From the NCBI GenBank assembly GCA_963729715.1, contig CAVSPA010000007.1:32001-96000 (forward strand): a DNA stretch of 64,000 nucleotides, in the 5' to 3' direction. Positions within the stretch are counted from its first letter, which is position 1. The number at the start of each line of letters is the position of its first letter. A program made the position numbers and the translations under genes. The DNA is from an uncultured delta proteobacterium (GTDB taxonomy: Bacteria > Desulfobacterota > Syntrophia > Syntrophales > UBA2185). Positions 1 through 64,000 of the stretch are shown here, piece after piece. Below the pieces are notes generated by a model. It saw only the letters and a program-made list of their open reading frames with translations. It was not told where the DNA came from and did no database searches.

Positions 1-170
1 AGCACTGTCCTAATACGTGCAATACTTTTCCGCACAGAACTCATTATGGCAGGAGATTCCAACTGACCCGTCGTATGTCGCAGGCGGAGTTTGAAAAGTT
101 CTTCAACAAGCTCTTTGTTTTTCTGCATGAGCTCATCAGTATCAAGATCTCTTATCTCTTTAATCTTCAC
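1..170 (-). CDS. rpmC: 50S ribosomal protein L29 (3' end runs off the window)
   Basis: Read by hand: GTG at 170 overlaps the rplP stop (GTGA); [56 protein letters not shown]; expected position after rplP. Confidence 0.95.
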
Positions 171-583
171 CCAATCATCTCCCTCGATAGAAACTTAGTT
201 GCAATCGAAAGCTTATGAGCAGCCAGTCTGAAGGCTTCACGGGCAACTTCCTCCGTAACCCCCTCCATTTCATAGAGGACAACACCAGGTTTAACGACTG
301 CAACCCACCCTTCAGGTGCTCCTTTTCCTTTACCCATACGGGTTTCCGCAGGTTTTTTCGTTATTGACTTATGAGGAAAAATTCTTATCCAGATTTTACC
401 TCCTCGCTTGACGTGGCGTGTCATGGCAACACGTGCAGCTTCAATTTGCCGGGACGTTATCCAGCCGCATTCGGCGGCCTGAAGTCCATACTCTCCAAAA
501 GTCACTACGCTTCCCCTGGTTGCCTTGCCACTCATGCGGCCCCTCTGTACTTTTCTGTACTTAACCCTCTTTGGCATCAACAT
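167..583 (-). CDS. rplP: 50S ribosomal protein L16
   Basis: [11 protein letters not shown]...RMGKGKG motifs. Confidence 0.99.
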
Positions 584-733
584 AATTCAACGACCTCAGT
601 TGTCACAGCAAAAAAACAATATCCTTTAAACAAAAATCCCGAGTCCTAAAAAATATTCAAAGCATGTAAAATTCAAAAAGGCGTTTTGAGTCTTGTATAG
701 AATTGCGATATCAGGATTCAGGATTTAGTCTAT

Positions 734-1381
734 CTATTTATCCGCCACCTTTTTACTCGGAAGCACCTCTCCGTGAAATATCCATACCTTTATGCCAATA
801 AGTCCGTAGGCGGTATTCGCTTCTGCAAATCCCCAGTCGATATCAGCTCTCAGCGTGTGCAGGGGCACCCTTCCTTCTCTATACCATTCAGATCTCGCCA
901 TTTCGGCTCCGCCAAGCCTGCCAGCACAATTTACTCTGATCCCCTTGGCGCCGAATTTAAGGGAAGAGGTAACACATTTTTTCATGGCCCTCCTGAAGGC
1001 AACACGTCGCTCCAGCTGAAGGGCTACATTTTCAGCAACGAGCTGTGCGTCCACTTCAGGCTTGCGCACCTCGAGTATGTTTATAATAATTTCGCTCTTC
1101 GAAACACCTTCAAGCTCTTTTTTTAGTTTCTCAATCTCCGAACCCTTCTTGCCTATGATGATTCCCGGACGTGCCGCATAAATGTTGACCTTGGCCTTGC
1201 TGGCAGCCCTCTCTATCTCTATCCTTGAAATACCCGCATGATAGAGTTTCTTCTTAAGGTATTTTCTAATATTGATATCCTCATGAACCAGCTCCGCGTA
1301 ATTCTTCTCTGAAAACCACTGCGATCGCCACGTCTTTATCCCGCCCAGCCTGAAACCGATCGGGTTAACCTTCTGCCCCAA
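734..1381 (-). CDS. rpsC: 30S ribosomal protein S3
   Basis: [26 protein letters not shown]. Confidence 0.99.
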
Positions 1382-1399
1382 ACTTCACCTCCTCAATTC

Positions 1400-1732
1400 T
1401 CACTCTTCATCCAGAATTATCGTTATATGACTCATCCTCTTCTTTATGGATGCCGCCCTCCCTTGTGCCCTTGCTCTCCATCTTTTCAGTGAAGGACCCT
1501 GATCCACAAAAATATCCTTTACATAAAGTATGCTTTCATCGATGTTAGGGTTCTGTTTTGCATTAGCAACTGCGGATTTCAAAACTTTACTGATGATACC
1601 TGCAGAATATTTCCTCGTAAATTGCAGTATCGTCTTCGCCTCGTCAATTTTCTTCCCCCTCACTAAATCGACCACCAATCGAGCCTTCTGAGGAGAAACT
1701 CGAATATACTTGGCAACTGCCCTCGCTTCCAT
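1400..1732 (-). CDS. rplV: 50S ribosomal protein L22
   Basis: RVSPQKARLVVDLVRGK, RARAQGRA; ATG at 1732 preferred as start. Confidence 0.98.
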   Translation of the reverse strand: MEARAVAKYIRVSPQKARLVVDLVRGKKIDEAKTILQFTRKYSAGIISKVLKSAVANAKQNPNIDESILYVKDIFVDQGPSLKRWRARAQGRAASIKKRMSHITIILDEE

Positions 1733-1769
1733 ATCTCTAAACTCCAACTACCGATTTCAGCTTAAGTTA

Positions 1770-2051
1770 TTATTTCCGCACCTTCGTTTTTCGATCACCC
1801 GCATGGCTGAAAAACGTTCTCGTCGGCGCAAATTCACCGAGTTTATGTCCCACCATATTTTCTGTAACAAAGATTGGAATAAACTTCTTCCCGTTATGAA
1901 CTGCAAAGGTATGCCCTATCAATTCAGGAGTAACTGTTGACCGGCGGGACCAAGTCTTTATGACACTCTTGCTTCCCGACTCTTCGGCCTTTCTGACCTT
2001 GTCGAGAAGCTTCTCATTTATATATGCCCCCTTCTTAATTGAACGCGCCAC
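1770..2051 (-). CDS. rpsS: 30S ribosomal protein S19
   Basis: [18 protein letters not shown]. Confidence 0.99.
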
Positions 2052-2054
2052 CTT

Positions 2055-2876
2055 CTAACCTCTTCTCTTGACAATGTATTTATCAGTCTTTTTATTTTTC
2101 CGCGTCTTATGCCCTTTTGTCGGAACGCCCCACGGTGTGCACGGATGTCTTCCTCCGGACGATTTGCCTTCACCTCCGCCCATAGGATGGTCGACTGGAT
2201 TCATGGCCACGCCCCTCACCTTGGGGCGTCTTCCCAGCCACCTTGACCGACCGGCTTTGCCGATGCTAATATTTTCATGATCGATATTGCCCACCTGCCC
2301 TATGGTCGCCTTGCAATCGAGCAGGATTTTTCTTACCTCTCCTGAAGGGAGTCTTACTTGCGCATACCCTTCTTCCTTGGCCATAAGCTGCCCGTATGTT
2401 CCCGCCGATCGGATCAGCTGGCCTCCACGCCCAATCTGCAGTTCCACATTGTGAACAAGGGAGCCGAGTGGTATATTTTTTATGGGCATGGTGTTTCCGG
2501 GTTTGATATCGGCCTTTTCGGAGCTTACGATAGTATCGCCTATGTCCATTCTTGACGGAGCGATGATGTACCTCTTCTCGCCATCGAGATAATGCAATAA
2601 GGCAATGCGTGAACTCCGATTGGGATCGTATTCCAGTTCCGCTACCTTGGCAGGTATTTCCATCTTGTCTCGCCTAAAATCAATTGCCCGATATCGCCTC
2701 TTATGACCGCCTCCAACGTGCCTCATCGTTATTCTTCCGTAGCAATTTCGTCCGCCCGTACGTTGCAGAGGTATGAGCAAACTCTTTTCAGGCTCCGTGC
2801 GTGTGATCTCATTAAAATCCGAGCACGTTTGGAATCTTCTACCCGGCGATGTTGGTTTATATTTCCTTATAGCCAT
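2055..2876 (-). CDS. rplB: 50S ribosomal protein L2
   Basis: [24 protein letters not shown]. Confidence 0.99.
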
Positions 2877-2897
2877 CCGACTGTATCTCTCTCCCGT

Positions 2898-3182
2898 TTA
2901 CACGCCTTCATGAATTTCAATACGATTGCCGGGAGCAAGGGTGACGATTGCCTTTTTCCATGAACGCTTTTCACCCATAATCTTCCCAACCCGCTTTTTC
3001 TTTCCGACAATATTCATAACATGAACATCCAATACTTTTACTTTGAAGATCTTTTCCACCGCCGTGGCAACCTCAATCTTGTTTGCTCTTCGATCTACTT
3101 CAAAGATATACTTGTTTTCTTCCTTCGCACTAGTGCTCTTCTCGGTAATCAGCGCCCTTCTAATAGTATGATATATATCCAT
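2898..3182 (-). CDS. rplW: 50S ribosomal protein L23
   Basis: [20 protein letters not shown]10 operon order. Confidence 0.98.
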
Positions 3183-3805
3183 TATGACAATAACGCCCCT
3201 TCAATCATCTTCACCGATGGTTCAAAGAGAACCACATGATCGTAGTTCAGAAGGTCATAAACATTGATCCCCTCCGACCGAATCAATTTGATTCCCTCCA
3301 CATTTCTTGAGGATTTCTCCAAGACAGGATTAGACTTGTCTAAAACAAGCAAGGCCTTTTTCAAACCGAATCGATCAATAACCTCCTTGAACTTCTTTGT
3401 CTTAATTTCTTCCATGGGAAAATCTTTCAGTATCAACATCTTCCCTTCCCTTACCTTCATGCTCAGGGCAGACATCAAGGCCAGTTTCCTGACTTTCTTC
3501 GGTACTTTATACGCGTAACTCCGCGGATGAGGCCCGAACACAATCCCGCCACCCCGCCATAGGGGAGACCTTATAGTGCCGGCTCTCGCTCTGCCTGTGC
3601 CTTTCTGGCGCCAAGGTTTCCTGCCTCCTCCTCTGATTTCCTGCCTCCTCTTGGTTGACGCAGTGCCGGACCTTCTCCCTGCCATCTGCATTCTGACCAC
3701 ATCATGCAGTACGGTTTCATTGACCTCCACAGCAAAGACAGCATCACTTAAATCGATCTCCGATACTCTGTTATTCTCAATATCGTATACACCGGCAACT
3801 GGCAT
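3182..3805 (-). CDS. rplD: 50S ribosomal protein L4
   Basis: [14 protein letters not shown]. Confidence 0.99.
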
Positions 3806-3826
3806 TTTATCTACTCCAGATCCTGC

Positions 3827-4459
3827 TTAACCACCCATTTTAGTTGATTGCCTGATAATGACAATGCTATTTTTACAACCCGGAATAGATCCCTTAACCA
3901 AAATCAGATTCCGCTCCGGCCTTATACCCATCACCAATAAATTTTGTATTGTCTTCCTCACATCGCCCATCTGTCCAGGAAGCTTTTTCCCCTTCAGAAC
4001 TCGCGATGGCTCCGCACTCGCCCCGATAGATCCTGGCGCCCTATGAAACATCGATCCGTGCGTCGCCCTGCCGCCGCTGAAGCCGTGTCTTTTAATAACG
4101 CCGGCAAACCCTTTGCCTTTTGAGGTGCCGACGACATCTATATAATCTCCAATCTTAAACGTATCGACCTTCAGTTCCTGCCCGAGCTCATAGCTATCTG
4201 TAGCAGTTCTGAATTCCTTGAGATTACGGAAAAACCCTTTGTTTGCTTTATTAAGATGGCCCTGCAAGGCCTTCGTCACATTCTTCTGCTTAATCCGTCC
4301 GTATCCCAATTGTAGTGCATCGTAGCCATCATCTTTTTGAGTTTTTTTCTGAACGACAACAGATGGTTCCGCCTCGATGACAGTTACCGGAATAGATTCG
4401 CCGTCTTCCGCAAAAATTTGTGTCATGCCTAATTTCCTGCCGAGGAGCAACTTTTTCAT
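3827..4459 (-). CDS. rplC: 50S ribosomal protein L3
   Basis: [29 protein letters not shown]. Confidence 0.99.
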
Positions 4460-4657
4460 GTTCTTCCTACAATATTTAGCACTCGATGGGCAGTCAAAAG
4501 CTTACGTGCGCGTCAGCCTTTACAACCGCCTGATAGTTCTGCGTATGCCTGATTACTTCAGTATACGACTCTTTAAAAGGGCGCATCATTTCTAACAAAT
4601 GACATCCAATCCCTTCACACATGACAAAGAAGATGCTGATAGTATCTCGTGTATGAT

Positions 4658-4966
4658 CTATAATTTTATTTCAACGTCGACGCCCGCAGACAGGTCCAAT
4701 TTCATCAGCGCATCTACAGTAGATTGCGTCGGCTCAATAATATCAATGAGTCTCTTGTGTGTCCTGATCTCAAATTGCTCCCTTGATTTCTTGTCTACGT
4801 GAGGAGATCGATTGACGCAAAATTTGTTGATTTCCGTGGGGAGGGGTATGGGACCAGCCACACGGGCTCCCGTCCTTTTTGCCGTCTCAACAATATCTTC
4901 GACAGACCTGTCAAGGAGTTTATAATCATATGCCTTGAGGCGGATTCTTATTCTCTGATCTTTCAT
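4658..4966 (-). CDS. rpsJ: 30S ribosomal protein S10
   Basis: [22 protein letters not shown]. Confidence 0.99.
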
Positions 4967-4992
4967 AGATATATCAACCTATCGCATTCCTT

Positions 4993-6186
4993 CTATTCAA
5001 TTATCTTACTGACAACACCGGCGCCGACAGTTCGACCGCCTTCCCTGATGGCGAACCTGAGCTGTTCTTCCATGGCGATGGGGGTGATCAAATCTACTTC
5101 AACTTCGATGTTGTCACCAGGCATCACCATCTCGACACCTTCAGGCAGCGTACAGATCCCTGTGACATCCGTGGTTCTGAAATAGAACTGTGGACGGTAG
5201 CCGGGAAAGAAGGGCGTATGCCTTCCGCCTTCCTCTTTGGTCAGAACGTAGACTGCAGCTTTAAATTTCGTATGGGGCGTAATTGATCCCGGTTTTGCCA
5301 CAACTTGGCCTCTTTCAACTTCTTCTCGTTTGGTGCCTCTTAAGAGAACACCGATATCATCGCCCGCCCTGCCCTCATCAAGGGTCTTGCGAAACATCTC
5401 CACACCCGTACATACTGTCTTGAACGTAGGTCTGAAACCGACTATTTCCACTTCATCTCCCGTTCTGATGATACCTCTTTCCGCCCTGCCGGTAACCACG
5501 GTCCCACGGCCCGATATGGAGAACACATCACCAATAGGCATGAGGAAAGGCTTATCCAAATCGCGCGTAGGCTCCGGAATATAGGTATCGACGGCATCCA
5601 TCAACTCCCAGATAGACTTTGCATCAGGCGAATCAGGATCATCAGTCTCCAGAGCCTTCAGGGCTGACCCTCTGATTATGGGAACTTCATCTCCGGGAAA
5701 TTCATACTGTGTCAAGAGCTCCCGCAATTCAAGCTCTACGAGATCCAAGAGTTCCGGGTCATCTACAAGGTCGATCTTGTTCAAATAGACAACGATATAG
5801 GGAACCCGAACCTGTCTTGCAAGGAGGATGTGCTCTCTTGTCTGAGGCATGGGACCATCTGAAGCAGCCACCACCAGGATCGTTCCGTCCATGTGAGCTG
5901 CACCTGATATCATGTTCTTTATATAGTCCGCGTGGCCAGGGCAATCTACGTGGGCATAATGTCTCTTCGCTGTCTCATATTCCACGTGCGCAACGTTAAT
6001 GGTAACTCCCCTTTCTTTTTCCTCTGGTGCATTGTCTATGGAATCAAAGGGTCTGAATTCGGCCAATCCTTTTTTCTGCAAGTGTTTTGTAATTGCCGCC
6101 GTCAGGGTAGTCTTACCATGATCTACGTGCCCAATGGTGCCAATATTCACATGCGGTTTCGTCCTCTCAAATTTCTTCTTAGCCAT
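4993..6186 (-). CDS. tuf: Elongation factor Tu
   Basis: [29 protein letters not shown] 8 nt before the ATG at 6186. Confidence 0.99.
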
Positions 6187-6236
6187 ATCCATTACCTCCT
6201 TCAACTTTAAATGGTTCGTTTATTCACTATACTTCT

Positions 6237-8324
6237 TTATGCTTCATCGATTGTCTTTAGTCTGTCAATGACCAGCTTCGCCTGACTTTCTGACACTGCA
6301 TGGTAATTAAGAAAACGCATTGTAAAAGTTGCTCTTCCCTGAGTTTTTGATCTAAGATCAGTAGCATATCCGAACATTTCTGCCAGAGGAACCTCGGCAT
6401 TAATTGCCTCCAAAGAAGGCCTTGACTCAATACTCACTATTTTCCCCCGTCTCGAAGTGAGATTTCCAATAACATCACCCATATATTCTTTGGGGACTAT
6501 GACTTCCACAGACATTATTGGCTCCATCAAGACGGGGTGAGCTCTTCTTGCCCCGCTCTTGAATGCCATGGAGGCCGCTATCTTAAATGCCATTTCGGAA
6601 GAATCCACGTCGTGAAAAGAGCCATCCACGGCACTGACAATGACATCTACCACGGGAAAGCCTGCCAGAACACCCTCCTGTGTAGCCTCGGAGACGCCCC
6701 TTGCCACTGCCGGAATATACTCGCCGGGAATAACCCCGCCGACAATCTTATTCCTGAATTCAAATCCTCGACCTGGCTCATTAGGTTCAATCTCCAGCCA
6801 CACGTGACCATACTGTCCTCTGCCGCCGGACTGTTTAACAAACTTGCCTTCAGATCTGATTCTTTTTCTGATAGTCTCCTTGTAAGCCACCTGCGGATCA
6901 CCGATGTTGGCGCCTAATCCAAATTCTCTCGATAGTCGGTCGACGATAATTTCTAAATGCAACTCTCCCATCCCCGAGATTAAGGTTTGACCCGTATCTT
7001 TGTCGACCTTAACCCTGAAGGAAGGGTCTTCACGGGAGATCTTTCTGAGAGCCGTATCCAGTTTTTCCTCATCCGCCTTCGTTTTTGGCTCTATGGCTAT
7101 GGCAATAACGGGATCGGGAAACTCCAGAGTCTCCAATGCAAGAGGATGTTCCGTATCACAAAGAGTATCGCCTGTAGTCGTCAGGTTAAGACCCACGGCG
7201 GCAGCTATGTCACCAGTGCGTACTTCTTTGATCTCCTCCCTCTTATTGGCATGCATTTTTAGCAAGCGGCCGATGCGCTCCTTCTTTCCTTTGGACACAT
7301 TATATACATAGGAACCGGCAGAGAGTACACCTGAGTATACCCTGAAATAGGTCAACTGACCGACATAGGGATCAGTCACAATCTTAAATGCCAACGCTGA
7401 AAAAGCTTCATCATCGTCCGGCATTCTTTCTATCTTCTCCCCCTTCCTGCCAATGCCGATAACCGGAGGCATGTCCAGCGGAGAAGGAAGGTAATCGATG
7501 ACTGCATCCAAGAGAGGTTGAACACCTTTATTCTTGAAGGCAGAGCCGCACAATACCGGCGTCGCTTTCAAGGATAGTGTCGCCTTCCTCAAGGCGCTTA
7601 TAATCTCTTCTTGTGAAAGAGCTTCTTCATTGAGATATTTCTTCATCAGGTTCTCATCGTGATCGGAAAGAAACTCTATGAGCTTCTCTCGCTCCCGACG
7701 AGAGGCATCAAGAAGATCAGGCGGAATCTCACTCACGCTGAACTTAGCCCCCAGGGAATATTCATCGTAAATGATCGCCTTCATACGTATAAGATCGATT
7801 ACTCCCCGGAAGAATTCTTCCTTGCCGATGGGCATCTGAACGGGTATCGGATGCGCCCCGAGCCTGTCGCGGATCGCGGCAACAACCTTCTCAAAATCGG
7901 CCCCTACCCTATCCATCTTATTGACAAAGATAACTCGCGGGACGCGGTACTTATCCGCTTGACCCCAAACTACCTCGGACTGGGGTTCCACGCCTCCCAC
8001 TGCGCAGAAAAGGGCAACGGCACCGTCTAAAATTCTCAAAGATCTTTCCACTTCTATGGTGAAGTCAACATGGCCGGGCGTATCGATGAGGTTGATGCGG
8101 TGGTCGCTCCACGTGCATGTAGTAGCCGCAGCCGTGATGGTTATACCCCGCTCCTGCTCCTGCTCCATCCAATCCATGGTGGCCGTTCCTTCATCGACCT
8201 CACCCATCTTGTAGGAGCCGTGAGTATAATAAAGGATCCGTTCGGTTGTTGTCGTCTTGCCGGCATCAATGTGCGCCATAATGCCGATATTGCGAAGACT
8301 CTGTAAAGGAACAATGCGTGCCAA
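6237..8324 (-). CDS. fusA: Elongation factor G (TTG start)
   Basis: [39 protein letters not shown]; lies in the str operon. Confidence 0.98.
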
Positions 8325-8353
8325 TTAATATTCACCCAAACCTTCAAGCAAAG

Positions 8354-8824
8354 CTAAAACCGGTAGTGGGCAAATGCCTTATTCGCCTCTGCCATCTTGT
8401 GAACGCTTTCTCTTTTCTTGACGGAAGCGCCTCTGTTATTAGCGGCATCGATCAATTCGGCAGCAAGCTTTTCTTGCATGGTTTTTTCGGCACGTTCTTT
8501 TGCATGAATAATTAACCAACGAATTGCCAGGGCAACTCTTCTCTCCGGCACAACTTCAGTTGGCACCTGATACGTAGATCCTCCGACACGTCGTGATTTT
8601 ACTTCTATCAGAGGCTTGACGTTACTTACGGCCTTTTCAAAGACTTCTACAGGCTGCTCTTTCGTTCTCTTTTCAATAATATCAAAAGCCCCGTAGAACA
8701 TCGATTCTGCAATGCTTTTTTTGCCCTTCCGCAACAGACAATTAATAAATCTTGCCACAAGCTTATTATTGTACTTTGGATCCGGTATTACTTCTCTTTT
8801 TGCAATCTCTCTTCTTCTCGGCAT
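8354..8824 (-). CDS. rpsG: 30S ribosomal protein S7
   Basis: [23 protein letters not shown]. Confidence 0.99.
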
Positions 8825-8837
8825 GACCTATTCTCAC

Positions 8838-9209
8838 TTAGCTCGGCTTCTTGGCCCCGTATTTTGATCTGCCCTGCTTTCTGTCCTGAACTCCGACGGC
8901 ATCGAGCGTGCCTCTGATAATATGATACCGTACACCCGGAAGATCTTTCACTCTGCCGCCCCTAACTAAAACAACGGAGTGCTCTTGAAGATTATGGCCC
9001 ACTCCCGGTATATAAGATGTCACTTCATATCCACTGGCGAGACGAACCCTTGCGACCTTTCTCAAAGCAGAATTTGGTTTCTTGGGTGTGGAGGTATACA
9101 CGCGAACGCAAACACCCCGTCTCTGCGGTGAACCGGCCAGAGCAGGTGTTGACGTCTTCTTCTGTATTTTCGTCCTTCCCTTGCGGACCAATTGATTCAG
9201 CGTCGGCAT
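8838..9209 (-). CDS. rpsL: 30S ribosomal protein S12
   Basis: [20 protein letters not shown]. Confidence 0.99.
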
Positions 9210-9266
9210 GATTCCTCCTAAAATTTTCTTAACTTATGCCATTCGTACATAAAAGATGATTTTCTA

Positions 9267-12200
9267 TCAACTTGTGGCCTTTATGTCAACATCTTTTTCA
9301 ATTAATTTTTCATCAGTCTCCTGACTTTCCATTTCGTCTCCGATCTCTGCATCCGCCACCTTAATGCCCAGCTTCCTGTACATAGGAAGACCGGTCCCTG
9401 CAGGAATCAGCCGCCCCATTATTACATTCTCTTTGAGCCCTCTTAAATAATCTATCTTCCCGGCGAGGCTCGCCTCCGTAAGGACACGTGTTGTCTCCTG
9501 GAACGAGGCCGCAGATATGAAACTCTGTGTGCTGAGAGATGCCTTGGTAATGCCGAGAAGCATCGGTTCTCCGATAGCGGGCTTTTCTCCCTTACCAACG
9601 ACTCGTTCGTTTTCTTCCTGGAAACGATATCTTTCCACCTGTTCATCAGCGATGAACGATGTGTCGCCCGGGTCTTTCACTTTCACCCTTCGCAACATCT
9701 GGCGAACAATTATCTCCATATGTTTGTCGTTGATCTTAACTCCCTGAAGTCTGTACACCTCCTGCACCTCATCGACCAGGTACCTGGCCAACGCTTTCTC
9801 ACCTTTGATCGCAAGAAGATCGTGAGGATTGTGTACACCGTCCATCAGCGCTTCACCGGCTTGAATCCTGTCGCCTTCCTGAACGCTGACATGTTTTCCC
9901 TTAGGAATGAGATATTCCTTGTCTTCTCCCACGTCCGGGCTAATAATTACTTTCCTTTTCCCCTTTGCATCTTTACCGTATGACACCGTCCCATCAATCT
10001 CACTTATAACGGCAAATTCCCTCGGCTTTCGAGCCTCAAAAAGCTCTGCCACTCTCGGAAGACCTCCGGTGATATCCTTGGTTTTCGTCGTCTCTCTGGG
10101 AATCTTGGCAACAATGTCGCCTGCCTTGATCTTATCGCCTTCGGAAACCACAATATTTGCACCTACGGGTAGGAGATATCTTGCTACGGCATTGGTACCC
10201 GGGATCTTTGCTGTCTTGCCTTTCTCGTCTTTGATGGAAACCCGCGTACGGAAGTTGGCACCCTTATATTCGACTATAACTTTTCTTGAAAGACCGGTCA
10301 CTTCATCGACCTGTTCCTGCATTGTCTTTCCTTCCAATATGTCGCCATACTTTACGGTCCCGTCAACCTCGGCAAGTATCGGTATGGAAAAAGGATCCCA
10401 CTCCGCAAGAAGATCCCCCGTTTTCACGACGTTGCCATTCTTGACTTTGAGATGGGCCCCATATGGGACCGGATATTTCCCGCGACTTCTGGCCTGTTCG
10501 TCAAGAACATGAACTTCTCCGTTTCTGTTCATCACGACGATATCCTTCCCATGACCCTTAACAGTGTTGAGGTGCACGTACTTCACGGTGCCGTCATGCC
10601 TCGCTTCAAGCGTGGAATGTTCCTCAAACTTAGCAGTACCGCCGATGTGAAATGTTCGCATAGTGAGCTGGGTTCCAGGTTCACCGATGGACTGAGCTGC
10701 AATGATACCCACGGCCTCACCTATATTGACGAGATGACCATGGGCCAAGTCTCTTCCATAGCACATGGCGCAAACGCCTTGCTTTGATTTGCATGTAAGG
10801 ACAGATCTTATATTTATCCTTTCTACACCGGACTTATCAATTTTCTCGGCTAAGGCTTCATCGATTGCTTCATTCGCATGTACAATAATTTCACCGGTAA
10901 AAGGATCCTTTATTTCTTCCAACGCAACTCTTCCGAGAACTCTTTCTCCGGCCGCTTCTATAATCTCCCCACCTTCCATTAGGGCTGAGACATAAATTCC
11001 ATCAATGGTGTTGCAATCATTTTCACTTATAATGCAATCTTGGGCTACATCGACAAGCCGTCTGGTTAGATATCCGGAATTGGCTGTTTTCAGGGCCGTG
11101 TCGGCCAAGCCTTTCCTTGCACCATGCGTAGAAATAAAATATTGAAGAACAGTAAGACCTTCTCGGAAATTTGCAGTGATCGGGGTTTCAATAATTTCCC
11201 CTGATGGCTTGGCCATCAGACCCCTCATACCCGCAAGTTGCCTGATCTGAACAGCGCTGCCCCTCGCACCAGAATCGGCCATCATATAGATAGGATTCAG
11301 GCTTTCTCCCGGCCTCTTCGAGCCAGTAGCTGCATCATTTTCTTCTTCCCCGATGCCGCTTAACATCTCGGCGGCAATCTTTTCTGTCGCCTGTGCCCAG
11401 ATGTCGATGACCTTATTGTAGCGCTCACCATCCGTAATAAGACCATCCATATACTGATTCTGTACTTTCAGTACCTCTTTATCAGCCAAAGCTACTATAT
11501 CTTTCTTGTTCTCGGGAACGACCATATTATGGATCGCAATAGATGTCCCCGAAGCAGTAGCATACTTAAATCCCAAATCCTTAAGTTGATCGGCAAGCAA
11601 GACTGCCGTTTTTGCGCCACACGACCGGTAACAATTATCAATAAGATTCGCCAACTCCTTCTTATTCATCACTTTATTAATGGCATCGAAGGGAATCTCC
11701 TGAGGAATAATATCATAAAGAATAACCCTGCCAACGGTTGTATCCTTCAATTCACCGTCGATGCGTACTCGCACCTTTGCGTGAAGACGAACGGCATCAG
11801 CATCGAGGGCTCTACGGACTTCTCCAGAATCTGAAAAAGTCATCCCCTCACCTTTGATGTCAGACCTGGCACGTGTCAGGTAATAAATCCCGAGCACGAT
11901 ATCCTGACTCGGATTAATGATCGGCTTTCCATTGGCTGGAGAAAGTATATTGTTCGTTGACATCATCAGGACTCTGGCCTCTGTCTGAGCCTCAATGGAT
12001 AGGGGGACATGGACGGCCATCTGGTCCCCGTCAAAATCGGCGTTAAATGCCGTGCAGACCAGGGGATGGAGCTGTATCGCCTTCCCCTCAATCAGAACCG
12101 GCTCAAAGGCCTGAATGCCAAGCCTGTGCAGGGTTGGAGCCCTGTTGAGCATTACTGGATATTCGCGCACCACTTCATCGAGTGCATCCCATACCTCGGC

Positions 12201-13421
12201 AGTCTCTTTTTCCACCATTTTCTTGGCACTTTTCACGGTGGTTACATAACCCTTCTCCTCGAGGCGGTTATAGACAAATGGTTTAAAAAGCTCGAGCGCC
12301 ATCTTCTTGGGAAGACCGCACTGATGAAGCCGGAGATCAGGCCCCACTGTAATGACCGACCGTCCTGAGTAATCGACCCTTTTGCCAAGCAGGTTCTGCC
12401 TGAACCTGCCCTGTTTCCCTTTCAGCATGTCAGACAGGGACCTGAGAGGCCTCTTATTTGAACCTGTGATGGCCCTGCCCCTTCTGCCGTTATCGAAGAG
12501 GACGTCAACTGCCTCCTGGAGCATTCTCTTTTCGTTCCTGACTATAATCTCCGGGGCGTTTAATTCCTGCAAACGCTTCAGACGGTTATTTCTATTGATC
12601 ACCCGCCTGTAAAGATCGTTGAGGTCGGATGTCGCAAAACGGCCTCCGTCCAACGGTACCAGAGGTCGTAAATCCGGCGGGATGACGGGCAATACTGTAA
12701 GAACCATCCATTCAGGTCTGTTTGTCTTGGATTTTTTCAAGGACTCGATCACTTTCAATCTCTTGACAAGCTTCTTCTTCTTTGTATCAGAAACGGTGGA
12801 TCTCAGCTCTTCACGCAGTTCTTCATCGATCTTTATCAGATCAATTTCGACAAGAAGTTTTCTGACGGCTTCGGCTCCAATCCCAACTTCAAAAGCATCT
12901 TCGCCGTACTGTTCGTGTAACTCACTTACCTCTTCCTCAGACAGAAGTTCCTTTTTTTTCAGAGGGGTGTTCTTGGGGTCGAGCACGATCCAGGACTCGA
13001 AATAAAGAACCTTTTCCAGTTCCTTAAGACTCAAATCGAGGACATTTCCTATCCGGCTCGGAAGACTCTTGAGAAACCATATGTGAGCGACCGGCGTCGC
13101 CAGGGTAATGTGGCCCATCCTTTCTCTGCGCACCTTTGATTGGATAACCTCGACACCGCATTTCTCACATATGACGCCACGATATTTCATCCTCTTATAG
13201 CGGCCACACAGACACTCGTAATCTTTTACGGGGCCGAATATTTTTGCGCAAAACAGTCCATCTCTTTCCGGCTTGAATGTCCTGTAATTAATCGTCTCAG
13301 GTTTCTTAACCTCACCGTGGGACCACGAAAGTATCTTCTCCGGCGAAGCAAGCGACATCTTGATTGCGCTGAACCTGATAGGGTCCTTCGGTTTTTCAAA
13401 ATAACTAAAAATATCTTCCAC
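9267..13421 (-). CDS. rpoC: RNA polymerase beta' subunit
   Basis: [12 protein letters not shown] catalytic motif; Zn-finger CxC...CxxC. Confidence 0.99.
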
Positions 13422-13509
13422 TATATTATATCTCCCGATTCTTAGAGGGTTATCAAGTGCAAACCCTAAATTCTAAATGCTCTCCAAAACAAAGTTATGT
13501 TTGATGTTC

Positions 13510-16500
13510 TCATTCTTCTTCCATTAAGTCCACATCAAGGCAAAGACTCTGCAGTTCCTTGACAAGAACATTGAATGATTCTGGGAGCCCCGGTTCAAAC
13601 GTATGTTCACCCTTCACGATAGCTTCGTATATCCTCGTTCTGCCTGCCACATCATCGGACTTAACCGTAAGAAATTCCTGCAGTGAGTAAGCAGCACCAT
13701 AGGCTTCCATGGCCCACACCTCCATTTCACCGAGCCGCTGACCGCCAAACTGTGCTTTTCCTCCCAGGGGTTGTTGAGTCACTAAGGAATACGGTCCAAT
13801 GGACCTTGCATGAATTTTGTCATCAACAAGATGATGTAACTTCAGCATATAAATCATGCCGACCGTGACCTCCTGATCAAAAGGGTCACCCGTCTTTCCG
13901 TCAAAAAGAATAGTTTGTCCGTTCTCAGGAAGACCCACTTTCTTCAGCATATCCCTGATTTCGCTTTCTTCTGCACCATCAAACACCGGGGTAGAAACCA
14001 AAATACCCCTCTTTAATTTACTTATGAATTCTCTGAGTTTGTCCTCGGAGATACCATCTATAAAACGATCAAAATCAGGCGAGGAATAAATGCTTCGCAA
14101 TTCCTTTTTCAACCGATCGGTACTGTGATGCTTTTCCAGCATGGCATTAATCTTCTCACCCAAGCCCTTTGCGGCCCACCCTAAATGCGTCTCGAGAATC
14201 TGCCCGACATTCATGCGTGAAGGAACCCCTAAAGGATTCAAAATGATATCAACAGGTGTTCCATCCTTAAAATACGGCATATCTTCTTCCGGAAGTATCC
14301 TCGACAATACCCCTTTATTACCGTGCCTGCCAGCCATCTTGTCGCCTACGGACAGTCCTCTTTTGATGGCGATATAGACTTTGACCATTTTGATCACTCC
14401 TGGGGGAAGTTCATCGCCTGCCTTCAGCTTGCTGATTTTTTCCTCAAAAAATGCTTCAATGATCTCCTTTTTTCTCTCATAATTTGCAATCAAAGTGCCT
14501 ATTTTTTCTTCTGTCACCTCATCGCGGACGAGAGAAATATCCTTCCATAGGCCAAACGGTATTTTTTCCAGAGCTTCTTTTTCAATTAGCTCTCCTTTTT
14601 TCAGTAACATCTTCTTTTTCTTTGGATCAATCAGCTTTGAGGCAGAAGTTTTCCCGACGAGCATGCCTGCGATATTGTTCTTGACGCTTTCCGTTATGAT
14701 TCTGATTTCGTCATCCCGGTCTTTATACAAATCACTCATAGCTTCATCTTCGATGGCTTGCGTTCTGTGGTCCCTTTCAGAACCCTTTCTGGTAAATACC
14801 TTGGCATCTATCACTGTACCATCAACACCAGGGGGAACCCGGAGAGATGTGTCTCGAACGTCGCTTGCCTTTTCACCAAATATCGCTCTGAGCAGTTTTT
14901 CTTCCGCGGATAACTGAGTCTCTCCCTTCGGAGTGATCTTCCCGACAAGAATATCACCTGATTTTACAAATTCGCCCATTCTGACAATGCCGCTTTCGTC
15001 AAGGTTCCTGAGGGCTTCCTCTCCCACGTTAGGAATATCCCTTGTGATCTCCTCCTTACCCAACTTCGTATCTCTCGCCATCGTCTCGAATTCTTCAATG
15101 TGAATCGATGTGTAAATATCATCTTTTATGAGTCTCTCGCTTACCAGTATGGAATCTTCGTAGTTGTATCCCCCCCACGACATGAAAGCGACCATCACGT
15201 TTCGCCCCAATGCAAGTTCCCCGGAATCAGTGGCGGGACCGTCAGCAATGATATCACCCTTGCTGACCCAACTTCCCTTATTCACAATCGGCTTCTGGTT
15301 AAAGCAGGTATCCTGATTTGAGCGCTGATACTTTGAGAGGTTATAGATATCAACTCCTGTATCAAGTTCATCCTCTCCATCCCCATCACACTTGAGCACA
15401 ATCCTTGAAGCGTCCACCTGCTCAACTACTCCGGAGCGCCTCGCCACAACAACTGCGCCTGAGTCTCTCGCAACAATAGATTCCATCCCCGTACCCACTA
15501 TGGGAACTTCGGGTCTTAAAAGAGGAACTGCCTGTCGTTGCATATTGGAACCCATGAGGGCCCGGTTGGCATCATCGTGCTCAAGAAACGGTATTGATGC
15601 TGCCGCAATACTTACAAGCTGATCCGGAGATACATCCATCAAATTTATCTCGGTTGGCGGAATAGAAAGGAAATCGCTCCCTTTTCTGGCAGAAACCAGT
15701 TCTCCTATAAACCTCCCCCTGCTGTCAAGGGCCATATCCGCCGGTGCGATAATGTACTTTTCCTCTTCAATAGCTGTCAGGTAGCGAACTTCGTCAAGAA
15801 CCCTTCCGTTATTGACTACTCTGTAAGGTGTTTCTATAAAACCGAATGGATTGACCCGTGCATACGTACTGAGGGAAACAATGAGACCTATATTGGGACC
15901 TTCCGGCGTTTCAACAGGACAGATGCGGCCATAATGGGTAGGATGAACATCCCTGACTTCAAATCCTGCCCTTTCACGCGTGAGACCACCAGGACCAAGG
16001 GCGGAAAGCCTTCTCTTGTGGGTAATCTCCGAGAGGGGATTGGTCTGATCCATGAACTGGGAAAGTTGGCTGCTTCCAAGAAATTCATTCACAACGGCAG
16101 AAACAGGTTTGGCGTTGATAAGCTCGTGCGGCATCATTGTTTCAATGTCCTGCAGGCTCATTCTCTCTTTGATGGCTCTCTCTATCCGAACCAGACCTAT
16201 GCGGTACTGATTTTCGATCAGTTCACCTACCGACCGGATTCTACGGTTTCCCAGGTGATCAATATCGTCGACACTGCAGTCACCAGAACCATTTTTCAGA
16301 TCAATCAGGTATTTGACGGCGGCAAGGATATCCTCATTACGAAGAACTGTTACGTCTATCGGGACATCCAGGCGAAGCTTGTAATTCATCTTGGCCCTTC
16401 CCACGTCCGAGAGATCGTAACTTGCAGGATCAAAAAAGAGACTGTTGAAAAACTTATGTGCCGTCTCTGGTGTCGGCGGATTACTCGGCCTCAACCTTCT

Positions 16501-17601
16501 GTATATCTCGATTATTGCCTCTTCTTCATTCTCAATCTTATCGATGAGCAGAGTATCCTTAATCGAAGCATTGGACCTTTCCTCGTCTAGGTAAATAAAC
16601 CTAAGCTCCTGAACCCCTTTCTCGCTGACCCGCTCCAGACCATCAAGTGTTAACTCTTCATTACATCTCAACAATACTTCGCCGGTGTTGGGATCCTTTA
16701 CATCTGAAGCAAGAATTTTTCCAACTACGTCCGAGTCCTTAATCTGTATCCTCTTGATCTTCAGATCAGTCATTCTCTTGATGTGGGCTTTTGTAAACTT
16801 CCGCATCTTCTTAACAATCACTTCGCCGGATCCTGACTCCTTTATGTCTTCGGGCGCCTTCTCACCTATGAGTGACTCATCCACAACCATATAAAACTTG
16901 TTATGGTCTACAAATACCTTTTCGACATTGTAAAAATAACCGAGGAGGAATTCCGTAGAGTTTGCCATAGCCTTAAAAAGAATCGTCACGGGCATCTTCC
17001 TTCGCCTATCGATCCTCACGTAGAGGAGGTCTTTTGAATCAAATTCAAAATCCAACCAAGATCCTCTAATGGGTATAATCCTTGCTGAATAAATCAACTT
17101 CCCACTGGCGAGGGTTTTCCCCTTATCGTGATCAAAAAATATACCCGGTGATCTGTGAAGCTGACTGACGATGACTCTTTCCGTACCATTCATGATGAAG
17201 GTGCCGTTATCCGTCATCAAGGGAATTTCTCCGAAGTATATCTCCTGCTCCTTTATATCCCGGATCGTCTTATGCCCGGAAGTACGATCAGCATCGAAGA
17301 CAACCAACCTCACCACAATCTTCAAAGGAGCGGCATACGTCATGCCTTTTTGAATGCATTCCTTCACGTCATATCTGACATCTCCGATCTTGTAACTTAC
17401 AAATTCCAGCGAGCACTTCCCGCTAAAGTCGGAAATTGGGAAGACGCTCTTGAATGCACCCTGAAGTCCAAAGCTCCCCCGGTCCAGCGGGGCCACTTCC
17501 TTCTGAAGAAACTTCTCGTAGGACTTCTTTTGAATATCAATTAGATTTGGTATTTCTAATATCTTTCTTATACGGCCAAAATTCTTTCTAAACTCGTTCA
17601 T
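13510..17601 (-). CDS. rpoB: RNA polymerase beta subunit
   Basis: [30 protein letters not shown]. Confidence 0.99.
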
Positions 17602-17708
17602 ATTATCCTTTTGTATTATTCAAATATATTTGCAAACACAGAATCAGTTATTCCCGTTGCCTTGGACTGCAAAATCTCCGAAAAATAATTTTTCTATTTT
17701 GTCTGCCC

Positions 17709-18095
17709 CTACTTAACTTCAACGGTGCCTCCAACTTCCTCTATCTTCTTTTTTATATCTGCTGCTTCTTCTTTCGGAACACCTTCCTTAATCGGCTTAG
17801 GCACACCATCTACCAAGTCTTTGGCTTCTTTAAGCCCGAGACCGGTAAGAGCCCTTACAACTTTGATAACCTGAATCTTCTGTTCGCCAAATCCCGTCAG
17901 AATAACATTAAATTCTGTTTTTTCCTCTGCCTGCGCTGCCTGTTCAGTCCCTGCAGAAGCTTGGGTCACTGCCACGGGCGCGGCTGCAGATACTCCGAAT
18001 TTTTCTTCCAGTTCCTTAACTAACTCAGAAAGTTCAAGAACCGTCATTCCTTCAATAAATTTTATGACATCATCTTTTGTAATTTTGCTGGCCAT
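17709..18095 (-). CDS. rplL: 50S ribosomal protein L7/L12
   Basis: [26 protein letters not shown] at 18095 preferred as start. Confidence 0.98.
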
Positions 18096-18119
18096 CTCTT
18101 TCATCCTCTCCTGTATATT

Positions 18120-18644
18120 TTAGTTTCCTAATTGTTTTTTTGCACGATAAGCGTCAAGCGCGCAAATAAAGCTTCTCGGCACCCCGCTCAATACGTTAAC
18201 CAACGAAGTTTGGACTCCTACCATAACGGAAAGGAGTTTTCCGAGAAGGACTTCTCTGCTCGGCAATTCCGACAGCGCGCTGATCTGATCCTTGCTCAAT
18301 AATTTGCCATTCAGCATGCCAACCCTTATTTCCAGTTCGGCGTTCTTTTTGGCAAATTCGACTAACACCTTTGTCGGCCGGACTACATCTCCGCGATTCA
18401 AGAGGATAGCCAATGGTCCTTTGAAATACTCTTTCAGCCCGCTAAAATCGGTATTCTCCGAGGCAATTCCGAGCAGCGTGTTCTTAACGACCCGCAGTTC
18501 AGTGCCTGACTTGCGTAAAGTATTCCTCAAGACAGTCAACTTCTCAACATTCATGCCGGTATACCCGGCAAGAACCGCCAACGTGGTGTCTTTAAGTTTT
18601 TCATGAAGCTCAGCTACAACCTTCTCCTTAGTTCTCCGATCCAA
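18120..18644 (-). CDS. rplJ: 50S ribosomal protein L10
   Basis: VVKNTL, LPSREVLL; lies between rplA and rplL. Confidence 0.98.
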   Translation of the reverse strand: MDRRTKEKVVAELHEKLKDTTLAVLAGYTGMNVEKLTVLRNTLRKSGTELRVVKNTLLGIASENTDFSGLKEYFKGPLAILLNRGDVVRPTKVLVEFAKKNAELEIRVGMLNGKLLSKDQISALSELPSREVLLGKLLSVMVGVQTSLVNVLSGVPRSFICALDAYRAKKQLGN

Positions 18645-18795
18645 TCTTTAACCTCCTTTCACTACATTAAATTTGTAAAACTTCTAACTCTCGCAAACAA
18701 GAATGTCATCGGAAGTCAGAGAACTATTCATGATACAGGGGAGTTCTTAAACATGATGTACATTACCGAATCAAGTTGCTGCAACATCATCTACT

Positions 18796-18851
18796 GGTCT
18801 CGGCAGGCCGTTTCAAATCGTTTAAACCCCTGTACCTGCTGTCTCAGACTT
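18796..18851 (-). promoter_or_regulatory. Ribosomal protein L10 leader (autoregulatory RNA, conserved core)
   Basis: Minus strand AAGTCTGAGACAGCAGGT...TTTAAAC...GGCCTGCCGAGAC matches the AGACxGyAGG...UUAA...CCUrCxGAG core of L10 leaders; lies in the rplA-rplJ spacer. Confidence 0.8.
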
Positions 18852-19000
18852 CTATTATCGCATCATCAAATCCGACGGCATCGCAAGAAGGCCATATTCC
18901 GTGTATCCCTTTTGCGAAGCCGCCATTTTCAAAAACCTCTCTTACAGTAAATACAAGTTCGCCAAGTCCGCAGACACATATTACTGTGACGGTCCTGACC

Positions 19001-19699
19001 TCAAATATTTCTTACATCCAAGGGATCAACTTTTATCCCTGGCCCCATAGTGGTGGACAGCGATATGCCTTTGAGGTAAGTTCCCTTACTCGATGCCGGT
19101 TTCAGCTTGATTATAGCCTCCAAAAGGGCGCTGACGTTTTCCGTTAACTTATCCGCTCCAAAAGATACCTTTCCAACTGGACTATGCACTATACCTGTTT
19201 TTTCTACGCGAAATTCAACCTTGCCGGATTTTAGTTCATTGACAGCCTTCGCCACGTCAAAGGTTACTGTCCCGACTTTTGGATTAGGCATCAATCCGCG
19301 GGGACCTAATATCTTCCCCAGCTTACCGACATTGCCCATCATATCGGGTGTGGCAATCACTCTGTCAAATTCGAGCCATCCTCCCTTAATTTTTTCAATA
19401 ACATCGTCTGAACCGACAATATCGGCACCCGCATCAAGGGCTTCTTTCTCCTTTTCTCCTTTCGCAAAGACGAGCACTCTGACTGATTTGCCTAATCCAT
19501 TAGGCAAGACAACGCTCCCCCTTACCATCTGATCAGCGTGTTGTGGGCTTACGCCCAGCCGGATAGCCGCATCTACGGTTTCATCAAACTTTGTTCTCGC
19601 CGTACCAACAAGCAATTGTACGGACTCTTTTAAGGTGTACCGTTTCCCCGCCTCAATCTTTCTCTTCGCTTCTACGTAAGTCTTGCCTCTCTTAACCAT
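19001..19699 (-). CDS. rplA: 50S ribosomal protein L1
   Basis: [30 protein letters not shown]. Confidence 0.99.
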
Positions 19700-19815
19700 G
19701 TCAAAACCTCTGTTATTGATATTGCCAATTACACGGCTGGGCTACCCGCAATGGCAAGTGTTTAACTTTACGCACCCACCCTGATCGTGGGTTTCTTACA
19801 ATGTCCCCATTTATT

Positions 19816-20241
19816 TTATCCTGCTATTTCGATTCCCATTGACCGTGCAGTTCCCTCAATGATTCTGATTGCCCCTTCTATATCAACAGCGTTTAGGTCG
19901 TTATATTTTGAGGAGGCGATCTCCTTGATCTGTTCACGCGTCACAGTGCCGACCTTCTCCCGCCTCGGGTCCCCGGAGCCCTTCGCAATCTTGGCCGCCT
20001 GTTTGAGAAGCACAGATGCCGGCGGAGTTTTGGTCACAAAGGTGAATGATCGGTCGGCATATACTGTGATAACGACGGGAATAACCGTACCTTCCTGGTT
20101 TTGTGTCATGGCATTGTATGCCTTGCAGAACTCCATAATATTGACCCCGTGCTGTCCTAAGGCAGGCCCGATGGGGGGAGATGGAGTTGCTTTGCCTGCC
20201 TTAATCTGAAGCTTTATATTCGCTATAACCTTTTTTGCCAT
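19816..20241 (-). CDS. rplK: 50S ribosomal protein L11
   Basis: [21 protein letters not shown]. Confidence 0.99.
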
Positions 20242-20286
20242 TATGACCACCCTAATTGTGTTGTTATTGGTAACCTATCCCTATTG

Positions 20287-20817
20287 TCAATGCTGAACAA
20301 CCTGGATAAAATCCAGTTCAACCGGCGTTGACCTGCCAAATATGCTGACGATGACCCTTAACTTTCCCTTCTCCGGCTTGACCTCATCGACAACACCATC
20401 AAAGTTTGTAAATGGACCATCAATTATCCTGACGTGATCTCCGACCTCAAACCTGAATTTCGGTTTTGGTTTTAAGGTTCCTTCATTTATCCTGGTCTTG
20501 AGGTTATCCACATCCTTATCAGGGATTGGCGATGGCTTCTCCTTACCCCCGATAAAGCCCGTCACCTTCGGTGTCCCTTTGACAAGGTGCCACGTTTCGT
20601 CATTCATCTCCATCCTGACGAGGATATACCCAGGGAAGAACTTCCTTTTCGACGTCTTCTTCTCTCCTGATACTAGTTCTACAATATCTTCTTCCGGAAT
20701 AAGGATATCCGAAAAGTGCTCCTGCATTCCGGCTGCTTCAATTCTTTCCTGAAGAGAGGTTTTCACCCTATTTTCAAAGCCGGAATACGTATGAACGACA
20801 TACCATTTGAACGCCAT
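20287..20817 (-). CDS. nusG: Transcription termination/antitermination factor NusG
   Basis: WYVVHTYSGFE, FPGYIL, KOW motif GPF, IFGRSTPVEL. Confidence 0.99.
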   Translation of the reverse strand: MAFKWYVVHTYSGFENRVKTSLQERIEAAGMQEHFSDILIPEEDIVELVSGEKKTSKRKFFPGYILVRMEMNDETWHLVKGTPKVTGFIGGKEKPSPIPDKDVDNLKTRINEGTLKPKPKFRFEVGDHVRIIDGPFTNFDGVVDEVKPEKGKLRVIVSIFGRSTPVELDFIQVVQH

Positions 20818-20822
20818 AGACT

Positions 20823-21026
20823 CTAACCCAAAACCATCCTTATTGCCTTAGACAAACCAAAGTCCACGATACCTAGAAAGATGGACACAATTATCACCAC
20901 AATTATCACCACAGAAGTGGAAGCAAGGGTCTGCCTCGGAGTCGGCCACGTAACCTTTTTCAATTCAATCTTTGCTTCTTTTAAAAACCGTATTATTTTG
21001 TCAGCAATTATTTTAACCTTATTCAT
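20823..21026 (-). CDS. secE: Preprotein translocase subunit SecE
   Basis: ELKKVTWP followed by one TM helix; upstream of nusG. Confidence 0.97.
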   Translation of the reverse strand: MNKVKIIADKIIRFLKEAKIELKKVTWPTPRQTLASTSVVIIVVIIVSIFLGIVDFGLSKAIRMVLG

Positions 21027-21150
21027 TAGTGCAATTCCTATAAGATCAAAGCTCAGGCCTTTCGCCCCGTTTCAATCTACACGCTCAGCTTGACCATATC
21101 TTCTTTTCGCATTACTCCAATATAAAAGACTAAACGTCATTTAAACAAAA

Positions 21151-21227
21151 TGGCAGGCCAGGAGGGACTTGAACCCCCAGCATCCGGATTTGGAGTCCGG
21201 CGCTCTATCCATTAGAGCTACTGGCCT
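21151..21227 (-). tRNA. tRNA-Trp(CCA)
   Basis: AGGCCAGTAGCTCTAATGGATAGAGCGCCGGACTCCAAATCCGGATGCTGGGGGTTCAAGTCCCTCCTGGCCTGCCA; cloverleaf with CCA end. Confidence 0.97.
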
Positions 21228-21262
21228 GTTCCTTCTGCTGCATATTCCCTGATAAAGGAAAT

Positions 21263-21412
21263 CTACTTAGTTTCCCTGTGAAGCTTATGAGATCGACAGA
21301 ATTTACAATACTTCATTAACTCAAGCCGATTCTGCATGGTTCGCTTATTCTTCGTCGTTGTATAATTTCTCTGCTTACAATCTGTACAGGCCAAGGTAAT
21401 AATATTTCTCAT
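21263..21412 (-). CDS. rpmG: 50S ribosomal protein L33 (Zn-ribbon, C+ form; absent from the ORF track)
   Basis: Read by hand: [49 protein letters not shown]. Confidence 0.97.
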
Positions 21413-21434
21413 AATTAACCTACTTTTACCGTAA

Positions 21435-21510
21435 TGGAGCCCACGACCAGGATTGAACTGGTGACCTCATCCTTACCAAGGATGTGCTCTACCGACTGAG
21501 CTACGTGGGC
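21435..21510 (-). tRNA. tRNA-Thr(GGT)
   Basis: GCCCACGTAGCTCAGTCGGTAGAGCACATCCTTGGTAAGGATG...TGGGCTCCA. Confidence 0.97.
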
Positions 21511-21610
21511 TTATGAATTCATCAAAAGTACTTCTTCTTCCATGCACCCCATATAATCAGCAAATCGAAACACATCTCTAAAAAAGTTTAGCAATATTAA
21601 AGATATAATA

Positions 21611-21686
21611 TGGAGCGGGAAACGGGATTCGAACCCGCGACCCTCAGCTTGGAAGGCTGACGCTCTAGCCCCTGAGCTATTCCCGC
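21611..21686 (-). tRNA. tRNA-Gly(TCC)
   Basis: GCGGGAATAGCTCAG...TCAGCCTTCCAAGCTGA...TTCCCGCTCCA. Confidence 0.97.
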
Positions 21687-21750
21687 TCTTAAAAGACAGT
21701 GCACCCTGAGGTCCATCCCGCAAAAGTTACTGTCCAATTCATTTCCCTGA

Positions 21751-21832
<82 letters not shown>

Positions 21833-21850
21833 AGTTACATCACCAAAAGC

Positions 21851-21926
21851 TGGAGCTGGCGATGGGACTCGAACCCGCAACCTGCTGATTACAAATCAGC
21901 TGCTCTACCTGTTGAGCTACGCCAGC
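21851..21926 (-). tRNA. tRNA-Thr(TGT)
   Basis: GCTGGCGTAGCTCAACAGGTAGAGCAGCTGATTTGTAATCAGC...GCCAGCTCCA. Confidence 0.97.
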
Positions 21927-22006
21927 CGACTTACTCACCAGAACGGGAAACTTCATTTACTTGCTGCAAAAGAGCGGTTAAAATCTCCCAAAAACAAAAG
22001 CCTCTA

Positions 22007-22035
22007 ATGGTAATTCCATAATCAAAATTTGTCAA
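22007..22035 (-). promoter_or_regulatory. sigma70 promoter of the tRNA/secE/rif operon
   Basis: TTGACA-17 bp-TACCAT with an AT-rich upstream tract, about 80 nt before tRNA-Thr. Confidence 0.7.
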
Positions 22036-22438
22036 CTATTATTTTTTCTAGTGTTGTGCTGAAAGATTTACGTATCGGCTCAGCATGTATAAGAAAGTAC
22101 TGTAGGGAAATGATTTCGAGTATTGATGAACACATTGCATAAACTTCACTCTATTGAACATTAGAATCCATCCATAATATCAAAATCAGCAAGGAAATGG
22201 CTCCCCGCATATCATCATTTTGCATGTCGGAGCATCCTCGATCGCTTCTATGCCTATAAAACGTAAACCTCAGTCCCCGGCACGGAAGCAACTCTATGAT
22301 CCTTCCACCCAGGAGGCAAGGGACGTAATATAGCCTCTTATTTTTTCGCGGAGATATGGAGTTGCAAACAACATTACATTTGAACACTTCTTGCCGTCAG
22401 CATTCAGACTAGTTAGCGGCTCCCTTGGCGACCGTTGA

Positions 22439-22984
22439 TTAATGTTCTCCAAAGACCTCAGCTGAAAATTTATAAACTTTGGCATCCTTATCTTTCCATG
22501 CATCCCGCTGAAGTCCGGCTTTGTAACAGGTTTCCTGAAGAAATGTCAAGCTATCCCAATTATATTCCGCGGCCACTTGCGGGAGCAGAAGGCCGGAATG
22601 AAACCCCTTAGTAATGTAAAGGCCGTGCATGCCCACTTCTATTTCATCTATGTTCTTAACCTGTTTCAGCGGGCTCATTACGGATATCTCGACGGTGATG
22701 TTCTTCAGTTCGTCCGGCTTTAATGGAGGAAAGCGTCGATCATCGAAGGCAGCGGCCAGAGCCATTTCTCCCACGGTCTTGTAAAGTGGCTTTCTCGCCT
22801 CGATATAGCCTATACAACCCCTGAGCTGACTGTGCTTTTTAAGCGTTACAAATGCTCCCTTCTTTTCATTCAGTACCTCCGAAGATAAATGAAATTCCGG
22901 GAGAGACCCGCCTGTTAGTCTGGCCTCTATTGTTTTTCTTACAACATCAAGAAGCGCCTTTTTGTCCAAGTCTGTCAACTCCAT
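22439..22984 (-). CDS. amrA: AmmeMemoRadiSam system protein A (AMMECR1 domain)
   Basis: GAFVTL, LRGCIG, D.RFPP, GLLLPQVA, KAGL. Confidence 0.93.
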   Translation of the reverse strand: MELTDLDKKALLDVVRKTIEARLTGGSLPEFHLSSEVLNEKKGAFVTLKKHSQLRGCIGYIEARKPLYKTVGEMALAAAFDDRRFPPLKPDELKNITVEISVMSPLKQVKNIDEIEVGMHGLYITKGFHSGLLLPQVAAEYNWDSLTFLQETCYKAGLQRDAWKDKDAKVYKFSAEVFGEH

Positions 22985-23191
22985 AACGATACCTCCCCAT
23001 CATCCAAATAACATGCATGGGAAAACTTATTACAACTTTCAAGTAAGAGGGTGTAAGTGACTAATTCATTATTTTCTTAATTTGTGATCCGTCCATGGGT
23101 GCCTGCTTGGGGTCCATGTATTCAGGCGGCAGAACATGAGAAATCTACGGCACGATCAACTGCATGTGCAGACACCAAAGCTTTCTAAAAT

Positions 23192-24031
23192 CTAAGAATG
23201 CCGGCCCTTATAAAAGATAGCGGAAGCATAACCAACAACGCTGCTTTTATCTCCCGTTACATCTCCCGAATTGGCGTATTTCAACAATTTCGCCCTATTT
23301 GCACCCAATTTTTCTGAAACCATCATGGTCACGGCTGCCGGCCCTCCGCCGCAGGCCTCGCATAGATCTTTTTCCAAATCTTCGAGGAGACCCCTGCCAT
23401 CCATCTTTTCTATACGCTTGATCACCACCGAATCAAGCTTCACAGCCTGCTCATAAGAGTGGAAATGTGAGAGATCGGTACTTCCCACGATCAAGACATT
23501 CCTGCCATTTATCGCATTCACTATGCTCTCAGCCAGGTTTTCGCATGTTTCGCGGTCTTGCTCCCCCATAATAAGTGGCACAAAGCGAAATTCTCCGAGT
23601 GCCACTTGAAGAAAAGGGAGTTGAATCTCGAGTGAATGTTCCTGGGCATGAGCAGCCGGTATGTGGGATATCATTTCGCTTTGAGACATTATATCGTTTG
23701 CCAAGGTCACATCCACGGAGACAACGCCTAACGGGGTTTCATATCCGCCCCTGTTATATACGGAAACCCCGTGGAAAAATGCCCTATGGCTCGGGCCCAG
23801 AACCAAGACAGCATCAAAGGTTTTTCTGCGTACTATTTTGTAAGCTATTGCGGCAATCTGGCCTGAATAGACATATCCGGCGTGGGGAACAATAAGGCCT
23901 CTGATGCCGCCATCAATCACTACATCAGGCGCGTTGAGAAAAAAGTCCTCTATATCCGCCCGCAAAACCCTGGGGCTGCCAGGATACCAAGTCCCTGCGA
24001 TAACTGACTTTCTGACTTCCTTATCCATCAC
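23192..24031 (-). CDS. amrB: AmmeMemoRadiSam system protein B (MEMO1 family)
   Basis: AGTWYP, PHAGYVYSG, GPSH, EHSLEIQLPFLQ, STDLSH, CG, YANSGDV, VVGYA. Confidence 0.93.
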   Translation of the reverse strand: MMDKEVRKSVIAGTWYPGSPRVLRADIEDFFLNAPDVVIDGGIRGLIVPHAGYVYSGQIAAIAYKIVRRKTFDAVLVLGPSHRAFFHGVSVYNRGGYETPLGVVSVDVTLANDIMSQSEMISHIPAAHAQEHSLEIQLPFLQVALGEFRFVPLIMGEQDRETCENLAESIVNAINGRNVLIVGSTDLSHFHSYEQAVKLDSVVIKRIEKMDGRGLLEDLEKDLCEACGGGPAAVTMMVSEKLGANRAKLLKYANSGDVTGDKSSVVGYASAIFYKGRHS

Positions 24032-24122
24032 GTTTCCTCATTGATGCGTGTCAGCCATCAATTGCGAACAGATATTCACCAATAGCATATTCACCGTATT
24101 TGCTTCACGCAACCCTTATAAA

Positions 24123-26432
24123 CTATTTTAATCTCCATGTTACTCCGTCTGCTGTGTCGGAGATCTCAATTCCCATCGCAAGAAGCTTCTTCCTGATATC
24201 ATCAGAAGCCTTCCAATCACCGATTCTTCTCGCGCGTGCTCTCTCTTCGAGAAGACGAAGCGCATCATCGCTCAATGTCTCTTCCTCAAAATTCATGACC
24301 CCGAGAACGGCATCAATCCTCTTTAGGACATCGAGTACATTGTCCCTTTCCCTTTTACTCAACTGCCCGAGAGAGAGTGGAATACTGACCTTCCCTATAA
24401 ATTCAAAAAGAGAGGCCATTGTATCGGATATGTTGAAATCATCATCCATGGTATCGGAGAATCTCTGTTTGATATCATAGACAAGTTGATCAGCGTCCGG
24501 GTATCCTTCACCTGGAGTATAACGAATCAGGCGCTGAATAAATCTATCCAACTTCTTGACCGTATTTCTCGCCGTCTCTAAGGCACCGGCGGAAAAATTT
24601 AGAGGCTTACGGTAGTGGGTGCCGAGCAGAAAAAACCTGATTTGTCTGCCTCCATATCCCATTGTCTCGAGATCTTCTATGGTCTTGACGTTGTTTAAAG
24701 AGCGGGACATTTTCTTGCCGTCCACCATGACCAGTTCCGTATTGATCCAGTAGTTGGCCATCCGTTTGCCGGTTGCAGCTCTCCCTATGGCCATGACATT
24801 TTCACAGTGCGGAAAGATGACATCGGCTCCGCTCGCATGAATATCAATATTGTCCGCCAGATATTTAAGTGAAATTGCTGCACACTCAAGGTGCCAGCTG
24901 GGCCTCACGTTCCCCCAGCGGGTCTTGAAGTAAATCCCCCTTTTCAATTCATTTAGGGAAGACCTTTTCAGAAGAGTAAAATCCACGGGGCTGTCTTTTT
25001 CATAGTCATCAGATTCAATCGTCTTGCCGGGTTTCACCTTTTTCAGGTCAATGTTGGACAGACGACCATAATCGTCTATTTTTGATATGTCAAAGTAGAC
25101 GGACCTCAATTTTTCGTAGGCGTGGCCCCTCGCCACGAGTTTTTCAACCAGGTTCACCATGGCATCGACATTTTCGCTAGCCCGGGGATAGACCTTCTCT
25201 TGTTTGATATTCAAATTTTTTATGTCGCTGAGGAACCTGCTTGTGCATCTTTCCGTATACGTAGCCAAGTCCATGCTTGCGCGCTCGGCTTCCTTAATGG
25301 ATCTGTCGTTCAAATCAATTATGTTCATAATGTGTCTAACTTTAAAGCCTTTAAAGTCGAGGTAGCGTAGGATCAGATCGGAAACGACAAAACGCCGATA
25401 GTTGCCTACGTGGGGAACTTCATGGACAGTAGGCCCGCAAGAGTGCATCAGAACTTCTTCGGTATTGATTGGTTTGAAGAACTCCTTCTCTCTCGTCGAC
25501 GTGTTGTAGAGACGTAGGGTAGATTGCTTCTTATCGGCAAAGAGTTCCGTACTCAGATACCTCTCTCCGCCGTCAGGAAAAATCACAACAATGAGCCCAT
25601 CTTCCATTTCTCTTGCCTTCTGCATAGCTACATACATGGCAGCTCCTGAACTCATTCCTACAAAAAGACCTTCCTCCCCGGCCAACCTCCGTGCGGTTTC
25701 AAATGCATCTTCGTCGAGGATATTTATTTTCTCATCCAGCCGGTTCTTGTCATAAATGCCCGGTCGGTAAGATTCCTTCATATTTTTCAGACCCTGGATT
25801 TTGTGCTGCAGGTATGGTTCAACACCCACTATCTTGATATCAGGATTATATTCCTTGAGTCGCCTCGAAATACCCATAGCAGTGCCCGTCGTCCCCAAGG
25901 TTGCCACCACCATTGTCACAGCCCCATCCGTCTGCTGCCATATTTCTTCACCAGTACCGTGATAATGAGCCAGCGTATTATCAGCATTATTAAACTGGTC
26001 GGTGCCAAAATATTTTCCTGGATCCTTGAGCATCATGTTATATGCCACTTCGATGGCGCCATCCGTGCCGAGAATTGCCGGGGTCAAGTATAACTCAGCT
26101 CCCATGGCCTTAAGAATTCTCTTTCTTTCCTCACTGGCGGATTCAGACATAGCCAGGCATAATCTGTATCCCTTGGCGGCAGCAATAAGTGCCAGACCGA
26201 TGCCGGTATTGCCGCTCGTTGCCTCGAGGATAATCTTATCGCCCGACAATTCCCCCCTCTTTTCCGCTTCGTTAACCATATAGAGGGCTATCCTGTCCTT
26301 TACGGAGCCTCCTGGGTTAAAATATTCGAGCTTTGCATATATTCTAACCTTCTTGCTCGGATTAAGCTTACGGATTTCCACGAGGGGCGTATTTCCAATA
26401 CTTTCTATAATGCTCTTATACATTCTTTTCAT
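24123..26432 (-). CDS. Cysteine synthase (CysK/CysM-like PLP domain, aa ~1-300) fused to a cysteinyl-tRNA synthetase-like domain (aa ~306-769)
   Basis: N-terminal: NTPL, NPGGSVKDR, EATSGNTG, GTTGT, SSGAA, DGGERYLST. C-terminal: LYNT, CGPTV, HVGN, WHLEC, KMSRS, HYRKPL, DDDFN and the anticodon domain. One continuous ORF. Confidence 0.92.
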   Translation of the reverse strand: MKRMYKSIIESIGNTPLVEIRKLNPSKKVRIYAKLEYFNPGGSVKDRIALYMVNEAEKRGELSGDKIILEATSGNTGIGLALIAAAKGYRLCLAMSESASEERKRILKAMGAELYLTPAILGTDGAIEVAYNMMLKDPGKYFGTDQFNNADNTLAHYHGTGEEIWQQTDGAVTMVVATLGTTGTAMGISRRLKEYNPDIKIVGVEPYLQHKIQGLKNMKESYRPGIYDKNRLDEKINILDEDAFETARRLAGEEGLFVGMSSGAAMYVAMQKAREMEDGLIVVIFPDGGERYLSTELFADKKQSTLRLYNTSTREKEFFKPINTEEVLMHSCGPTVHEVPHVGNYRRFVVSDLILRYLDFKGFKVRHIMNIIDLNDRSIKEAERASMDLATYTERCTSRFLSDIKNLNIKQEKVYPRASENVDAMVNLVEKLVARGHAYEKLRSVYFDISKIDDYGRLSNIDLKKVKPGKTIESDDYEKDSPVDFTLLKRSSLNELKRGIYFKTRWGNVRPSWHLECAAISLKYLADNIDIHASGADVIFPHCENVMAIGRAATGKRMANYWINTELVMVDGKKMSRSLNNVKTIEDLETMGYGGRQIRFFLLGTHYRKPLNFSAGALETARNTVKKLDRFIQRLIRYTPGEGYPDADQLVYDIKQRFSDTMDDDFNISDTMASLFEFIGKVSIPLSLGQLSKRERDNVLDVLKRIDAVLGVMNFEEETLSDDALRLLEERARARRIGDWKASDDIRKKLLAMGIEISDTADGVTWRLK

Positions 26433-26671
26433 GATGGAATTATTGATAAAAATGAATAGATATGGCAGAATTCAAAACGTAAGAGATGACTGCTCCATGA
26501 CGGTCCAAAGGAATTAATTCCCGCTTCATCCTTCTATTACTGTTGCTTTTAATTTATGTGCCAGATTCCTCCTGGAATTTGCAACCTTCGCCCCAGAACA
26601 TGAGCCAAAACCGCCCGCAGTCAACCCGCTTCCCAATTTCCTGGCGGTAATCACAAAAAGTTCCTGATCCT

Positions 26672-27088
26672 TCAACTGTCAAACTTGGGCACAGGAATTT
26701 TGAGGAATTGGACTCCTTCCTCCCTTAGCGCTTCTTCTTCGTTCTCCGTAGTGATGCCTTTGATATTCCGTCCTTCTTCCTCGCCGTGATGAATCTTCAA
26801 GGCCACTTCAGCAAACTTCTTGCCGACATCTTCGAAATTCTTGTCGAGGTATTCGCGAAACAACCTTAGAGCCTTCGGCATGGATGATTCTTCAGCATCC
26901 TTCCTGTTAGATGTCTTGATATCCTTTCCCATAATGGAAATTGTGGAGGGCACCATTCCTACGGCAGAACTTCCACACGCAGGACAGATTATCAGCTTTT
27001 GCGTCTGCTGTTCTTCAAATGAAGTTCTGTCGTTGAACCAGCCTTCGAATTTATGACCCTTTTCACATCTTAGATCGTATATGATCAT
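26672..27088 (-). CDS. DUF1178 family protein (Zn-ribbon)
   Basis: MIIYDLRCEKGHKFEGWF, CPACGS, VGKKFAEVALKIHHGE. Confidence 0.88.
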   Translation of the reverse strand: MIIYDLRCEKGHKFEGWFNDRTSFEEQQTQKLIICPACGSSAVGMVPSTISIMGKDIKTSNRKDAEESSMPKALRLFREYLDKNFEDVGKKFAEVALKIHHGEEEGRNIKGITTENEEEALREEGVQFLKIPVPKFDS

Positions 27089-27127
27089 GACCTATCTTCT
27101 CAAATTAGACATATTGAAAAAATAATG

Positions 27128-27156
27128 TGGACATTTAGAGTTTAATTATATATCTT
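27128..27156 (+). promoter_or_regulatory. Probable sigma70 promoter of tRNA-Pro
   Basis: TGGACA-17 bp-TATCTT ending 24 nt before the tRNA. Confidence 0.5.
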
Positions 27157-27179
27157 CCGAGTATATTGTTACATCATGT

Positions 27180-27256
27180 CGGGATGTGGCCCAGTCCGGT
27201 AGGGCACTGCGTTCGGGACGCAGGAGTCGCGCGTTCAAATCGCGCCATCCCGACCA
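27180..27256 (+). tRNA. tRNA-Pro(CGG)
   Basis: CGGGATGTGGCCCAGTCCGGTAGGGCACTGCGTTCGGGACGCAGGAGTCGCGCGTTCAAATCGCGCCATCCCGACCA. Confidence 0.97.
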
Positions 27257-27323
27257 TTATTTTCCCTCGTGATAATGGAAATATCAGTTTGAATCGCAGT
27301 AGCATGCCGATGCATTGGTATTC

Positions 27324-28538
27324 CTAACCACCACCGACGACAGAGGCCATCTTGAAGATCGGTAGGTACATGCAAATGATCATTCCTCCGACAACTCCCC
27401 CAAGAAAAACCATCATGACAGGTTCCAGGAGTGCTGTCATGGCATCCACAGCCGCATCCACTTCATCGTCGTAAAAATCCGCAATTTTGGCAAGCATCAA
27501 ATCGAGGGCGCCCGTAGCTTCTCCAACAGCGATCATCTGAACCACCATGGGAGGAAATATACCGGTTTCCGAAAGGGGTTCTGCGATGGTTCTCCCCTCA
27601 CTTATACTATGTCTGGTTTTTATTATAGCATTCTCAACGATCTTGTTTCCAGCAGTTTTGCTGACGATAGTTAGCCCCTCGAGAATCGGAACACCGCTGC
27701 CTAACATGGTTGCAAGGGTTCTGGTAAATTTCGCCACTGCAACCTTGTTCAATAACGGCCCGAATACGGGCGCCTTCAAGGTCAAGGCATCAACCATAAG
27801 TCTCCCCTTTTCCGTACGATAATATCTTCTAAAGACATATATAGCGAGGGCAATACCAACGATCATGAAGAGAAAATAACTTTGCATGAACTGGCTGGCG
27901 TTGATAAGAAATTGCGTGGGCGCCGGCAGCTGACCACCCATGCCCTCGAACATCTTCTGAAATACGGGAATAACCTTGAGCAACAGAAGGGAAACGACAC
28001 CTATAGAGATGACAAGAACGCTGGCAGGGTAAGTCATAGCACCCTTGACCCTGCTCTTCAATTTCATCGCCTTTTCCATGTAAGCCGAAAGGCGGTTAAG
28101 AATGACATCGAGTGTACCACCACTCTCTCCAGCAGCCACGAGATTGACAAAAAGATCATCAAAGACCTTGGGGTACTTTCTCAAAGCTTCATGCAAAGTC
28201 GCTCCACCTTCGATCTCTTCCTTTACGGACGTGATGACTTTAGAAAAAGTCTTGTTTTGTTCTTGTTGGGCCAGCAGATCGAGACACTGGATGAGGGGCA
28301 GTCCGGCGTTGATCATGGTCGAAAAAATTCGAGCAAAGACTACTATCTCCTTTTCTTTGACCTTCTGCTTACCAAATCGCAGATAATCGGCCAGGTCCTT
28401 CGGCTTTTTCTTTACGGTGATTGATTTGAAGCCCTGACGACGAAGGAGCCCCCTGACCACACCCTCATCAGTGGCGGTCATCTCTCCTTTTTTCAACTCA
28501 CCTTTTTTTGTCGCCGCTTCCCATAAAAATTCTGCCAT
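27324..28538 (-). CDS. pilC: Type IV pilus inner-membrane platform protein PilC (GspF family)
   Basis: STMINAGLPL, AGESGG.LD, KGAMTYP, VGEATGALD, MYLPIF. Confidence 0.93.
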   Translation of the reverse strand: MAEFLWEAATKKGELKKGEMTATDEGVVRGLLRRQGFKSITVKKKPKDLADYLRFGKQKVKEKEIVVFARIFSTMINAGLPLIQCLDLLAQQEQNKTFSKVITSVKEEIEGGATLHEALRKYPKVFDDLFVNLVAAGESGGTLDVILNRLSAYMEKAMKLKSRVKGAMTYPASVLVISIGVVSLLLLKVIPVFQKMFEGMGGQLPAPTQFLINASQFMQSYFLFMIVGIALAIYVFRRYYRTEKGRLMVDALTLKAPVFGPLLNKVAVAKFTRTLATMLGSGVPILEGLTIVSKTAGNKIVENAIIKTRHSISEGRTIAEPLSETGIFPPMVVQMIAVGEATGALDLMLAKIADFYDDEVDAAVDAMTALLEPVMMVFLGGVVGGMIICMYLPIFKMASVVGGG

Positions 28539-28561
28539 AATTGAAAACCCCTTTCGAAGAC

Positions 28562-29299
28562 TCAGACCTTTCCAAATGTTCCCAATATCTTATAGAGGAT
28601 GATCCCTGCCGCTACCGAAACATTGAGTGAGTCGATCTTGCCCATTGTGGGAACCGCGAGAAGAAAATCACATTTCTTTCTGATGAGCGGTCTCATGCCC
28701 GTTCCCTCGCTGCCCAGTACAAGGCCGATATGCCCGTCATAATCAAAAGAACCAAAATCTCTGCCTGACGCAGGGTCAGTACCATATATCCAAAATCCCT
28801 TCTCCTTCAAGTAGTCAATCGTATTGGACAGGTTAACCACCCTAGCTATGGATGTATGGTTGGCGGCTCCGGCTGATGCCTTTATCACAGTTCCTGTCAC
28901 GGATGCGGAACGATTTTCAGGTATAATGAGCCCATTAGCGCCGCAACAATGAGCTGTCCTTATCAGTGTGCCCAGATTTTGTGGATCTGTAATGCCATCA
29001 AGAATGAGAATCAAATTATATTTAAAATCAGGATGACGATTTGCGATAATATCATCCACACTTGCATACACGAACGGCTCACAGAAGCCTACAACACCCT
29101 GATGAGATCCCTGACCTGCTTTTCTGTCTAAGTAGCTTCTCTCTCTGAATTCTATATGAATTCCCTTTTGCTTCGCCAGATTCAGGACTTTCTGGCAGGC
29201 TTCGCCTCCCCTCCCCTGGGCAACAATGATTTTGCTTACCCTGCCACTCTGACTCTTGAGATCCTCCAAGAGGGGATTAATGCCAAAGATTACCTGCAC
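28562..29299 (-). CDS. rlmB: 23S rRNA G2251 2'-O-methyltransferase RlmB (SpoU family)
   Basis: HQGV, DPQNLG, LGSEG.G, SLNVSVAAG. Confidence 0.9.
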   Translation of the reverse strand: MQVIFGINPLLEDLKSQSGRVSKIIVAQGRGGEACQKVLNLAKQKGIHIEFRERSYLDRKAGQGSHQGVVGFCEPFVYASVDDIIANRHPDFKYNLILILDGITDPQNLGTLIRTAHCCGANGLIIPENRSASVTGTVIKASAGAANHTSIARVVNLSNTIDYLKEKGFWIYGTDPASGRDFGSFDYDGHIGLVLGSEGTGMRPLIRKKCDFLLAVPTMGKIDSLNVSVAAGIILYKILGTFGKV

Positions 29300-29378
29300 G
29301 CCCTCACTCCATCAATATACATAATTATAATGGAAACCAAATATGACAATGAGCCAATAGACCATAAATGTATTGAAT

Positions 29379-30143
29379 CTATACCACTCCTTCACGCATT
29401 GCAAGACCATCGGCAATTTCGGACACAATCTCTTCGACCTTTTGAACCGGATCTGCGGCTTGTCTGATGGGCCTCCCAACAACGACGTAGTCTGCTCCGG
29501 CCTTCGTGGCATCTCTGACTGTTGATATTCTCTTCTGATCATCATCTGCCGACATTGCCTCTCTGATACCAGGCGTTACAATGATGAAATCATTTCCACA
29601 AGCTCTGCGGATGTCGGCAATATCATGTGCAGAAGCTACTACGCCGGAAACGCCGGAATCCTTTGCGAGTCTTGCCAGACGCAGCGTAAGCTCTCTTGCA
29701 GAACAGTCAAATCCTATTTGCCTAAGATCAATATCATTAAGACTCGTCAATACCGTAACAGCAAGGATAATGGGAGGAGGCAGAGCAGTTTCTCGCGCAG
29801 CCCGACTGACAGCGGCGACGGTTTTTTCCATCATCTCCCGTCCGCCCAGGGCGTGGACATTGAACATATAAACGCCTTGTTCAACAGCCCCAAGAGCGGC
29901 TCCGGCAACTGTATTAGGAATGTCATGAAACTTCAGGTCCAGGAATACCTTCTTGCCGCCTTCTCTGATTTTTTTAACGATGCAAGGGCCATAGCGTGTA
30001 TAGGATTCTTTTCCGACCTTGAATATTTCCAAGTGATCCCTGAGACGTTTGACCCATGTCATTGCTTCTTCGATACCCTTCCCGACATCAAGGGCAAAGA
30101 TAAGCATCTCCCTTGGATTCTTATTCAAGGTATTCTTCGTCAT
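29379..30143 (-). CDS. pyrF: Orotidine-5'-phosphate decarboxylase
   Basis: [33 protein letters not shown]; start overlaps the end of rpoZ. Confidence 0.97.
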
Positions 30144-30393
30144 CGACAAATTCCGTATCGTCCAGTATGGGTTTGTAATCGATTTTGATGCCCTGTAAAT
30201 AGTCGGGATTGGCGTATGTCACTTTCCCTGCGGCTATTTCCCTCAGCGAGGCTACGATTTCCCTATTGTTCTTAATATCCGTAAGCGGCTTAGCGCCTTT
30301 CAGCAATTGCCTTGACCTTTTCGCAGTCAATACAACCAAAGCAAATCTGTTTTTCGCTGCCTTCAACGAGTCTTCCACCGTTATCCTTGCCAT
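30121..30393 (-). CDS. rpoZ: RNA polymerase omega subunit
   Basis: [25 protein letters not shown]; follows gmk. Confidence 0.95.
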
Positions 30394-30409
30394 ATTTCAA
30401 ATGACCTCC

Positions 30410-31045
30410 TCACAATGCAAGAAATTCCTTAATCTTAGAAGCTGACCTTTCCCTCTTACTCTTTTCTGCCACATATATCGATCTCAGAGTATCAATGGCA
30501 GTCTCAAGATGATCATTAAAGATTAGATAATCATACCACACAATTTCCTTGATTTCATCTAAAGCCTTCGCCAGGCGTTTATCTATGTTTTCTTTGCTAT
30601 CAGCCCCTCTCCCGCGCAGCCTTCTTTCTAATTCGCGTCTTGATGGCGGAAGGATAAAGACAAATATCCCGCCCGGGTAATTCTTTTTCAACTTTTTTGC
30701 GCCTCGCCAGTCAATGTCCAATATCAGATCGAATCCTTTCTGCAAGGAATCCAATAACTCCTTCATCGTTTTCGACGATGTCCCGTAGAGGTAGCCATAA
30801 TTCTCTTCCCACTCAGCAAATTCTCCCTGGTCCAGTTTATCCTTGAACGCCTCCTCGGTAATAAAATGATAGTCTTTTCCATCTTTCTCGCCGGGACGAC
30901 GCGGCCTTGTGGTATACGAAACAGAGAACAGCAAATTAGGGCACATCCTCAAGACCTTGCGCAGGATAGAAGTTTTGCCGGTACCTGAAGGGGCCGAAAC
31001 TACGATATACAATCCTTCAGACTTCTGCGAATCGCTCTTACTCAA
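30410..31045 (-). CDS. gmk: Guanylate kinase
   Basis: SAPSGTGKT, SYTTRPRRPGE.DG.DYHF, YGT. Confidence 0.97.
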   Translation of the reverse strand: MSKSDSQKSEGLYIVVSAPSGTGKTSILRKVLRMCPNLLFSVSYTTRPRRPGEKDGKDYHFITEEAFKDKLDQGEFAEWEENYGYLYGTSSKTMKELLDSLQKGFDLILDIDWRGAKKLKKNYPGGIFVFILPPSRRELERRLRGRGADSKENIDKRLAKALDEIKEIVWYDYLIFNDHLETAIDTLRSIYVAEKSKRERSASKIKEFLAL

Positions 31046-31922
31046 TGTTCTGCACCTGCTCTCTTATTCTGGAAAGTTCACTCTTGATGTCGATTACCTT
31101 ACGCGATATCTCTGCATCGCTGCTCTTGGAGCCTATAGTATTTACTTCTCTTATCATCTCCTGAATCAGGAAATCCATGCTCCGCCCGACGGCATCGCTA
31201 CTCTTTAAGAGATCACGGAACTGTACGATGTGGCTATTCAAGCGGACAATCTCCTCGCTAATATCGCTCTTTTCGGCCATTACGGCTACCTCTTGTTGCA
31301 AGCGAAGCTCATCAAGTGCAATCCCTCCAACCAGTTCCTTCACCCTCTCAGCAAGTCTTACTTGATACTCAGAAACAACCTTAGGCGCCCGTGATGCGAT
31401 TGAATCAATGGACTTTACAATCAGGCCAAGTCTCAGGAGTAAGTCATCGCAGACGTTTTTCCCCTCCACTTCTCTCATCTCTATTAAAGCAGCCATTGCC
31501 ATATCGAGGGCCGTTCCTAACTCCCCCCATACGGCACACAGATCGAGGCCGGGTTCCTTCTGCACAAAAGCATCCCTGAATCCGGTCATCATACTCAATG
31601 TAATCTCTTCTTCAAGTTTAAGCTCCTCTCGCAATTGTACAAGTAACTCATAATAATTACGGATGAGCGGGAGATTCAACTCATACCTGTTTTCGATGAC
31701 GGAACTGCACTCGGAATCGATCCTGATGATTGTCTCTATTCTGCCGCGGGTAAATTTACTGCCAATTCTCTTCTTGATGTCGAGTTCCAGGGGAGAAAGG
31801 ATAGCAGGCACCCGCAGGGAAATCTCCAGATAACGGTGGTTGAGAGATTTCATTTCCACCGTATATTTTCTGCCATTTTGGACAGACTCGATTCTGCCAT
31901 AGCCGGTCATGCTCTGAATCAT
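31038..31922 (-). CDS. yicC: YicC/YloC family endoribonuclease
   Basis: SMTGYG, NHRYL, EEIVRL.SH, RE.NTIGSK, REQVQNIE. Confidence 0.93.
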   Translation of the reverse strand: MIQSMTGYGRIESVQNGRKYTVEMKSLNHRYLEISLRVPAILSPLELDIKKRIGSKFTRGRIETIIRIDSECSSVIENRYELNLPLIRNYYELLVQLREELKLEEEITLSMMTGFRDAFVQKEPGLDLCAVWGELGTALDMAMAALIEMREVEGKNVCDDLLLRLGLIVKSIDSIASRAPKVVSEYQVRLAERVKELVGGIALDELRLQQEVAVMAEKSDISEEIVRLNSHIVQFRDLLKSSDAVGRSMDFLIQEMIREVNTIGSKSSDAEISRKVIDIKSELSRIREQVQNIE

Positions 31923-32035
31923 TACGAACTCCTAATCAATACCAAAAAATAAATGTGGCTTTAATTTGGCTGCAAAATAGGGCTTACTCAAATCCTTAAT
32001 TAATAAATAGGCCATAACCTTCTTCGGACATGATC

Positions 32036-32560
32036 TTAATGTTTCAACTGCATTAGATATTTTGATCTAATCCTGTTGAACATTTCAATGACAGGTTTTT
32101 CTCCATAATCCGGGTAGGTCCACGGTAGAGATTGAAAGGACTTCCCCATATAGATCAGGGTCAGATCGGCATAAATGCCATCTCTCAGGTAAGGGCGGTG
32201 ACTATAACCCTTGCCGGTCGCCAAAATTAAGTGAGCCTGAGACATATAGCCCGGGTCAATATTAACCCTTCTTTTACCACCATCCAAGGTTTCTTCCTCA
32301 ATATCATTTGTACATAACTTCACATCGGGCAATGATTCAGGCCTGATCAATGTATCGAAAAAAATGAACCGTCTTTCCAGGGGTGATCCCATCTCCTGCG
32401 CATAGTAGTCGGTGTAATGAAAGGGCATCCGGGCACTGACAAAATCAATATCTCCATAGCGGAGAGATAATGTCTCAAGAACGCTTTTCAGCGAATTGTC
32501 GTCTGCATATATGTGGCTCATGAGCAATTTTACCGACTCTGCTGGCCGCGGTTTGCTCAT
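32036..32560 (-). CDS. DUF4416 family protein
   Basis: TDYY..EMG, RRVNIDPGY, LATGK.YSHRPYL, PWTYPDY. Confidence 0.85.
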   Translation of the reverse strand: MSKPRPAESVKLLMSHIYADDNSLKSVLETLSLRYGDIDFVSARMPFHYTDYYAQEMGSPLERRFIFFDTLIRPESLPDVKLCTNDIEEETLDGGKRRVNIDPGYMSQAHLILATGKGYSHRPYLRDGIYADLTLIYMGKSFQSLPWTYPDYGEKPVIEMFNRIRSKYLMQLKH

Positions 32561-33546
32561 AAGACCTCTTTGAGTTCATCGAGAGAAATAGTGGCTGTTC
32601 CGACCTTTCCCACAACAATACCGGCGGCGATATTGGCCAGAGCCGCTGCCTCCCTGAAAGTCGCCCCGGCGGCCACGCAGAGTGCTAATACGCCGATGAC
32701 CGTATCCCCGGCGCCGGTGACATCGAAGACTTCCCTCGCCTCAGCCGGAAAGGCCGTATGCATTGTCTTGTCATTGCTTTCAAAGAGATTCATACCTTCT
32801 TCACCGCGCGTAACAAGAAGGGCCTTGAAATCAAATTTCTTGAGGAGCGTCTTTCCTATTTTTGCGATGTCATTGCCGCCAACAATATCCATGCCGGCTG
32901 CTCGGCCTGCTTCAAGGTGATTGGGCGTAATGATGTCGAAACCTTTATACAGGAAAAAATCATTCTGCTTAGGATCTACACAAACGGGGATGCCTTTCCC
33001 GGATGTGATTCGGCGAATACTATCCAGGAGCTGCCTCGTCACGACTCCCTTATTGTAGTCCGAGATGACCACGGCTCCCAGATCATTGCGAATTTTTTTT
33101 ATGTACTTGGTTATCTTCTCTACACTGCTGGGCCGAATAGGCTTCCTGCTTTCCTGATCAAATCTGACAACCTGCTGACCGTGGGCCACGATTCTGGTTT
33201 TCAATGTAGTGGGACGGTCCGCTTCCACAACAATTCCAGCCGTATCTATCTGCCTGTTACGAAACTCCAGGAGCAGCCTCGTTCCCATATCATCGGCACC
33301 GATAACTCCCGCCCCGTAAACTTCCCCCCCCAGGGAAAAGATATTATTTAATACGTTCGCACATCCCCCCAGCAAAAGCGAGTCCGATTGGATCTCCACG
33401 ACAGGAACAGGGGCCTCCGGTGAAATCCGCGCCACTTTGCCCCATATGAAATGATCGACCATGATATCGCCGACCACCAGAACCCTTGATCTGGGAAAGT
33501 TCTTAATAATTTCGAATGCCCTTTTTTTGCTCAGAATCTTTTTCAT
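32557..33546 (-). CDS. hldA: D-glycero-beta-D-manno-heptose-7-phosphate kinase (stand-alone RfaE1/HldA domain)
   Basis: VGDIMVD, RISPEAPVPV, SDYNKG, VDPK, TPN..EA, DVTGAGDTV; start may instead be 33555. Confidence 0.92.
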   Translation of the reverse strand: MKKILSKKRAFEIIKNFPRSRVLVVGDIMVDHFIWGKVARISPEAPVPVVEIQSDSLLLGGCANVLNNIFSLGGEVYGAGVIGADDMGTRLLLEFRNRQIDTAGIVVEADRPTTLKTRIVAHGQQVVRFDQESRKPIRPSSVEKITKYIKKIRNDLGAVVISDYNKGVVTRQLLDSIRRITSGKGIPVCVDPKQNDFFLYKGFDIITPNHLEAGRAAGMDIVGGNDIAKIGKTLLKKFDFKALLVTRGEEGMNLFESNDKTMHTAFPAEAREVFDVTGAGDTVIGVLALCVAAGATFREAAALANIAAGIVVGKVGTATISLDELKEVL

Positions 33547-33624
33547 AAAAACCATACCAATTCTTGAGATGCTCTATTTAAGAATGGAGCAGCAACAATT
33601 ATGCGGCTTTTTCTTGGGGCAGTC

Positions 33625-33653
33625 ATGCTATTATCATGACTATCTTTTGTCAA
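33625..33653 (-). promoter_or_regulatory. sigma70 promoter of the hldA...pilC block
   Basis: TTGACA-17 bp-TAGCAT on the minus strand. Confidence 0.6.
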
Positions 33654-33778
33654 TCCTTTTCTCGGTTCAGTGTTTCCTCCGGAAGGCACGGTATAATCCT
33701 TATTGACTTAGCCTATATTATCAAGTAAAAAAATACCTGCCAATGGTAAAACTTATCGAGGATATTGAGGATTAATCC

Positions 33779-34501
33779 ATGATCCGGGCTTTATTTTTAG
33801 TGACGGTAGGCATAGCGGTCACTGCATTTATGTCCGGTTGTGCAGTTGCCTTTGGGTTTATTACCTCTGATGAAAATATGGTTCACAGGGTGGCAAATAT
33901 CTGGGCCAAGATGCTCCTTGCCGTCGCAAACACCAAGGTTGAGATTATCGGCGCTGAAAACATTTTGATGGGAAAACCACAAATCTTCATGGCGAATCAC
34001 CAAAGTGATTTCGACATACTGATCGTCCTGGCTCACCTGCAAGGCCAGTTCCGCTGGATAGTCAAAAAGGAACTATTCCAGATCCCCGTTTTTGGAAGAG
34101 CGATGCAAAGTGCGGGATATATAGAAATCGACAGAGAAGACCGTGAAAAGGCGATGATGAGCATTGACAAGGCGGCTATGAAGATCAGGGAAGGGAAATC
34201 AGTGATGTCTTTCCCCGAGGGAACAAGAAGCAAGGATGGTAAGATCAAGCCGTTCAAGCATGGCATGTTCTACCTTGCCATAAAGTCGGGCGTTCCTATA
34301 GTGCCTATATCCATCATAGGTGCAGGAGAAATCATGCCGAAGAGGTCCTTACGCATAAAACCCGGAAAAATCACCATGGTCATAGATAAGCCCATAGACG
34401 TCACAGGATATTCCATTGAGAACCGGCAGGAACTGATAGATAAGGTGCAGAATATCATCGTCAAAAATTATGAAGCTCCATCAATTGCACAAGCGGCATG
34501 A
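33779..34501 (+). CDS. plsC: 1-acyl-sn-glycerol-3-phosphate acyltransferase
   Basis: NHQSDFD (HX4D), FPEGTRS. Confidence 0.9.
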   Translation: MIRALFLVTVGIAVTAFMSGCAVAFGFITSDENMVHRVANIWAKMLLAVANTKVEIIGAENILMGKPQIFMANHQSDFDILIVLAHLQGQFRWIVKKELFQIPVFGRAMQSAGYIEIDREDREKAMMSIDKAAMKIREGKSVMSFPEGTRSKDGKIKPFKHGMFYLAIKSGVPIVPISIIGAGEIMPKRSLRIKPGKITMVIDKPIDVTGYSIENRQELIDKVQNIIVKNYEAPSIAQAA

Positions 34502-34640
34502 TCTATTAATATCCGGCGGCAATGCTGTTAATCGGGCACGCGGAGTGATATTCTCTCCCTCTACTTGATCTAATAGTAAATGACGCGTGACTGTGCTTTG
34601 GCACTCGTGGGATGCTGCAGTTAATTTATGAGATGAAGAA

Positions 34641-36839
34641 GTGAAATTGGACGACAGAAAATTAAAAGAAATATGGGGTGCGATTTGCCTGGCGAGCGCC
34701 ATTTTCTTGCTTCTGTGTTTAGCCTCCTACCATCCTCTTGATCCGTCGTTCACGCATTTTGTAACCGATAATACGAAGACGCACAACCTCATAGGTTCAG
34801 TGGGATCACATATAGCGGATTCCCTCATCAGGTTACTCGGCATAGGCGCATTTATCATTCCTTTTTTTCTTCTTATAGTCTCATTCAGGTATTTCCTCGA
34901 CGAACCTTTTAAGATCAACCTCGTAGGCATCGCGGGCCTTGGCGGTCTTATCCTTTCCACATCTGCCCTCCTTGCAACAAGCCTGGCAGATGTCCAGGTG
35001 TACGGCGTTAAACTCAGTACAGGAGGTCTGCTGGGAACTGTATCAGCAGAACTGCTGACTAATTACTTCGATCAGGCAGGCACGTATATCATCCTCTTGC
35101 TTGTCCTCATCATATCCCTGATTATCATAGTCAACTTATCCCTGGTTTCTGTGAGCAAGAGGTTTAACGGTATCTTTGTTTTTTTATGGGAAGGATTGAA
35201 AAGATTCACATCCCAAAAAACGGAGATGCTGAAAGAGCGAAGAGCAAGAGCAACCGAAAGAGAAAAAATCCCCAAGACAGTGCCCGTTATCGACGCCGCA
35301 TCGCCGTCTGTAGAAAGGATGAAACGGAAAAGGGCGGAGCAGACCAAGTTTGATTTCATTCAAAAGGAAGGCGCCTTCAAACTGCCGCCGCTGACACTCT
35401 TGGACCAAGTTGAGCGAAAAGATACAAGGATAAAGCGGGAAAGCCTCATCATGAATTCCCGGATCCTCGAAAAGAAGCTTGCCGATTTCGGCGTCGAAGG
35501 GAAAGTGGTGGAAGTCAAACCGGGTCCGCTTATCACCATGTATGAACTGGAGCCCGCACCCGGCGTAAAGATCACCAAGGTCACCAATCTATCCGACGAT
35601 CTCGCTTTAGCGCTGAGGGCGCCCAGCATCAGAATTGTCGCCCCCATTCCCGGAAAAGCGGTGATCGGCATTGAGATTCCCAACCACGAACGGGAGCCGG
35701 TACACCTGAAGGATGTTTTGGATAACGACGCCTTTCTCGAATCCCAATTCAAGCTCCCCATCGCCCTCGGAGAAGATATCATAGGGACCCCGGTAATCAC
35801 CGACCTTACCAGAATGCCTCACCTCCTGATAGCCGGCACGACAGGATCGGGGAAGAGCGTCTCCCTCAATGCCATGATCTGCAGCATCCTGTTCAAGACC
35901 CCTCCTGATGATACCAAGTTCCTCATGATCGACCCGAAGAGACTCGAACTATCTGCATATGAAGGGATACCGCACCTCCTGCACCCGGTCGTCGTCGACC
36001 CCAAGAGAGCCTCACAGGTTCTCAAGTGGGCCGTGGAAGAAATGGAAAAGCGGTACCAGACAATTGTCGAGCTCGGGGTCAAGAACATCGAGGCATATAA
36101 CAAGCTCATAGACAAAAAGCTGAAAGAGAAGACCATCCAGCCGCTCGGCGCCGCTGAAAAAGGGGAACCAGATAGCGAACTGCCGTCCAAATTGCCCTAT
36201 ATCGTGATCATCATCGACGAGCTCGCAGACCTGATGATGGTCGCGCAGAGAAACGTGGAAGAATCACTCGCCAGGCTGGCCCAGATGGCGAGGGCCGCGG
36301 GGATTCATTTGATATTGGCCACTCAGAGACCTTCCGTGGACGTAATTACGGGTGTCATAAAAGCAAACTTCCCCACGAGGATCTCATTTCAGGTGTCGTC
36401 TAAGGTTGACTCGCGGACGATCCTCGATCAGCTCGGCGCCGAAAATCTTTTGGGCTCCGGCGACATGCTCTTTATGCCACCCGGTACTTCGAAATTGACC
36501 CGCATTCACGGGCCATATGTGTCAGACAAAGAGATAGAAAGAATTGTGGAGTTCATAAAAAAACAGGCCAGGCCTTCCTACGACGAAACGATAACGGAAT
36601 ACCGGGCAGATTCATCGGACACAGAAAAATCGGACAGTGAATTTGACGAAAAATATGACGAAGCTGTCGAACTTATCACTGAGTTGGGACAGGCTTCAAT
36701 CTCTCTGGTACAGAGATACCTGAAAGTCGGATACAACCGCGCCGCCCGCATGATCGAACGCATGGAGGCGGAAGGGGTCGTTGGACCCTCCGACGGCGTC
36801 AAACCGAGAAAAGTGCTGGCCAGAAAGATCCCCCGTTGA
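34641..36839 (+). CDS. ftsK: DNA translocase FtsK
   Basis: N-terminal TM helices, AGTTGSGKS, IIDELAD, ATQRPSVDV, gamma domain GYNRAAR. Confidence 0.97.
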   Translation: MKLDDRKLKEIWGAICLASAIFLLLCLASYHPLDPSFTHFVTDNTKTHNLIGSVGSHIADSLIRLLGIGAFIIPFFLLIVSFRYFLDEPFKINLVGIAGLGGLILSTSALLATSLADVQVYGVKLSTGGLLGTVSAELLTNYFDQAGTYIILLLVLIISLIIIVNLSLVSVSKRFNGIFVFLWEGLKRFTSQKTEMLKERRARATEREKIPKTVPVIDAASPSVERMKRKRAEQTKFDFIQKEGAFKLPPLTLLDQVERKDTRIKRESLIMNSRILEKKLADFGVEGKVVEVKPGPLITMYELEPAPGVKITKVTNLSDDLALALRAPSIRIVAPIPGKAVIGIEIPNHEREPVHLKDVLDNDAFLESQFKLPIALGEDIIGTPVITDLTRMPHLLIAGTTGSGKSVSLNAMICSILFKTPPDDTKFLMIDPKRLELSAYEGIPHLLHPVVVDPKRASQVLKWAVEEMEKRYQTIVELGVKNIEAYNKLIDKKLKEKTIQPLGAAEKGEPDSELPSKLPYIVIIIDELADLMMVAQRNVEESLARLAQMARAAGIHLILATQRPSVDVITGVIKANFPTRISFQVSSKVDSRTILDQLGAENLLGSGDMLFMPPGTSKLTRIHGPYVSDKEIERIVEFIKKQARPSYDETITEYRADSSDTEKSDSEFDEKYDEAVELITELGQASISLVQRYLKVGYNRAARMIERMEAEGVVGPSDGVKPRKVLARKIPR

Positions 36840-38185
36840 AACACAGAAATGTTCACATCATAAGCCTGGGGTGTCCGAAGAATCTGGTCGACTCCGAGGT
36901 CATGGCTGCGCTCCTTGCAAGAGGCGGCTATAGCATGACCCCCCAGGCGGACGCGGCGCATATCATCCTGATCAATACCTGCTCCTTTATTCTTTCCGCA
37001 AAAGAAGAATCCATAGATGAAATCCTCAAGATGGCCGAGTGGAAAAAAAGGCAAAAGAGTGCCTGCACCCATTTGGTCGTTGCAGGATGTCTGCCCCAGC
37101 GATACGGAAAAGGTTTGGAAAAAGAGCTGCCGGAGGTAGACCTTTTCCTGGGGGTCGGGGAAATAGCAAACATCGTCCATCACCTAAACGGTTTGTCTCC
37201 GGCGGAAGTCCCGAGCAGCCGCTCTATCATCGGTAAACCCGACTTCCTGATGAATGCGCAAACTCCACGCTTGATAACTACGCCCTTTTACACCGGCTAC
37301 CTCAAGATCGCCGAAGGCTGCTCCAATCGCTGCTCCTATTGTGTAATTCCGACTATCCGGGGAAAGGCCAGAAGCCGGGAGATGGAAGACATCCTGATAG
37401 AAGCGGAATCCCTTGCTGCGCGCGGGGTAAAAGAGGTTATCATCACTGCCCAGGATACCACCGCCTATGGGCGCGACCTGAAAGGAAAACCGAATCTCGG
37501 CCATCTGCTTAGGGGACTCGCATCCATAAAGGGTATAAGCTGGATAAGGCTTCTGTACGCGCATCCCGCCGGTCTCACCGATGAGATATTTAAAGCCATG
37601 GCTGACTGTGAGAGTATATGCAATTATATAGATACCCCTATCCAGCATATCGACAACGACATCCTGACGGCCATGAAGAGACGCGGCGGCAGCGACCTGA
37701 TCAAGAACACCATCCGGAGGGCGAGGGAGATAGTCCCCGGCGTAGCGCTCCGGACATCCATCATCGTGGGATTTCCGGGAGAGACGCGCACAAAATTCAA
37801 TAAGCTCCTTTCCTTCATCAAGGAGACGCAGTTCGATCACCTGGGTGTTTTCACCTATTCGAAAGAGGAAGGCACAAAAGCCGCGTCCTATCCTTCACGG
37901 ATATCGGAAAGGGAAAAAGATCTGCGGAAACAGAATCTGATGGAAGAGCAGTCGGTTATTTCTTATCAAATCAATCAGACCCTGATCGGTTTGATCCAGG
38001 AGGTCCTCATCGAAGGAAGAAGTGAAATCCCCGATCATCCCTATGTCGGACGGTGCCAAAGGCAGGCTCCGGAAATTGACGGCGTAACTTACGTGAAGGG
38101 AGAAGGTCTTGCTACGGGAAACCTGCTCTTCTGCAAGATCACCGCGACCACTGAATATGATCTTTTCGCAGAAGCGTTAACTTAA
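36836..38185 (+). CDS. rimO: Ribosomal protein S12 methylthiotransferase RimO
   Basis: SLGCPKNLVDSE, NTC, CSNRCSYC, APEIDG TRAM domain. Confidence 0.95.
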   Translation: MKHRNVHIISLGCPKNLVDSEVMAALLARGGYSMTPQADAAHIILINTCSFILSAKEESIDEILKMAEWKKRQKSACTHLVVAGCLPQRYGKGLEKELPEVDLFLGVGEIANIVHHLNGLSPAEVPSSRSIIGKPDFLMNAQTPRLITTPFYTGYLKIAEGCSNRCSYCVIPTIRGKARSREMEDILIEAESLAARGVKEVIITAQDTTAYGRDLKGKPNLGHLLRGLASIKGISWIRLLYAHPAGLTDEIFKAMADCESICNYIDTPIQHIDNDILTAMKRRGGSDLIKNTIRRAREIVPGVALRTSIIVGFPGETRTKFNKLLSFIKETQFDHLGVFTYSKEEGTKAASYPSRISEREKDLRKQNLMEEQSVISYQINQTLIGLIQEVLIEGRSEIPDHPYVGRCQRQAPEIDGVTYVKGEGLATGNLLFCKITATTEYDLFAEALT

Positions 38186-38439
38186 CATATTTCTTCATCG
38201 TTTCCTTCGCAATGCGCCGATCTATAAAAATCAGCGGTCTTAAGCAATTTTCTGATTTTTTGGTTGACAATATGTGCAAAATGACATATGTCGCTTTTGA
38301 CTGTTATGTGGCTCTTTATTTGTGCTTCGCGAGTCCCCACGTTTTTTTGTAAACACCATTTTTTCATTATGTCTTCTAAATCTCAAAAGCAGGCATAAGT
38401 CTTTTGAGAAAAATACGCACGATGTTGAAAGGAGGTAAC

Positions 38440-39627
38440 ATGAAAGGCTCCGATGATTACAGTAAAGCTGTAAGCAATCATTATAAACAACTGATGGAGT
38501 ACTGTAAAATCAATCAGGAACGTTTGGACAGGGAGCTGCCACCGCCACGGGAAGACTTAAGGGAACTCTTGGCGGAGCGCGGCGTGAGCAGGAGGGATTT
38601 CATCAAATGGACTTCTATCATGACTTCCGCATTGATGCTGCCTCCTATGTTCCGTCCCGCAGTGGCCACGGCGGCGGAAAATTTCAGTCGCCTCCCCATT
38701 GCGTGGCTCCACTTCGCCGAATGCACGGGCTGCAGCGAGGCCTTCCTCCGCACCTCATACCCGAATGTCGCCGACATAGTGTTGGAAACCATATCTCTCG
38801 AATACCATGAGACGGTGATGGCAGCCGCGGGCAACCAGGCCGAACAGAACCTGGAAAAATGCATGAAAGATTTCAAGAAGAAGTTTGTCTGTGTCATCGA
38901 AGGGGCGCTACCGAGGGGGCTCAATGGACAATATCTGAGACTGGGTCCGAAGGGCAAAACGGGCATCCAAATAGCCAAAGAGGTAACCCGCAGCGCAGCG
39001 GCGACGGTTTGTATCGGCGCCTGTGCCTGCTACGGAAATATTCAGGCTGCAAGGCCCAATCCCACGGATTCCGCGGGCATCAGCAAGGTCCTTGGCATCT
39101 CTACCGTAAATATCGCCGGCTGCCCGCCGAATGCCGTTAATTTTGTTGGGACACTTCTTCACTATCTCATGTTTGGCGGCATGCCTCCCCTTGATTCCAT
39201 AGGAAGACCAATCTGGGCTTACGGACAGAGAATCCATGATGTCTGCGAACGCAGGTCTCACTACGACGCCGGAGAGTTCGTGGAAGAGTGGGGTGATGAT
39301 GGAGCGAAAAAAGGCTGGTGCTTGTACAACCAAGGATGCAAAGGCCCTTACACCTTTGCAAATTGCGGCAAAGTGCGTTTCAACGATGGCGTCTCCTGGC
39401 CTGTCATGGCCGGTCATGGTTGCATAGGCTGCACGGAACCCGGATTCTGGGATACCATGGCCCCGCTCGAAAAACCTATCCAAGAAGCTTCCATCGGAGG
39501 CGGGGAACGTACCGCCGACAATATCGGTCTGGTGTTAACCGGCCTGGCCGCGGCGGGTGTCGCAGCACATGCGGTTGCCAGTGCAATCCGTCACAAGGGA
39601 AAAGATGAGGAGGAGAAACATGACTAA
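38440..39627 (+). CDS. hydA: [NiFe]-hydrogenase small subunit (Tat-exported, C-terminal membrane anchor)
   Basis: GGAGG SD; SRRDFIK Tat motif; ECTGCSE, GCPP, HDVC, WCL...GCKGP, HGCIGC; C-terminal TM helix ending AAH. Confidence 0.95.
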   Translation: MKGSDDYSKAVSNHYKQLMEYCKINQERLDRELPPPREDLRELLAERGVSRRDFIKWTSIMTSALMLPPMFRPAVATAAENFSRLPIAWLHFAECTGCSEAFLRTSYPNVADIVLETISLEYHETVMAAAGNQAEQNLEKCMKDFKKKFVCVIEGALPRGLNGQYLRLGPKGKTGIQIAKEVTRSAAATVCIGACACYGNIQAARPNPTDSAGISKVLGISTVNIAGCPPNAVNFVGTLLHYLMFGGMPPLDSIGRPIWAYGQRIHDVCERRSHYDAGEFVEEWGDDGAKKGWCLYNQGCKGPYTFANCGKVRFNDGVSWPVMAGHGCIGCTEPGFWDTMAPLEKPIQEASIGGGERTADNIGLVLTGLAAAGVAAHAVASAIRHKGKDEEEKHD

Positions 39628-41296
39628 GAGAATCATTGTAGATCCCATCACCAGGATTGAAGGACATTTGAGAATAGAGTGCGAAGTAGATGACGGTAAC
39701 GTAATCAGGGACGCCTGGAGCACCATTACCCTGTGGCGCGGCATCGAGACAATACTTAAAGGACGGGACCCCCGGGATGCGGGACTTATTGTTCAGAGAT
39801 TCTGTGGAGTCTGCACCTATGTCCATTATGAGGCAAGCACCATGGCCTGCGAAGATGCATTCGGCATCAAGCCGCCCCCCAATGCCCGGATTATCAGAAA
39901 TTTAATTCAAGGATGCTGGTTTCTCGGCGATCACATCATGCATTTCTATCATCTGCATGGACTCGACTGGGTAGACATTGTGAGCGCCCTTTCCGCAGAC
40001 CCGAAGAAAGCGGTCGAGCTCGCCAAGAGCTACTGTCCCGATCCCTACAACTGCTCGGAAACGCATTACAAGGCCGTTCAGCAGAGACTTACAAAGTTTG
40101 TGAAATCGGGCCGCCTCGGACCTTTTGCGAACGCATACTGGGGAAATCCTTCCTACAAGCTTCCACCGGAGGCTAACCTGGTCATTGTCTCTCACTATCT
40201 GGATGCCCTTCAGGTATCCAAAGTAGCGGCACAGATGCAGACCATCTTCGGCGGAAAGAACCCCCATCCCCAATCCCTGGTGGTTGGTGGCGTGACATGC
40301 GTTATGGATGCTCTGGATGCGAACCGCCTCGGCCAGTATCTTTTCCGTCTGAAGGAATTGCAGAACTTCATTGAGACTGCCTACCTCCCCGACGTACTGC
40401 TCGCAGCGGCCTATTACAAAGGCGAAGGCGCGGCCGGAATCGGAGGAGGCGTGAAGAATTATTTGAGCTACGGCGGTTTCCCTCTTGACGACGATATGAA
40501 TACCTTCCTCTTCCCCAGGGGAGTCGTAAAGAACAGAGACATTGCAAAGCCCCTGAAGCTCGACGAGGAGAAGATAACGGAAGAAGTAACCCATGCCTGG
40601 TATAAGGGCACGGAGCCCCAACATCCCTTTAAGGGAACGACAGATCCGGACTATACAGGCTACGATGCCAACGGCAATGTTAAGGGAGGTGAAAAATATT
40701 CTTGGTGCAAGGCGCCAAGATATGACGGGCAGCCCCATGAAGTAGGCCCCCTTGCGCGCATGCTTGTCGGTTATGCCGTGGGGAACGAGAAAATCAAAGC
40801 CCTCGTTGATTCAACGCTCAAGGCAACGGGCATCCCCGTGTCGGCCCTCTTCTCCACCCTCGGAAGGACAGCGGCACGCTGCATAGAAACCAAATATGTA
40901 GCCGACCACATCGAGGGATGGGTCGGTGAACTCATCGCCAATATCAAGAAGGGGGATACACGGACCTGGACGCGTTGCGATGTCCCGAGCAAGCCTGCAC
41001 AGGGTCGCGGCATGACGGAACCGCCGAGAGGAGCGCTAGGCCACTGGATAAGAATTGAGAACAAGGTGATTGCAAATTATCAGGCCGTAGTCCCCTCCAC
41101 ATGGAATTGTTCCCCGAGGGACAAGGCGGGGAAACGAGGCCCCTATGAGGAATCACTCATTGGGACGAAACTCGCCAAAGTGGACCAGCCTCTCGAGATC
41201 CTGAGAACCATTCATTCCTTTGATCCCTGTATGGCCTGCGCGGTTCACATTGTCGATCCCAAGACCAATGAAATCAGGAAATTCAGGGTCGCCTAA
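39620..41296 (+). CDS. hydB: [NiFe]-hydrogenase large subunit, group 1b
   Basis: DPITRIEGH, L1 motif RFCGVCTYVH, L2 motif FDPCMACAVH plus cleavable tail; AGGAG SD before the ATG at 39620. Confidence 0.96.
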   Translation: MTKRIIVDPITRIEGHLRIECEVDDGNVIRDAWSTITLWRGIETILKGRDPRDAGLIVQRFCGVCTYVHYEASTMACEDAFGIKPPPNARIIRNLIQGCWFLGDHIMHFYHLHGLDWVDIVSALSADPKKAVELAKSYCPDPYNCSETHYKAVQQRLTKFVKSGRLGPFANAYWGNPSYKLPPEANLVIVSHYLDALQVSKVAAQMQTIFGGKNPHPQSLVVGGVTCVMDALDANRLGQYLFRLKELQNFIETAYLPDVLLAAAYYKGEGAAGIGGGVKNYLSYGGFPLDDDMNTFLFPRGVVKNRDIAKPLKLDEEKITEEVTHAWYKGTEPQHPFKGTTDPDYTGYDANGNVKGGEKYSWCKAPRYDGQPHEVGPLARMLVGYAVGNEKIKALVDSTLKATGIPVSALFSTLGRTAARCIETKYVADHIEGWVGELIANIKKGDTRTWTRCDVPSKPAQGRGMTEPPRGALGHWIRIENKVIANYQAVVPSTWNCSPRDKAGKRGPYEESLIGTKLAKVDQPLEILRTIHSFDPCMACAVHIVDPKTNEIRKFRVA

Positions 41297-41314
41297 AGGA
41301 AAGGGAGGACAACC

Positions 41315-41983
41315 ATGGAAATAAAACCTGTAAAAGAATGGTCTGCGGCAATCATGATCAACCATTGGGCCATGGCGTTATCCGTATTTGTCTTAATTGC
41401 AACAGGGTTTTATATCGCCGATCCCTGTACAATTTATCAAGGAGAGACAGTAGATAAGTTCTTCGTAGGAAATGTGAGATACGTGCACATCCTCTTCGGG
41501 ATATTCCTCATGTTCATTTTCATATGGAGGTTGTATCTCGCTTTCTTCTCGAGGTTTAATGCGGACTGGAAGGATTTCTTCGCATGGCTGGATTTCGAAT
41601 GCACATGGAAACAGATCAAATTCTATCTGCTCATCGAGAAGGAACCGCCGTCACATGAAGACTGCACCTATGGACCCATGCAATCCCTTGCGTATAGCGG
41701 TCTTTTTTTCATGATCTTCGTCATTCTCGTGACCGGTCTGATCCTCATGGGGGCGGGTTACCATGCTGGGTTGACCGCCTTCCTGTACAAGATCTTCAAG
41801 CCGGTGGAGAATATGCTGGGAGGCTTGGCGATGGTCCGCTACGTTCACCACATCTTCACGTGGCTTTTCATTCTCTTTATCATCGTGCATGTGTATATGG
41901 CATTCTGGTATGACGCCATATTGAAGGAAGGGACCGTATCTTCCATGATCAGCGGGGTGCTCTTCGAAAAAGAAGGGAAATAA
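41315..41983 (+). CDS. hydC: Hydrogenase cytochrome b subunit
   Basis: Four TM helices with heme-ligand His (NHW, YVH, HH, HVY); YGPMQ. Confidence 0.93.
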   Translation: MEIKPVKEWSAAIMINHWAMALSVFVLIATGFYIADPCTIYQGETVDKFFVGNVRYVHILFGIFLMFIFIWRLYLAFFSRFNADWKDFFAWLDFECTWKQIKFYLLIEKEPPSHEDCTYGPMQSLAYSGLFFMIFVILVTGLILMGAGYHAGLTAFLYKIFKPVENMLGGLAMVRYVHHIFTWLFILFIIVHVYMAFWYDAILKEGTVSSMISGVLFEKEGK

Positions 41984-42018
41984 GATATTCTCTTTTGCTT
42001 GACAGAAATTGATTCTTG

Positions 42019-42051
42019 AATGGGGGAGAAATGGGTATCATCTCCCCCATT
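42019..42051 (+). terminator. Intra-operon hairpin after hydC (terminator or mRNA stabiliser)
   Basis: AATGGGGGAGA / TCTCCCCCATT perfect 11-bp stem with a weak U tail. Confidence 0.55.
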
Positions 42052-42069
42052 GTCATTTCTACCGCTCAT

Positions 42070-42567
42070 ATGGGAAATAAAGATCGCATTACTATTCTCG
42101 GGTTGGGCAATATTCTTCTTCAGGATGAAGGATTTGGCGTCCATTTTGTGCGCTGGTTCGAGAATAATTATCGAGTCCCGGAAAACGTCAAGATCGTTGA
42201 AGGCGGCACCCTCGGCTACGGACTGCTCGATACAGTATGCAGTTGCGATAGACTTCTTGTTATCGACGTGATAAAAGCAAACGAAGAACCCGGGTCCGTC
42301 TACCGTTTCACAAAGGAAGAAGTTGATGCGCAAATGCTTGAACCAACTTCGGCCCATGAAGTATCGTTTCACGACGTGCTCTGCAAGGCGGAACTAATCG
42401 ACGAATTACCGGAATGCATTTTCCTCTGCATTGTTCCCTACAAATACAAAAATATGGGTCTTGAACTGACCCTCTCTATTAGAAATAAATTTTCTGACGT
42501 CGAAAGGCTTCTCTTAAAAGAACTTTCTTTACGCGGCGTGAGACCGCTGAAGTTGAACCATGCATGA
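42070..42567 (+). CDS. hydD: Hydrogenase maturation endopeptidase (HyaD/HybD/HydD)
   Basis: LGLGNILLQDEGFGV, EGGTLG, SAHE. Confidence 0.92.
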   Translation: MGNKDRITILGLGNILLQDEGFGVHFVRWFENNYRVPENVKIVEGGTLGYGLLDTVCSCDRLLVIDVIKANEEPGSVYRFTKEEVDAQMLEPTSAHEVSFHDVLCKAELIDELPECIFLCIVPYKYKNMGLELTLSIRNKFSDVERLLLKELSLRGVRPLKLNHA

Positions 42568-42904
42568 GCTCTCCATCATCCGGTCAATTCTGGATATAAT
42601 TGAAGAATACGCAGAGGAATATCGATTCAGCAAAGTGAAGTCCATGAAGATTTCGTTCGGACGGCTGTCCTGCATTGAACCACAGGTGCTCGAATTCACC
42701 TTCGACATCCAGTCGAGCGGCACGAAGGCGGAAGGGGCAGCGCTCGAATTTGATATTAAACCGATCATCATTCACTGCTTTTCCTGTGAAAAAGATGTTG
42801 AACTCGAACAATATGCTGCGGAGTGCCCGCATTGTAAAGGCTCTGAAGTGCTACTTGCAGGCGGAACGGAAGAGATTCAACTTCTCGAGATAGACGTAGA
42901 TTAG
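42560..42904 (+). CDS. hypA: Hydrogenase nickel metallochaperone HypA
   Basis: MHELS, CFSC...CPHC. Confidence 0.96.
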   Translation: MHELSIIRSILDIIEEYAEEYRFSKVKSMKISFGRLSCIEPQVLEFTFDIQSSGTKAEGAALEFDIKPIIIHCFSCEKDVELEQYAAECPHCKGSEVLLAGGTEEIQLLEIDVD

Positions 42905-42916
42905 GAACTGGTAAAT

Positions 42917-43147
42917 ATGTGCCTTGGATTTCCGGGAAGAATCATATCCATTGACGAAGACAATATCGCCATTATAGATATCAGCGGCACCAGGCGGGAA
43001 GTCTGTCTCGATATAGTCGATGAGGATGTTGCAATCGGAGACTATGTGATAGCTCATGCGGGCTATGCCATTCACAAGATCAATGAAGCACTCGCTTTGG
43101 AAAAGTTGGATCTGCTAAAAGAGATCATAGAAAAAGAGATATATTGA
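42917..43147 (+). CDS. hypC: Hydrogenase assembly chaperone HypC
   Basis: MCLGFPG, GDYVIAHAGYAI. Confidence 0.96.
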   Translation: MCLGFPGRIISIDEDNIAIIDISGTRREVCLDIVDEDVAIGDYVIAHAGYAIHKINEALALEKLDLLKEIIEKEIY

Positions 43148-43162
43148 AAATAGTAAGGAGAA

Positions 43163-43831
43163 ATGCATTTGTCCAAGATAACAGTGGTAAAAAACATCCT
43201 CGATGCAAATGACAGGATTGCCGAAGAAAACAGGAAGATATTTGATAAAGATAAAATATACGTCCTTAATCTGATGAGTTCCCCCGGCGCAGGGAAAACC
43301 TCACTTGTGGAGAGAACGATCGCTGCCGTTCAGGGTAAATATAAAATCGGCGTCATTGAAGGGGATATCCAGGGTTCCTCTGATGCGGAAAGAATCGCCA
43401 GACTGGGAGTCCCGGTAGTTCAGATTAACACCGGAGGGGCATGCCACATAGACGGCAATATGATCCGCGAAGCCCTGCCGGGCCTTGATCTCACGAAGAT
43501 TGATCTTCTTATTGCCGAGAATGTGGGCAACCTCGTATGCCCGGCTGAGTTCAAGATCGGTGAGAATGTAAAGGTGATGGTTCTGAGCACCCCGGAAGGT
43601 TCTGACAAGCCGGCGAAGTACCCCCTCATGTTCCAGCAGTCGGAGGCCATGATCATCAACAAGATAGATCTGCTTCCCTATGTGGACTTCGATATGGTCA
43701 AGGCAAAGAAAGACGCCCTTATCCTCAACCGTAATCTTAAAATATTTGAGGTATCGTGCAAAACGTCGGCAGGTCTTAAAGACTGGTTCGACTGGCTCTC
43801 GAACCGCATTGAATCTTTTCGATCGAAATGA
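43163..43831 (+). CDS. hypB: Hydrogenase nickel incorporation GTPase HypB
   Basis: SSPGAGKT, GACH, ENVGNLVCPA, NKIDL. Confidence 0.97.
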   Translation: MHLSKITVVKNILDANDRIAEENRKIFDKDKIYVLNLMSSPGAGKTSLVERTIAAVQGKYKIGVIEGDIQGSSDAERIARLGVPVVQINTGGACHIDGNMIREALPGLDLTKIDLLIAENVGNLVCPAEFKIGENVKVMVLSTPEGSDKPAKYPLMFQQSEAMIINKIDLLPYVDFDMVKAKKDALILNRNLKIFEVSCKTSAGLKDWFDWLSNRIESFRSK

Positions 43832-44175
43832 AGTGTCCTGGAAATCTTCTTCTCAGAAAGATCCCAGCAAAAAGAAAAACTCGGGGCATATACCTACTCG
43901 CCCATTTCGTCTAATTAATTTCCCATCTGAAAACCTAAACTGATCAAATTCATGAATTGATACACCAATATTTAATAAAAATAATTTGTATTACGTTGGC
44001 GCAGGCAGGAATAATCCGGTATCCGTAGCTTAGTGACATATATGCTAAGATAGTGAAGAGGAATCTATTGAAGAAAAGATGCAAGCTTGACCTCAAGGGG
44101 CATTTATGAGAAAAAGCAATGTCCTTTGCTCCCATAAATATGCGCATTTCTCGGAAAATATTTGCAGTGTTCATC

Positions 44176-46680
44176 ATGAAAAAAGATTATTCAATAGAGA
44201 TGTGTAAGACTCTCGAAACTGAATACAACGGCCTTGGTTTGCAGCGGCCTTTAGCTGTAAAACGCTACGACGTCGGGGACATCGTGGAATATGACGCGAG
44301 CGCGGTGGCGCCTGATACACCCGATAAGACATCCCGCGTTCGAGTACAGATACAACAATTTATCGGCGGCGGATTTGCTGGTCAGGTTTACAAAGTGAAG
44401 GTTCTCGGCATCGAACCGGATACGCTGCCGGGATTGCAGGTTGATAGTTCTTATGCGTTGAAGATCCTGATTCCGCCATCGGGAGCGGCGCGCTTTTTCA
44501 GAAACCTGCTCTACTGGATCGGTTTTCAGGGGCCTTTTCAATTGCAGTCAAATCCGGCTGCGGCAAGGGCCGGCGCTTTATGGCAGAAATTCATCCGCCG
44601 CGGCGCCAAGATCATGTTCGGTGATGAATCATGCGTTAAAGACATGTACGCCATCTTTGTCGATACCCAACTGGGAAGTTGCGGCGAGATTACCTCCTGG
44701 GTCGAAGGCCGCACCTGGCAGCTTGAAGTCGACGATCACATGGAGCTTTTGAGCAGATGGAAGAAAGGGGAAACTATTCCCCCTGGATGCCTCGGCTCTC
44801 CGGAATATAGAACAAAGAAACAATTCATGGCGGATATTGTCAGACTGCTCCACGATATGGGCGCTTATGAATTTGCCCGCCAGTATGAATGGTCCACCTG
44901 CAAGAGTCAACCGAACTGTTTTAAGTTGGATTCAACCGACGACGACCCTTATACCGGTCTTGTCGCCATGGATTTCCGCGCTGGCCTCGCTCTGCTTCCC
45001 TTCGGGCCGATGAGCCCCGGCGATTTTTCACTGATATGGAGAGGGGTTCGCAGAGGGTCTCTCGTACAGTTCGACAGGGGAGACCTCAAAAAACTCGAAG
45101 CATTTGTGCTCGCTCATAAGAATGAATTTGCAGACATGCTCGGCATGCTTGAGGAGCTGAAAGCCGCGGAAGAAATCTATCGCAATTCGGTTCCCGATGT
45201 TACCCACAATCATCTCAAACTTCTTTACAGCGGAAAGCTCTGGTCTACCATTTTTTCCAGCGCGATTGTCGGGTGGAGAATTAAAAATATAATCGACGCT
45301 CCGACACAGGAACGATTCCAGAAACGCAAAATCTCTGCCCTCCCTTTCTCCCTTCTGGGCTTAATACCATTCTTAGGCGGTATGCTGCGAAAGGCCTGGG
45401 GGCACGCCGAATGGCGGGCGCATTATAAGAAATGCTTGAACAGCATGGAATACCTTCTTAAAACGCTTCGCGGCAAAAGGCTGGAGCGTGTGATGTCATG
45501 GTGTCGGAGCGGCAGGATAGCGGAAGAGTCTGCGCCGATGCTTGCTCATTCCTTGGGGCTGTTTCTCCTTCATCTGCCGCTGTCGATTCTTCCCGCAGGA
45601 CTATATAAGTTCCTGACAAGCTGGAAATATGCAAAGGAGAAATTGGCCTTTATATTCGTGCGGCCCGTCCAGCTCTATTTTAATGCCGAGATGCGGGAGG
45701 AATGGCTGGCCGACATGGTGGAGCTCGGGAAGAAGAAGCGCATCATAAGCGCGAGCGACGCGGATGAGATAATCAAGACCATTAAAGAACCTTTTATTCA
45801 GAAATACCTCAAGAGTCTCGCTGTTCACATCTGTTTGATGCCGACCACGCATGTGGTTGCCACGGCGCTTGCGATCTACTTCATATGGACGCATCCCGAA
45901 ATGCCCCGCGCACAGGCCTGGGCGATAGGATTGGGGATTATCGCCTTTTTCCAGCTCATACCCATATCACCCGGATCGCTCGCGCGGGGGCTCTATGTGC
46001 TTTTCCTGGTTATAAAAGAAAGAAATTTCAAGGACTACAGCATCGCTTTGTTTTTAGCGTTCTTCAAATATGTCGGGTACCTCGCCTTCCCTATACAGAT
46101 GACCTATCGGTACCCCACGCTGGCGCGGTTTATGGCGGGACACTGGGCCACGGAATCCGTGCATGTCGTGCCGGTATTTGGAGAGAGCGGCGCTCTTCTT
46201 GAGCACGGCGTCTTCTGCCTTTTCTACAATTGGCCTCTGACTATTCGCAGGCACATGGATTTACGCGCGCAGAAGAGAGCACTGATGAGACCGCGCTACT
46301 GGCACGCGGCAGCCCTGGGGGTTGGCGCTGCCGGAGTCTTGTTTGGAACCGATACGATGTATTTTAAGTATGCCGGGGTTATCCCGGATCTGAGACACAT
46401 CTGGTGGCTCATGGCCGCACTCCCGTTAATCGGAGGCATTATGGTCAGCAACGGATGCGGGGGCGCTCCGATGATGAGGCGGATTGTAGCGGCTGCGGTC
46501 TTCGGTATCTTTACGAGTCTTATCTATATGATCATTGCGACCGCTTTCGGTTTTCATCATTATGCAAATATTTTCCAACTCGGCATGGCATGCTTATGGA
46601 GACTATTCGTGTTCGGCCTCTTGGCAAGCATAGGCGCCATGGCAATGGAGTTTAAGCTGGAAAAATCTGACGGATATTAA
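44176..46680 (+). CDS. Uncharacterised large membrane protein with an N-terminal protein-kinase-like domain
   Basis: Long ORF (ATG at 44176 preferred); IGGGFAGQVY, YALK, LLHDMG, QPN, VAMDF motifs; several C-terminal hydrophobic helices. Confidence 0.8.
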   Translation: MKKDYSIEMCKTLETEYNGLGLQRPLAVKRYDVGDIVEYDASAVAPDTPDKTSRVRVQIQQFIGGGFAGQVYKVKVLGIEPDTLPGLQVDSSYALKILIPPSGAARFFRNLLYWIGFQGPFQLQSNPAAARAGALWQKFIRRGAKIMFGDESCVKDMYAIFVDTQLGSCGEITSWVEGRTWQLEVDDHMELLSRWKKGETIPPGCLGSPEYRTKKQFMADIVRLLHDMGAYEFARQYEWSTCKSQPNCFKLDSTDDDPYTGLVAMDFRAGLALLPFGPMSPGDFSLIWRGVRRGSLVQFDRGDLKKLEAFVLAHKNEFADMLGMLEELKAAEEIYRNSVPDVTHNHLKLLYSGKLWSTIFSSAIVGWRIKNIIDAPTQERFQKRKISALPFSLLGLIPFLGGMLRKAWGHAEWRAHYKKCLNSMEYLLKTLRGKRLERVMSWCRSGRIAEESAPMLAHSLGLFLLHLPLSILPAGLYKFLTSWKYAKEKLAFIFVRPVQLYFNAEMREEWLADMVELGKKKRIISASDADEIIKTIKEPFIQKYLKSLAVHICLMPTTHVVATALAIYFIWTHPEMPRAQAWAIGLGIIAFFQLIPISPGSLARGLYVLFLVIKERNFKDYSIALFLAFFKYVGYLAFPIQMTYRYPTLARFMAGHWATESVHVVPVFGESGALLEHGVFCLFYNWPLTIRRHMDLRAQKRALMRPRYWHAAALGVGAAGVLFGTDTMYFKYAGVIPDLRHIWWLMAALPLIGGIMVSNGCGGAPMMRRIVAAAVFGIFTSLIYMIIATAFGFHHYANIFQLGMACLWRLFVFGLLASIGAMAMEFKLEKSDGY

Positions 46681-46715
46681 TGCGTCGCTTGATTCTCAGG
46701 TTCGCATAAGCATTG

Positions 46716-47447
46716 TTACGGGTGGTCAAAGACATACCCGATGGAGCGGATACTCTTGAAATAGACAGGATTTTCCGGGTCGTTTTCAAAGTACTTTCTC
46801 AGGCGCACAATGAAGTTGTCAACCGTGCGTGTCGTCGTCTCACCGGAGTAGCCCCAGCCCACTTCCAGGAGCACCTTTCGTGACAAGGGTTTCCCCCGGT
46901 TGGCGATGAAGATCTTGAGTAACCTCACTTCCTGGTCCGTCAGGTGAATCATCCCGTGAGCGCCCTCGGCGGTCATAGTTCCGAAGTTAATCGTGTTGTT
47001 CCCAAATACATATTTATTCTTTAATTCTTCTGCTTCCAGCCCTTCATTGACAGTGCCGCCGTGGCTCCACGAGGACCTCTTCATGAGGCGTTCGATTCGC
47101 ATGAGAAACTCCTCGAGGTTAAAAGGTTTGGCGAGGTAGTCATCAACGCCGTAAGAGAATCCCTTGACCTTGTCATCATGGCCGCCTTTAGCCGACAGGA
47201 TAAGAACGGGGAGCTTTTCATCCTCCATGCGTATATGCCGCAGAACTGACAGACCGTCCAAACCGGGCAGCATGATATCAAGAACAATGAGGTGGGGATT
47301 CCACTCTTTCCACAGACGCAGTCCCGATGTTCCCTCGCCGGCGATTGATATCTCATAGCCCTGCAGGGAGAGATTCAATTTCAACCCCTCGGCAATATGC
47401 TCGTCATCCTCAATGATGAGGATGCGCTTTTGTGGAAGATCTTTCAT
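46716..47447 (-). CDS. OmpR/PhoB-family response regulator
   Basis: IEDD, LDIMLPG, DDYLAKPF, winged helix TRTVDNFIVRLRK, IGY. Confidence 0.95.
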   Translation of the reverse strand: MKDLPQKRILIIEDDEHIAEGLKLNLSLQGYEISIAGEGTSGLRLWKEWNPHLIVLDIMLPGLDGLSVLRHIRMEDEKLPVLILSAKGGHDDKVKGFSYGVDDYLAKPFNLEEFLMRIERLMKRSSWSHGGTVNEGLEAEELKNKYVFGNNTINFGTMTAEGAHGMIHLTDQEVRLLKIFIANRGKPLSRKVLLEVGWGYSGETTTRTVDNFIVRLRKYFENDPENPVYFKSIRSIGYVFDHP

Positions 47448-48415
47448 GGTTTTTCCCTTTTCAGTTTTAAGGGCAGTGCCAACGTGAAAACGGATCCCTT
47501 TCCCACCCCCTCACTATCCGCAGTGATCTTTCCGCGATGGAGTCTTGCGATCTGTTGAGCAAGGTAGAGTCCGATGCCGCTTCCTCCTACCACGGCATGC
47601 TCGCTGCGGTTCCGGCTCTGATAGAATTTCTTGAATATTTTCTTCCTCTCTCCTTTTTCGATACCGATCCCGTTATCCCGGAAACGGATCAGTTGGATAT
47701 TCTCAGCCTCCTCGAAGGTGATGCGGACGCTGGGTCTGCCTGAATTGTTGTACTTCTTGGCATTGGTGAGGATGTTCATCAGGAGCATCTCAATAAGCGA
47801 CGTAACGATAGGCTGATAGAATCCCTTCTCTTGAGGGTTTTCAACATGGATGTCACATTCCCGGAAGATATGGCGGTTGCTCGCAAGAAATCCTCGCACC
47901 ATCTCTACAAGGTCGACGTTTGTAAATATCCCTTCATATACTTTGCTTTCAATCCGGGCAAGATTCAAGATACTGTTGATATTGTTTGAAAGGCGTTCTG
48001 CATCCTGGAGCATGAAGTTGATATATTTGAGTTGCTCATCACGCGGGATTTCATACTTGGTAAAAGTCTCCAGATAAAGCTTCAGGGAGGTAACCGGGGT
48101 CTTGAGCTCATGGGTGAAGTTGCCGATGAAGGTTTGCTGGAGGCGGTAGAGCTGGAGGGTTTTCAGGTGATAGATAAAGATGATGAGAATCCCCGCCAGG
48201 ATGACGCCGACCAGCAAGGACAGGACAAGGATGACAACCCAAGGGCTGGCTTCGATAAATTGGCTCGGATCAAGCTCGTAACGATAGGCGAGTGATTTGA
48301 CTCCCGCGCTTATCCCGACGTACCAGTAAATATACAGGGAGAGGGAACAAACGAGGGCGACCGTCGACAGAACAAAAACAAAAATAGGATGGAAAAACCA
48401 CTTCGCCTGCTTCAT
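47444..48415 (-). CDS. Membrane sensor histidine kinase (two TM helices, very short external loop)
   Basis: FTHELKTP, NA.KY, DNGIG, GSGIGL. Confidence 0.95.
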   Translation of the reverse strand: MKQAKWFFHPIFVFVLSTVALVCSLSLYIYWYVGISAGVKSLAYRYELDPSQFIEASPWVVILVLSLLVGVILAGILIIFIYHLKTLQLYRLQQTFIGNFTHELKTPVTSLKLYLETFTKYEIPRDEQLKYINFMLQDAERLSNNINSILNLARIESKVYEGIFTNVDLVEMVRGFLASNRHIFRECDIHVENPQEKGFYQPIVTSLIEMLLMNILTNAKKYNNSGRPSVRITFEEAENIQLIRFRDNGIGIEKGERKKIFKKFYQSRNRSEHAVVGGSGIGLYLAQQIARLHRGKITADSEGVGKGSVFTLALPLKLKREKP

Positions 48416-48425
48416 AATTCTTTAT

Positions 48426-48454
48426 AATCTATACGATACGTTTATTCCCGTCAA
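48426..48454 (-). promoter_or_regulatory. sigma70 promoter of the two-component operon (near-leaderless)
   Basis: TTGACG-17 bp-TAGATT, with only 10 nt between it and the ATG. Confidence 0.65.
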
Positions 48455-48482
48455 TTTTCCTTCTCTGTTTTTCCTTCTCTGT
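48455..48482. repeat. Tandem 14-bp duplication (TTTTCCTTCTCTGT x2)
   Basis: Exact copies at 48455-48468 and 48469-48482. Confidence 0.9.
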
Positions 48483-48497
48483 TCCAACTTATCCTGC

Positions 48498-48517
48498 ATT
48501 GTAAAAGTATTGTAAAA
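48498..48517 (+). promoter_or_regulatory. Candidate OmpR-family operator (ATTGTAAAA-gt-ATTGTAAAA)
   Basis: 9-bp direct repeat with 11-bp period, between the two-component genes and the radical SAM gene. Confidence 0.55.
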
Positions 48518-48601
48518 CGCTAACTTATAACTTCCTTTCTGTAAATAAATTTCTTATGCTGCCTCCGCACTAACATATTTATACCCTCATGGAGGAGTAA
48601 C

Positions 48602-50359
48602 ATGCACAATCGTTCGCACCAGCCCCACCCTGTCCACCCGCTCGGAACCCGCGCCCGCGTCCTGCTTACCAGTGTTTTCGGACCGTATGCGCAGGATGAT
48701 GAGTATGGAAGCCGCAGGATCAATCCGATGGAGCTATATCAGAATCAAGTAACTCGTGTCCAGGGAGGGTTTTCTCTGCGCATGTTTCATCGCACCTTCG
48801 GGCTGATGATGATTCACGCCAATATCGAAGCCCCCTGTACGATACTGGATTTTCCCACCTTCGAGCGTTTCCTCGAAGAAATTCGTGATTGCCAGTATGA
48901 TATCATCGGTATCGGCGCCATCATTCCGAACATCGGCAAGGTGAAGAAGATGTGTGAACTGATCCGGCAGCATCAACCCGCAGCCACGATTGTCATTGGC
49001 GGGCATATAACCAACAAAGAAGAGATTGATAAAATAATTGATGCAGACCTTATTATCCGCGGCGAGGGCATCCGGTGGTTTCAGCGATATCTCGGGCAGG
49101 ATGACAAGGCGCCAATCAAACATCCGATGGCCATTTCGGGGTTTGGAACCAGGATCATGGGTATCACTCTGGGAAGCAGGCCCGGCGGCACCGCGGCGAT
49201 ACTGATCCCTTCTGTCGGCTGCCCTATCGGCTGCAACTTCTGTTCAACGTCGGCACTATTCGGCGGCAAAGGGCATTTCATTAATTTCTTTGAGACAGGC
49301 GATGAACTTTTTGCCGTCATGTGCGAAATTGAAAAGAAGCTCAAGGTTCGATCCTTTTTTACCCTTGATGAAAATTTTCTCCTCCATAAGAAACGGGCAT
49401 TGAGGCTCCTCGAACTTATGGAGGCCAACAATAAGAGCTGGGCAATATACGTATTCAGTTCCGCACGGGTCCTGCAATCCTATACGATTGACCAACTGGT
49501 GAGACTCGGCATCGGCTGGGTCTGGATGGGCTTGGAAGGTGAAAGCAGCAGTTACAACAAGCTTGATGGCGTTGATACACGAGCCCTGGTGCAGCTCCTG
49601 CAATCTCACGGCATCCGTGTGCTGGGATCCTCGATCATCGGCCTGGAAAATCATAAACCGAAAGATATGGATGCGATCATCGATTATGCCGTAGGCCACG
49701 AGACGGTGTTTCACCAGTTCATGCTTTATACCCCCATTTCGGGGACTCCCCTGTATGAAAAGCACAAACAGGAAGGCGCGCTCTTGGCAGAATCGGAATT
49801 ACCCATTGCCGATTCCCACGGACAATATCGCTTCAATTATCGCCATCCGTATATCAAAGGCGGACAGGAAGAGAAGTATATTCTGGAGGCATTCTGGCGT
49901 GACTTTAAGTTCAATGGTCCCAGTATTCTTCGTCTCATACGGGTGCTGTTGAACGGATGGCACATGCATAAGAACCATCCCCGACGCGTGCGGGAGCGTT
50001 TTGCACGGGAGGTATTTCCTTTACGCTCAACATATGCCGGCGCTGTGTGGGCCATGAAGAAGTGGTATCGCAACGATGCGCGTATCGCCGAAAAGGCGGA
50101 TAAGCTCCTGAAAGATATCTATACCGCATTTGGCTGGAAAACAAGGATTATTGCACCGTTTATAGGGAGGTACACCCTTCGTTCCTTGAAGAAGGAGGAA
50201 GAAAGGCTTGCTCGTGGGTGGACCTACGAACCGTCATGCTTCTATGAAAAGAACTCGGCAGCCAAGGCGCTCAACGCGGCGGCGGCTGTAAAACACAGGT
50301 TAAAGGTGCAAGATAAACGTCCTGCAGTCAATCAGCCGATTCCAAATTATGGCAAATAG
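48602..50359 (+). CDS. Cobalamin-binding radical SAM protein
   Basis: GGAGGAG SD; N-terminal B12-binding-like domain (IVIGGH); GCPIGCNFC; DENF; MGLE. Confidence 0.88.
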   Translation: MHNRSHQPHPVHPLGTRARVLLTSVFGPYAQDDEYGSRRINPMELYQNQVTRVQGGFSLRMFHRTFGLMMIHANIEAPCTILDFPTFERFLEEIRDCQYDIIGIGAIIPNIGKVKKMCELIRQHQPAATIVIGGHITNKEEIDKIIDADLIIRGEGIRWFQRYLGQDDKAPIKHPMAISGFGTRIMGITLGSRPGGTAAILIPSVGCPIGCNFCSTSALFGGKGHFINFFETGDELFAVMCEIEKKLKVRSFFTLDENFLLHKKRALRLLELMEANNKSWAIYVFSSARVLQSYTIDQLVRLGIGWVWMGLEGESSSYNKLDGVDTRALVQLLQSHGIRVLGSSIIGLENHKPKDMDAIIDYAVGHETVFHQFMLYTPISGTPLYEKHKQEGALLAESELPIADSHGQYRFNYRHPYIKGGQEEKYILEAFWRDFKFNGPSILRLIRVLLNGWHMHKNHPRRVRERFAREVFPLRSTYAGAVWAMKKWYRNDARIAEKADKLLKDIYTAFGWKTRIIAPFIGRYTLRSLKKEEERLARGWTYEPSCFYEKNSAAKALNAAAAVKHRLKVQDKRPAVNQPIPNYGK

Positions 50360-50394
50360 ATTCGAGCCGTACTTCTAATGAGAGGTTCCATCGA

Positions 50395-51273
50395 TCAGAC
50401 CGCGCACGGGACAGAGCGACCGGGTAATAATTCCATTCTGTATTTTCGCATTGCCAGATCATCCGCAGGCAACAGCTTTCGTATTTCAGAAAGGGTCGTG
50501 AAGCGGTAACCCGACATCTTTACCTGCCCGAGCAGGTCGATAAACGGGTTGCCCCAGATGCCTCCCTCCACCTCGGCATGCACCGGCAGCACATGGATTT
50601 CTCCGTCATTGAGGATAGAGGTGATGATGGAGATGCCTTCAGGGACGCCCACCTCCTCAAAGCAGGGAAGATCGGACGGAATTTCCACAACACCTGTCTT
50701 CTCGTGGATGAACGGCTTTTTGGCCCGGGTGCAGCTCAGATAATCAAACCGGTAATCCTCGAGAATCTCCATCACCCTGTCGTCGATGACCCAGGCAGGC
50801 GCCCCGAATGCCGAGGGCTTTTCCCCGGTCAGCTCCGTAAAACCGCGGATGCCCTTTTCAAACCAATCCCGTATCCACTCCCTTGATCTTCTGGGGACCT
50901 CGTCCTGCCAGCGTCTGTGATCCCATGCATGAAATTGCACCTCATGCCCGCAAGATAAAATCTCTTGGACGATTTCCGGAAACGAAAGGGCGATCATCGG
51001 CGCAGGAAGCAGGGTCCCGTAAAGGGCAGTCCTCAAACCATAAAGGCCGACAGCATTAGTCCTGACCATCTTTTTCAGAAAGCGGGGATTCTTTATGAGC
51101 TGAAGAATGGCCCTGCCAGAGGTATCAGGCCCTATGCTCAAGAAGAAGGTGGCCTTGATGTCATACTTTCCCAGGATGTTGAGAAGACGGGGCACACCAT
51201 TTTTCATACCATGATAGGTATCAACATCTATCTTTATGCCCAGTACTTTTCTATTTTTGTCATCAGACGGCAC
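50395..51273 (-). CDS. arnD: Undecaprenyl-phosphate-L-Ara4FN deformylase (ArnD-like)
   Basis: IDVDT, GVPRL, GPD.SGRA, YGTLLP, HAWDH, HAEVEG; last gene of the arn cluster. Confidence 0.88.
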   Translation of the reverse strand: MPSDDKNRKVLGIKIDVDTYHGMKNGVPRLLNILGKYDIKATFFLSIGPDTSGRAILQLIKNPRFLKKMVRTNAVGLYGLRTALYGTLLPAPMIALSFPEIVQEILSCGHEVQFHAWDHRRWQDEVPRRSREWIRDWFEKGIRGFTELTGEKPSAFGAPAWVIDDRVMEILEDYRFDYLSCTRAKKPFIHEKTGVVEIPSDLPCFEEVGVPEGISIITSILNDGEIHVLPVHAEVEGGIWGNPFIDLLGQVKMSGYRFTTLSEIRKLLPADDLAMRKYRMELLPGRSVPCAV

Positions 51274-52291
51274 CCTTGTTCTCCTCCAGGAAAGAATCGA
51301 GTGTCATCCTCAGTGCGTCCTTCAAGCCTATCTTAGGTTCCCAATCCAAGAGCTTTTTTGCCTTCTCAATGCTCGGTTTCCTCGAATAGATATCCTGGTA
51401 GCCTTTGCCGTAGTAAGATATGGCGGATGCTTCGATAATTTCCGAGTATGCCTTGTCATTTCTGTGGTCCCGATGGGCCATAAAGAGATTCTTCAAAATA
51501 TCTGCCAATTCCTTCACGGAACATTCATTGTCGGGATTTCCGATGTTGATGATCTCGCTTTTGCACGCATCATTTCTGTTTTCCAGGATTTTCATCAATG
51601 CGGAGATGCCGTCATCCACATAGGTAAAACATCGCTTCTGATGGCCGCCGTCAACGAGCGATATCGGGCGCTTCATAAGCAGTTCGGCGATGAATTGTGT
51701 GACAACTCTGGAACTCCCCTCTTTGGCCACGTCGAGGGAATCCAGCCGCGGTCCGATCCAGTTGAAGGGTCGAAACAGCGTGAATTCAAGATGCCCGCGG
51801 GTGCCGTAGGCATAGATCACGCGGTCCAGGAGCTGCTTGCAGCATGAGTAAATCCAGCGCTCTTTTTGAATCGGCCCGACAACCAGAAAACTCTCGTCCT
51901 CTTTGAATTCGGGGTCATTGCAGGCGCCATAGACCTCGGACGTAGAGGGGAATACAACACGCTTATGATACTTAACACATTGTTTGACAACGCCCAGATT
52001 CATCTCAAAGTCGAGGTTGTATACGCCGATGGGGTCTTCAACATAGAGTTTGGGGGTCGCAATGGCGACAAGTGGCAATACGACGTCACATTTCTTTATG
52101 TGATACTCAATCCATTCCTTGTTGATCGCCATATCACCCTCAAGGAAATGGAAATGAGGATTGTTCACGGCTTCACCGAGGCGATCGTTGGCAAGGTCCA
52201 TGCCGTAGACGATCCAGTCTGTTTGAGCGAGAATCCGGTTGGTCAAGTGATGACCGATAAATCCATTTACCCCAAGAATTAATATCTTCAT
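51263..52291 (-). CDS. arnA: UDP-glucuronate dehydrogenase/decarboxylase (ArnA C-terminal domain as a separate gene)
   Basis: GVNGFIG, PLVAIATP, FPSTSEVYG, RWIYS..K, FRPFNWIGPRLD. Confidence 0.93.
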   Translation of the reverse strand: MKILILGVNGFIGHHLTNRILAQTDWIVYGMDLANDRLGEAVNNPHFHFLEGDMAINKEWIEYHIKKCDVVLPLVAIATPKLYVEDPIGVYNLDFEMNLGVVKQCVKYHKRVVFPSTSEVYGACNDPEFKEDESFLVVGPIQKERWIYSCCKQLLDRVIYAYGTRGHLEFTLFRPFNWIGPRLDSLDVAKEGSSRVVTQFIAELLMKRPISLVDGGHQKRCFTYVDDGISALMKILENRNDACKSEIINIGNPDNECSVKELADILKNLFMAHRDHRNDKAYSEIIEASAISYYGKGYQDIYSRKPSIEKAKKLLDWEPKIGLKDALRMTLDSFLEENKGAV

Positions 52292-53211
52292 TTTAAGGCT
52301 AACCCTTCTTTATTTTTAAAATAGTTAAAAATTTGGCCGCGTTTCATTCTCGACCCCGCGATCTCAATATCTACAAGCTTCAACCTGCCGTCTCCCGTTC
52401 CGACAAAGACATTCTCATTTTCAATCTCTATTCGTCCGGGAGTAAGGTCATTCCTACCCCCCCCTTCAGGACGGGCCCACCAGATAAATATTTTTCCGGC
52501 TCCGGGTAGGAAGCCAAAGGCGCCCGGATACGGCTCGGTTACGGCCCGGATGAGATTGTAGATCCTCAGGGCAGACCAGCTCCAGTCAATGCGCCCATCA
52601 TCCGGCCTCCGTCCGCCGTAATAGCTTCCCTTCGTCAGATCCTGCGGAATCCGTGGGGATCTGCCTTCCCGGATAAGAGGCAGGACTTCTGAGAGCATTT
52701 CCCTCGCCGCCCCGCAAAGCTTGTCATACAAGGTCCTGGCGGTGTCTTCAAATTCTATTTCAACCGCCTTCTGACCGACGATGTCGCCTGCGTCCGGTTT
52801 TCCGATCATATGATGGAGTGTAACCCCGGTCTCCCTCTCTCCGTTTATGATGGCCCAGTTTACGGGAGATCTCCCCCGGTAAGCCGGCAGAAGCGACCCA
52901 TGGAGGTTGTATGCGCCTGACGGCGGTATCTGCAACATGTCCTGACTCAGCATATGCCGAAAGTAGAAGGAAAAGATTACCTCGGGAGCAAGACGTGAAA
53001 CTTTCTCTATCCAAGCGGGCGTATTCACATCAAGGGGACAGAATACCTCGACATGATTCTTATTTGCCCATTCAACGACGGAATCAAACCAGCAATTTTC
53101 CCCGGTGTCGTCTTCATGCGAAAAAATCGCCGCGATGTCAAAACCAGCTTTCTTCAGGGCTTCAAGCCCACAAATACCCATGTTGTGGTATGCAAATACA
53201 ACCACCCTCAT
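52288..53211 (-). CDS. UDP-L-Ara4N formyltransferase (ArnA N-terminal domain as a separate gene)
   Basis: VVFAYH, FSFYFR, NLHGSLLP.YRGR.PVNW, RAVTEPYPGAF. Confidence 0.92.
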   Translation of the reverse strand: MRVVVFAYHNMGICGLEALKKAGFDIAAIFSHEDDTGENCWFDSVVEWANKNHVEVFCPLDVNTPAWIEKVSRLAPEVIFSFYFRHMLSQDMLQIPPSGAYNLHGSLLPAYRGRSPVNWAIINGERETGVTLHHMIGKPDAGDIVGQKAVEIEFEDTARTLYDKLCGAAREMLSEVLPLIREGRSPRIPQDLTKGSYYGGRRPDDGRIDWSWSALRIYNLIRAVTEPYPGAFGFLPGAGKIFIWWARPEGGGRNDLTPGRIEIENENVFVGTGDGRLKLVDIEIAGSRMKRGQIFNYFKNKEGLALK

Positions 53212-54167
53212 TGCGTCTGCCTTGCGCTTTCCGACGAGTGGACCTTTTCAATAACATACTCCGGCCTTTTTCTCACTTCACTGTATATCCGTCCAATGTA
53301 TTCACCTACGATGCCGAAGGCAAAGAACTGCAGTCCCACAAAAACAAACAGAATGGCAAATAATGTAAAAACACCTTCAGCAGCCCACAGGGCGCCATAC
53401 ATAATTCTCGCAACTGCAAGGAAGATGCCGAAGCAGACACCACCGAGAGCCATAAATATGCCCCCGTACATGAGGAGCTTCATGGGCAGATCAGAAAATG
53501 AGGAGACGAGGTCAAACTGAAGGTTGATGAGCTTTCGGAGAGGATAGTGAGATGTGCCGCCGGCCCTCTCATCGTGGGCAACCTCAATTTCTGTCACACG
53601 CTTGCCAAAAAATGTCGCCAATGCCGGAATGAACGTTGCGTGTTCGTGGCAGGCGATCATGCGATCGACCACAGGGCGCCGGTAGGCCCGGAGCATGCAG
53701 CCCCAGTCGGTCATCCTTACCTTAGTGATCCTTCTCGCAATGATGTTGATAATCTTTGACGGTATGATCCTGAACATGGAATCCTTGCGTCCTTTTCTTA
53801 TTGTGCCCACCACATCATAGCTGCCCCCTTCCATCTCATTCACAAGCTTCGGTATCTCTTCGGGAGGATTCTGGAGATCCGCATCCAGCGTGATTACGAT
53901 ATCGCCTCTTACCACGGAAAATCCGGCAAGGATCGCCGCGTGCTGTCCATAATTTCTGACAAGCTCTACAACCTTCACCTCTGGATCACCGGCAAGGCCC
54001 TTCAATATGGAGAGGGAACTGTCACGGCTGCCGTCGTCAACAAGAATTATCTCATACGGCCTCCCCATGCCTTGCATTACCGGCCGGATGCGCTCCATGA
54101 GGCTACGCAGGTTCTCCTCTTCATTATAGACGGGAATGACCAGGGAAATCATCTGTTGTGAACTCAT
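53208..54167 (-). CDS. arnC: Undecaprenyl-phosphate Ara4FN transferase (GT2)
   Basis: PVYNEE, DDGS, RNYGQH, DADLQNPPEEIP, GEYIGRIY; two C-terminal TM helices. Confidence 0.92.
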   Translation of the reverse strand: MSSQQMISLVIPVYNEEENLRSLMERIRPVMQGMGRPYEIILVDDGSRDSSLSILKGLAGDPEVKVVELVRNYGQHAAILAGFSVVRGDIVITLDADLQNPPEEIPKLVNEMEGGSYDVVGTIRKGRKDSMFRIIPSKIINIIARRITKVRMTDWGCMLRAYRRPVVDRMIACHEHATFIPALATFFGKRVTEIEVAHDERAGGTSHYPLRKLINLQFDLVSSFSDLPMKLLMYGGIFMALGGVCFGIFLAVARIMYGALWAAEGVFTLFAILFVFVGLQFFAFGIVGEYIGRIYSEVRKRPEYVIEKVHSSESARQTQ

Positions 54168-54234
54168 GGGATCGTCCTCATTGTTACAGATCATTCGATC
54201 GCTTATGCATGAGCAAAATGCTTTTGCACGGCTC

Positions 54235-55383
54235 CTAACTTTTCAATATCTCTCTTATGGCTTCACAAACATAGGATACATCATCATTAGACATGCCGGG
54301 AAAGAGAGGCAGGGAAATGATTCTGTCCGCTGCCCTCTCTGTGTCAGGAAGCATTCCTTTTCCTGTTGCAAATTGCTTCCTGATATAACTCAAGCGGTGA
54401 CATGCTGGGAAATGCAGACCGTAGCCGACATTATACTCGGACAGTTTTTCCATGAAGAGTTCCCGATCCATGGAGAGAACCTTCACGATGAACAGGTGCC
54501 AGGCATGAACGTGTGGATATTCAGGCATTCCGGGCAAGTCGAGGCCGCTTACATCTCTTAGCCCTTTCATATAGAGCCCTGCCAGTTCGGCCCTTCTGTG
54601 ATTGATCTCATTTAGCCTCGCGAGTTGCGCAAGCCCGAGGGCTGCCTGCATATCGGGGAGATTGTATTTGAACCCCGGGAGATTAATATCGTACTCGGGG
54701 TTTCCTCCTTTCCCGTAACGTTTCCAAGCGTCTCTCTCAATACCGTGAAATCTCAAAAGCCTTAACTTGGCTTCCAACGCATCGTCTGTGTGCGTAATCA
54801 TCCCGCCCTCACCACTGGTTATGTTCTTTATAGGATGAAAGGAAAAGATGGCTACGTGACGGAACCCTCCTGCATGGACACCCTTATAATAGGTACCGAC
54901 CGCATGGGCTGCATCTTCAATAACCGCGATATTATGGTGCTTTGCTATATCAAGAATCCTGTCCATATCGGCGGGAGCGCCCGCAAAATGAACGGGAATA
55001 ATGGCCTTTGTCTTACGGGTGATTTTCTTCTCTATTATATCCGCGTTGATGTTCAGTGTATCATAATTGACGTCTGTGAAAACTGGCCTCGCCTTGAGCA
55101 TGACAATCATATTTACGGTAGAGGCAAAGGTCATGGACGGTGTGATGATCTCATCTCCTTCCCCAATGCCTAAGGCCAGAAGCATAAGATGCATGCCGGC
55201 TGTCGCAGAAGTCAGGGAGACTGCATGTGATGCCCCGGTCAGTTCGCAGAACTTGTCCTCAAACGCCTTACACACGGGTCCGGTAGTGATCCATCCGGAT
55301 TTGAGGCAATCAATAACGCTCTCAATCTCTCTCTCGCCAATGGAGGGTCTCGACAGGGGCAGGAAATCTTTTCTGACTTTCAT
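54235..55383 (-). CDS. arnB: UDP-4-keto-arabinose aminotransferase
   Basis: SGWITTGP, SATAGMH, EDAAHA, FSFHPIKN, HAWHLF. Confidence 0.92.
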   Translation of the reverse strand: MKVRKDFLPLSRPSIGEREIESVIDCLKSGWITTGPVCKAFEDKFCELTGASHAVSLTSATAGMHLMLLALGIGEGDEIITPSMTFASTVNMIVMLKARPVFTDVNYDTLNINADIIEKKITRKTKAIIPVHFAGAPADMDRILDIAKHHNIAVIEDAAHAVGTYYKGVHAGGFRHVAIFSFHPIKNITSGEGGMITHTDDALEAKLRLLRFHGIERDAWKRYGKGGNPEYDINLPGFKYNLPDMQAALGLAQLARLNEINHRRAELAGLYMKGLRDVSGLDLPGMPEYPHVHAWHLFIVKVLSMDRELFMEKLSEYNVGYGLHFPACHRLSYIRKQFATGKGMLPDTERAADRIISLPLFPGMSNDDVSYVCEAIREILKS

Positions 55384-55393
55384 ATTCAATCAG

Positions 55394-57061
55394 TCACTCA
55401 TCTTTCAGATGCACGAGGCTATAATAACCATTATCCCACAGAACATGCAAAAAGGGTGTCTTTTTTTTCAGCTTTTCCACAATTTCGTGTTCCGTCACAC
55501 AATAGATATCCTTCTTTTCATGACAAAGGACAAAAAACATTTCAGAAGTGAGAAAATAATGATTCTTTTCCTCGAGAGTCAGTTTTTCCACGCCTGGCCT
55601 TAACTCACCAATATCATCTACTACTGGCGTTCTCCTCTTACTGTAAAAATCTATACCGTAAAGCGACATCCCGTACTGATATAGTTCGTGATCGGCGGGA
55701 ACGTAGTCTTTTATGATCCTCACAATGGGATATGCCGACTTATACGGCGTCAGGAATTGGGACGCAGGGAATATCAGGGAACTCATAAAAATAAACGAGA
55801 GCACATAAATAGTTATGAACCAGCCGCTTTGCCATTTTCTTCCGATGATCTCAGGCAGAAATATAATCGCAATCTGCACCAGGATAGGGAAGATCACCCA
55901 CGGCAGCCACGTGTGGAAAGGTGTCTCGTGGTTCTTAAGAAAGGGCGGCGCGAGGAGCACGGCGATAAAAAGGACTGATTGCAGGATTACGGGCAGACGG
56001 TTGAGAATCCCTGCATGTTTGCCATAATCGATATTTCTGCTTCGGTCGTCATATGTTCTGAAAATGTGTCCCATAAAAACAGCGATGGGCAGGAAAACTG
56101 GGGCGATATAGGGGATAAGCTTGGAGGAGGAGATAGAAAAGAATAGAAATATGAAGCCTGCCCATGTAAGCAGGAACCGCTTTTCCGCCGTGGCAAAAAG
56201 AGTAAAGAGTTTAGCGCCGCCTTCTTTAACGGCCTTGAAGAGAAAAGCCCACCAGGGCATTGCACCTGCGATGATGATAGGAACGTAAAAATAGAAAGGC
56301 TCGTTTCTCGAGTGCATGGTCGTGGTATATCGAAGGAAATGTTCCTGAACGAAAAAAAACCACAGGAAGTCCTTATTTGCCCTTTGCACAAGGAATAACC
56401 AGGGCCCGGCAACAGCCAAGAAGATTACGATACCCGCCAGTGAGAACAATCGCAGTATTTCGCGCCACCTTCCGGATAACACAAGCCATATTATGACGAT
56501 CGCAGAAGGAAAGACTATCCCGATCAAACCTTTTGTAAGAAAGGCCAGAGCGCAGAAGAGATAGAAGAGATAGATATTTTTTTTCCCGTACGCGCGATCT
56601 GAAAAATATCTGAAGCCAAACCATACGGCAACGGAGACAAAGAATGCGAGAGGCATGTCGAGGATATTAAGGCGTCCGATGGCAAAAGGAAATAAGGAAG
56701 TCGCCAAGACGGCAGCCGCATAAAAACCCGTTTTTTCGCCGTGAAAGAAAGCGCCCATTCTATAAACGAGGAGGATACACCCCCATGCGCAAAGCGCGGA
56801 AAAGAGCCTTGATGAGAATTCATTCTCGCCGAATATCTTGAATGACGTGGCCGTAGCCCAGTAGCACAGCGGCGGCTTTTCGAGGTAGACGGTTCCTTTT
56901 AGATGCGGCGTCACATAATCTCCCGAATGGTTCATTTCACTGGGGACAGCGCTGTAACGCCCTTCATCCGGCTCCATCAAAGGCACAACCGCAAGGAGTG
57001 CCAAATAAATAATGAAGGGCAGGAAGAAAAAAATGATTTTTTTATTTTTGGCCCAATCCAT
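55394..57061 (-). CDS. arnT: L-Ara4N lipid A transferase (ArnT, GT83)
   Basis: PDEGRY, YLEKPPL, LTKG, EH..R, SKL.PY; many TM helices; first gene of the arn cluster. Confidence 0.88.
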   Translation of the reverse strand: MDWAKNKKIIFFFLPFIIYLALLAVVPLMEPDEGRYSAVPSEMNHSGDYVTPHLKGTVYLEKPPLCYWATATSFKIFGENEFSSRLFSALCAWGCILLVYRMGAFFHGEKTGFYAAAVLATSLFPFAIGRLNILDMPLAFFVSVAVWFGFRYFSDRAYGKKNIYLFYLFCALAFLTKGLIGIVFPSAIVIIWLVLSGRWREILRLFSLAGIVIFLAVAGPWLFLVQRANKDFLWFFFVQEHFLRYTTTMHSRNEPFYFYVPIIIAGAMPWWAFLFKAVKEGGAKLFTLFATAEKRFLLTWAGFIFLFFSISSSKLIPYIAPVFLPIAVFMGHIFRTYDDRSRNIDYGKHAGILNRLPVILQSVLFIAVLLAPPFLKNHETPFHTWLPWVIFPILVQIAIIFLPEIIGRKWQSGWFITIYVLSFIFMSSLIFPASQFLTPYKSAYPIVRIIKDYVPADHELYQYGMSLYGIDFYSKRRTPVVDDIGELRPGVEKLTLEEKNHYFLTSEMFFVLCHEKKDIYCVTEHEIVEKLKKKTPFLHVLWDNGYYSLVHLKDE

Positions 57062-57088
57062 AAGCTGTCAGATACTTTCCTCTTTCGG

Positions 57089-57141
57089 ATTGAATTCGGT
57101 GGCGAGCGCAAACACCCTCGCTTGCTGCGGAGAGCTTCAAT
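57089..57141. repeat. Small palindromic (REP/MITE-like) element
   Basis: ATTGAA...TTCAAT terminal inverted repeat enclosing a GCGAG/CTCGC stem; single copy in this window. Confidence 0.4.
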
Positions 57142-57474
57142 TTAGTAGTTTAAGGTTCTCCCTATTGTCAAGACAAAAAATTACAAATATCCGAAATACG
57201 TGGCCTGGTGTGCCGGCGCGGGTTCTAGTGTGACGTCTCACTTATAATTTGTATTTATTGTAATAGTAGCCAGCAGATATCATTCGGCAATTGCCGTATA
57301 ACTAATTAAACTTATTTCTGGGACAAAACACTAGTTAGGCTCAGCTTGGCTGCTCTCAGGATAATTTGATGGCGAAGATCAAGTCTAATGTTTGCTGTTT
57401 GTTCTTATTGTCTGATATCGCTCTCATCATGGATGATCTGCCGTCCTGCAAAGCCCGTCATTGCCTCTTTACGA

Positions 57475-57503
57475 TTGACACGCAAACATATTTACCCTAT
57501 GTT
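57475..57503 (+). promoter_or_regulatory. sigma70 promoter upstream of the mltB-like gene
   Basis: TTGACA-17 bp-TATGTT. Confidence 0.6.
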
Positions 57504-57721
57504 GTTCCCATAGAAGATATTGCGCTGTCTTGATATTTCCCCTAGTCATGGCAGTGACTGGCCGCTCGCTCCCACGGCTGCGTATCATGAGTTTGTAACG
57601 AGAATTGTCCCCGAGAAGCATCTGGAGGAGGTTTGGGGGGGAAATGCCTCTAATATTTTTACGAGACTTCCGCAAAACAATAAAGATAATGTTTCAGCAA
57701 ATCGATTTGATGAGGTTTGAC

Positions 57722-58615
57722 ATGGCCCGGCGCTTAAATTTCTCTATGCTCGCCTCCATTTTTTCTCTTTCGCTCTTCATCCTGCCCTCGTCGTCGTTTG
57801 CGGACTGGACGCCGCTCATTGAACGCCTCGCAGCCGATAATTTCGACGAACAAGTCATAAGAAGAATATTTGACCGCCCAGGCGTAAACTTTGATCCCAG
57901 CGCTATGTCATGCAAGCTGAAGGAGCTCATAAACAAACGGTACAAGAAACAGGATGCTGTTTCCGCCCGCAAAGTCAGGGCTGCATACGCTCGCTTTTTG
58001 AGACCGGAAGTCATTGCCGAAGCGCAAACCTATTTACAGAGGAACAGAGACACTTTGCAGGGAATAACGGAGAACTACTGTGTCCCCAAAGAGATTGTCG
58101 TATCAATACTGCTCGTAGAAACCGGGCTCGGCCGGCATCTCGGTGATCGGAGCGCCTTCAATACGCTGGCAAGTATGGCGCTGTCTTCCGATCTCGAAAC
58201 TATCCGTCCCTATCTTGCGCCTGACCTAGTTACCCGGAGGAGTGAGGAATTTGCAAGGAAACGCTGCCGCCAGAAGGCTGATTGGGCTTACGGAGAACTC
58301 AAGGCCCTGATCAGATATGCCTCGGAAAACGGCATCGACCCCCTCAGTATCCCGGGTTCACTCTATGGCGCAATCGGGATCTGCCAGTTCATGCCGACAC
58401 AGATCTCCGTCTATGGAGTCGATGCCGATAGGGACGGTCGCGTAAACCTCTTTGCGGAACCGGATGCGCTTTACAGCATGGCAAATTACCTTCGCTCCCA
58501 CGGTTGGCGCTGTGACATGAGCGCGAAAAGGCAGCATCGGGTAATCCTCGCTTACAACCACAGTAAGATCTATGCCGATACCGTCCTTACTGTGGCGAAG
58601 AAACTGAGGAAGTAA
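57722..58615 (+). CDS. mltB: Lytic murein transglycosylase (MltB/SLT_2 family)
   Basis: Signal peptide ending SFA; VETGLG, GS..GAIGICQFMP, DADRDG, SMANYL..HGW, YNHS..Y; start uncertain (GAGG before 57722). Confidence 0.88.
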   Translation: MARRLNFSMLASIFSLSLFILPSSSFADWTPLIERLAADNFDEQVIRRIFDRPGVNFDPSAMSCKLKELINKRYKKQDAVSARKVRAAYARFLRPEVIAEAQTYLQRNRDTLQGITENYCVPKEIVVSILLVETGLGRHLGDRSAFNTLASMALSSDLETIRPYLAPDLVTRRSEEFARKRCRQKADWAYGELKALIRYASENGIDPLSIPGSLYGAIGICQFMPTQISVYGVDADRDGRVNLFAEPDALYSMANYLRSHGWRCDMSAKRQHRVILAYNHSKIYADTVLTVAKKLRK

Positions 58616-58747
58616 GGTTGAAACGGCTCGGCCGCAGCCGGAATTGATAGGTGTCATTTAGATGGATATTTTAGAGTAACTCTCAGGGTTTCCCGAGAAG
58701 GAGAAAAGAAATGAAATTGGTTTTAATAAGAAGCCGCGCGCGTTATC

Positions 58748-60148
58748 TTATACCTTGAAGGCATCAGGAATTTTTACGGGGACATCTATAGGTCTTATAT
58801 ACTTGGCGACAATATTAGAAGTATTCTTGACGTTCAGCTTTTCAAACAAAAAAGCGAATTGGTTTTCCAACTCCTGACCTATGGCATGGAGCGCCCCTTT
58901 CGGGAGATTCCAAAGCTCCTTCTTAAAAGGACCTAACCCCTTTTTTCTTGTTTTGTAGATAAACTGCTCTTCCGTATCCGTGTCCTTCTTTTCGCCTATC
59001 ATTTTGGATTTTATGTATTCATATATCTCGTCCCTGAGGGCTGCCGGGAAGTGTTTGCTTTCGTAAATCATATTTTGAAACCCTGTCGCCAGATGGATTT
59101 CGGCTGTGCCCGTTTTGGGAAATTTATCGAAGGCCTCGTTGGGGAGCGTCGATGCGCCGTGCTGAACCGCTCCGGCAAGGCCAAACTCCGTCCTCGCAAC
59201 CTCGGATAATTTTTCGAGGGTATTGAAGTCCAGCTTGACCTTGGCGATAGTCCCGTCAGGCAGAGGAACGCCTCCATGCGTGGTGCCGGACTGCACGCTG
59301 ATCTTGCTGATGCCTTTCATATCGCCCCCGTCACTCTTTAGCTCTTCGAGATAGCCTGCCATATAGGCCCGCAGCTCTTCAACAGTGCTGTTCTTTCCGC
59401 CAACTTCACCGATCTCACCACCCACCGAGATCGTCACGCCCGCAGGCTCCAGATCCCGGATCATGGTAGTCAGCTCTGCCGCGAGAGAGAAATTCGCCTC
59501 CTGCTGTTCTTCCACCGTCCGTTTTGACAGGTCTACAAGCGTTGAGGTATCGATATCGATATTGTAGAACCCCGCCTCGATGGCTTCCCAGATCAGGTCT
59601 TTGACCGCCTGCACTTCTTTCCCGGGATCGGATGCAAACTTTTTCGCGTTTACCTGAAAATGATCTCCCTGCAGAAAGAGAGGGCCCTTGTATCCCGTTT
59701 CGATTGCTGCGGCTGTTATCGCTGATGTATATTCGTAAGGACGCTGGGCGGTGTAATCAATTTCAGAACGGGCGATTTCAAAAATTACGGGGCCTACCCT
59801 GTTCTTCATGGCAGCGCGGAAGACAGCCCGGGCGACGTCGTACGTGAGGGCCCGGATGTTGATGGCAGGCACCGTGAAACCCGTCACCTCCTTGCGCCCC
59901 ATTGCCTCATAGAGAGGCATTATGGATGTCGATAAAATACCCATGGCCGCTCCGATCCTTCGTATCAACCACCTTGCCGCTTTTCTAGTATCATCCCGAG
60001 AGCTGAAGACCGCCGTAAATACAAGATGGTCAATGAGAGAATCACGGAGACTTCTCCCATCCAGCACCCTGACATCACCGTCCGAAATTGTGAGCACACC
60101 TTCCAAACCTTTTTTCAATTGATCTATAGTTTCGTAGGTCGTTGCCAT
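58748..60148 (-). CDS. Class II fructose-bisphosphate aldolase-like protein with N-terminal extension
   Basis: [27 protein letters not shown] metal and phosphate motifs; immediately downstream of fbp. Confidence 0.82.
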
Positions 60149-60163
60149 AGCTCTCGCCCTCCA

Positions 60164-61105
60164 TCAGCCGCTAGCAAGATATTCCTTTGCCTTTTCCACC
60201 TCGAAACGGCTCCCGATGTAGATCGGGCAACGCTGATCCAGGTCTCCCGCCTTGATGGACAGTATATCCCTTTTGCCGTCTGTGGCCATGCCGCCCGCCT
60301 GTTCAATGATGAATGCCATGGGCTGCAGCTCAAACAGAAGTCGCAATTTCCCGTTCGGGCTCTTCTTGAGTGCAGGATATGTGAAGATGCCTCCTCTTTT
60401 TATCAGCACCTGATTTATGTCCGGCACAAACCCTCCGCTGTAACGGAGTTTATACCCTTCCCTCTCGAGGAACTCTATGTACTTGAGGTGGGCCGGGGTC
60501 CATTCTTTTCTCAGCCCTCCGAGGCTGTATATGTCTCCCCGCTCCTTCAAGATTATGTTTTCTTCAGAGAGGACGTATTCGCCTTCCCTGTTCAATACGA
60601 ATTCATGGGTTCCCTTTCCCGCGGAATAGACCATCGTAATCAGAGGGCCATATGTAATATACACGGCCGCTGCCATTGTTTTTTTCCCTTCGGCCAGTAT
60701 GGACTCCTTGTGGATGCCGATTATGGTCCCTATGGCCAGATTGGTATCTACCAGAGATGAGCCGTCAAGCGGGTCGGCCGTAATAAAATATTTCTCATCA
60801 CCTTTTCCGATCTGTATGACTGAATCCTGCTCCTCCGAGGCATACTCCCGGACGAACCCCGAATACTCGAGCTGGTTCTTGAGAATCTCGTCGGCGCTTC
60901 TGTCGAGAGTGAGCTGCTCTTCGTCATAGATATTTTTGAATCCGGCGAGCTTCCGGTTTGACTCATGAATTTTGGCGGAAATGTATTTCCCCATAACTGC
61001 GATCTGCCATATGAGCCTGCGCAACTCCATTTCCACGCTCGCCTTCCACATATGTCTGCGGAGATCCACAGTAAATTTCGTATAATCCGAAATGCCCTCA
61101 CCCAT
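60164..61105 (-). CDS. fbp: Fructose-1,6-bisphosphatase class 1
   Basis: ASEE, DPLDGSS, YGP, RYSG..V.D, GKLRLLFE. Confidence 0.95.
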   Translation of the reverse strand: MGEGISDYTKFTVDLRRHMWKASVEMELRRLIWQIAVMGKYISAKIHESNRKLAGFKNIYDEEQLTLDRSADEILKNQLEYSGFVREYASEEQDSVIQIGKGDEKYFITADPLDGSSLVDTNLAIGTIIGIHKESILAEGKKTMAAAVYITYGPLITMVYSAGKGTHEFVLNREGEYVLSEENIILKERGDIYSLGGLRKEWTPAHLKYIEFLEREGYKLRYSGGFVPDINQVLIKRGGIFTYPALKKSPNGKLRLLFELQPMAFIIEQAGGMATDGKRDILSIKAGDLDQRCPIYIGSRFEVEKAKEYLASG

Positions 61106-61265
61106 GATCGTCCATCCTTCTCATATTTTTGTTTTTTGTAACAATAAATCATTCACTTGACAAGTACATTTTCAAGGCTCCTGCCCTGCATTTCAGACGA
61201 AACAAATTGTAACTACGGGCCGGATATGTTATTCTGTTCGGAGACGTAATGTGAGGAGATGATCC

Positions 61266-61823
61266 ATGATTACGAAAGAAGATGCGGTTGCATTGCTCTG
61301 TCAATACATTAAGAATGAGAGGAGCTTATATCATTGCTATGCCGCAGAGGCGGTCATGAGGGCATTGGCGCGCCGGTTGGGACAAGATGAGGAGAAATGG
61401 GGCATCGCAGGATTGCTCCATGATCTGGATTTGGAGATGATTGACGGCAAACTAACAGTCCATACGCATGAAACCGCAAAGATCCTCGCTGAGATAGGCG
61501 TCGATCCGGAGATTATCGACGCCATTAAGATGCACAATGAAGATGCCTGGGGCGTGAAGAGGAATACCGTATTCCATCACGCTCTCGCGGCAGGCGAGAC
61601 CCTCACCGGCATGATCGCCGCTACGGCCCTCGTTTATCCAGATAAGAAACTGGCGAGTGTGAAGGCGAAATCAGTTACCAAGAGAATGAAGGAAAAGGCC
61701 TTTGCGGCATCCGTCAATCGGGATACGATCATGGAATGTGAGAAGCTCGGTATTCCGTTGGCCGAATTTGCGGAGATTTGTCTTGGAGCAATGAAAGAGA
61801 TCAGCGACCGTTTGGGATTATAA
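61266..61823 (+). CDS. HD/HDIG-domain metal-dependent hydrolase
   Basis: GLLHDLD, H...H, KSV.KRMKEKAFAASVNR. Confidence 0.85.
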   Translation: MITKEDAVALLCQYIKNERSLYHCYAAEAVMRALARRLGQDEEKWGIAGLLHDLDLEMIDGKLTVHTHETAKILAEIGVDPEIIDAIKMHNEDAWGVKRNTVFHHALAAGETLTGMIAATALVYPDKKLASVKAKSVTKRMKEKAFAASVNRDTIMECEKLGIPLAEFAEICLGAMKEISDRLGL

Positions 61824-61850
61824 TCAAACTATCCGTGGGAGGAAAATGTA

Positions 61851-62909
61851 ATGGGTAAGTCATACAGAGTCGCCGTAGTTCCGGGTGATGGAACAGGACC
61901 CGAGGTAATCGCAGAAGGATTGAAGGTACTCAAGGCTGCGTCCGCAAAGTATGGTTTCAAACTGGACCTGTCCCATTATGATTTGGGAGGCGAGCGATAT
62001 AAGCGCACCGGTGAGATATTGAGCGATGAAACCATAGAAGAGCTGAGAAAATTCGATGCAATCTATCTCGGCGCCATCGGCCATCCCGATGTAAAAGCGG
62101 GCATCCTCGAGAAGGGTATCCTCCTTAAACTTCGCTTCGCCCTTGATCAATACATAAATCTAAGGCCCGTTAAGCTCTATGCCGGCGTCGATACGCCTCT
62201 CAAAGACAAGAAACCTGAGGATATAGATTTCGTTGTCGTCAGGGAAAATACCGAAGGCCTTTATGCGGGCGCGGGCGGGTTCTTGAAGAGAGGCACTGCA
62301 GACGAGATTGCGACTCAGGAATCCATCAACACGCGCAAGGGAGTGGAGCGCTGCATAAGGTTTGCCTTCGAGTGCTGCCGCAAACGCAATAAGGCAAAGA
62401 AGCTGACGCTATGCGGAAAGACCAACGTGCTGACATATGCCTTCGACCTGTGGGAGAGGACATTCTACGAAGTGGCCGGAGAATATCCCGATATTAAAAC
62501 CGAATACGCCCATGTGGATGCGACCTGTATGTGGATGGTGAAGAATCCCGAATGGTTCGACGTGATTGTGACGGACAACCTGTTCGGCGACATCATCACC
62601 GATCTGGGAGCGATGATCCAAGGAGGCATGGGCATAGCCGCGGGCGGCAATATAAATCCGGAGGGCGTTTCGATGTTTGAACCCATAGGCGGCTCTGCGC
62701 CAAAGTACACGGGGCTGAACGTGGTCAATCCGCTTGCCGCCATTATGGCCGGGCAGATGATGCTGGAGATATTGGGAGAAGAGACTGCGGCCCTTGCCAT
62801 CGAAAAAGCCGTAATGAAGATTGTAGCAGAGAAAGTTAAAAGCATGTCCGCCGGAAAGCTGGGTTATTCGACAAGCGAGGTGGGCAGCCTCGTGGCCGGC
62901 TTGATTTAG
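61851..62909 (+). CDS. leuB: 3-isopropylmalate dehydrogenase
   Basis: GDGTGPEV, NLRP, RENTEG.Y, NLFGDIITD, EPIGGSAPK. Confidence 0.9.
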   Translation: MGKSYRVAVVPGDGTGPEVIAEGLKVLKAASAKYGFKLDLSHYDLGGERYKRTGEILSDETIEELRKFDAIYLGAIGHPDVKAGILEKGILLKLRFALDQYINLRPVKLYAGVDTPLKDKKPEDIDFVVVRENTEGLYAGAGGFLKRGTADEIATQESINTRKGVERCIRFAFECCRKRNKAKKLTLCGKTNVLTYAFDLWERTFYEVAGEYPDIKTEYAHVDATCMWMVKNPEWFDVIVTDNLFGDIITDLGAMIQGGMGIAAGGNINPEGVSMFEPIGGSAPKYTGLNVVNPLAAIMAGQMMLEILGEETAALAIEKAVMKIVAEKVKSMSAGKLGYSTSEVGSLVAGLI

Positions 62910-62929
62910 GCACCGGCAAAAATTTTAGT

Positions 62930-64000
62930 TCACATAACACCGTACTTCTTCAGTTTCAGGTGCAGTGTCCGCCGGGTGATGCCGAGCCGTCTGGCTGCTT
63001 CGCTTTTGTTTCCCCCGGCCGTTTCCAGGGCCTTCAGGATCGTTTCCTTTTCTACAGATTCGAGAGACGGCTCTCCCGCTTCGGTCTGCTGAACCGACAT
63101 TTCGCCCTCTTGCAGCTCTTTCCGTAAGACAAGGGCGAATTCCTCTTCACCGAGGTATTCCGACCGCGATAGCACAACTGCCCGTTCAACGGCATTCATG
63201 AGTTCCCGTACGTTACCCGGCCAATTGTGCTTCAGGAGTCGATCCATGGCCTGAGGGGTGAACCCTTTGATGACTTTGCGATTCTTCTTGGCAAACAAGG
63301 TGAGAAAGTGCCGGGCAATGAGCGGTATATCTTCCCTCCGTTCCCTGAGCGGCGGAACATTGAGCGTCACTACATTCAGACGGTAATAAAGGTCATCTCG
63401 GAAACGCCTCTCCCCAATTTCGCGCATGAGGTCTTTGTTGGTGGCGGCGATAACCCGCACGTCCACCTTGATGACATCATCTCCGCCCACACGGGTGATT
63501 TCCCTCTCCTGCAAAACGCGCAATAGCTTGACCTGCATGGCAGGAGACATCTCGCTTACTTCATCGAGGAAAAGAGTCCCTCCCTCGGCCTGACGAAATT
63601 TTCCTTCCTTCCTTCTTTCGGCGCCGGTAAAGGCGCCTTTTTCATGGCCGAAAAGCTCGGATTCAAGAAGCGTTTCCGTGATCGCGGCGCAATTGATTTT
63701 CACGAAAGGGCCGTTTTTCCGGAGGCTGTTGAAATGGATGGCTCCCGCAATCATTTCTTTTCCTGTTCCGGACTCGCCGGTAATCAGAACGGTTGCCTCG
63801 GAAGGCGCAACCTGAACCATGGTTTCGATGAGCTTCGTCATGGCCGGACTGTGCCCGATCAGGTTTTGACTGTTAAATTGACCGGCAAGACTCTCCCGCA
63901 GGTGGCGGTTCTCTTCCCTCAGCTGGCTGTGTTCCATAGACCGTTCGATGGTCAGTTTCAGTTCGTCAAAATCAAGAGGCTTGGTGAGATAATCGTAGGC
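62930..64000 (-). CDS. NtrC/ZraR-family sigma54-dependent response regulator (5' end beyond the window)
   Basis: Frame is open to 64000 (AYDYLTKP, end of the receiver domain); GESGTGKE, GAFTGA, LFLDE, WPGNVREL, Fis-type HTH. Confidence 0.95.
   Translation of the reverse strand, partial: AYDYLTKPLDFDELKLTIERSMEHSQLREENRHLRESLAGQFNSQNLIGHSPAMTKLIETMVQVAPSEATVLITGESGTGKEMIAGAIHFNSLRKNGPFVKINCAAITETLLESELFGHEKGAFTGAERRKEGKFRQAEGGTLFLDEVSEMSPAMQVKLLRVLQEREITRVGGDDVIKVDVRVIAATNKDLMREIGERRFRDDLYYRLNVVTLNVPPLRERREDIPLIARHFLTLFAKKNRKVIKGFTPQAMDRLLKHNWPGNVRELMNAVERAVVLSRSEYLGEEEFALVLRKELQEGEMSVQQTEAGEPSLESVEKETILKALETAGGNKSEAARRLGITRRTLHLKLKKYGVM

Follow-up and report, generated by a model that had tools for sequence, protein, structure and literature searches.

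In the GTP form of canonical EF-Tu, Gln97 of domain 1, where the switch-II helix ends, forms hydrogen bonds with Glu215 and Asn273 of domain 2. In the Thermus numbering of the published structures, the corresponding bonds join Gln98 to Glu226 and Asn285. Together the three side chains close the domain 1/domain 2 seam, and make up part of the floor of the pocket that accommodates the esterified amino acid. The aminoacyl-tRNA interface of EF-Tu has been described as more than 99% conserved in bacteria, and the glutamate equivalent to Glu215 as conserved without exception among 87 bacteria (Roy et al. 2007, PMC1904265). In the same work, the E227A mutant of Thermus EF-Tu bound Asp-tRNAAsn, which the wild type and E227Q did not; as E227Q still rejects it, rejection by Glu227 was concluded to be steric.

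The same pocket has been altered by engineering. The E. coli mutants E215A, E215G, E215S, N273A and N273S were made with the aim of enlarging it (Achenbach et al. 2015, PMC4499158; Doi et al. 2007 as cited in PMC6386890), and the three E215 mutants had "strongly reduced activity" in reconstituted translation, according to the available excerpt of PMC4499158. N273D and Q97H do not appear among the engineered mutants in the available excerpts of PMC4499158 and PMC6386890. Haruna et al. (2014, PMC4150793) randomised positions 67, 98, 216, 217 and 274. Both EF-Sep and EF-Sel1, engineered for phosphoserine and selenocysteine (Park 2011; Haruna 2014, PMC4150793), are changed at 216 and 274, and the changes in EF-Sel1 are H67R, Q98W, E216N, D217K and N274R (PMC4150793).

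The window analysed here is a stretch of 64,000 nucleotides from the genome of an uncultured delta proteobacterium of the order Syntrophales (G000), and carries a tuf gene at 4993..6186. The earlier note had the position of the gene right, but the gene itself runs on the minus strand. Its translation reads as EF-Tu of 397 amino acids (P0001), which passes the cut-off of the equivalog model NCBIfam TIGR00485 along its full length (726.8 bits against 522.4; residues 1-397 align with positions 1-394 of the 394-position profile). A database protein 100% identical to it (P0002) has precomputed matches to PF00009, PF03144 and PF03143 (GTP_EFTU, GTP_EFTU_D2 and GTP_EFTU_D3). The GTPase motifs of EF-Tu are G1 GHVDHGKT, G3 DCPGH, G4 NKxD and G5 SAL, and all four are present in the translation, G5 as GSALKAL. 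The reading frame is intact and starts at an ATG at 6186, with a strong Shine-Dalgarno sequence, AAGGAGGT, 8 nt upstream. Directly upstream is fusA (6237..8324, minus strand), a 695-aa ORF whose translation reads as EF-G and which contains an EF-Tu G-domain match (G000:C7:39899-40291). Directly downstream is a 102-aa ORF (4658..4966, minus strand), named by sequence and position as a putative rpsJ for ribosomal protein S10. The ORF order fusA-tuf-rpsJ is thus that of a str/S10 operon setting.

This is the single tuf of G000, a genome estimated to be 100% complete with 6.48% contamination, and the second-ranked EF-Tu-like gene is SelB. Elsewhere in the phylum, many genomes have a second tuf at the equivalent of a tRNA cluster that lies at 21151..21926 (minus strand) and consists of tRNAs Thr(TGT), Tyr, Gly and Thr(GGT), a 49-aa ORF (21263-21412; rpmG by position) and tRNA-Trp. 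The two members of such outgroup pairs are separated by about 16.3-16.8 kb (G282:C6:285152 and 301972 are one example, G159:C7:73167 and 89798 another). No second tuf is present at the cluster in the window, where 22 nt separate the 49-aa ORF from tRNA-Thr(GGT). One tuf per genome was found in all 41 genomes of the order (G000 and 40 relatives), save for G013, in which the gene is split over two contigs, and G019, which has an extra 63%-identical copy on a 2.7-kb contig; at least two were found in about 73 of the 167 out-of-order genomes having a match, by hand count of the table. With no second tuf in G000, a specialised SelB-like or EF-Pyl-like paralogue beside a canonical EF-Tu is ruled out. 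Since SelB is the only other EF-Tu-like factor of this kind, no other factor is able to replace P0001, which, from its status as the sole tuf product, probably binds all elongator aminoacyl-tRNAs in a GTP-dependent manner and delivers them to the ribosome.

The pocket set His66, Gln97, Glu215, Asp216, Thr228 and Asn273 (E. coli mature numbering) is not intact in P0001, in which His, Gly and Asp occupy positions 97, 215 and 273; a "universally conserved" aminoacyl pocket is a reported property of the EF-Tu family and no criterion of membership. Elsewhere in the pocket, P0001 retains His66, Asp216, Phe218 and Thr228. His98 (E. coli Gln97; codon CAC, 5893..5895, minus strand) lies in domain 1, at the C-terminus of the switch-II helix, and Ser94 (E. 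coli Thr93; codon TCA, 5905..5907, minus strand) precedes it by one helical turn. Gly219 (E. coli Glu215, Thermus Glu226/227; codon GGT, 5530..5532, minus strand) and Asp277 (E. coli Asn273, Thermus Asn285; codon GAT, 5356..5358, minus strand) are in the pocket wall of domain 2. Equivalent positions were assigned by alignment to the E. coli EF-Tu chain 1efc_A (query 3-396 on chain 2-392), and a 3-residue insertion at 186-188 of P0001 is visible in the alignments to the two best PDB matches, 6i8r_A and 6gfu_A. Both the codons and the alignment to 1efc_A bear out the three substitutions that the earlier note had read from the sequence.

We then compared 101 distinct sequences from within the order with 43 from outside it. 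Position 97 is His in 101 of 101 and Gln in 43 of 43; position 215 is Gly in 101 of 101 and Glu in 43 of 43; position 273 is Asp in 101 of 101 and Asn in 43 of 43. Position 93 is Ser in 98 of the in-order sequences (Thr in 3) and Thr in all 43 of the outgroup. There are eight clade-diagnostic positions in all, and these four, which lie at or beside the pocket, are the ones that are 100% invariant in the outgroup. Three of the eight fall among the five pocket positions of Haruna et al. (67, 98, 216, 217 and 274; hypergeometric P = 5e-5), so that the changes are concentrated at the pocket beyond what chance would give. The changed residues had been described beforehand as highly conserved, as coordinated in their change, and as positions altered in engineered EF-Tus. 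All of this holds: they are normally close to invariant, their co-occurrence is perfect and the three canonical side chains are mutually hydrogen-bonded, and Haruna et al. (2014) and the EF-Sep and EF-Sel1 variants involve the same sites.

At the level of genomes, His/Gly/Asp was found in 45 of 45 Syntrophales and in none of the 43 other genomes of the phylum examined, all of which have Gln/Glu/Asn. A degenerate DNA scan of a collection of 185,579 species with the pattern P-[IV]-G-D-[VI]-[FY]...GRGTV gave at least 119 loci, which overlap the 45 order genomes and are not independent of them. Among the matches listed, Asp273 is present in 119 of 119, and His97 in all 77 that cover that position. 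The titles of 118 of these 119 are Syntrophales, Syntrophaceae, Smithella, Syntrophus or unspecific delta-/proteobacterial MAG names; among them are Smithella sp. D17 (L168) and the isolate Syntrophus buswellii DM-2 (L122), whose genome is complete. The one titled as an Actinomycetes MAG (L181) was considered as a carrier outside the order and is taken as misbinned, being a frameshifted contig-end fragment with an in-order-like motif in the Asp273 region. A search for homologous proteins with P0001 returned relatives at 94% identity or more only. The full triad was absent from 150 representatives at 50% identity (His98 in 1, Gly219 in 3, Asp277 in 2), which give a poor estimate of frequency, as most are fragments, fusions or divergent paralogues. 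In the tree, the carriers form one side of a branch with support of 100, also after removal of the four trait columns. The triad thus arose once, in the common ancestor of Syntrophales. The stem branch measures 0.067 and the median distance from root to tip within the clade 0.17, and the state is held by in-order EF-Tu sequences down to 86% identity. The triad is a variant of a known protein, EF-Tu, of which no published account was found in open-access full texts or on bioRxiv.

Partial states were sought by scanning metagenomes for Glu215 together with Asp273. None of the 15 loci, of which two (L226 and L237) are not EF-Tu by tblastn, is a basal intermediate between Gln/Glu/Asn and His/Gly/Asp. 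Ten EF-Tus (L224, L225, L227, L228, L230, L232, L233, L234, L235 and L238) have Asp273 with Gln97 and Glu215, so that Asp273 requires no partner change. A further one from outside Syntrophales (L229) combines Asp273 with Arg97 and keeps Glu215, a pairing that hints, as an apparently independent case, at coupling between positions 97 and 273. These Asp273-only EF-Tus and L229 are 61-77% identical to P0001 and stand outside the Syntrophales clade. Another contig (L231) reads Ser/His/Glu/Asp at positions 93, 97, 215 and 273, with GAA in place of GGC at 215. At 98.9% protein identity to a His/Gly/Asp sequence and nested deep in the clade, it appears as a tip-level revertant and no basal intermediate. 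The new background thus tolerates Glu215, and does not require Gly215.

As Gln97, Glu215 and Asn273 are mutually bonded, the three changes amount to the rewiring of one network across the domain seam. Since E215G alone is strongly impaired, its natural counterpart would need compensation. We propose that in the common ancestor of Syntrophales the canonical trio was exchanged as a unit for His97, Gly215 and Asp273, with Thr93 to Ser alongside. The interdomain bond would now be made by His97 and Asp273, and Ser93 would give room for the imidazole ring. The pocket carboxylate would have moved from 215 to 273 with net charge kept (Glu out, Asp in), and Gly215 would open one wall of the pocket. N273D, Q97H and T93S may then be the compensators that let the damaging E215G be tolerated.

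The loss of Glu215 bears on the fate of Asp-tRNAAsn. AsnRS was above the cut-off in only 2 of the 41 order genomes and not in G000 (39 of 41 lack it), and GatB was above it in 39 of 41; in G000, gatA lies next to gatB, and AspRS is present once, in bacterial form. With AsnRS mostly absent and GatB present, mischarged Asp-tRNAAsn must be made as an intermediate. Relaxed constraint through direct asparaginylation is ruled out by the same AsnRS count. The pathway does not distinguish the clade, because absence of AsnRS is common elsewhere in the phylum, where 59 of 151 genomes proved to have the enzyme. The glutamate whose removal admits Asp-tRNAAsn in Thermus has thus been lost in organisms that depend on this intermediate, so a different safeguard must operate. 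Asp-tRNAAsn may be kept out by charge repulsion from Asp273, together with an unchanged, weakly binding T-stem of tRNAAsn. As rejection by Glu227 was concluded to be steric (Roy 2007), a purely electrostatic substitute may not be equivalent. Taken as a whole, our best explanation is that P0001 is the single housekeeping EF-Tu of the organism, with its triad rewired as a unit, the damage compensated and the gate for Asp-tRNAAsn relocated to Asp273. We give it roughly even chances of being right; the His-Asp bond, the compensation and the gate are its conjectural parts.

The same coupled rewiring may instead be near-neutral, a fixed epistatic swap of hydrogen-bond networks, perhaps eased by the single tuf, with no meaningful change in the aminoacyl-tRNAs bound. 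It would then be the weak body of tRNAAsn, and channelling that leads from AspRS to GatCAB, and not Asp273, that kept Asp-tRNAAsn out. This is possible, though in our judgement somewhat unlikely. We applied the Schrader-Uhlenbeck T-stem model, in which the T-stem pattern mirrors amino-acid affinities, to the tRNAs of G000. Predicted affinities followed the bacterial class means with r = 0.54 over 43 tRNAs; the model did not cover a pair present in 5 of the 48 tRNAs, and the value for tRNASec is unreliable, as the parser assumes a 7/5 acceptor/T-stem. No tRNA class of G000 was convincingly deviant in this model, the largest deviations being Pro-CGG (z = -2.5), Arg-CCU (-1.9) and Lys-UUU (-1.7). 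A shift of the compensation onto tRNA bodies is thus unsupported. The T-stem of tRNAAsp has G49-U65 and G51-C63, and that of tRNAAsn has C49-G65 and U51-G63. All 4 order loci have the latter type, as do 6 of the 26 outgroup loci; these loci are all best matches to the G000 tRNAAsn itself and hence biased towards similarity, and the type is not clade-specific. The earlier note had suggested an altered affinity profile for aminoacyl-tRNAs; such a canonical pattern argues against a large shift of affinity, and fits an unchanged hierarchy with near-neutral rewiring. The stem branch, which is not unusually long, and the natural occurrence of Asp273 alone and of the Glu215 revertant point the same way. 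So does the single tuf of the order, since there is no second copy from which gene conversion could oppose the change. However, the positions are wholly invariant in the 43 outgroup genomes and Glu215 in the 87 bacteria, and such invariance makes drift at three bonded sites unlikely without some selective or compensatory order. Moreover, single E215 mutants are strongly impaired and E227A measurably alters specificity, and retention of the new state across the order indicates purifying selection on the new triad.

A stronger claim, fairly unlikely in our judgement, is that the pocket is a second natural build of the amino-acid site of EF-Tu with a different rule of specificity. The gate would be electrostatic, through Asp273 held by His97, in place of the steric gate of Glu215, and the open Gly215 wall would shift the ranking of affinities, so that, for example, bulky, D- or non-standard aminoacyl groups might be better accepted.

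It is improbable that the pocket was reshaped by a natural inhibitor or toxin acting at the aminoacyl site of domain 2, such as a thiopeptide of the GE2270A/thiomuracin type, with the remaining changes compensatory. Asn273 and Asp216, which adjoins 215, are among the 12 E. coli residues listed as strongest GE2270A contacts in the excerpt of PMC8183687 citing Heffron and Jurnak (2000). Of the 12 listed contacts, P0001 differs in N273D and V274I and keeps the other 10. GE2270A and aminoacyl-tRNA compete for this domain 2 site, which favours such an adaptation. Against it, Gln97 and Glu215 are not in the list as excerpted, and Gly257 and Gly275, which we take to be the classical positions of thiopeptide resistance, are unchanged (Gly261 and Gly279 of P0001). 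Thiopeptides of this class act mainly on Gram-positive bacteria, whereas Syntrophales are diderm anaerobes, and we know of no producer or biosynthetic cluster from this habitat.

The earlier note had linked the pocket, as a speculation, to a Cys synthase-CysRS fusion in the window (24123-26432, minus strand; 769 aa, with PALP, CysRS catalytic and CysS anticodon-binding domains). A pocket tuned to carry or reject an unusual aminoacyl-tRNA, from this fusion or another special pathway, is very unlikely. The fusion is real and common in the order, being full length in about 31 of 41 genomes. It is, however, also full length in 58 of the 146 phylum genomes sampled outside the order, and this co-occurrence check contradicts the link. 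The fusion stands beside a Gln/Glu/Asn EF-Tu in at least 11 of these 58 (G182, G184, G144, G049, G159, G072, G176, G139, G150, G152 and G071), and the two parts were not found fused in G022, G038, G033 and G034, order genomes each 100% complete and each with His/Gly/Asp. Furthermore, G000 has a standalone CysRS (G000:C7:12753-14237), selenocysteine is served by SelB, and the Aragorn predictions include no tRNA with a CUA anticodon.

A separate study yielded a DNA contig that covers tuf at about 96% identity, and the four codons are also contained in contigs of two RNA libraries made from peat, which is no proof of transcription. Among the differences listed, just one falls within the four codons, a synonymous change (5356 A>G, GAT to GAC), with 44 further differences beyond those listed; this independent support is from contigs, of which X1 and X15 cover parts of tuf only. 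Despite the estimated contamination, the chance that the variant stems from faulty assembly or binning, from a pseudogene, or from a minor copy in a genome whose expressed tuf is a canonical one is practically negligible, given the intact frame with its operon and Shine-Dalgarno sequence, these contigs, the recurrence of the residues throughout the order and in the listed scan matches, isolate included, and the lack of any other tuf in G000; two of the earlier note's provisos, an assembly error and a canonical second tuf, are thereby settled in favour of a real triad in the sole copy.

The EF-Tu amino-acid pocket has been treated as invariant across bacteria, and Syntrophales are an exception. 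This assumption underlies the view that all bacteria share a common balance of affinities for amino acid and tRNA body (Schrader and Uhlenbeck 2011), and also the view of Glu215 as a barrier to mischarged Asp-tRNAAsn (Roy et al. 2007, PMC1904265). In this cultivable, non-pathogenic syntrophic order the glutamate and its two hydrogen-bond partners are replaced and the dependence on Asp-tRNAAsn is retained, so that its EF-Tu offers a natural test of how Asp-tRNAAsn is excluded. It is also a clear case of three contacting residues in an essential protein changing together. N273D, Q97H and T93S are candidate compensators for the E215 variants that are wanted for non-canonical amino acids and are crippling alone in E. 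coli. If the specificity does differ, the pocket would be an exception to the "universal" scheme of thermodynamic compensation, and its companion changes ready-made compensators able to rescue the E215 mutants of genetic-code engineering. If binding is unchanged, the pocket would still show cleanly how a network at a site supposed to be immutable can be rewired neutrally.

Compared with canonical EF-Tu (E. coli TufA/TufB, T. thermophilus and T. aquaticus), P0001 has the same three domains, all GTPase motifs and the str operon setting, and the E. coli and Thermus chains match it over its full length (E about 1e-199 to 1e-195); it differs in having His-Gly-Asp for Gln97-Glu215-Asn273 and Ser for Thr93. 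Like EF-Sep and EF-Sel1, it is changed at the equivalents of 216 and 274, and at that of 98 as in EF-Sel1. Those two drop negative charge for anionic side chains and also alter His67 and Asp217, whereas P0001 keeps its net charge and leaves His66 and Asp216 untouched. It shares with the engineered E215G mutant the same substitution at the same site but, unlike the single mutants in the excerpts available, joins it with N273D, Q97H and T93S, and does so as the only EF-Tu of the cell. The sporadic metagenome EF-Tus with Asp273 alone resemble it at 273, but Glu215 is retained in all of them, and Gln97 in all but L229. Like T. thermophilus E227A (Roy et al. 2007, PMC1904265), P0001 lacks the Glu side chain at the equivalent position; E227A, however, is a laboratory mutant that admits Asp-tRNAAsn, whereas P0001 is natural, and occurs in organisms that depend on Asp-tRNAAsn.

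The tuf gene of the window (4993-6186, minus strand) encodes an intact EF-Tu of 397 aa (P0001), which scores 726.8 bits against the TIGR00485 equivalog model (cut-off 522.4). It starts with an ATG at 6186, preceded by the Shine-Dalgarno sequence AAGGAGGT. The three pocket motifs quoted in the earlier note were all found in the translation, and alignment to E. coli EF-Tu (1efc_A), mapped from its end-points and a 3-residue insertion at query positions 186-188, bore out the claim that His98 (CAC), Gly219 (GGT) and Asp277 (GAT) of P0001 correspond to E. coli Gln97, Glu215 and Asn273. The same alignment places Ser94 (TCA) at E. coli Thr93, four residues ahead of position 97 on the switch-II stretch and, we infer, on the same helix face. 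In E. coli numbering, used hereafter, the pocket residues His66, Asp216, Phe218 and Thr228 are kept. Yanagisawa et al. give the pocket bottom, in Thermus numbering, as His67, Glu226, Asp227, Phe229, Thr239 and Asn285. On the evidence of these authors and of Haruna et al., the canonical residues form one structural unit, with Gln98 hydrogen-bonded to Glu226 and Asn285; the Syntrophales have thus swapped one mutually bonded Gln-Glu-Asn triad for His-Gly-Asp.

The co-occurrence of His97, Gly215 and Asp273 (H/G/D), which the earlier note had proposed to count, is complete in 45 of 45 genomes of the order (the source genome G000 through G040, with G216, G275, G303 and G331; 86-100% identity to P0001) and absent from 43 of 43 other genomes of the phylum, all of which carry Gln, Glu and Asn (Q/E/N; 77-84% identity). 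The latter are a chosen subset, one per listed top match, of the 167 out-of-order genomes with a match. A scan for the Gly215 motif, in which one genome was sampled for each of 185,579 species, yielded at least 119 loci, which overlap the set of order genomes; Smithella sp. D17 (L168) and the complete Syntrophus buswellii DM-2 genome (L122) are among their sources. Asp273 is present in all 119 loci listed and His97 in all 77 of those that cover position 97, with Ser93 in 74 and Thr93 in 3. The single oddly titled match, from an Actinomycetes MAG (L181), is a fragment, frameshifted and lying at the end of its contig, and its Asp273-region motif is that of the order sequences. Among representatives at 50% identity, the 150 most similar contained no H/G/D combination. 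Within the order, tuf is divided between two contigs in G013, and G019 (88% complete, 5% contamination) has a second, Q/E/N tuf, 61-63% identical, on a 2.7-kb contig, which is taken to be foreign.

The G000 assembly (3.76 Mb, 19 contigs, estimated 100% complete, 6.48% contamination) holds one tuf, the remaining matches being SelB and other translational GTPases; the canonical second copy that the earlier note had allowed for is thus missing. Many other genomes of the phylum (e.g. G282, G159, G307, G153, G155) carry two identical copies about 16.3-16.8 kb apart, and about 73 of the 167 out-of-order genomes with a match have at least two by a hand count of the match table. Apart from the G019 copy, tuf is single throughout the order genomes searched. 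Since only 22 nt (21412-21435) separate tRNA-Thr(GGT), after which the second copy is expected, from a 49-aa ORF in the window, the order appears to have lost that copy. Gene order around tuf is the usual one, running on the minus strand through tRNA-Thr, Tyr, Gly and Thr, the 49-aa ORF (rpmG by position), tRNA-Trp, a run of ORFs, fusA, tuf, and ORFs of 102 and 210 aa (read as rpsJ and rplC from size and position). The run, given as seven ORFs under ten names (secE, nusG, rplK, rplA, rplJ, rplL, rpoB, rpoC, rpsL, rpsG), was read from size, position and translation; fusA and tuf were identified by translation, and the other names rest on position and size. Elsewhere in the window, an 853-aa ORF (44119-46680, plus strand) matched no Pfam family at E <= 1e-5.

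Assembly error, also raised in the earlier note, is contradicted by the recurrence of the same residues across the order genomes and in contigs from other public runs. One DNA contig from another study covers 4993-6182 with 45 differences from the window, and the four pocket codons also lie within contigs of two RNA libraries from peat, although presence in an RNA library is no proof of transcription. Among 40 differences listed (44 further ones lie beyond the list), the sole one within the pocket codons is 5356 A>G, a synonymous change of GAT to GAC.

In a FastTree phylogeny of 144 distinct sequences, the 101 H/G/D sequences are set apart from the rest by a single branch (support 100, stem length 0.067 changes per site), and the split persists when the four trait columns are dropped. 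Just eight positions distinguish the two sides of the clade boundary at a threshold of 90% or more on each: K51N, A63N, T93S, Q97H, M139L, E147D, E215G and N273D. Complete (100%) invariance in the outgroup is confined to the four at or next to the pocket, and none of the eight lies in domain 3. Three of the eight fall among the five positions of 'the amino acid binding pocket' randomised by Haruna et al. (67, 98, 216, 217 and 274, E. coli numbers plus one; hypergeometric P = 5e-5).

Intermediate states were sought as Glu215 with Asp273 at exact spacing in 241 million metagenome records, which gave 15 loci, 13 of them EF-Tu. Ten have Thr, Gln, Glu and Asp at 93, 97, 215 and 273 (64-77% identical to P0001), and in one position 97 is uncovered. 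Another, L229 (contig Ga0185299_10000111, 101306-102533; 61% identical to P0001), keeps Thr93 and Glu215 and pairs Arg97 with Asp273, a combination that may have arisen independently as a paired change at this contact. The last, L231 (contig ERZ1645192.47136, 1142-2369), is a Syntrophales EF-Tu with Ser93, His97, Glu215 and Asp273 on a contig whose name indicates roughly 4-fold coverage. It is nested deep in the clade, with 98.9% protein identity to the H/G/D sequence L109, and its codon 215 is GAA against GGC in L109, two changes amid 98.3% nucleotide identity. It therefore looks like a recent, tip-level reversal to Glu and not a basal intermediate. These loci show that Asp273 is viable on its own and that the new background tolerates Glu215. 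All 119 Gly215 matches listed also have Asp273, and all of those covering position 97 have His97, which fits N273D and Q97H having preceded E215G, without proving it.

Roy et al. (2007, PMC1904265) report that mischarged Asp-tRNAAsn is bound by Thermus EF-Tu E227A and not by the wild type, an Asp228 mutant or E227Q; they place the side chain 3.7 Å from Glu227 and 5.4 Å from Asp228. AsnRS (TIGR00457) scores above cut-off in 2 of 41 order genomes (G038, G022), with a split match below it in G013, and not in G000. GatB exceeds its cut-off in 39 of these 41, the other two genomes being 85% and 88% complete, and GlnRS does so in 35 of 41, G000 among them. Since G000 lacks an AsnRS above cut-off and has gatA adjoining gatB and one bacterial-type AspRS, its Asn-tRNAAsn must come via Asp-tRNAAsn, and with this route the loss of Glu215 poses a problem that calls for a solution. 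Indirect asparaginylation does not explain the pocket change, because AsnRS turned up in just 59 of the 151 phylum genomes sampled and the route is thus not special to the order.

Six order genomes, G000 not among them, have a second, divergent gatB paralogue of 481-516 bits (G040:C20:316-5271; G017:C24:38446-43173; G025:C35:428-5132; G039:C15:38277-42978; G026:C153:8733-13453; G016:C138 and G016:C43). In five, an ORF of 706-745 aa whose N- and C-terminal parts resemble AsnRS/AspRS lies no more than about 3 kb from the paralogue, and the two may form an extra tRNA-dependent amidation module.

According to Roy et al. (PMC1904265), T-stem pairs 49-65 and 51-63 determine the weak tRNAAsn and strong tRNAAsp bodies. 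In G000, tRNAAsp has G49-U65, U50-A64 and G51-C63 (predicted -11.0 kcal/mol, the bacterial mean), and tRNAAsn has C49-G65, G50-C64 and U51-G63 (-9.1 kcal/mol, mean -9.4), a T-stem shared by all 4 of the order loci compared and by 6 of the 26 outgroup loci. Over 43 tRNAs, predictions correlated with class means at r = 0.54, with no convincingly deviant class. These unchanged determinants argue against a major shift in the amino-acid affinity hierarchy, and also against a gate moved onto the tRNA.

Other translation genes of G000 include an Aragorn 'tRNA-Ser(GCU)' of 73 nt (C16:17367-17439) that lacks a long variable arm; its anticodon stem has two U-U mismatches and its T-stem a U-U pair. Identical tRNA-Val(CAC) genes (C1:5376-5450; C16:2039-2113, the contig of that tRNA-Ser) and identical-scoring 511-aa class II aaRS genes, LysRS-like by size (C12:2684-3994; C15:4712-6022), represent duplicated regions or else some of the estimated 6.48% contamination. 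The organism uses selenocysteine: SelB is complete (C14:34902-36812, or L002:649-2559, minus strand; 388 bits, cut-off 242) and a tRNASec(UCA) gene lies at C5:451864-451961. The window has a NiFeSe-type hydrogenase pair (38404-41296).

It is quite possible that the pocket was rewired near-neutrally, as the unchanged tRNA side and the natural occurrence of Asp273-alone EF-Tus and of a Glu215 revertant would suggest. Selection by a pocket-binding inhibitor is possible: GE2270A competes with aminoacyl-tRNA, and a review citing Heffron and Jurnak (2000) counts Asn273 and Asp216 among its 12 strongest contacts, but 10 of the 12 are unchanged here, and Gln97 and Glu215 are absent from the list. The tie suggested in the earlier note to the cysteine synthase-CysRS fusion (24123-26432, minus strand, 769 aa; PALP, cysM/cysK-like, residues 8-298, then a complete CysRS with catalytic and anticodon-binding domains, 306-767) is contradicted by distribution, the fusion being full length in about 31 of the 41 order genomes and in 58 of the 146 phylum genomes sampled outside the order. 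A standalone CysRS (C7:12753-14237) and a 405-aa CysRS/MshC-like gene (C3:136257-137495) are present in G000 as well.

A search of open-access papers and bioRxiv found no published description of the H/G/D variant, though a mention in older, subscription-only EF-Tu papers is possible. Two of the positions have been engineered in E. coli EF-Tu by Achenbach et al. (2015, PMC4499158), who made E215A, E215G, E215S, N273A and N273S; the three E215 variants were strongly impaired in reconstituted translation, and N273S apparently hyperstabilised L-aminoacyl-tRNA. Strict conservation of Thermus Glu227 and Asp228 among bacterial factors is reported by Roy et al. (PMC1904265). Schrader and Uhlenbeck (2011, PMC3239215), who report more than 99% conservation at 13 of 15 thermodynamically important interface residues in 247 bacteria, argue for universal recognition rules. 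The Syntrophales EF-Tu departs, naturally and throughout its clade, from the norm at a site regarded as invariant, and raises a specific, testable functional question.

Follow-up and report, generated by a model that had tools for sequence, protein, structure and literature searches.

A cysteine synthase of the CysM type was found to be fused, in one gene of the window (the whole stretch of 64,000 nucleotides that was analysed), to a diverged paralogue of cysteinyl-tRNA synthetase (CysRS) which is distinct from the housekeeping CysRS. On the basis of sequence comparisons, I regard it as an even bet that the fusion carries a tRNA-Cys-docking module which couples cysteine synthesis to the status of tRNA-Cys. 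The fusion is not the housekeeping CysRS, and a class I counterpart of SepRS/SepCysS is very unlikely.

A Synthase and a CysRS-Like Module in One Open Reading Frame

The whole fusion gene occupies positions 24123..26432 on the minus strand, with 769 codons and a stop codon according to the ORF list and its translation. The original prediction that a 769-aa ORF fuses a PLP sulfhydrylase to a CysRS fold proved to be real, since PALP, tRNA-synt_1e, and DALR_2 were all matched by Pfam. The ORF exists as described; its strand had to be corrected to the minus strand. The Pfam domain order is PALP, tRNA-synt_1e, DALR_2, and CysS_C, and all of the following coordinates are also on the minus strand. 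The CysM-type PLP cysteine synthase domain (residues 10–287; 25572..26405; PALP, 231 bits) is followed by a short linker, ELFADKKQST (residues 296–305; 25518..25547). The alignment with CysM ends before the linker, and residue 306 just after it corresponds to residue 2 of E. coli CysRS. Next come the CysRS-like class I catalytic core with the CP insertion (residues 319–622; 24567..25478; tRNA-synt_1e, 287 bits), the DALR_2 helical domain (residues 657–713; 24294..24464; 25.4 bits with a cut-off of 22), and CysS_C, the C-terminal CysRS anticodon-binding domain (residues 720–767; 24132..24275; 32.4 bits). All the strings that had been quoted beforehand are in the translation, namely SVKDR (K45), TSGNT (72–76), IQGLKNMKESYRPGIYD (212–228), and the linker. 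AlphaFold2 modelled the whole chain with a mean pLDDT of 89.3 and a pTM of 0.70, the pLDDT going down to 73–76 in the linker region (residues 291–310). When the PALP half (residues 1–300) and the CysRS-like half (residues 304–769) were predicted as a complex, without controls, the median score was 0.25 against a mark of 0.32, a value that carries no weight in either direction.

The fusion frame does not stem from misassembly. Independent assemblies supply more than 120 full-length relatives (750–800 aa, 70–95% identity), and the fusion is a single open frame in nearly all of its carriers in the survey described below. The original prediction had allowed for a stop codon or frameshift at the junction; contigs from three public DNA runs (X1, X2, and X3) bridge the junction without indels. 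The contigs of X1, which may be the source sample, span 25366-25822 with 0 differences, those of X2 span 24323-26177 with 0 gaps, and those of X3 span 25299-26583 with gaps confined to the region upstream of the start codon. In one metatranscriptome run, six 151-base contigs, 90–97% alike, were found across both halves of the fusion; none of the six bridges the junction, and their presence in an RNA library is no proof of transcription. Other public runs have small word shares with the fusion, which supports no habitat claim.

The Synthase Half

The key sites of the synthase half are the PLP lysine K45, the TSGNT loop (residues 72–76), and the GLKNM loop (residues 214–218). It scores 366 bits with the CysK/CysM subfamily model TIGR01136, over the cut-off of 344, and lies narrowly below the cut-off of the CysM equivalog TIGR01138 (380.3 versus 394.2 bits). 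It had been proposed that a segment of this half resembles CysM-type enzymes more than CysK, and the half is indeed nearer to CysM (380 bits with TIGR01138 versus 319 with the cysK model). The closest solved structures to residues 8–301 are the E. coli and Salmonella CysM structures 2bhs and 2jc3, with 267 bits. The PLP lysine and the Asn loop are shared with CysM (cysteine synthase B; 2BHS, 2JC3, and 2V03). In contrast, the fusion has GLKNM where E. coli CysM has GIRRW, with the GLKNM lysine (K216) aligned with R210 of E. coli CysM, and the fusion alone bears a C-terminal module of 470 residues. Among the 277 proteins of at least 700 aa, the PLP lysine is kept in all, the TSGNT loop in 274 (the remaining three have SSGNT), and GLKNM in 267. 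Since TSGNT is the carboxylate-binding loop, its retention points to a free amino-acid substrate rather than an aminoacyl-tRNA ester.

A Diverged Paralogue of CysRS

The claim of a full-length CysRS fold holds, in that positions 1–464 of the 466 positions of TIGR00435 were matched with 389 bits, over the cut-off of 340; the active site is, however, remodelled. In common with the canonical CysRS (E. coli CysS, 1LI5/1U0B), the module has the order of Rossmann core, CP insertion, helical DALR, and C-terminal anticodon domain, and it shares C28, W205, C209, H234, and six invariant residues of the anticodon domain. Unlike the canonical CysRS, it belongs to a separate clade, is joined to a PLP enzyme, and exists alongside a canonical copy. 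The closest solved CysRS chain is 8QHP. In the phylogenetic tree, the CysRS-like domains group together in a single 69-tip clade outside the canonical CysRS (SH-like support 0.968), which takes in 61 of the 63 tree proteins of at least 700 aa.

When mapped on 1li5, the CysRS half keeps the zinc residues C28, C209, and H234 as well as W205, whereas T68, H235, and E238 are replaced by I, C, and V, respectively, and KMSRS stands in place of KMSKS. The residues C28, C209, H234, E238, T68, and W205 make up the zinc and cysteine pocket of the E. coli enzyme. This set is incomplete in the fusion, T68 and E238 being replaced. The HIGH motif is HVGN; its first His and its Gly are invariant in the clade, and its fourth position is N, S, or H. 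Asn is also the commonest residue at this fourth position among 86 stand-alone CysRS representatives.

A motif table of 375 sequences was compiled. In the 86 canonical CysRS representatives, T68, H235, E238, and the second lysine of KMSKS are near-invariant, the lysine being present in 86/86. The 120 sequences of the Syntrophales clade have I or V, C, V, and R at these four positions, with KMSRS in 120/120. Including these four, at least 17 positions with at least 90% conservation in canonical CysRS are substituted in the fusion. H37, G39, and KMSRS are invariant across the 120 sequences, which suggests that ATP handling is still under selection in the Syntrophales clade. The module may thus be an active synthetase there, and this counts against the docking reading.

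Degeneration in Sister Lineages

Sister lineages have gone further. In the Desulfobacterales- and Desulfobulbales-type members, the zinc and cysteine pocket is kept and HIGH and KMSKS are gone, while the Desulfovibrionales-type members have lost C28, HIGH, T68, C209, and KMSKS. Judging from these losses of HIGH, KMSKS, and the zinc cysteines, such modules cannot activate any amino acid. The six canonical residues of the anticodon domain (R731, D744, R747, G754, D759, and G763) are 83–100% kept in every fusion clade. For the clade that has degenerated furthest, the retained fraction of canonical columns (those with at least 90% conservation) is 0.42 and 0.30 for the two halves of the Rossmann core, 0.74 for the CP domain, 0.94 for the SC-fold/helical part, and 1.0 for the anticodon domain. 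One complete genome (G061) has an interrupted CysRS-like half.

Cysteine Genes in This Genome and in the Phylum

This genome also has a canonical cysS with all motifs, which scores 564 bits versus 391 bits for the fusion, in addition to a canonical cysK and an SAT-like gene (160 bits). Because of the CysK and the SAT-like gene, the fusion is not the sole cysteine route in this genome, and the three separate genes weigh against the dedicated channelled or on-tRNA pathway of the original prediction. SepRS was sought in this genome and was not found, the best match being 26 bits. ARAGORN detected 48 tRNA genes in the 19-contig assembly, including one tRNA-Cys(GCA) and one tRNA-Sec. A second, dedicated tRNA-Cys was thereby ruled out in this assembly, so that the canonical CysRS and the fusion would share the single tRNA-Cys(GCA).

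How common is the fusion in the phylum? It is carried by 122 of the 301 sampled genomes and 79 of the 201 genera. Within the order, a separate canonical CysRS accompanies it in 38 of 41 genomes, and the same was seen in all 10 of a diverse set of carriers. No cysK/M homologue other than the fusion was found in 60 of the 122 carriers, and 57 of these 60 genomes gave no match for a cysE-like gene. For five complete single-contig genomes from five families, a coordinate check confirmed the fusion as the sole cysK/M homologue; no SepRS was found in these five, and cysE was over the cut-off in none of them. As the fusion is often the sole cysK/M homologue with no cysE-like gene, the synthase half probably serves these bacteria as their housekeeping O-phosphoserine sulfhydrylase, and the earlier suggestion of O-phosphoserine use has gained support from gene content. 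On the other hand, all five sampled genomes with a SAT-less stand-alone CysM-like gene lack a CysRS-like paralogue. Thus, the module is not obligatory for such synthases.

A Putative tRNA-Cys-Docking Module

In the reading that I prefer, a catalytically intact CysM-type synthase, probably using O-phosphoserine and sulfide, would be permanently tethered to a CysRS paralogue. The trait common to all lineages may be the docking of tRNA-Cys, not the activation of an amino acid, and the docking would occur via the anticodon domain, the CP domain, and the stem-contact region. The Syntrophales-type module probably retains the binding of zinc and cysteine, and perhaps of ATP too. The module would serve for coupling or sensing, the rate or fate of cysteine synthesis following the state of tRNA-Cys and/or free cysteine. 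The architecture, the paralogy, the residues kept or lost, and the gene content are observed; I infer the binding of tRNA by the module from the retained residues, and the use of O-phosphoserine, any allostery, and its direction are likewise inferences. By analogy, the logic of the module resembles that of HisZ on HisG, the HisRS-like domain of GCN2, and the T-box of cysES. A more specific version, in which the module acts like a T-box at the protein level, is tentative: the module might read tRNA-Cys (the GCA anticodon and the acceptor arm) and allosterically switch the fused O-phosphoserine sulfhydrylase, so that the charging state of tRNA-Cys would directly govern how fast SAT-less Desulfobacterota make cysteine, and the Syntrophales module might also charge tRNA-Cys with nascent cysteine.

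Alternatively, the C-terminal domain may be an active second CysRS that uses ATP to activate the cysteine made by its neighbour, charges tRNA-Cys with it, and thereby keeps free cysteine low (channelling). This is somewhat unlikely, although the architecture is full-length with a TIGR00435 score over the cut-off, C28, W205, C209, and H234 are retained, H37, G39, and KMSRS are invariant in the Syntrophales clade, the Asn in HIGH is the commonest state in stand-alone CysRS, and the anticodon domain is intact. What speaks against it are the substitutions at no fewer than 17 canonical positions (T68, H235, E238, and the second KMSKS lysine among them), the canonical CysRS found alongside in nearly all genomes, and the sister clades that keep the module without the activation motifs. 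A further alternative is synthesis on the tRNA, in which O-phosphoserine, O-acetylserine, or serine would be loaded onto tRNA-Cys and then turned into cysteine by the PLP domain, in the manner of a class I SepRS/SepCysS. Many lineages lack HIGH or KMSKS and would be unable to charge anything; moreover, the zinc-thiolate pocket of C28, C209, and H234 points to cysteine and not to an oxygen side chain, and the TSGNT carboxylate loop in 274/277 proteins is as expected for free amino acids. SepCysS is a fold type I enzyme, and the PALP fold is unlike it. Hence, even though one chain holds a PLP enzyme and a putative tRNA-Cys-binding module, and even though no SepRS provides a competing tRNA-dependent route in this genome, the on-tRNA conversion of a precursor that had originally been offered as an option is disfavoured and must be regarded as very improbable.

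The decay of catalytic motifs in several lineages, the interrupted CysRS-like half of G061, and the occurrence of stand-alone CysM-like enzymes without the module would all suit a module without any link to tRNA, either acting as a scaffold for structure or oligomerisation or persisting as a slowly decaying relic. Such a module is improbable, since a full-length module persists in 122/301 sampled genomes and 79/201 genera, and since the residues of the anticodon domain and the CP domain, which would be the first to go in a relic, remain at canonical identity. A new chemistry outside tRNA charging, for example a ligation like that of MshC, with cysteine joined to a different acceptor, or the synthesis of cysteine persulfide, is quite improbable as well. 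In its favour I counted the change at E238 and a zinc site whose protein ligands number three, which may be reminiscent of MshC. However, the fusion scores 184 bits with the MshC model TIGR03447, far below the cut-off of 485. MshC is not known to have an anticodon domain, which is consistent with the MshC model ending at residue 712 of the fusion, whereas the fusion keeps the domain. As for persulfide, a PLP-dependent persulfide synthase activity has been reported for CysRS (PMC10655014). Of the four lysines given there as required, K73 and K269 are arginine in the fusion, and K76 is variable in the clade. The idea of a cysteine persulfide synthase was set aside on account of the two replaced lysines.

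Comparison with Known Systems

If the docking reading is right, a close parallel would be HisZ, the HisRS paralogue which regulates HisG (PMC9437257). Both are aminoacyl-tRNA synthetase paralogues attached to a biosynthetic enzyme of their own amino acid, and many members of the fusion family likewise lack the adenylation motifs. The fusion differs in that its link is covalent and made to the last enzyme of the pathway, whereas the partner of HisZ is the first; the fusion also retains the tRNA-binding parts, and its Syntrophales clade partly keeps the ATP motifs. The same 2022 review of aminoacyl-tRNA synthetase duplications lists two CysRS paralogues, CysRS* and MshC. These are likewise diverged CysRS paralogues coexisting with a housekeeping enzyme; in contrast to CysRS*, which is described without an anticodon domain (PMC5389517), and to MshC, the fusion module keeps this domain.

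SepRS/SepCysS accomplishes tRNA-dependent cysteine synthesis (PMC8762117), and the formation of cysteine is joined with tRNA-Cys in that system, as it would be in the fusion. Nevertheless, the synthetase part of the fusion is class I and CysRS-like, unrelated to the class II PheRS; SepRS is absent from this genome; and the PLP domain is a PALP fold of the CysM type whose loop for the free carboxylate is intact. M. tuberculosis CysM and Aeropyrum pernix OPSS are O-phosphoserine sulfhydrylases that appear among the references of PMC9855970. The fusion may resemble them as a CysM-type enzyme working without serine acetyltransferase, in line with the 57 of 60 fusion-sole genomes that gave no cysE-like match, and differs from them in that the 96 scanned neighbour ORFs of the fusion include no ThiS/MoaD-type gene.

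As had been anticipated, such fusions are already widely annotated, some under "cysteine--tRNA ligase" and others under "cysteine synthase". No description or characterisation of a synthase–CysRS fusion was found in the full-text literature open to search outside subscription journals. The present assignment corrects these labels, and metabolic models built on them miscount both functions. If the docking reading is true, much of Desulfobacterota (122 of the 301 sampled genomes) would make cysteine with an enzyme bearing its own reader of tRNA-Cys, and in about half of the fusion genomes this is the only recognisable cysteine synthase, with no serine acetyltransferase found alongside. It would be the first enzyme of a cysteine pathway in which a domain derived from a synthetase provides control through a tRNA or coupling to it, and the second synthetase paralogue, after HisZ, recruited to amino-acid biosynthesis. 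Since its active sites range from near-canonical to fully degenerate, the fusion family is also a natural series for studies on how a synthetase becomes a pseudo-enzyme.

Gene Neighbourhood

At 24 loci, 138 neighbouring ORFs were computed and the nearest 96 were scanned. None of the 96 is a sulfur-assimilation, serine-pathway, or sulfur-carrier (ThiS/MoaD-type) gene, and the neighbourhood of the fusion gene offers no functional hint. A search of 22000-29000 for an upstream RNA regulator, with Rfam and E values of at most 1, matched tRNA-Pro alone, and promoter and terminator scans at the fusion locus gave no useful excess over shuffles. The contexts of the fusion are of the housekeeping kind, with tmk lying directly upstream at six loci. 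DUF1178/Memo/AMMECR1 genes adjoin the fusion both here and in a Smithella locus.

Structure and authenticity of the fusion gene

The fusion ORF exists at 24123-26432 of the window as originally predicted, although it lies on the minus strand; the ORF list and the translation gave 769 codons and a stop. Pfam assigned residues 10-287 to PALP, 319-622 to tRNA-synt_1e, 657-713 to DALR_2, and 720-767 to CysS_C. With the NCBIfam models, it was found that the protein exceeds the cut-offs of cysS (TIGR00435, 389 bits against 340, model positions 1-464 of 466) and of the cysK/M subfamily (TIGR01136, 366 against 344), and falls below those of cysM (TIGR01138, 380 against 394) and cysK (TIGR01139, 319 against 351). 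The SVKDR, TSGNT and IQGLKNMKESYRPGIYD strings and the linker ELFADKKQST, all named in the original prediction, are present in the translation. A stop codon or frameshift was sought at the junction (about 25518-25547), and contigs from three public DNA runs, one of which may be the source sample, span it without indels. More than 120 relatives of 750-800 residues with 70-95% identity occur in independent assemblies. These relatives and the junction-spanning contigs rule out an assembly error. An AlphaFold2 model based on 59 aligned fusions is confident overall, having a mean pLDDT of 89.3 and a pTM of 0.70, with lower confidence at residues 291-310 (the linker) and values below 50 at 468-480.

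Cysteine genes and distribution

Does the genome have a separate cysS and cysE? In the assembly (3.76 Mb, 19 contigs), a canonical cysS sits on the same contig at a distance of about 42 kb (564 bits, a 493-aa frame with the full set of canonical motifs), and a canonical cysK was also found (467 bits). Since these genes coexist with it, the fusion is neither the sole CysRS nor the sole cysteine synthase here. As for cysE, a SAT-like gene adjoining nifS and nifU is present, although its 160 bits lie under the cysE cut-off of 211. There is one tRNA-Cys(GCA) gene, and a profile search of the genome found no SepRS (top match 26 bits).

A truncated third CysRS paralogue is encoded on another contig (C3 of the window's genome, 136251-137480, minus strand; 8267-9484 of locus L098; 300 bits, model positions 1-408). 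Its 405 residues lack the anticodon-binding domain and keep HIGN and KMSKS, while C209 is replaced by Asp. Around it lie genes for a MATE transporter, a response regulator with PilZ and a 574-aa glycosyltransferase, as well as the SAT-like gene, nifS and nifU. This type, which 14 of the 41 genomes from the order carry, may ligate cysteine to a non-tRNA acceptor.

In the same 41 genomes, the fusion type was found in 35 and the canonical CysRS type in 38; the three lacking a canonical match are all fragmented MAGs. Each of ten diverse fusion-bearing genomes has a canonical CysRS (530-602 bits). I then surveyed 301 genomes sampled evenly across the phylum, counting the fusion as present at E values up to 1e-120. 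It is present in 122 genomes (107 of the 259 high-quality ones; 79 of 201 genera), nearly always as a single frame of about 770-800 residues. In one genome the halves are separate adjacent frames of residues 1-343 and 343-762 (G326:C15:206482-208771), and one complete genome carries an interruption in the CysRS-like half, giving a 704-aa frame and then a 211-aa frame with a TGA (G061:C1:2736760-2739059).

The same genomes were cross-tabulated for TIGR01136 (E up to 1e-50) and the cysE model TIGR01172 (E up to 1e-25). Where the fusion is the only cysK/M match, a cysE-like match occurs in 3 of 60 genomes, compared with 57 of 62 having the fusion and another cysK/M and 139 of 179 without the fusion; these counts include kin and are not independent, and the 57 fusion-only genomes lacking cysE span more than 25 families. 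In five single-contig genomes from five families, the coordinates place the sole TIGR01136 match (E up to 1e-10) inside the fusion frame; all five have a canonical CysRS, no SepRS, and no cysE over the cut-off (one 44-bit match). Thus, the fused enzyme is probably the housekeeping cysteine synthase in many lineages, working without O-acetylserine. This points to O-phosphoserine, in line with the original guess from a loop of the synthase half. The CysRS-like module is not obligatory, since in five sampled genomes lacking both fusion and cysE a CysM-like gene stands alone, with no CysRS paralogue present.

A 'long' SAT-like gene, often adjoined by cysK, was seen in the sample (frames of about 320-350 residues, 160-180 bits; for example G085:C25:45418-46870, G182:C101:5655-7142 and G326:C15:84294-85881). 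It falls under the cut-off of 211, and NCBIfam-based annotation would not call it cysE.

Selective retention in the CysRS half

The CysRS half was mapped onto E. coli CysRS via an alignment to 1li5. C28, G29, W205, C209 and H234 are retained, the HIGH and KMSKS motifs read HVGN and KMSRS, and the substitutions are T68 to I, K73 to R, GGG 225-227 to ASG, H235 to C and E238 to V. Motif states were then read in a MAFFT alignment of 375 sequences (fusions from the relative searches, 86 stand-alone CysRS cluster representatives and the genome's two other copies). The stand-alone enzymes are nearly invariant (CG, H-x-G-[NH], TD, WHC, H-x-G-G, HH-x-NE, KM[SA]KS); HVGN alone is no defect, because Asn is their commonest fourth HIGH residue. 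The Syntrophales-type clade (n=120), to which the window's protein belongs, has fixed the derived states Ile or Val at T68, HASG, HCENV and KMSRS. In Desulfobacterales- and Desulfobulbales-type fusions the zinc/cysteine pocket is kept (C28, T68, C209, H234, H235, E238) and HIGH and KMSKS are scrambled. Desulfovibrionales-type fusions (n=120), annotated as 'cysteine synthase', have lost C28, HIGH, T68, C209 and KMSKS. Among 277 proteins of at least 700 residues, the PLP lysine is present in 277, TSGNT in 274 and GLKNM in 267.

A FastTree phylogeny (LG+gamma) was made of 158 CysRS-type domains, sampling 12 of 120 Syntrophales-clade and 18 of 120 Desulfovibrionales-clade sequences and leaving out four proteins without a CysRS part. 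One 69-tip clade (SH-like support 0.968) holds 61 of the 63 proteins of at least 700 residues, and its sister is the truncated third paralogue. At least four of the clade's eight shorter members are fusion fragments: P0134, P0135 and P0142 have a PALP tail, and P0136 clusters with a 782-aa protein. Two long proteins fall outside the clade. P0164 (858 aa, metagenome) is no PALP fusion; it is an in-frame tandem duplication in which a complete canonical CysRS comes after a partial one. P0124 (768 aa, Nanoarchaeota MAG) joins PALP to a CysRS whose motifs are fully canonical; it groups with stand-alone CysRS and represents a separate fusion event or else a transfer that has diverged little.

Over 73 columns at least 90% conserved among 86 canonical enzymes, with domain limits following the E. 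coli structure, the Desulfovibrionales-type clade shows a retention of 0.42 in the N-terminal and 0.30 in the C-terminal (KMSKS) Rossmann half, 0.74 in the CP domain, 0.94 in the SC-fold/helical part and 1.0 in the anticodon domain. The six anticodon-domain columns (fusion R731, D744, R747, G754, D759 and G763; E. coli R423, D436, R439, G446, D451 and G455) are 83-100% kept in each clade. Judged by these columns, what selection preserves across the family is the putative tRNA-contacting surface and not the activation site.

Possible roles of the module

From sequence, I see about an even chance that the appended paralogue has a coupling or sensing role. The CysM-type domain would make cysteine from free substrate, and the paralogue would dock tRNA-Cys and tie synthesis to the status of tRNA-Cys, of cysteine or of both; in the window's lineage it is also likely to bind zinc and cysteine, and may bind ATP. 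A possible rationale is that an O-phosphoserine-fed pathway would have no SAT feedback point, so that control would have to sit on the sulfhydrylase. The invariance of H37, G39 and KMSRS throughout the Syntrophales-type clade speaks for the main rival, that the module there is a still-active CysRS fed by its neighbouring domain, which I consider appreciably less likely given the loss of activation motifs elsewhere in the family.

The original prediction also proposed that a precursor is charged and converted on the tRNA. This is very unlikely, because the zinc cysteines are retained, the carboxylate loop of the PLP domain is intact and some lineages have no activation motif at all. A mere scaffold or relic is improbable, and persulfide-synthase or MshC-like chemistry slightly more so; both are less well supported than a coupling or sensing role.

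The table and passages of a 2022 review of synthetase duplications name no CysRS paralogues besides CysRS* and MshC, give HisZ as the regulatory paralogue in amino-acid biosynthesis, and do not mention cysteine synthase (PMC9437257). Full-text searches turned up no description of the PALP-CysRS fusion. The module may be a synthetase paralogue that was co-opted for making its cognate amino acid, and would resemble HisZ in serving amino-acid biosynthesis.

Gene neighbourhood

In the window, a DUF1178 gene lies upstream of the fusion and Memo-like and AMMECR1 genes, two parts of the AmmeMemoRadiSam trio, lie downstream (the flanking genes occupy 22439-24031 and 26672-27088); a radical SAM partner was not seen next to them. 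At E up to 1e-5, Pfam has no match to an ORF of about 320-330 residues that follows the fusion at loci L026, L029, L035, L040 and L045. At the Desulfobacterales-type loci L019, L025, L029, L035, L038 and L049, a thymidylate kinase gene directly precedes the fusion on the same strand. DUF1178 and AMMECR1 also flank the fusion in a Smithella locus (L018:268-684, 4005-4553).
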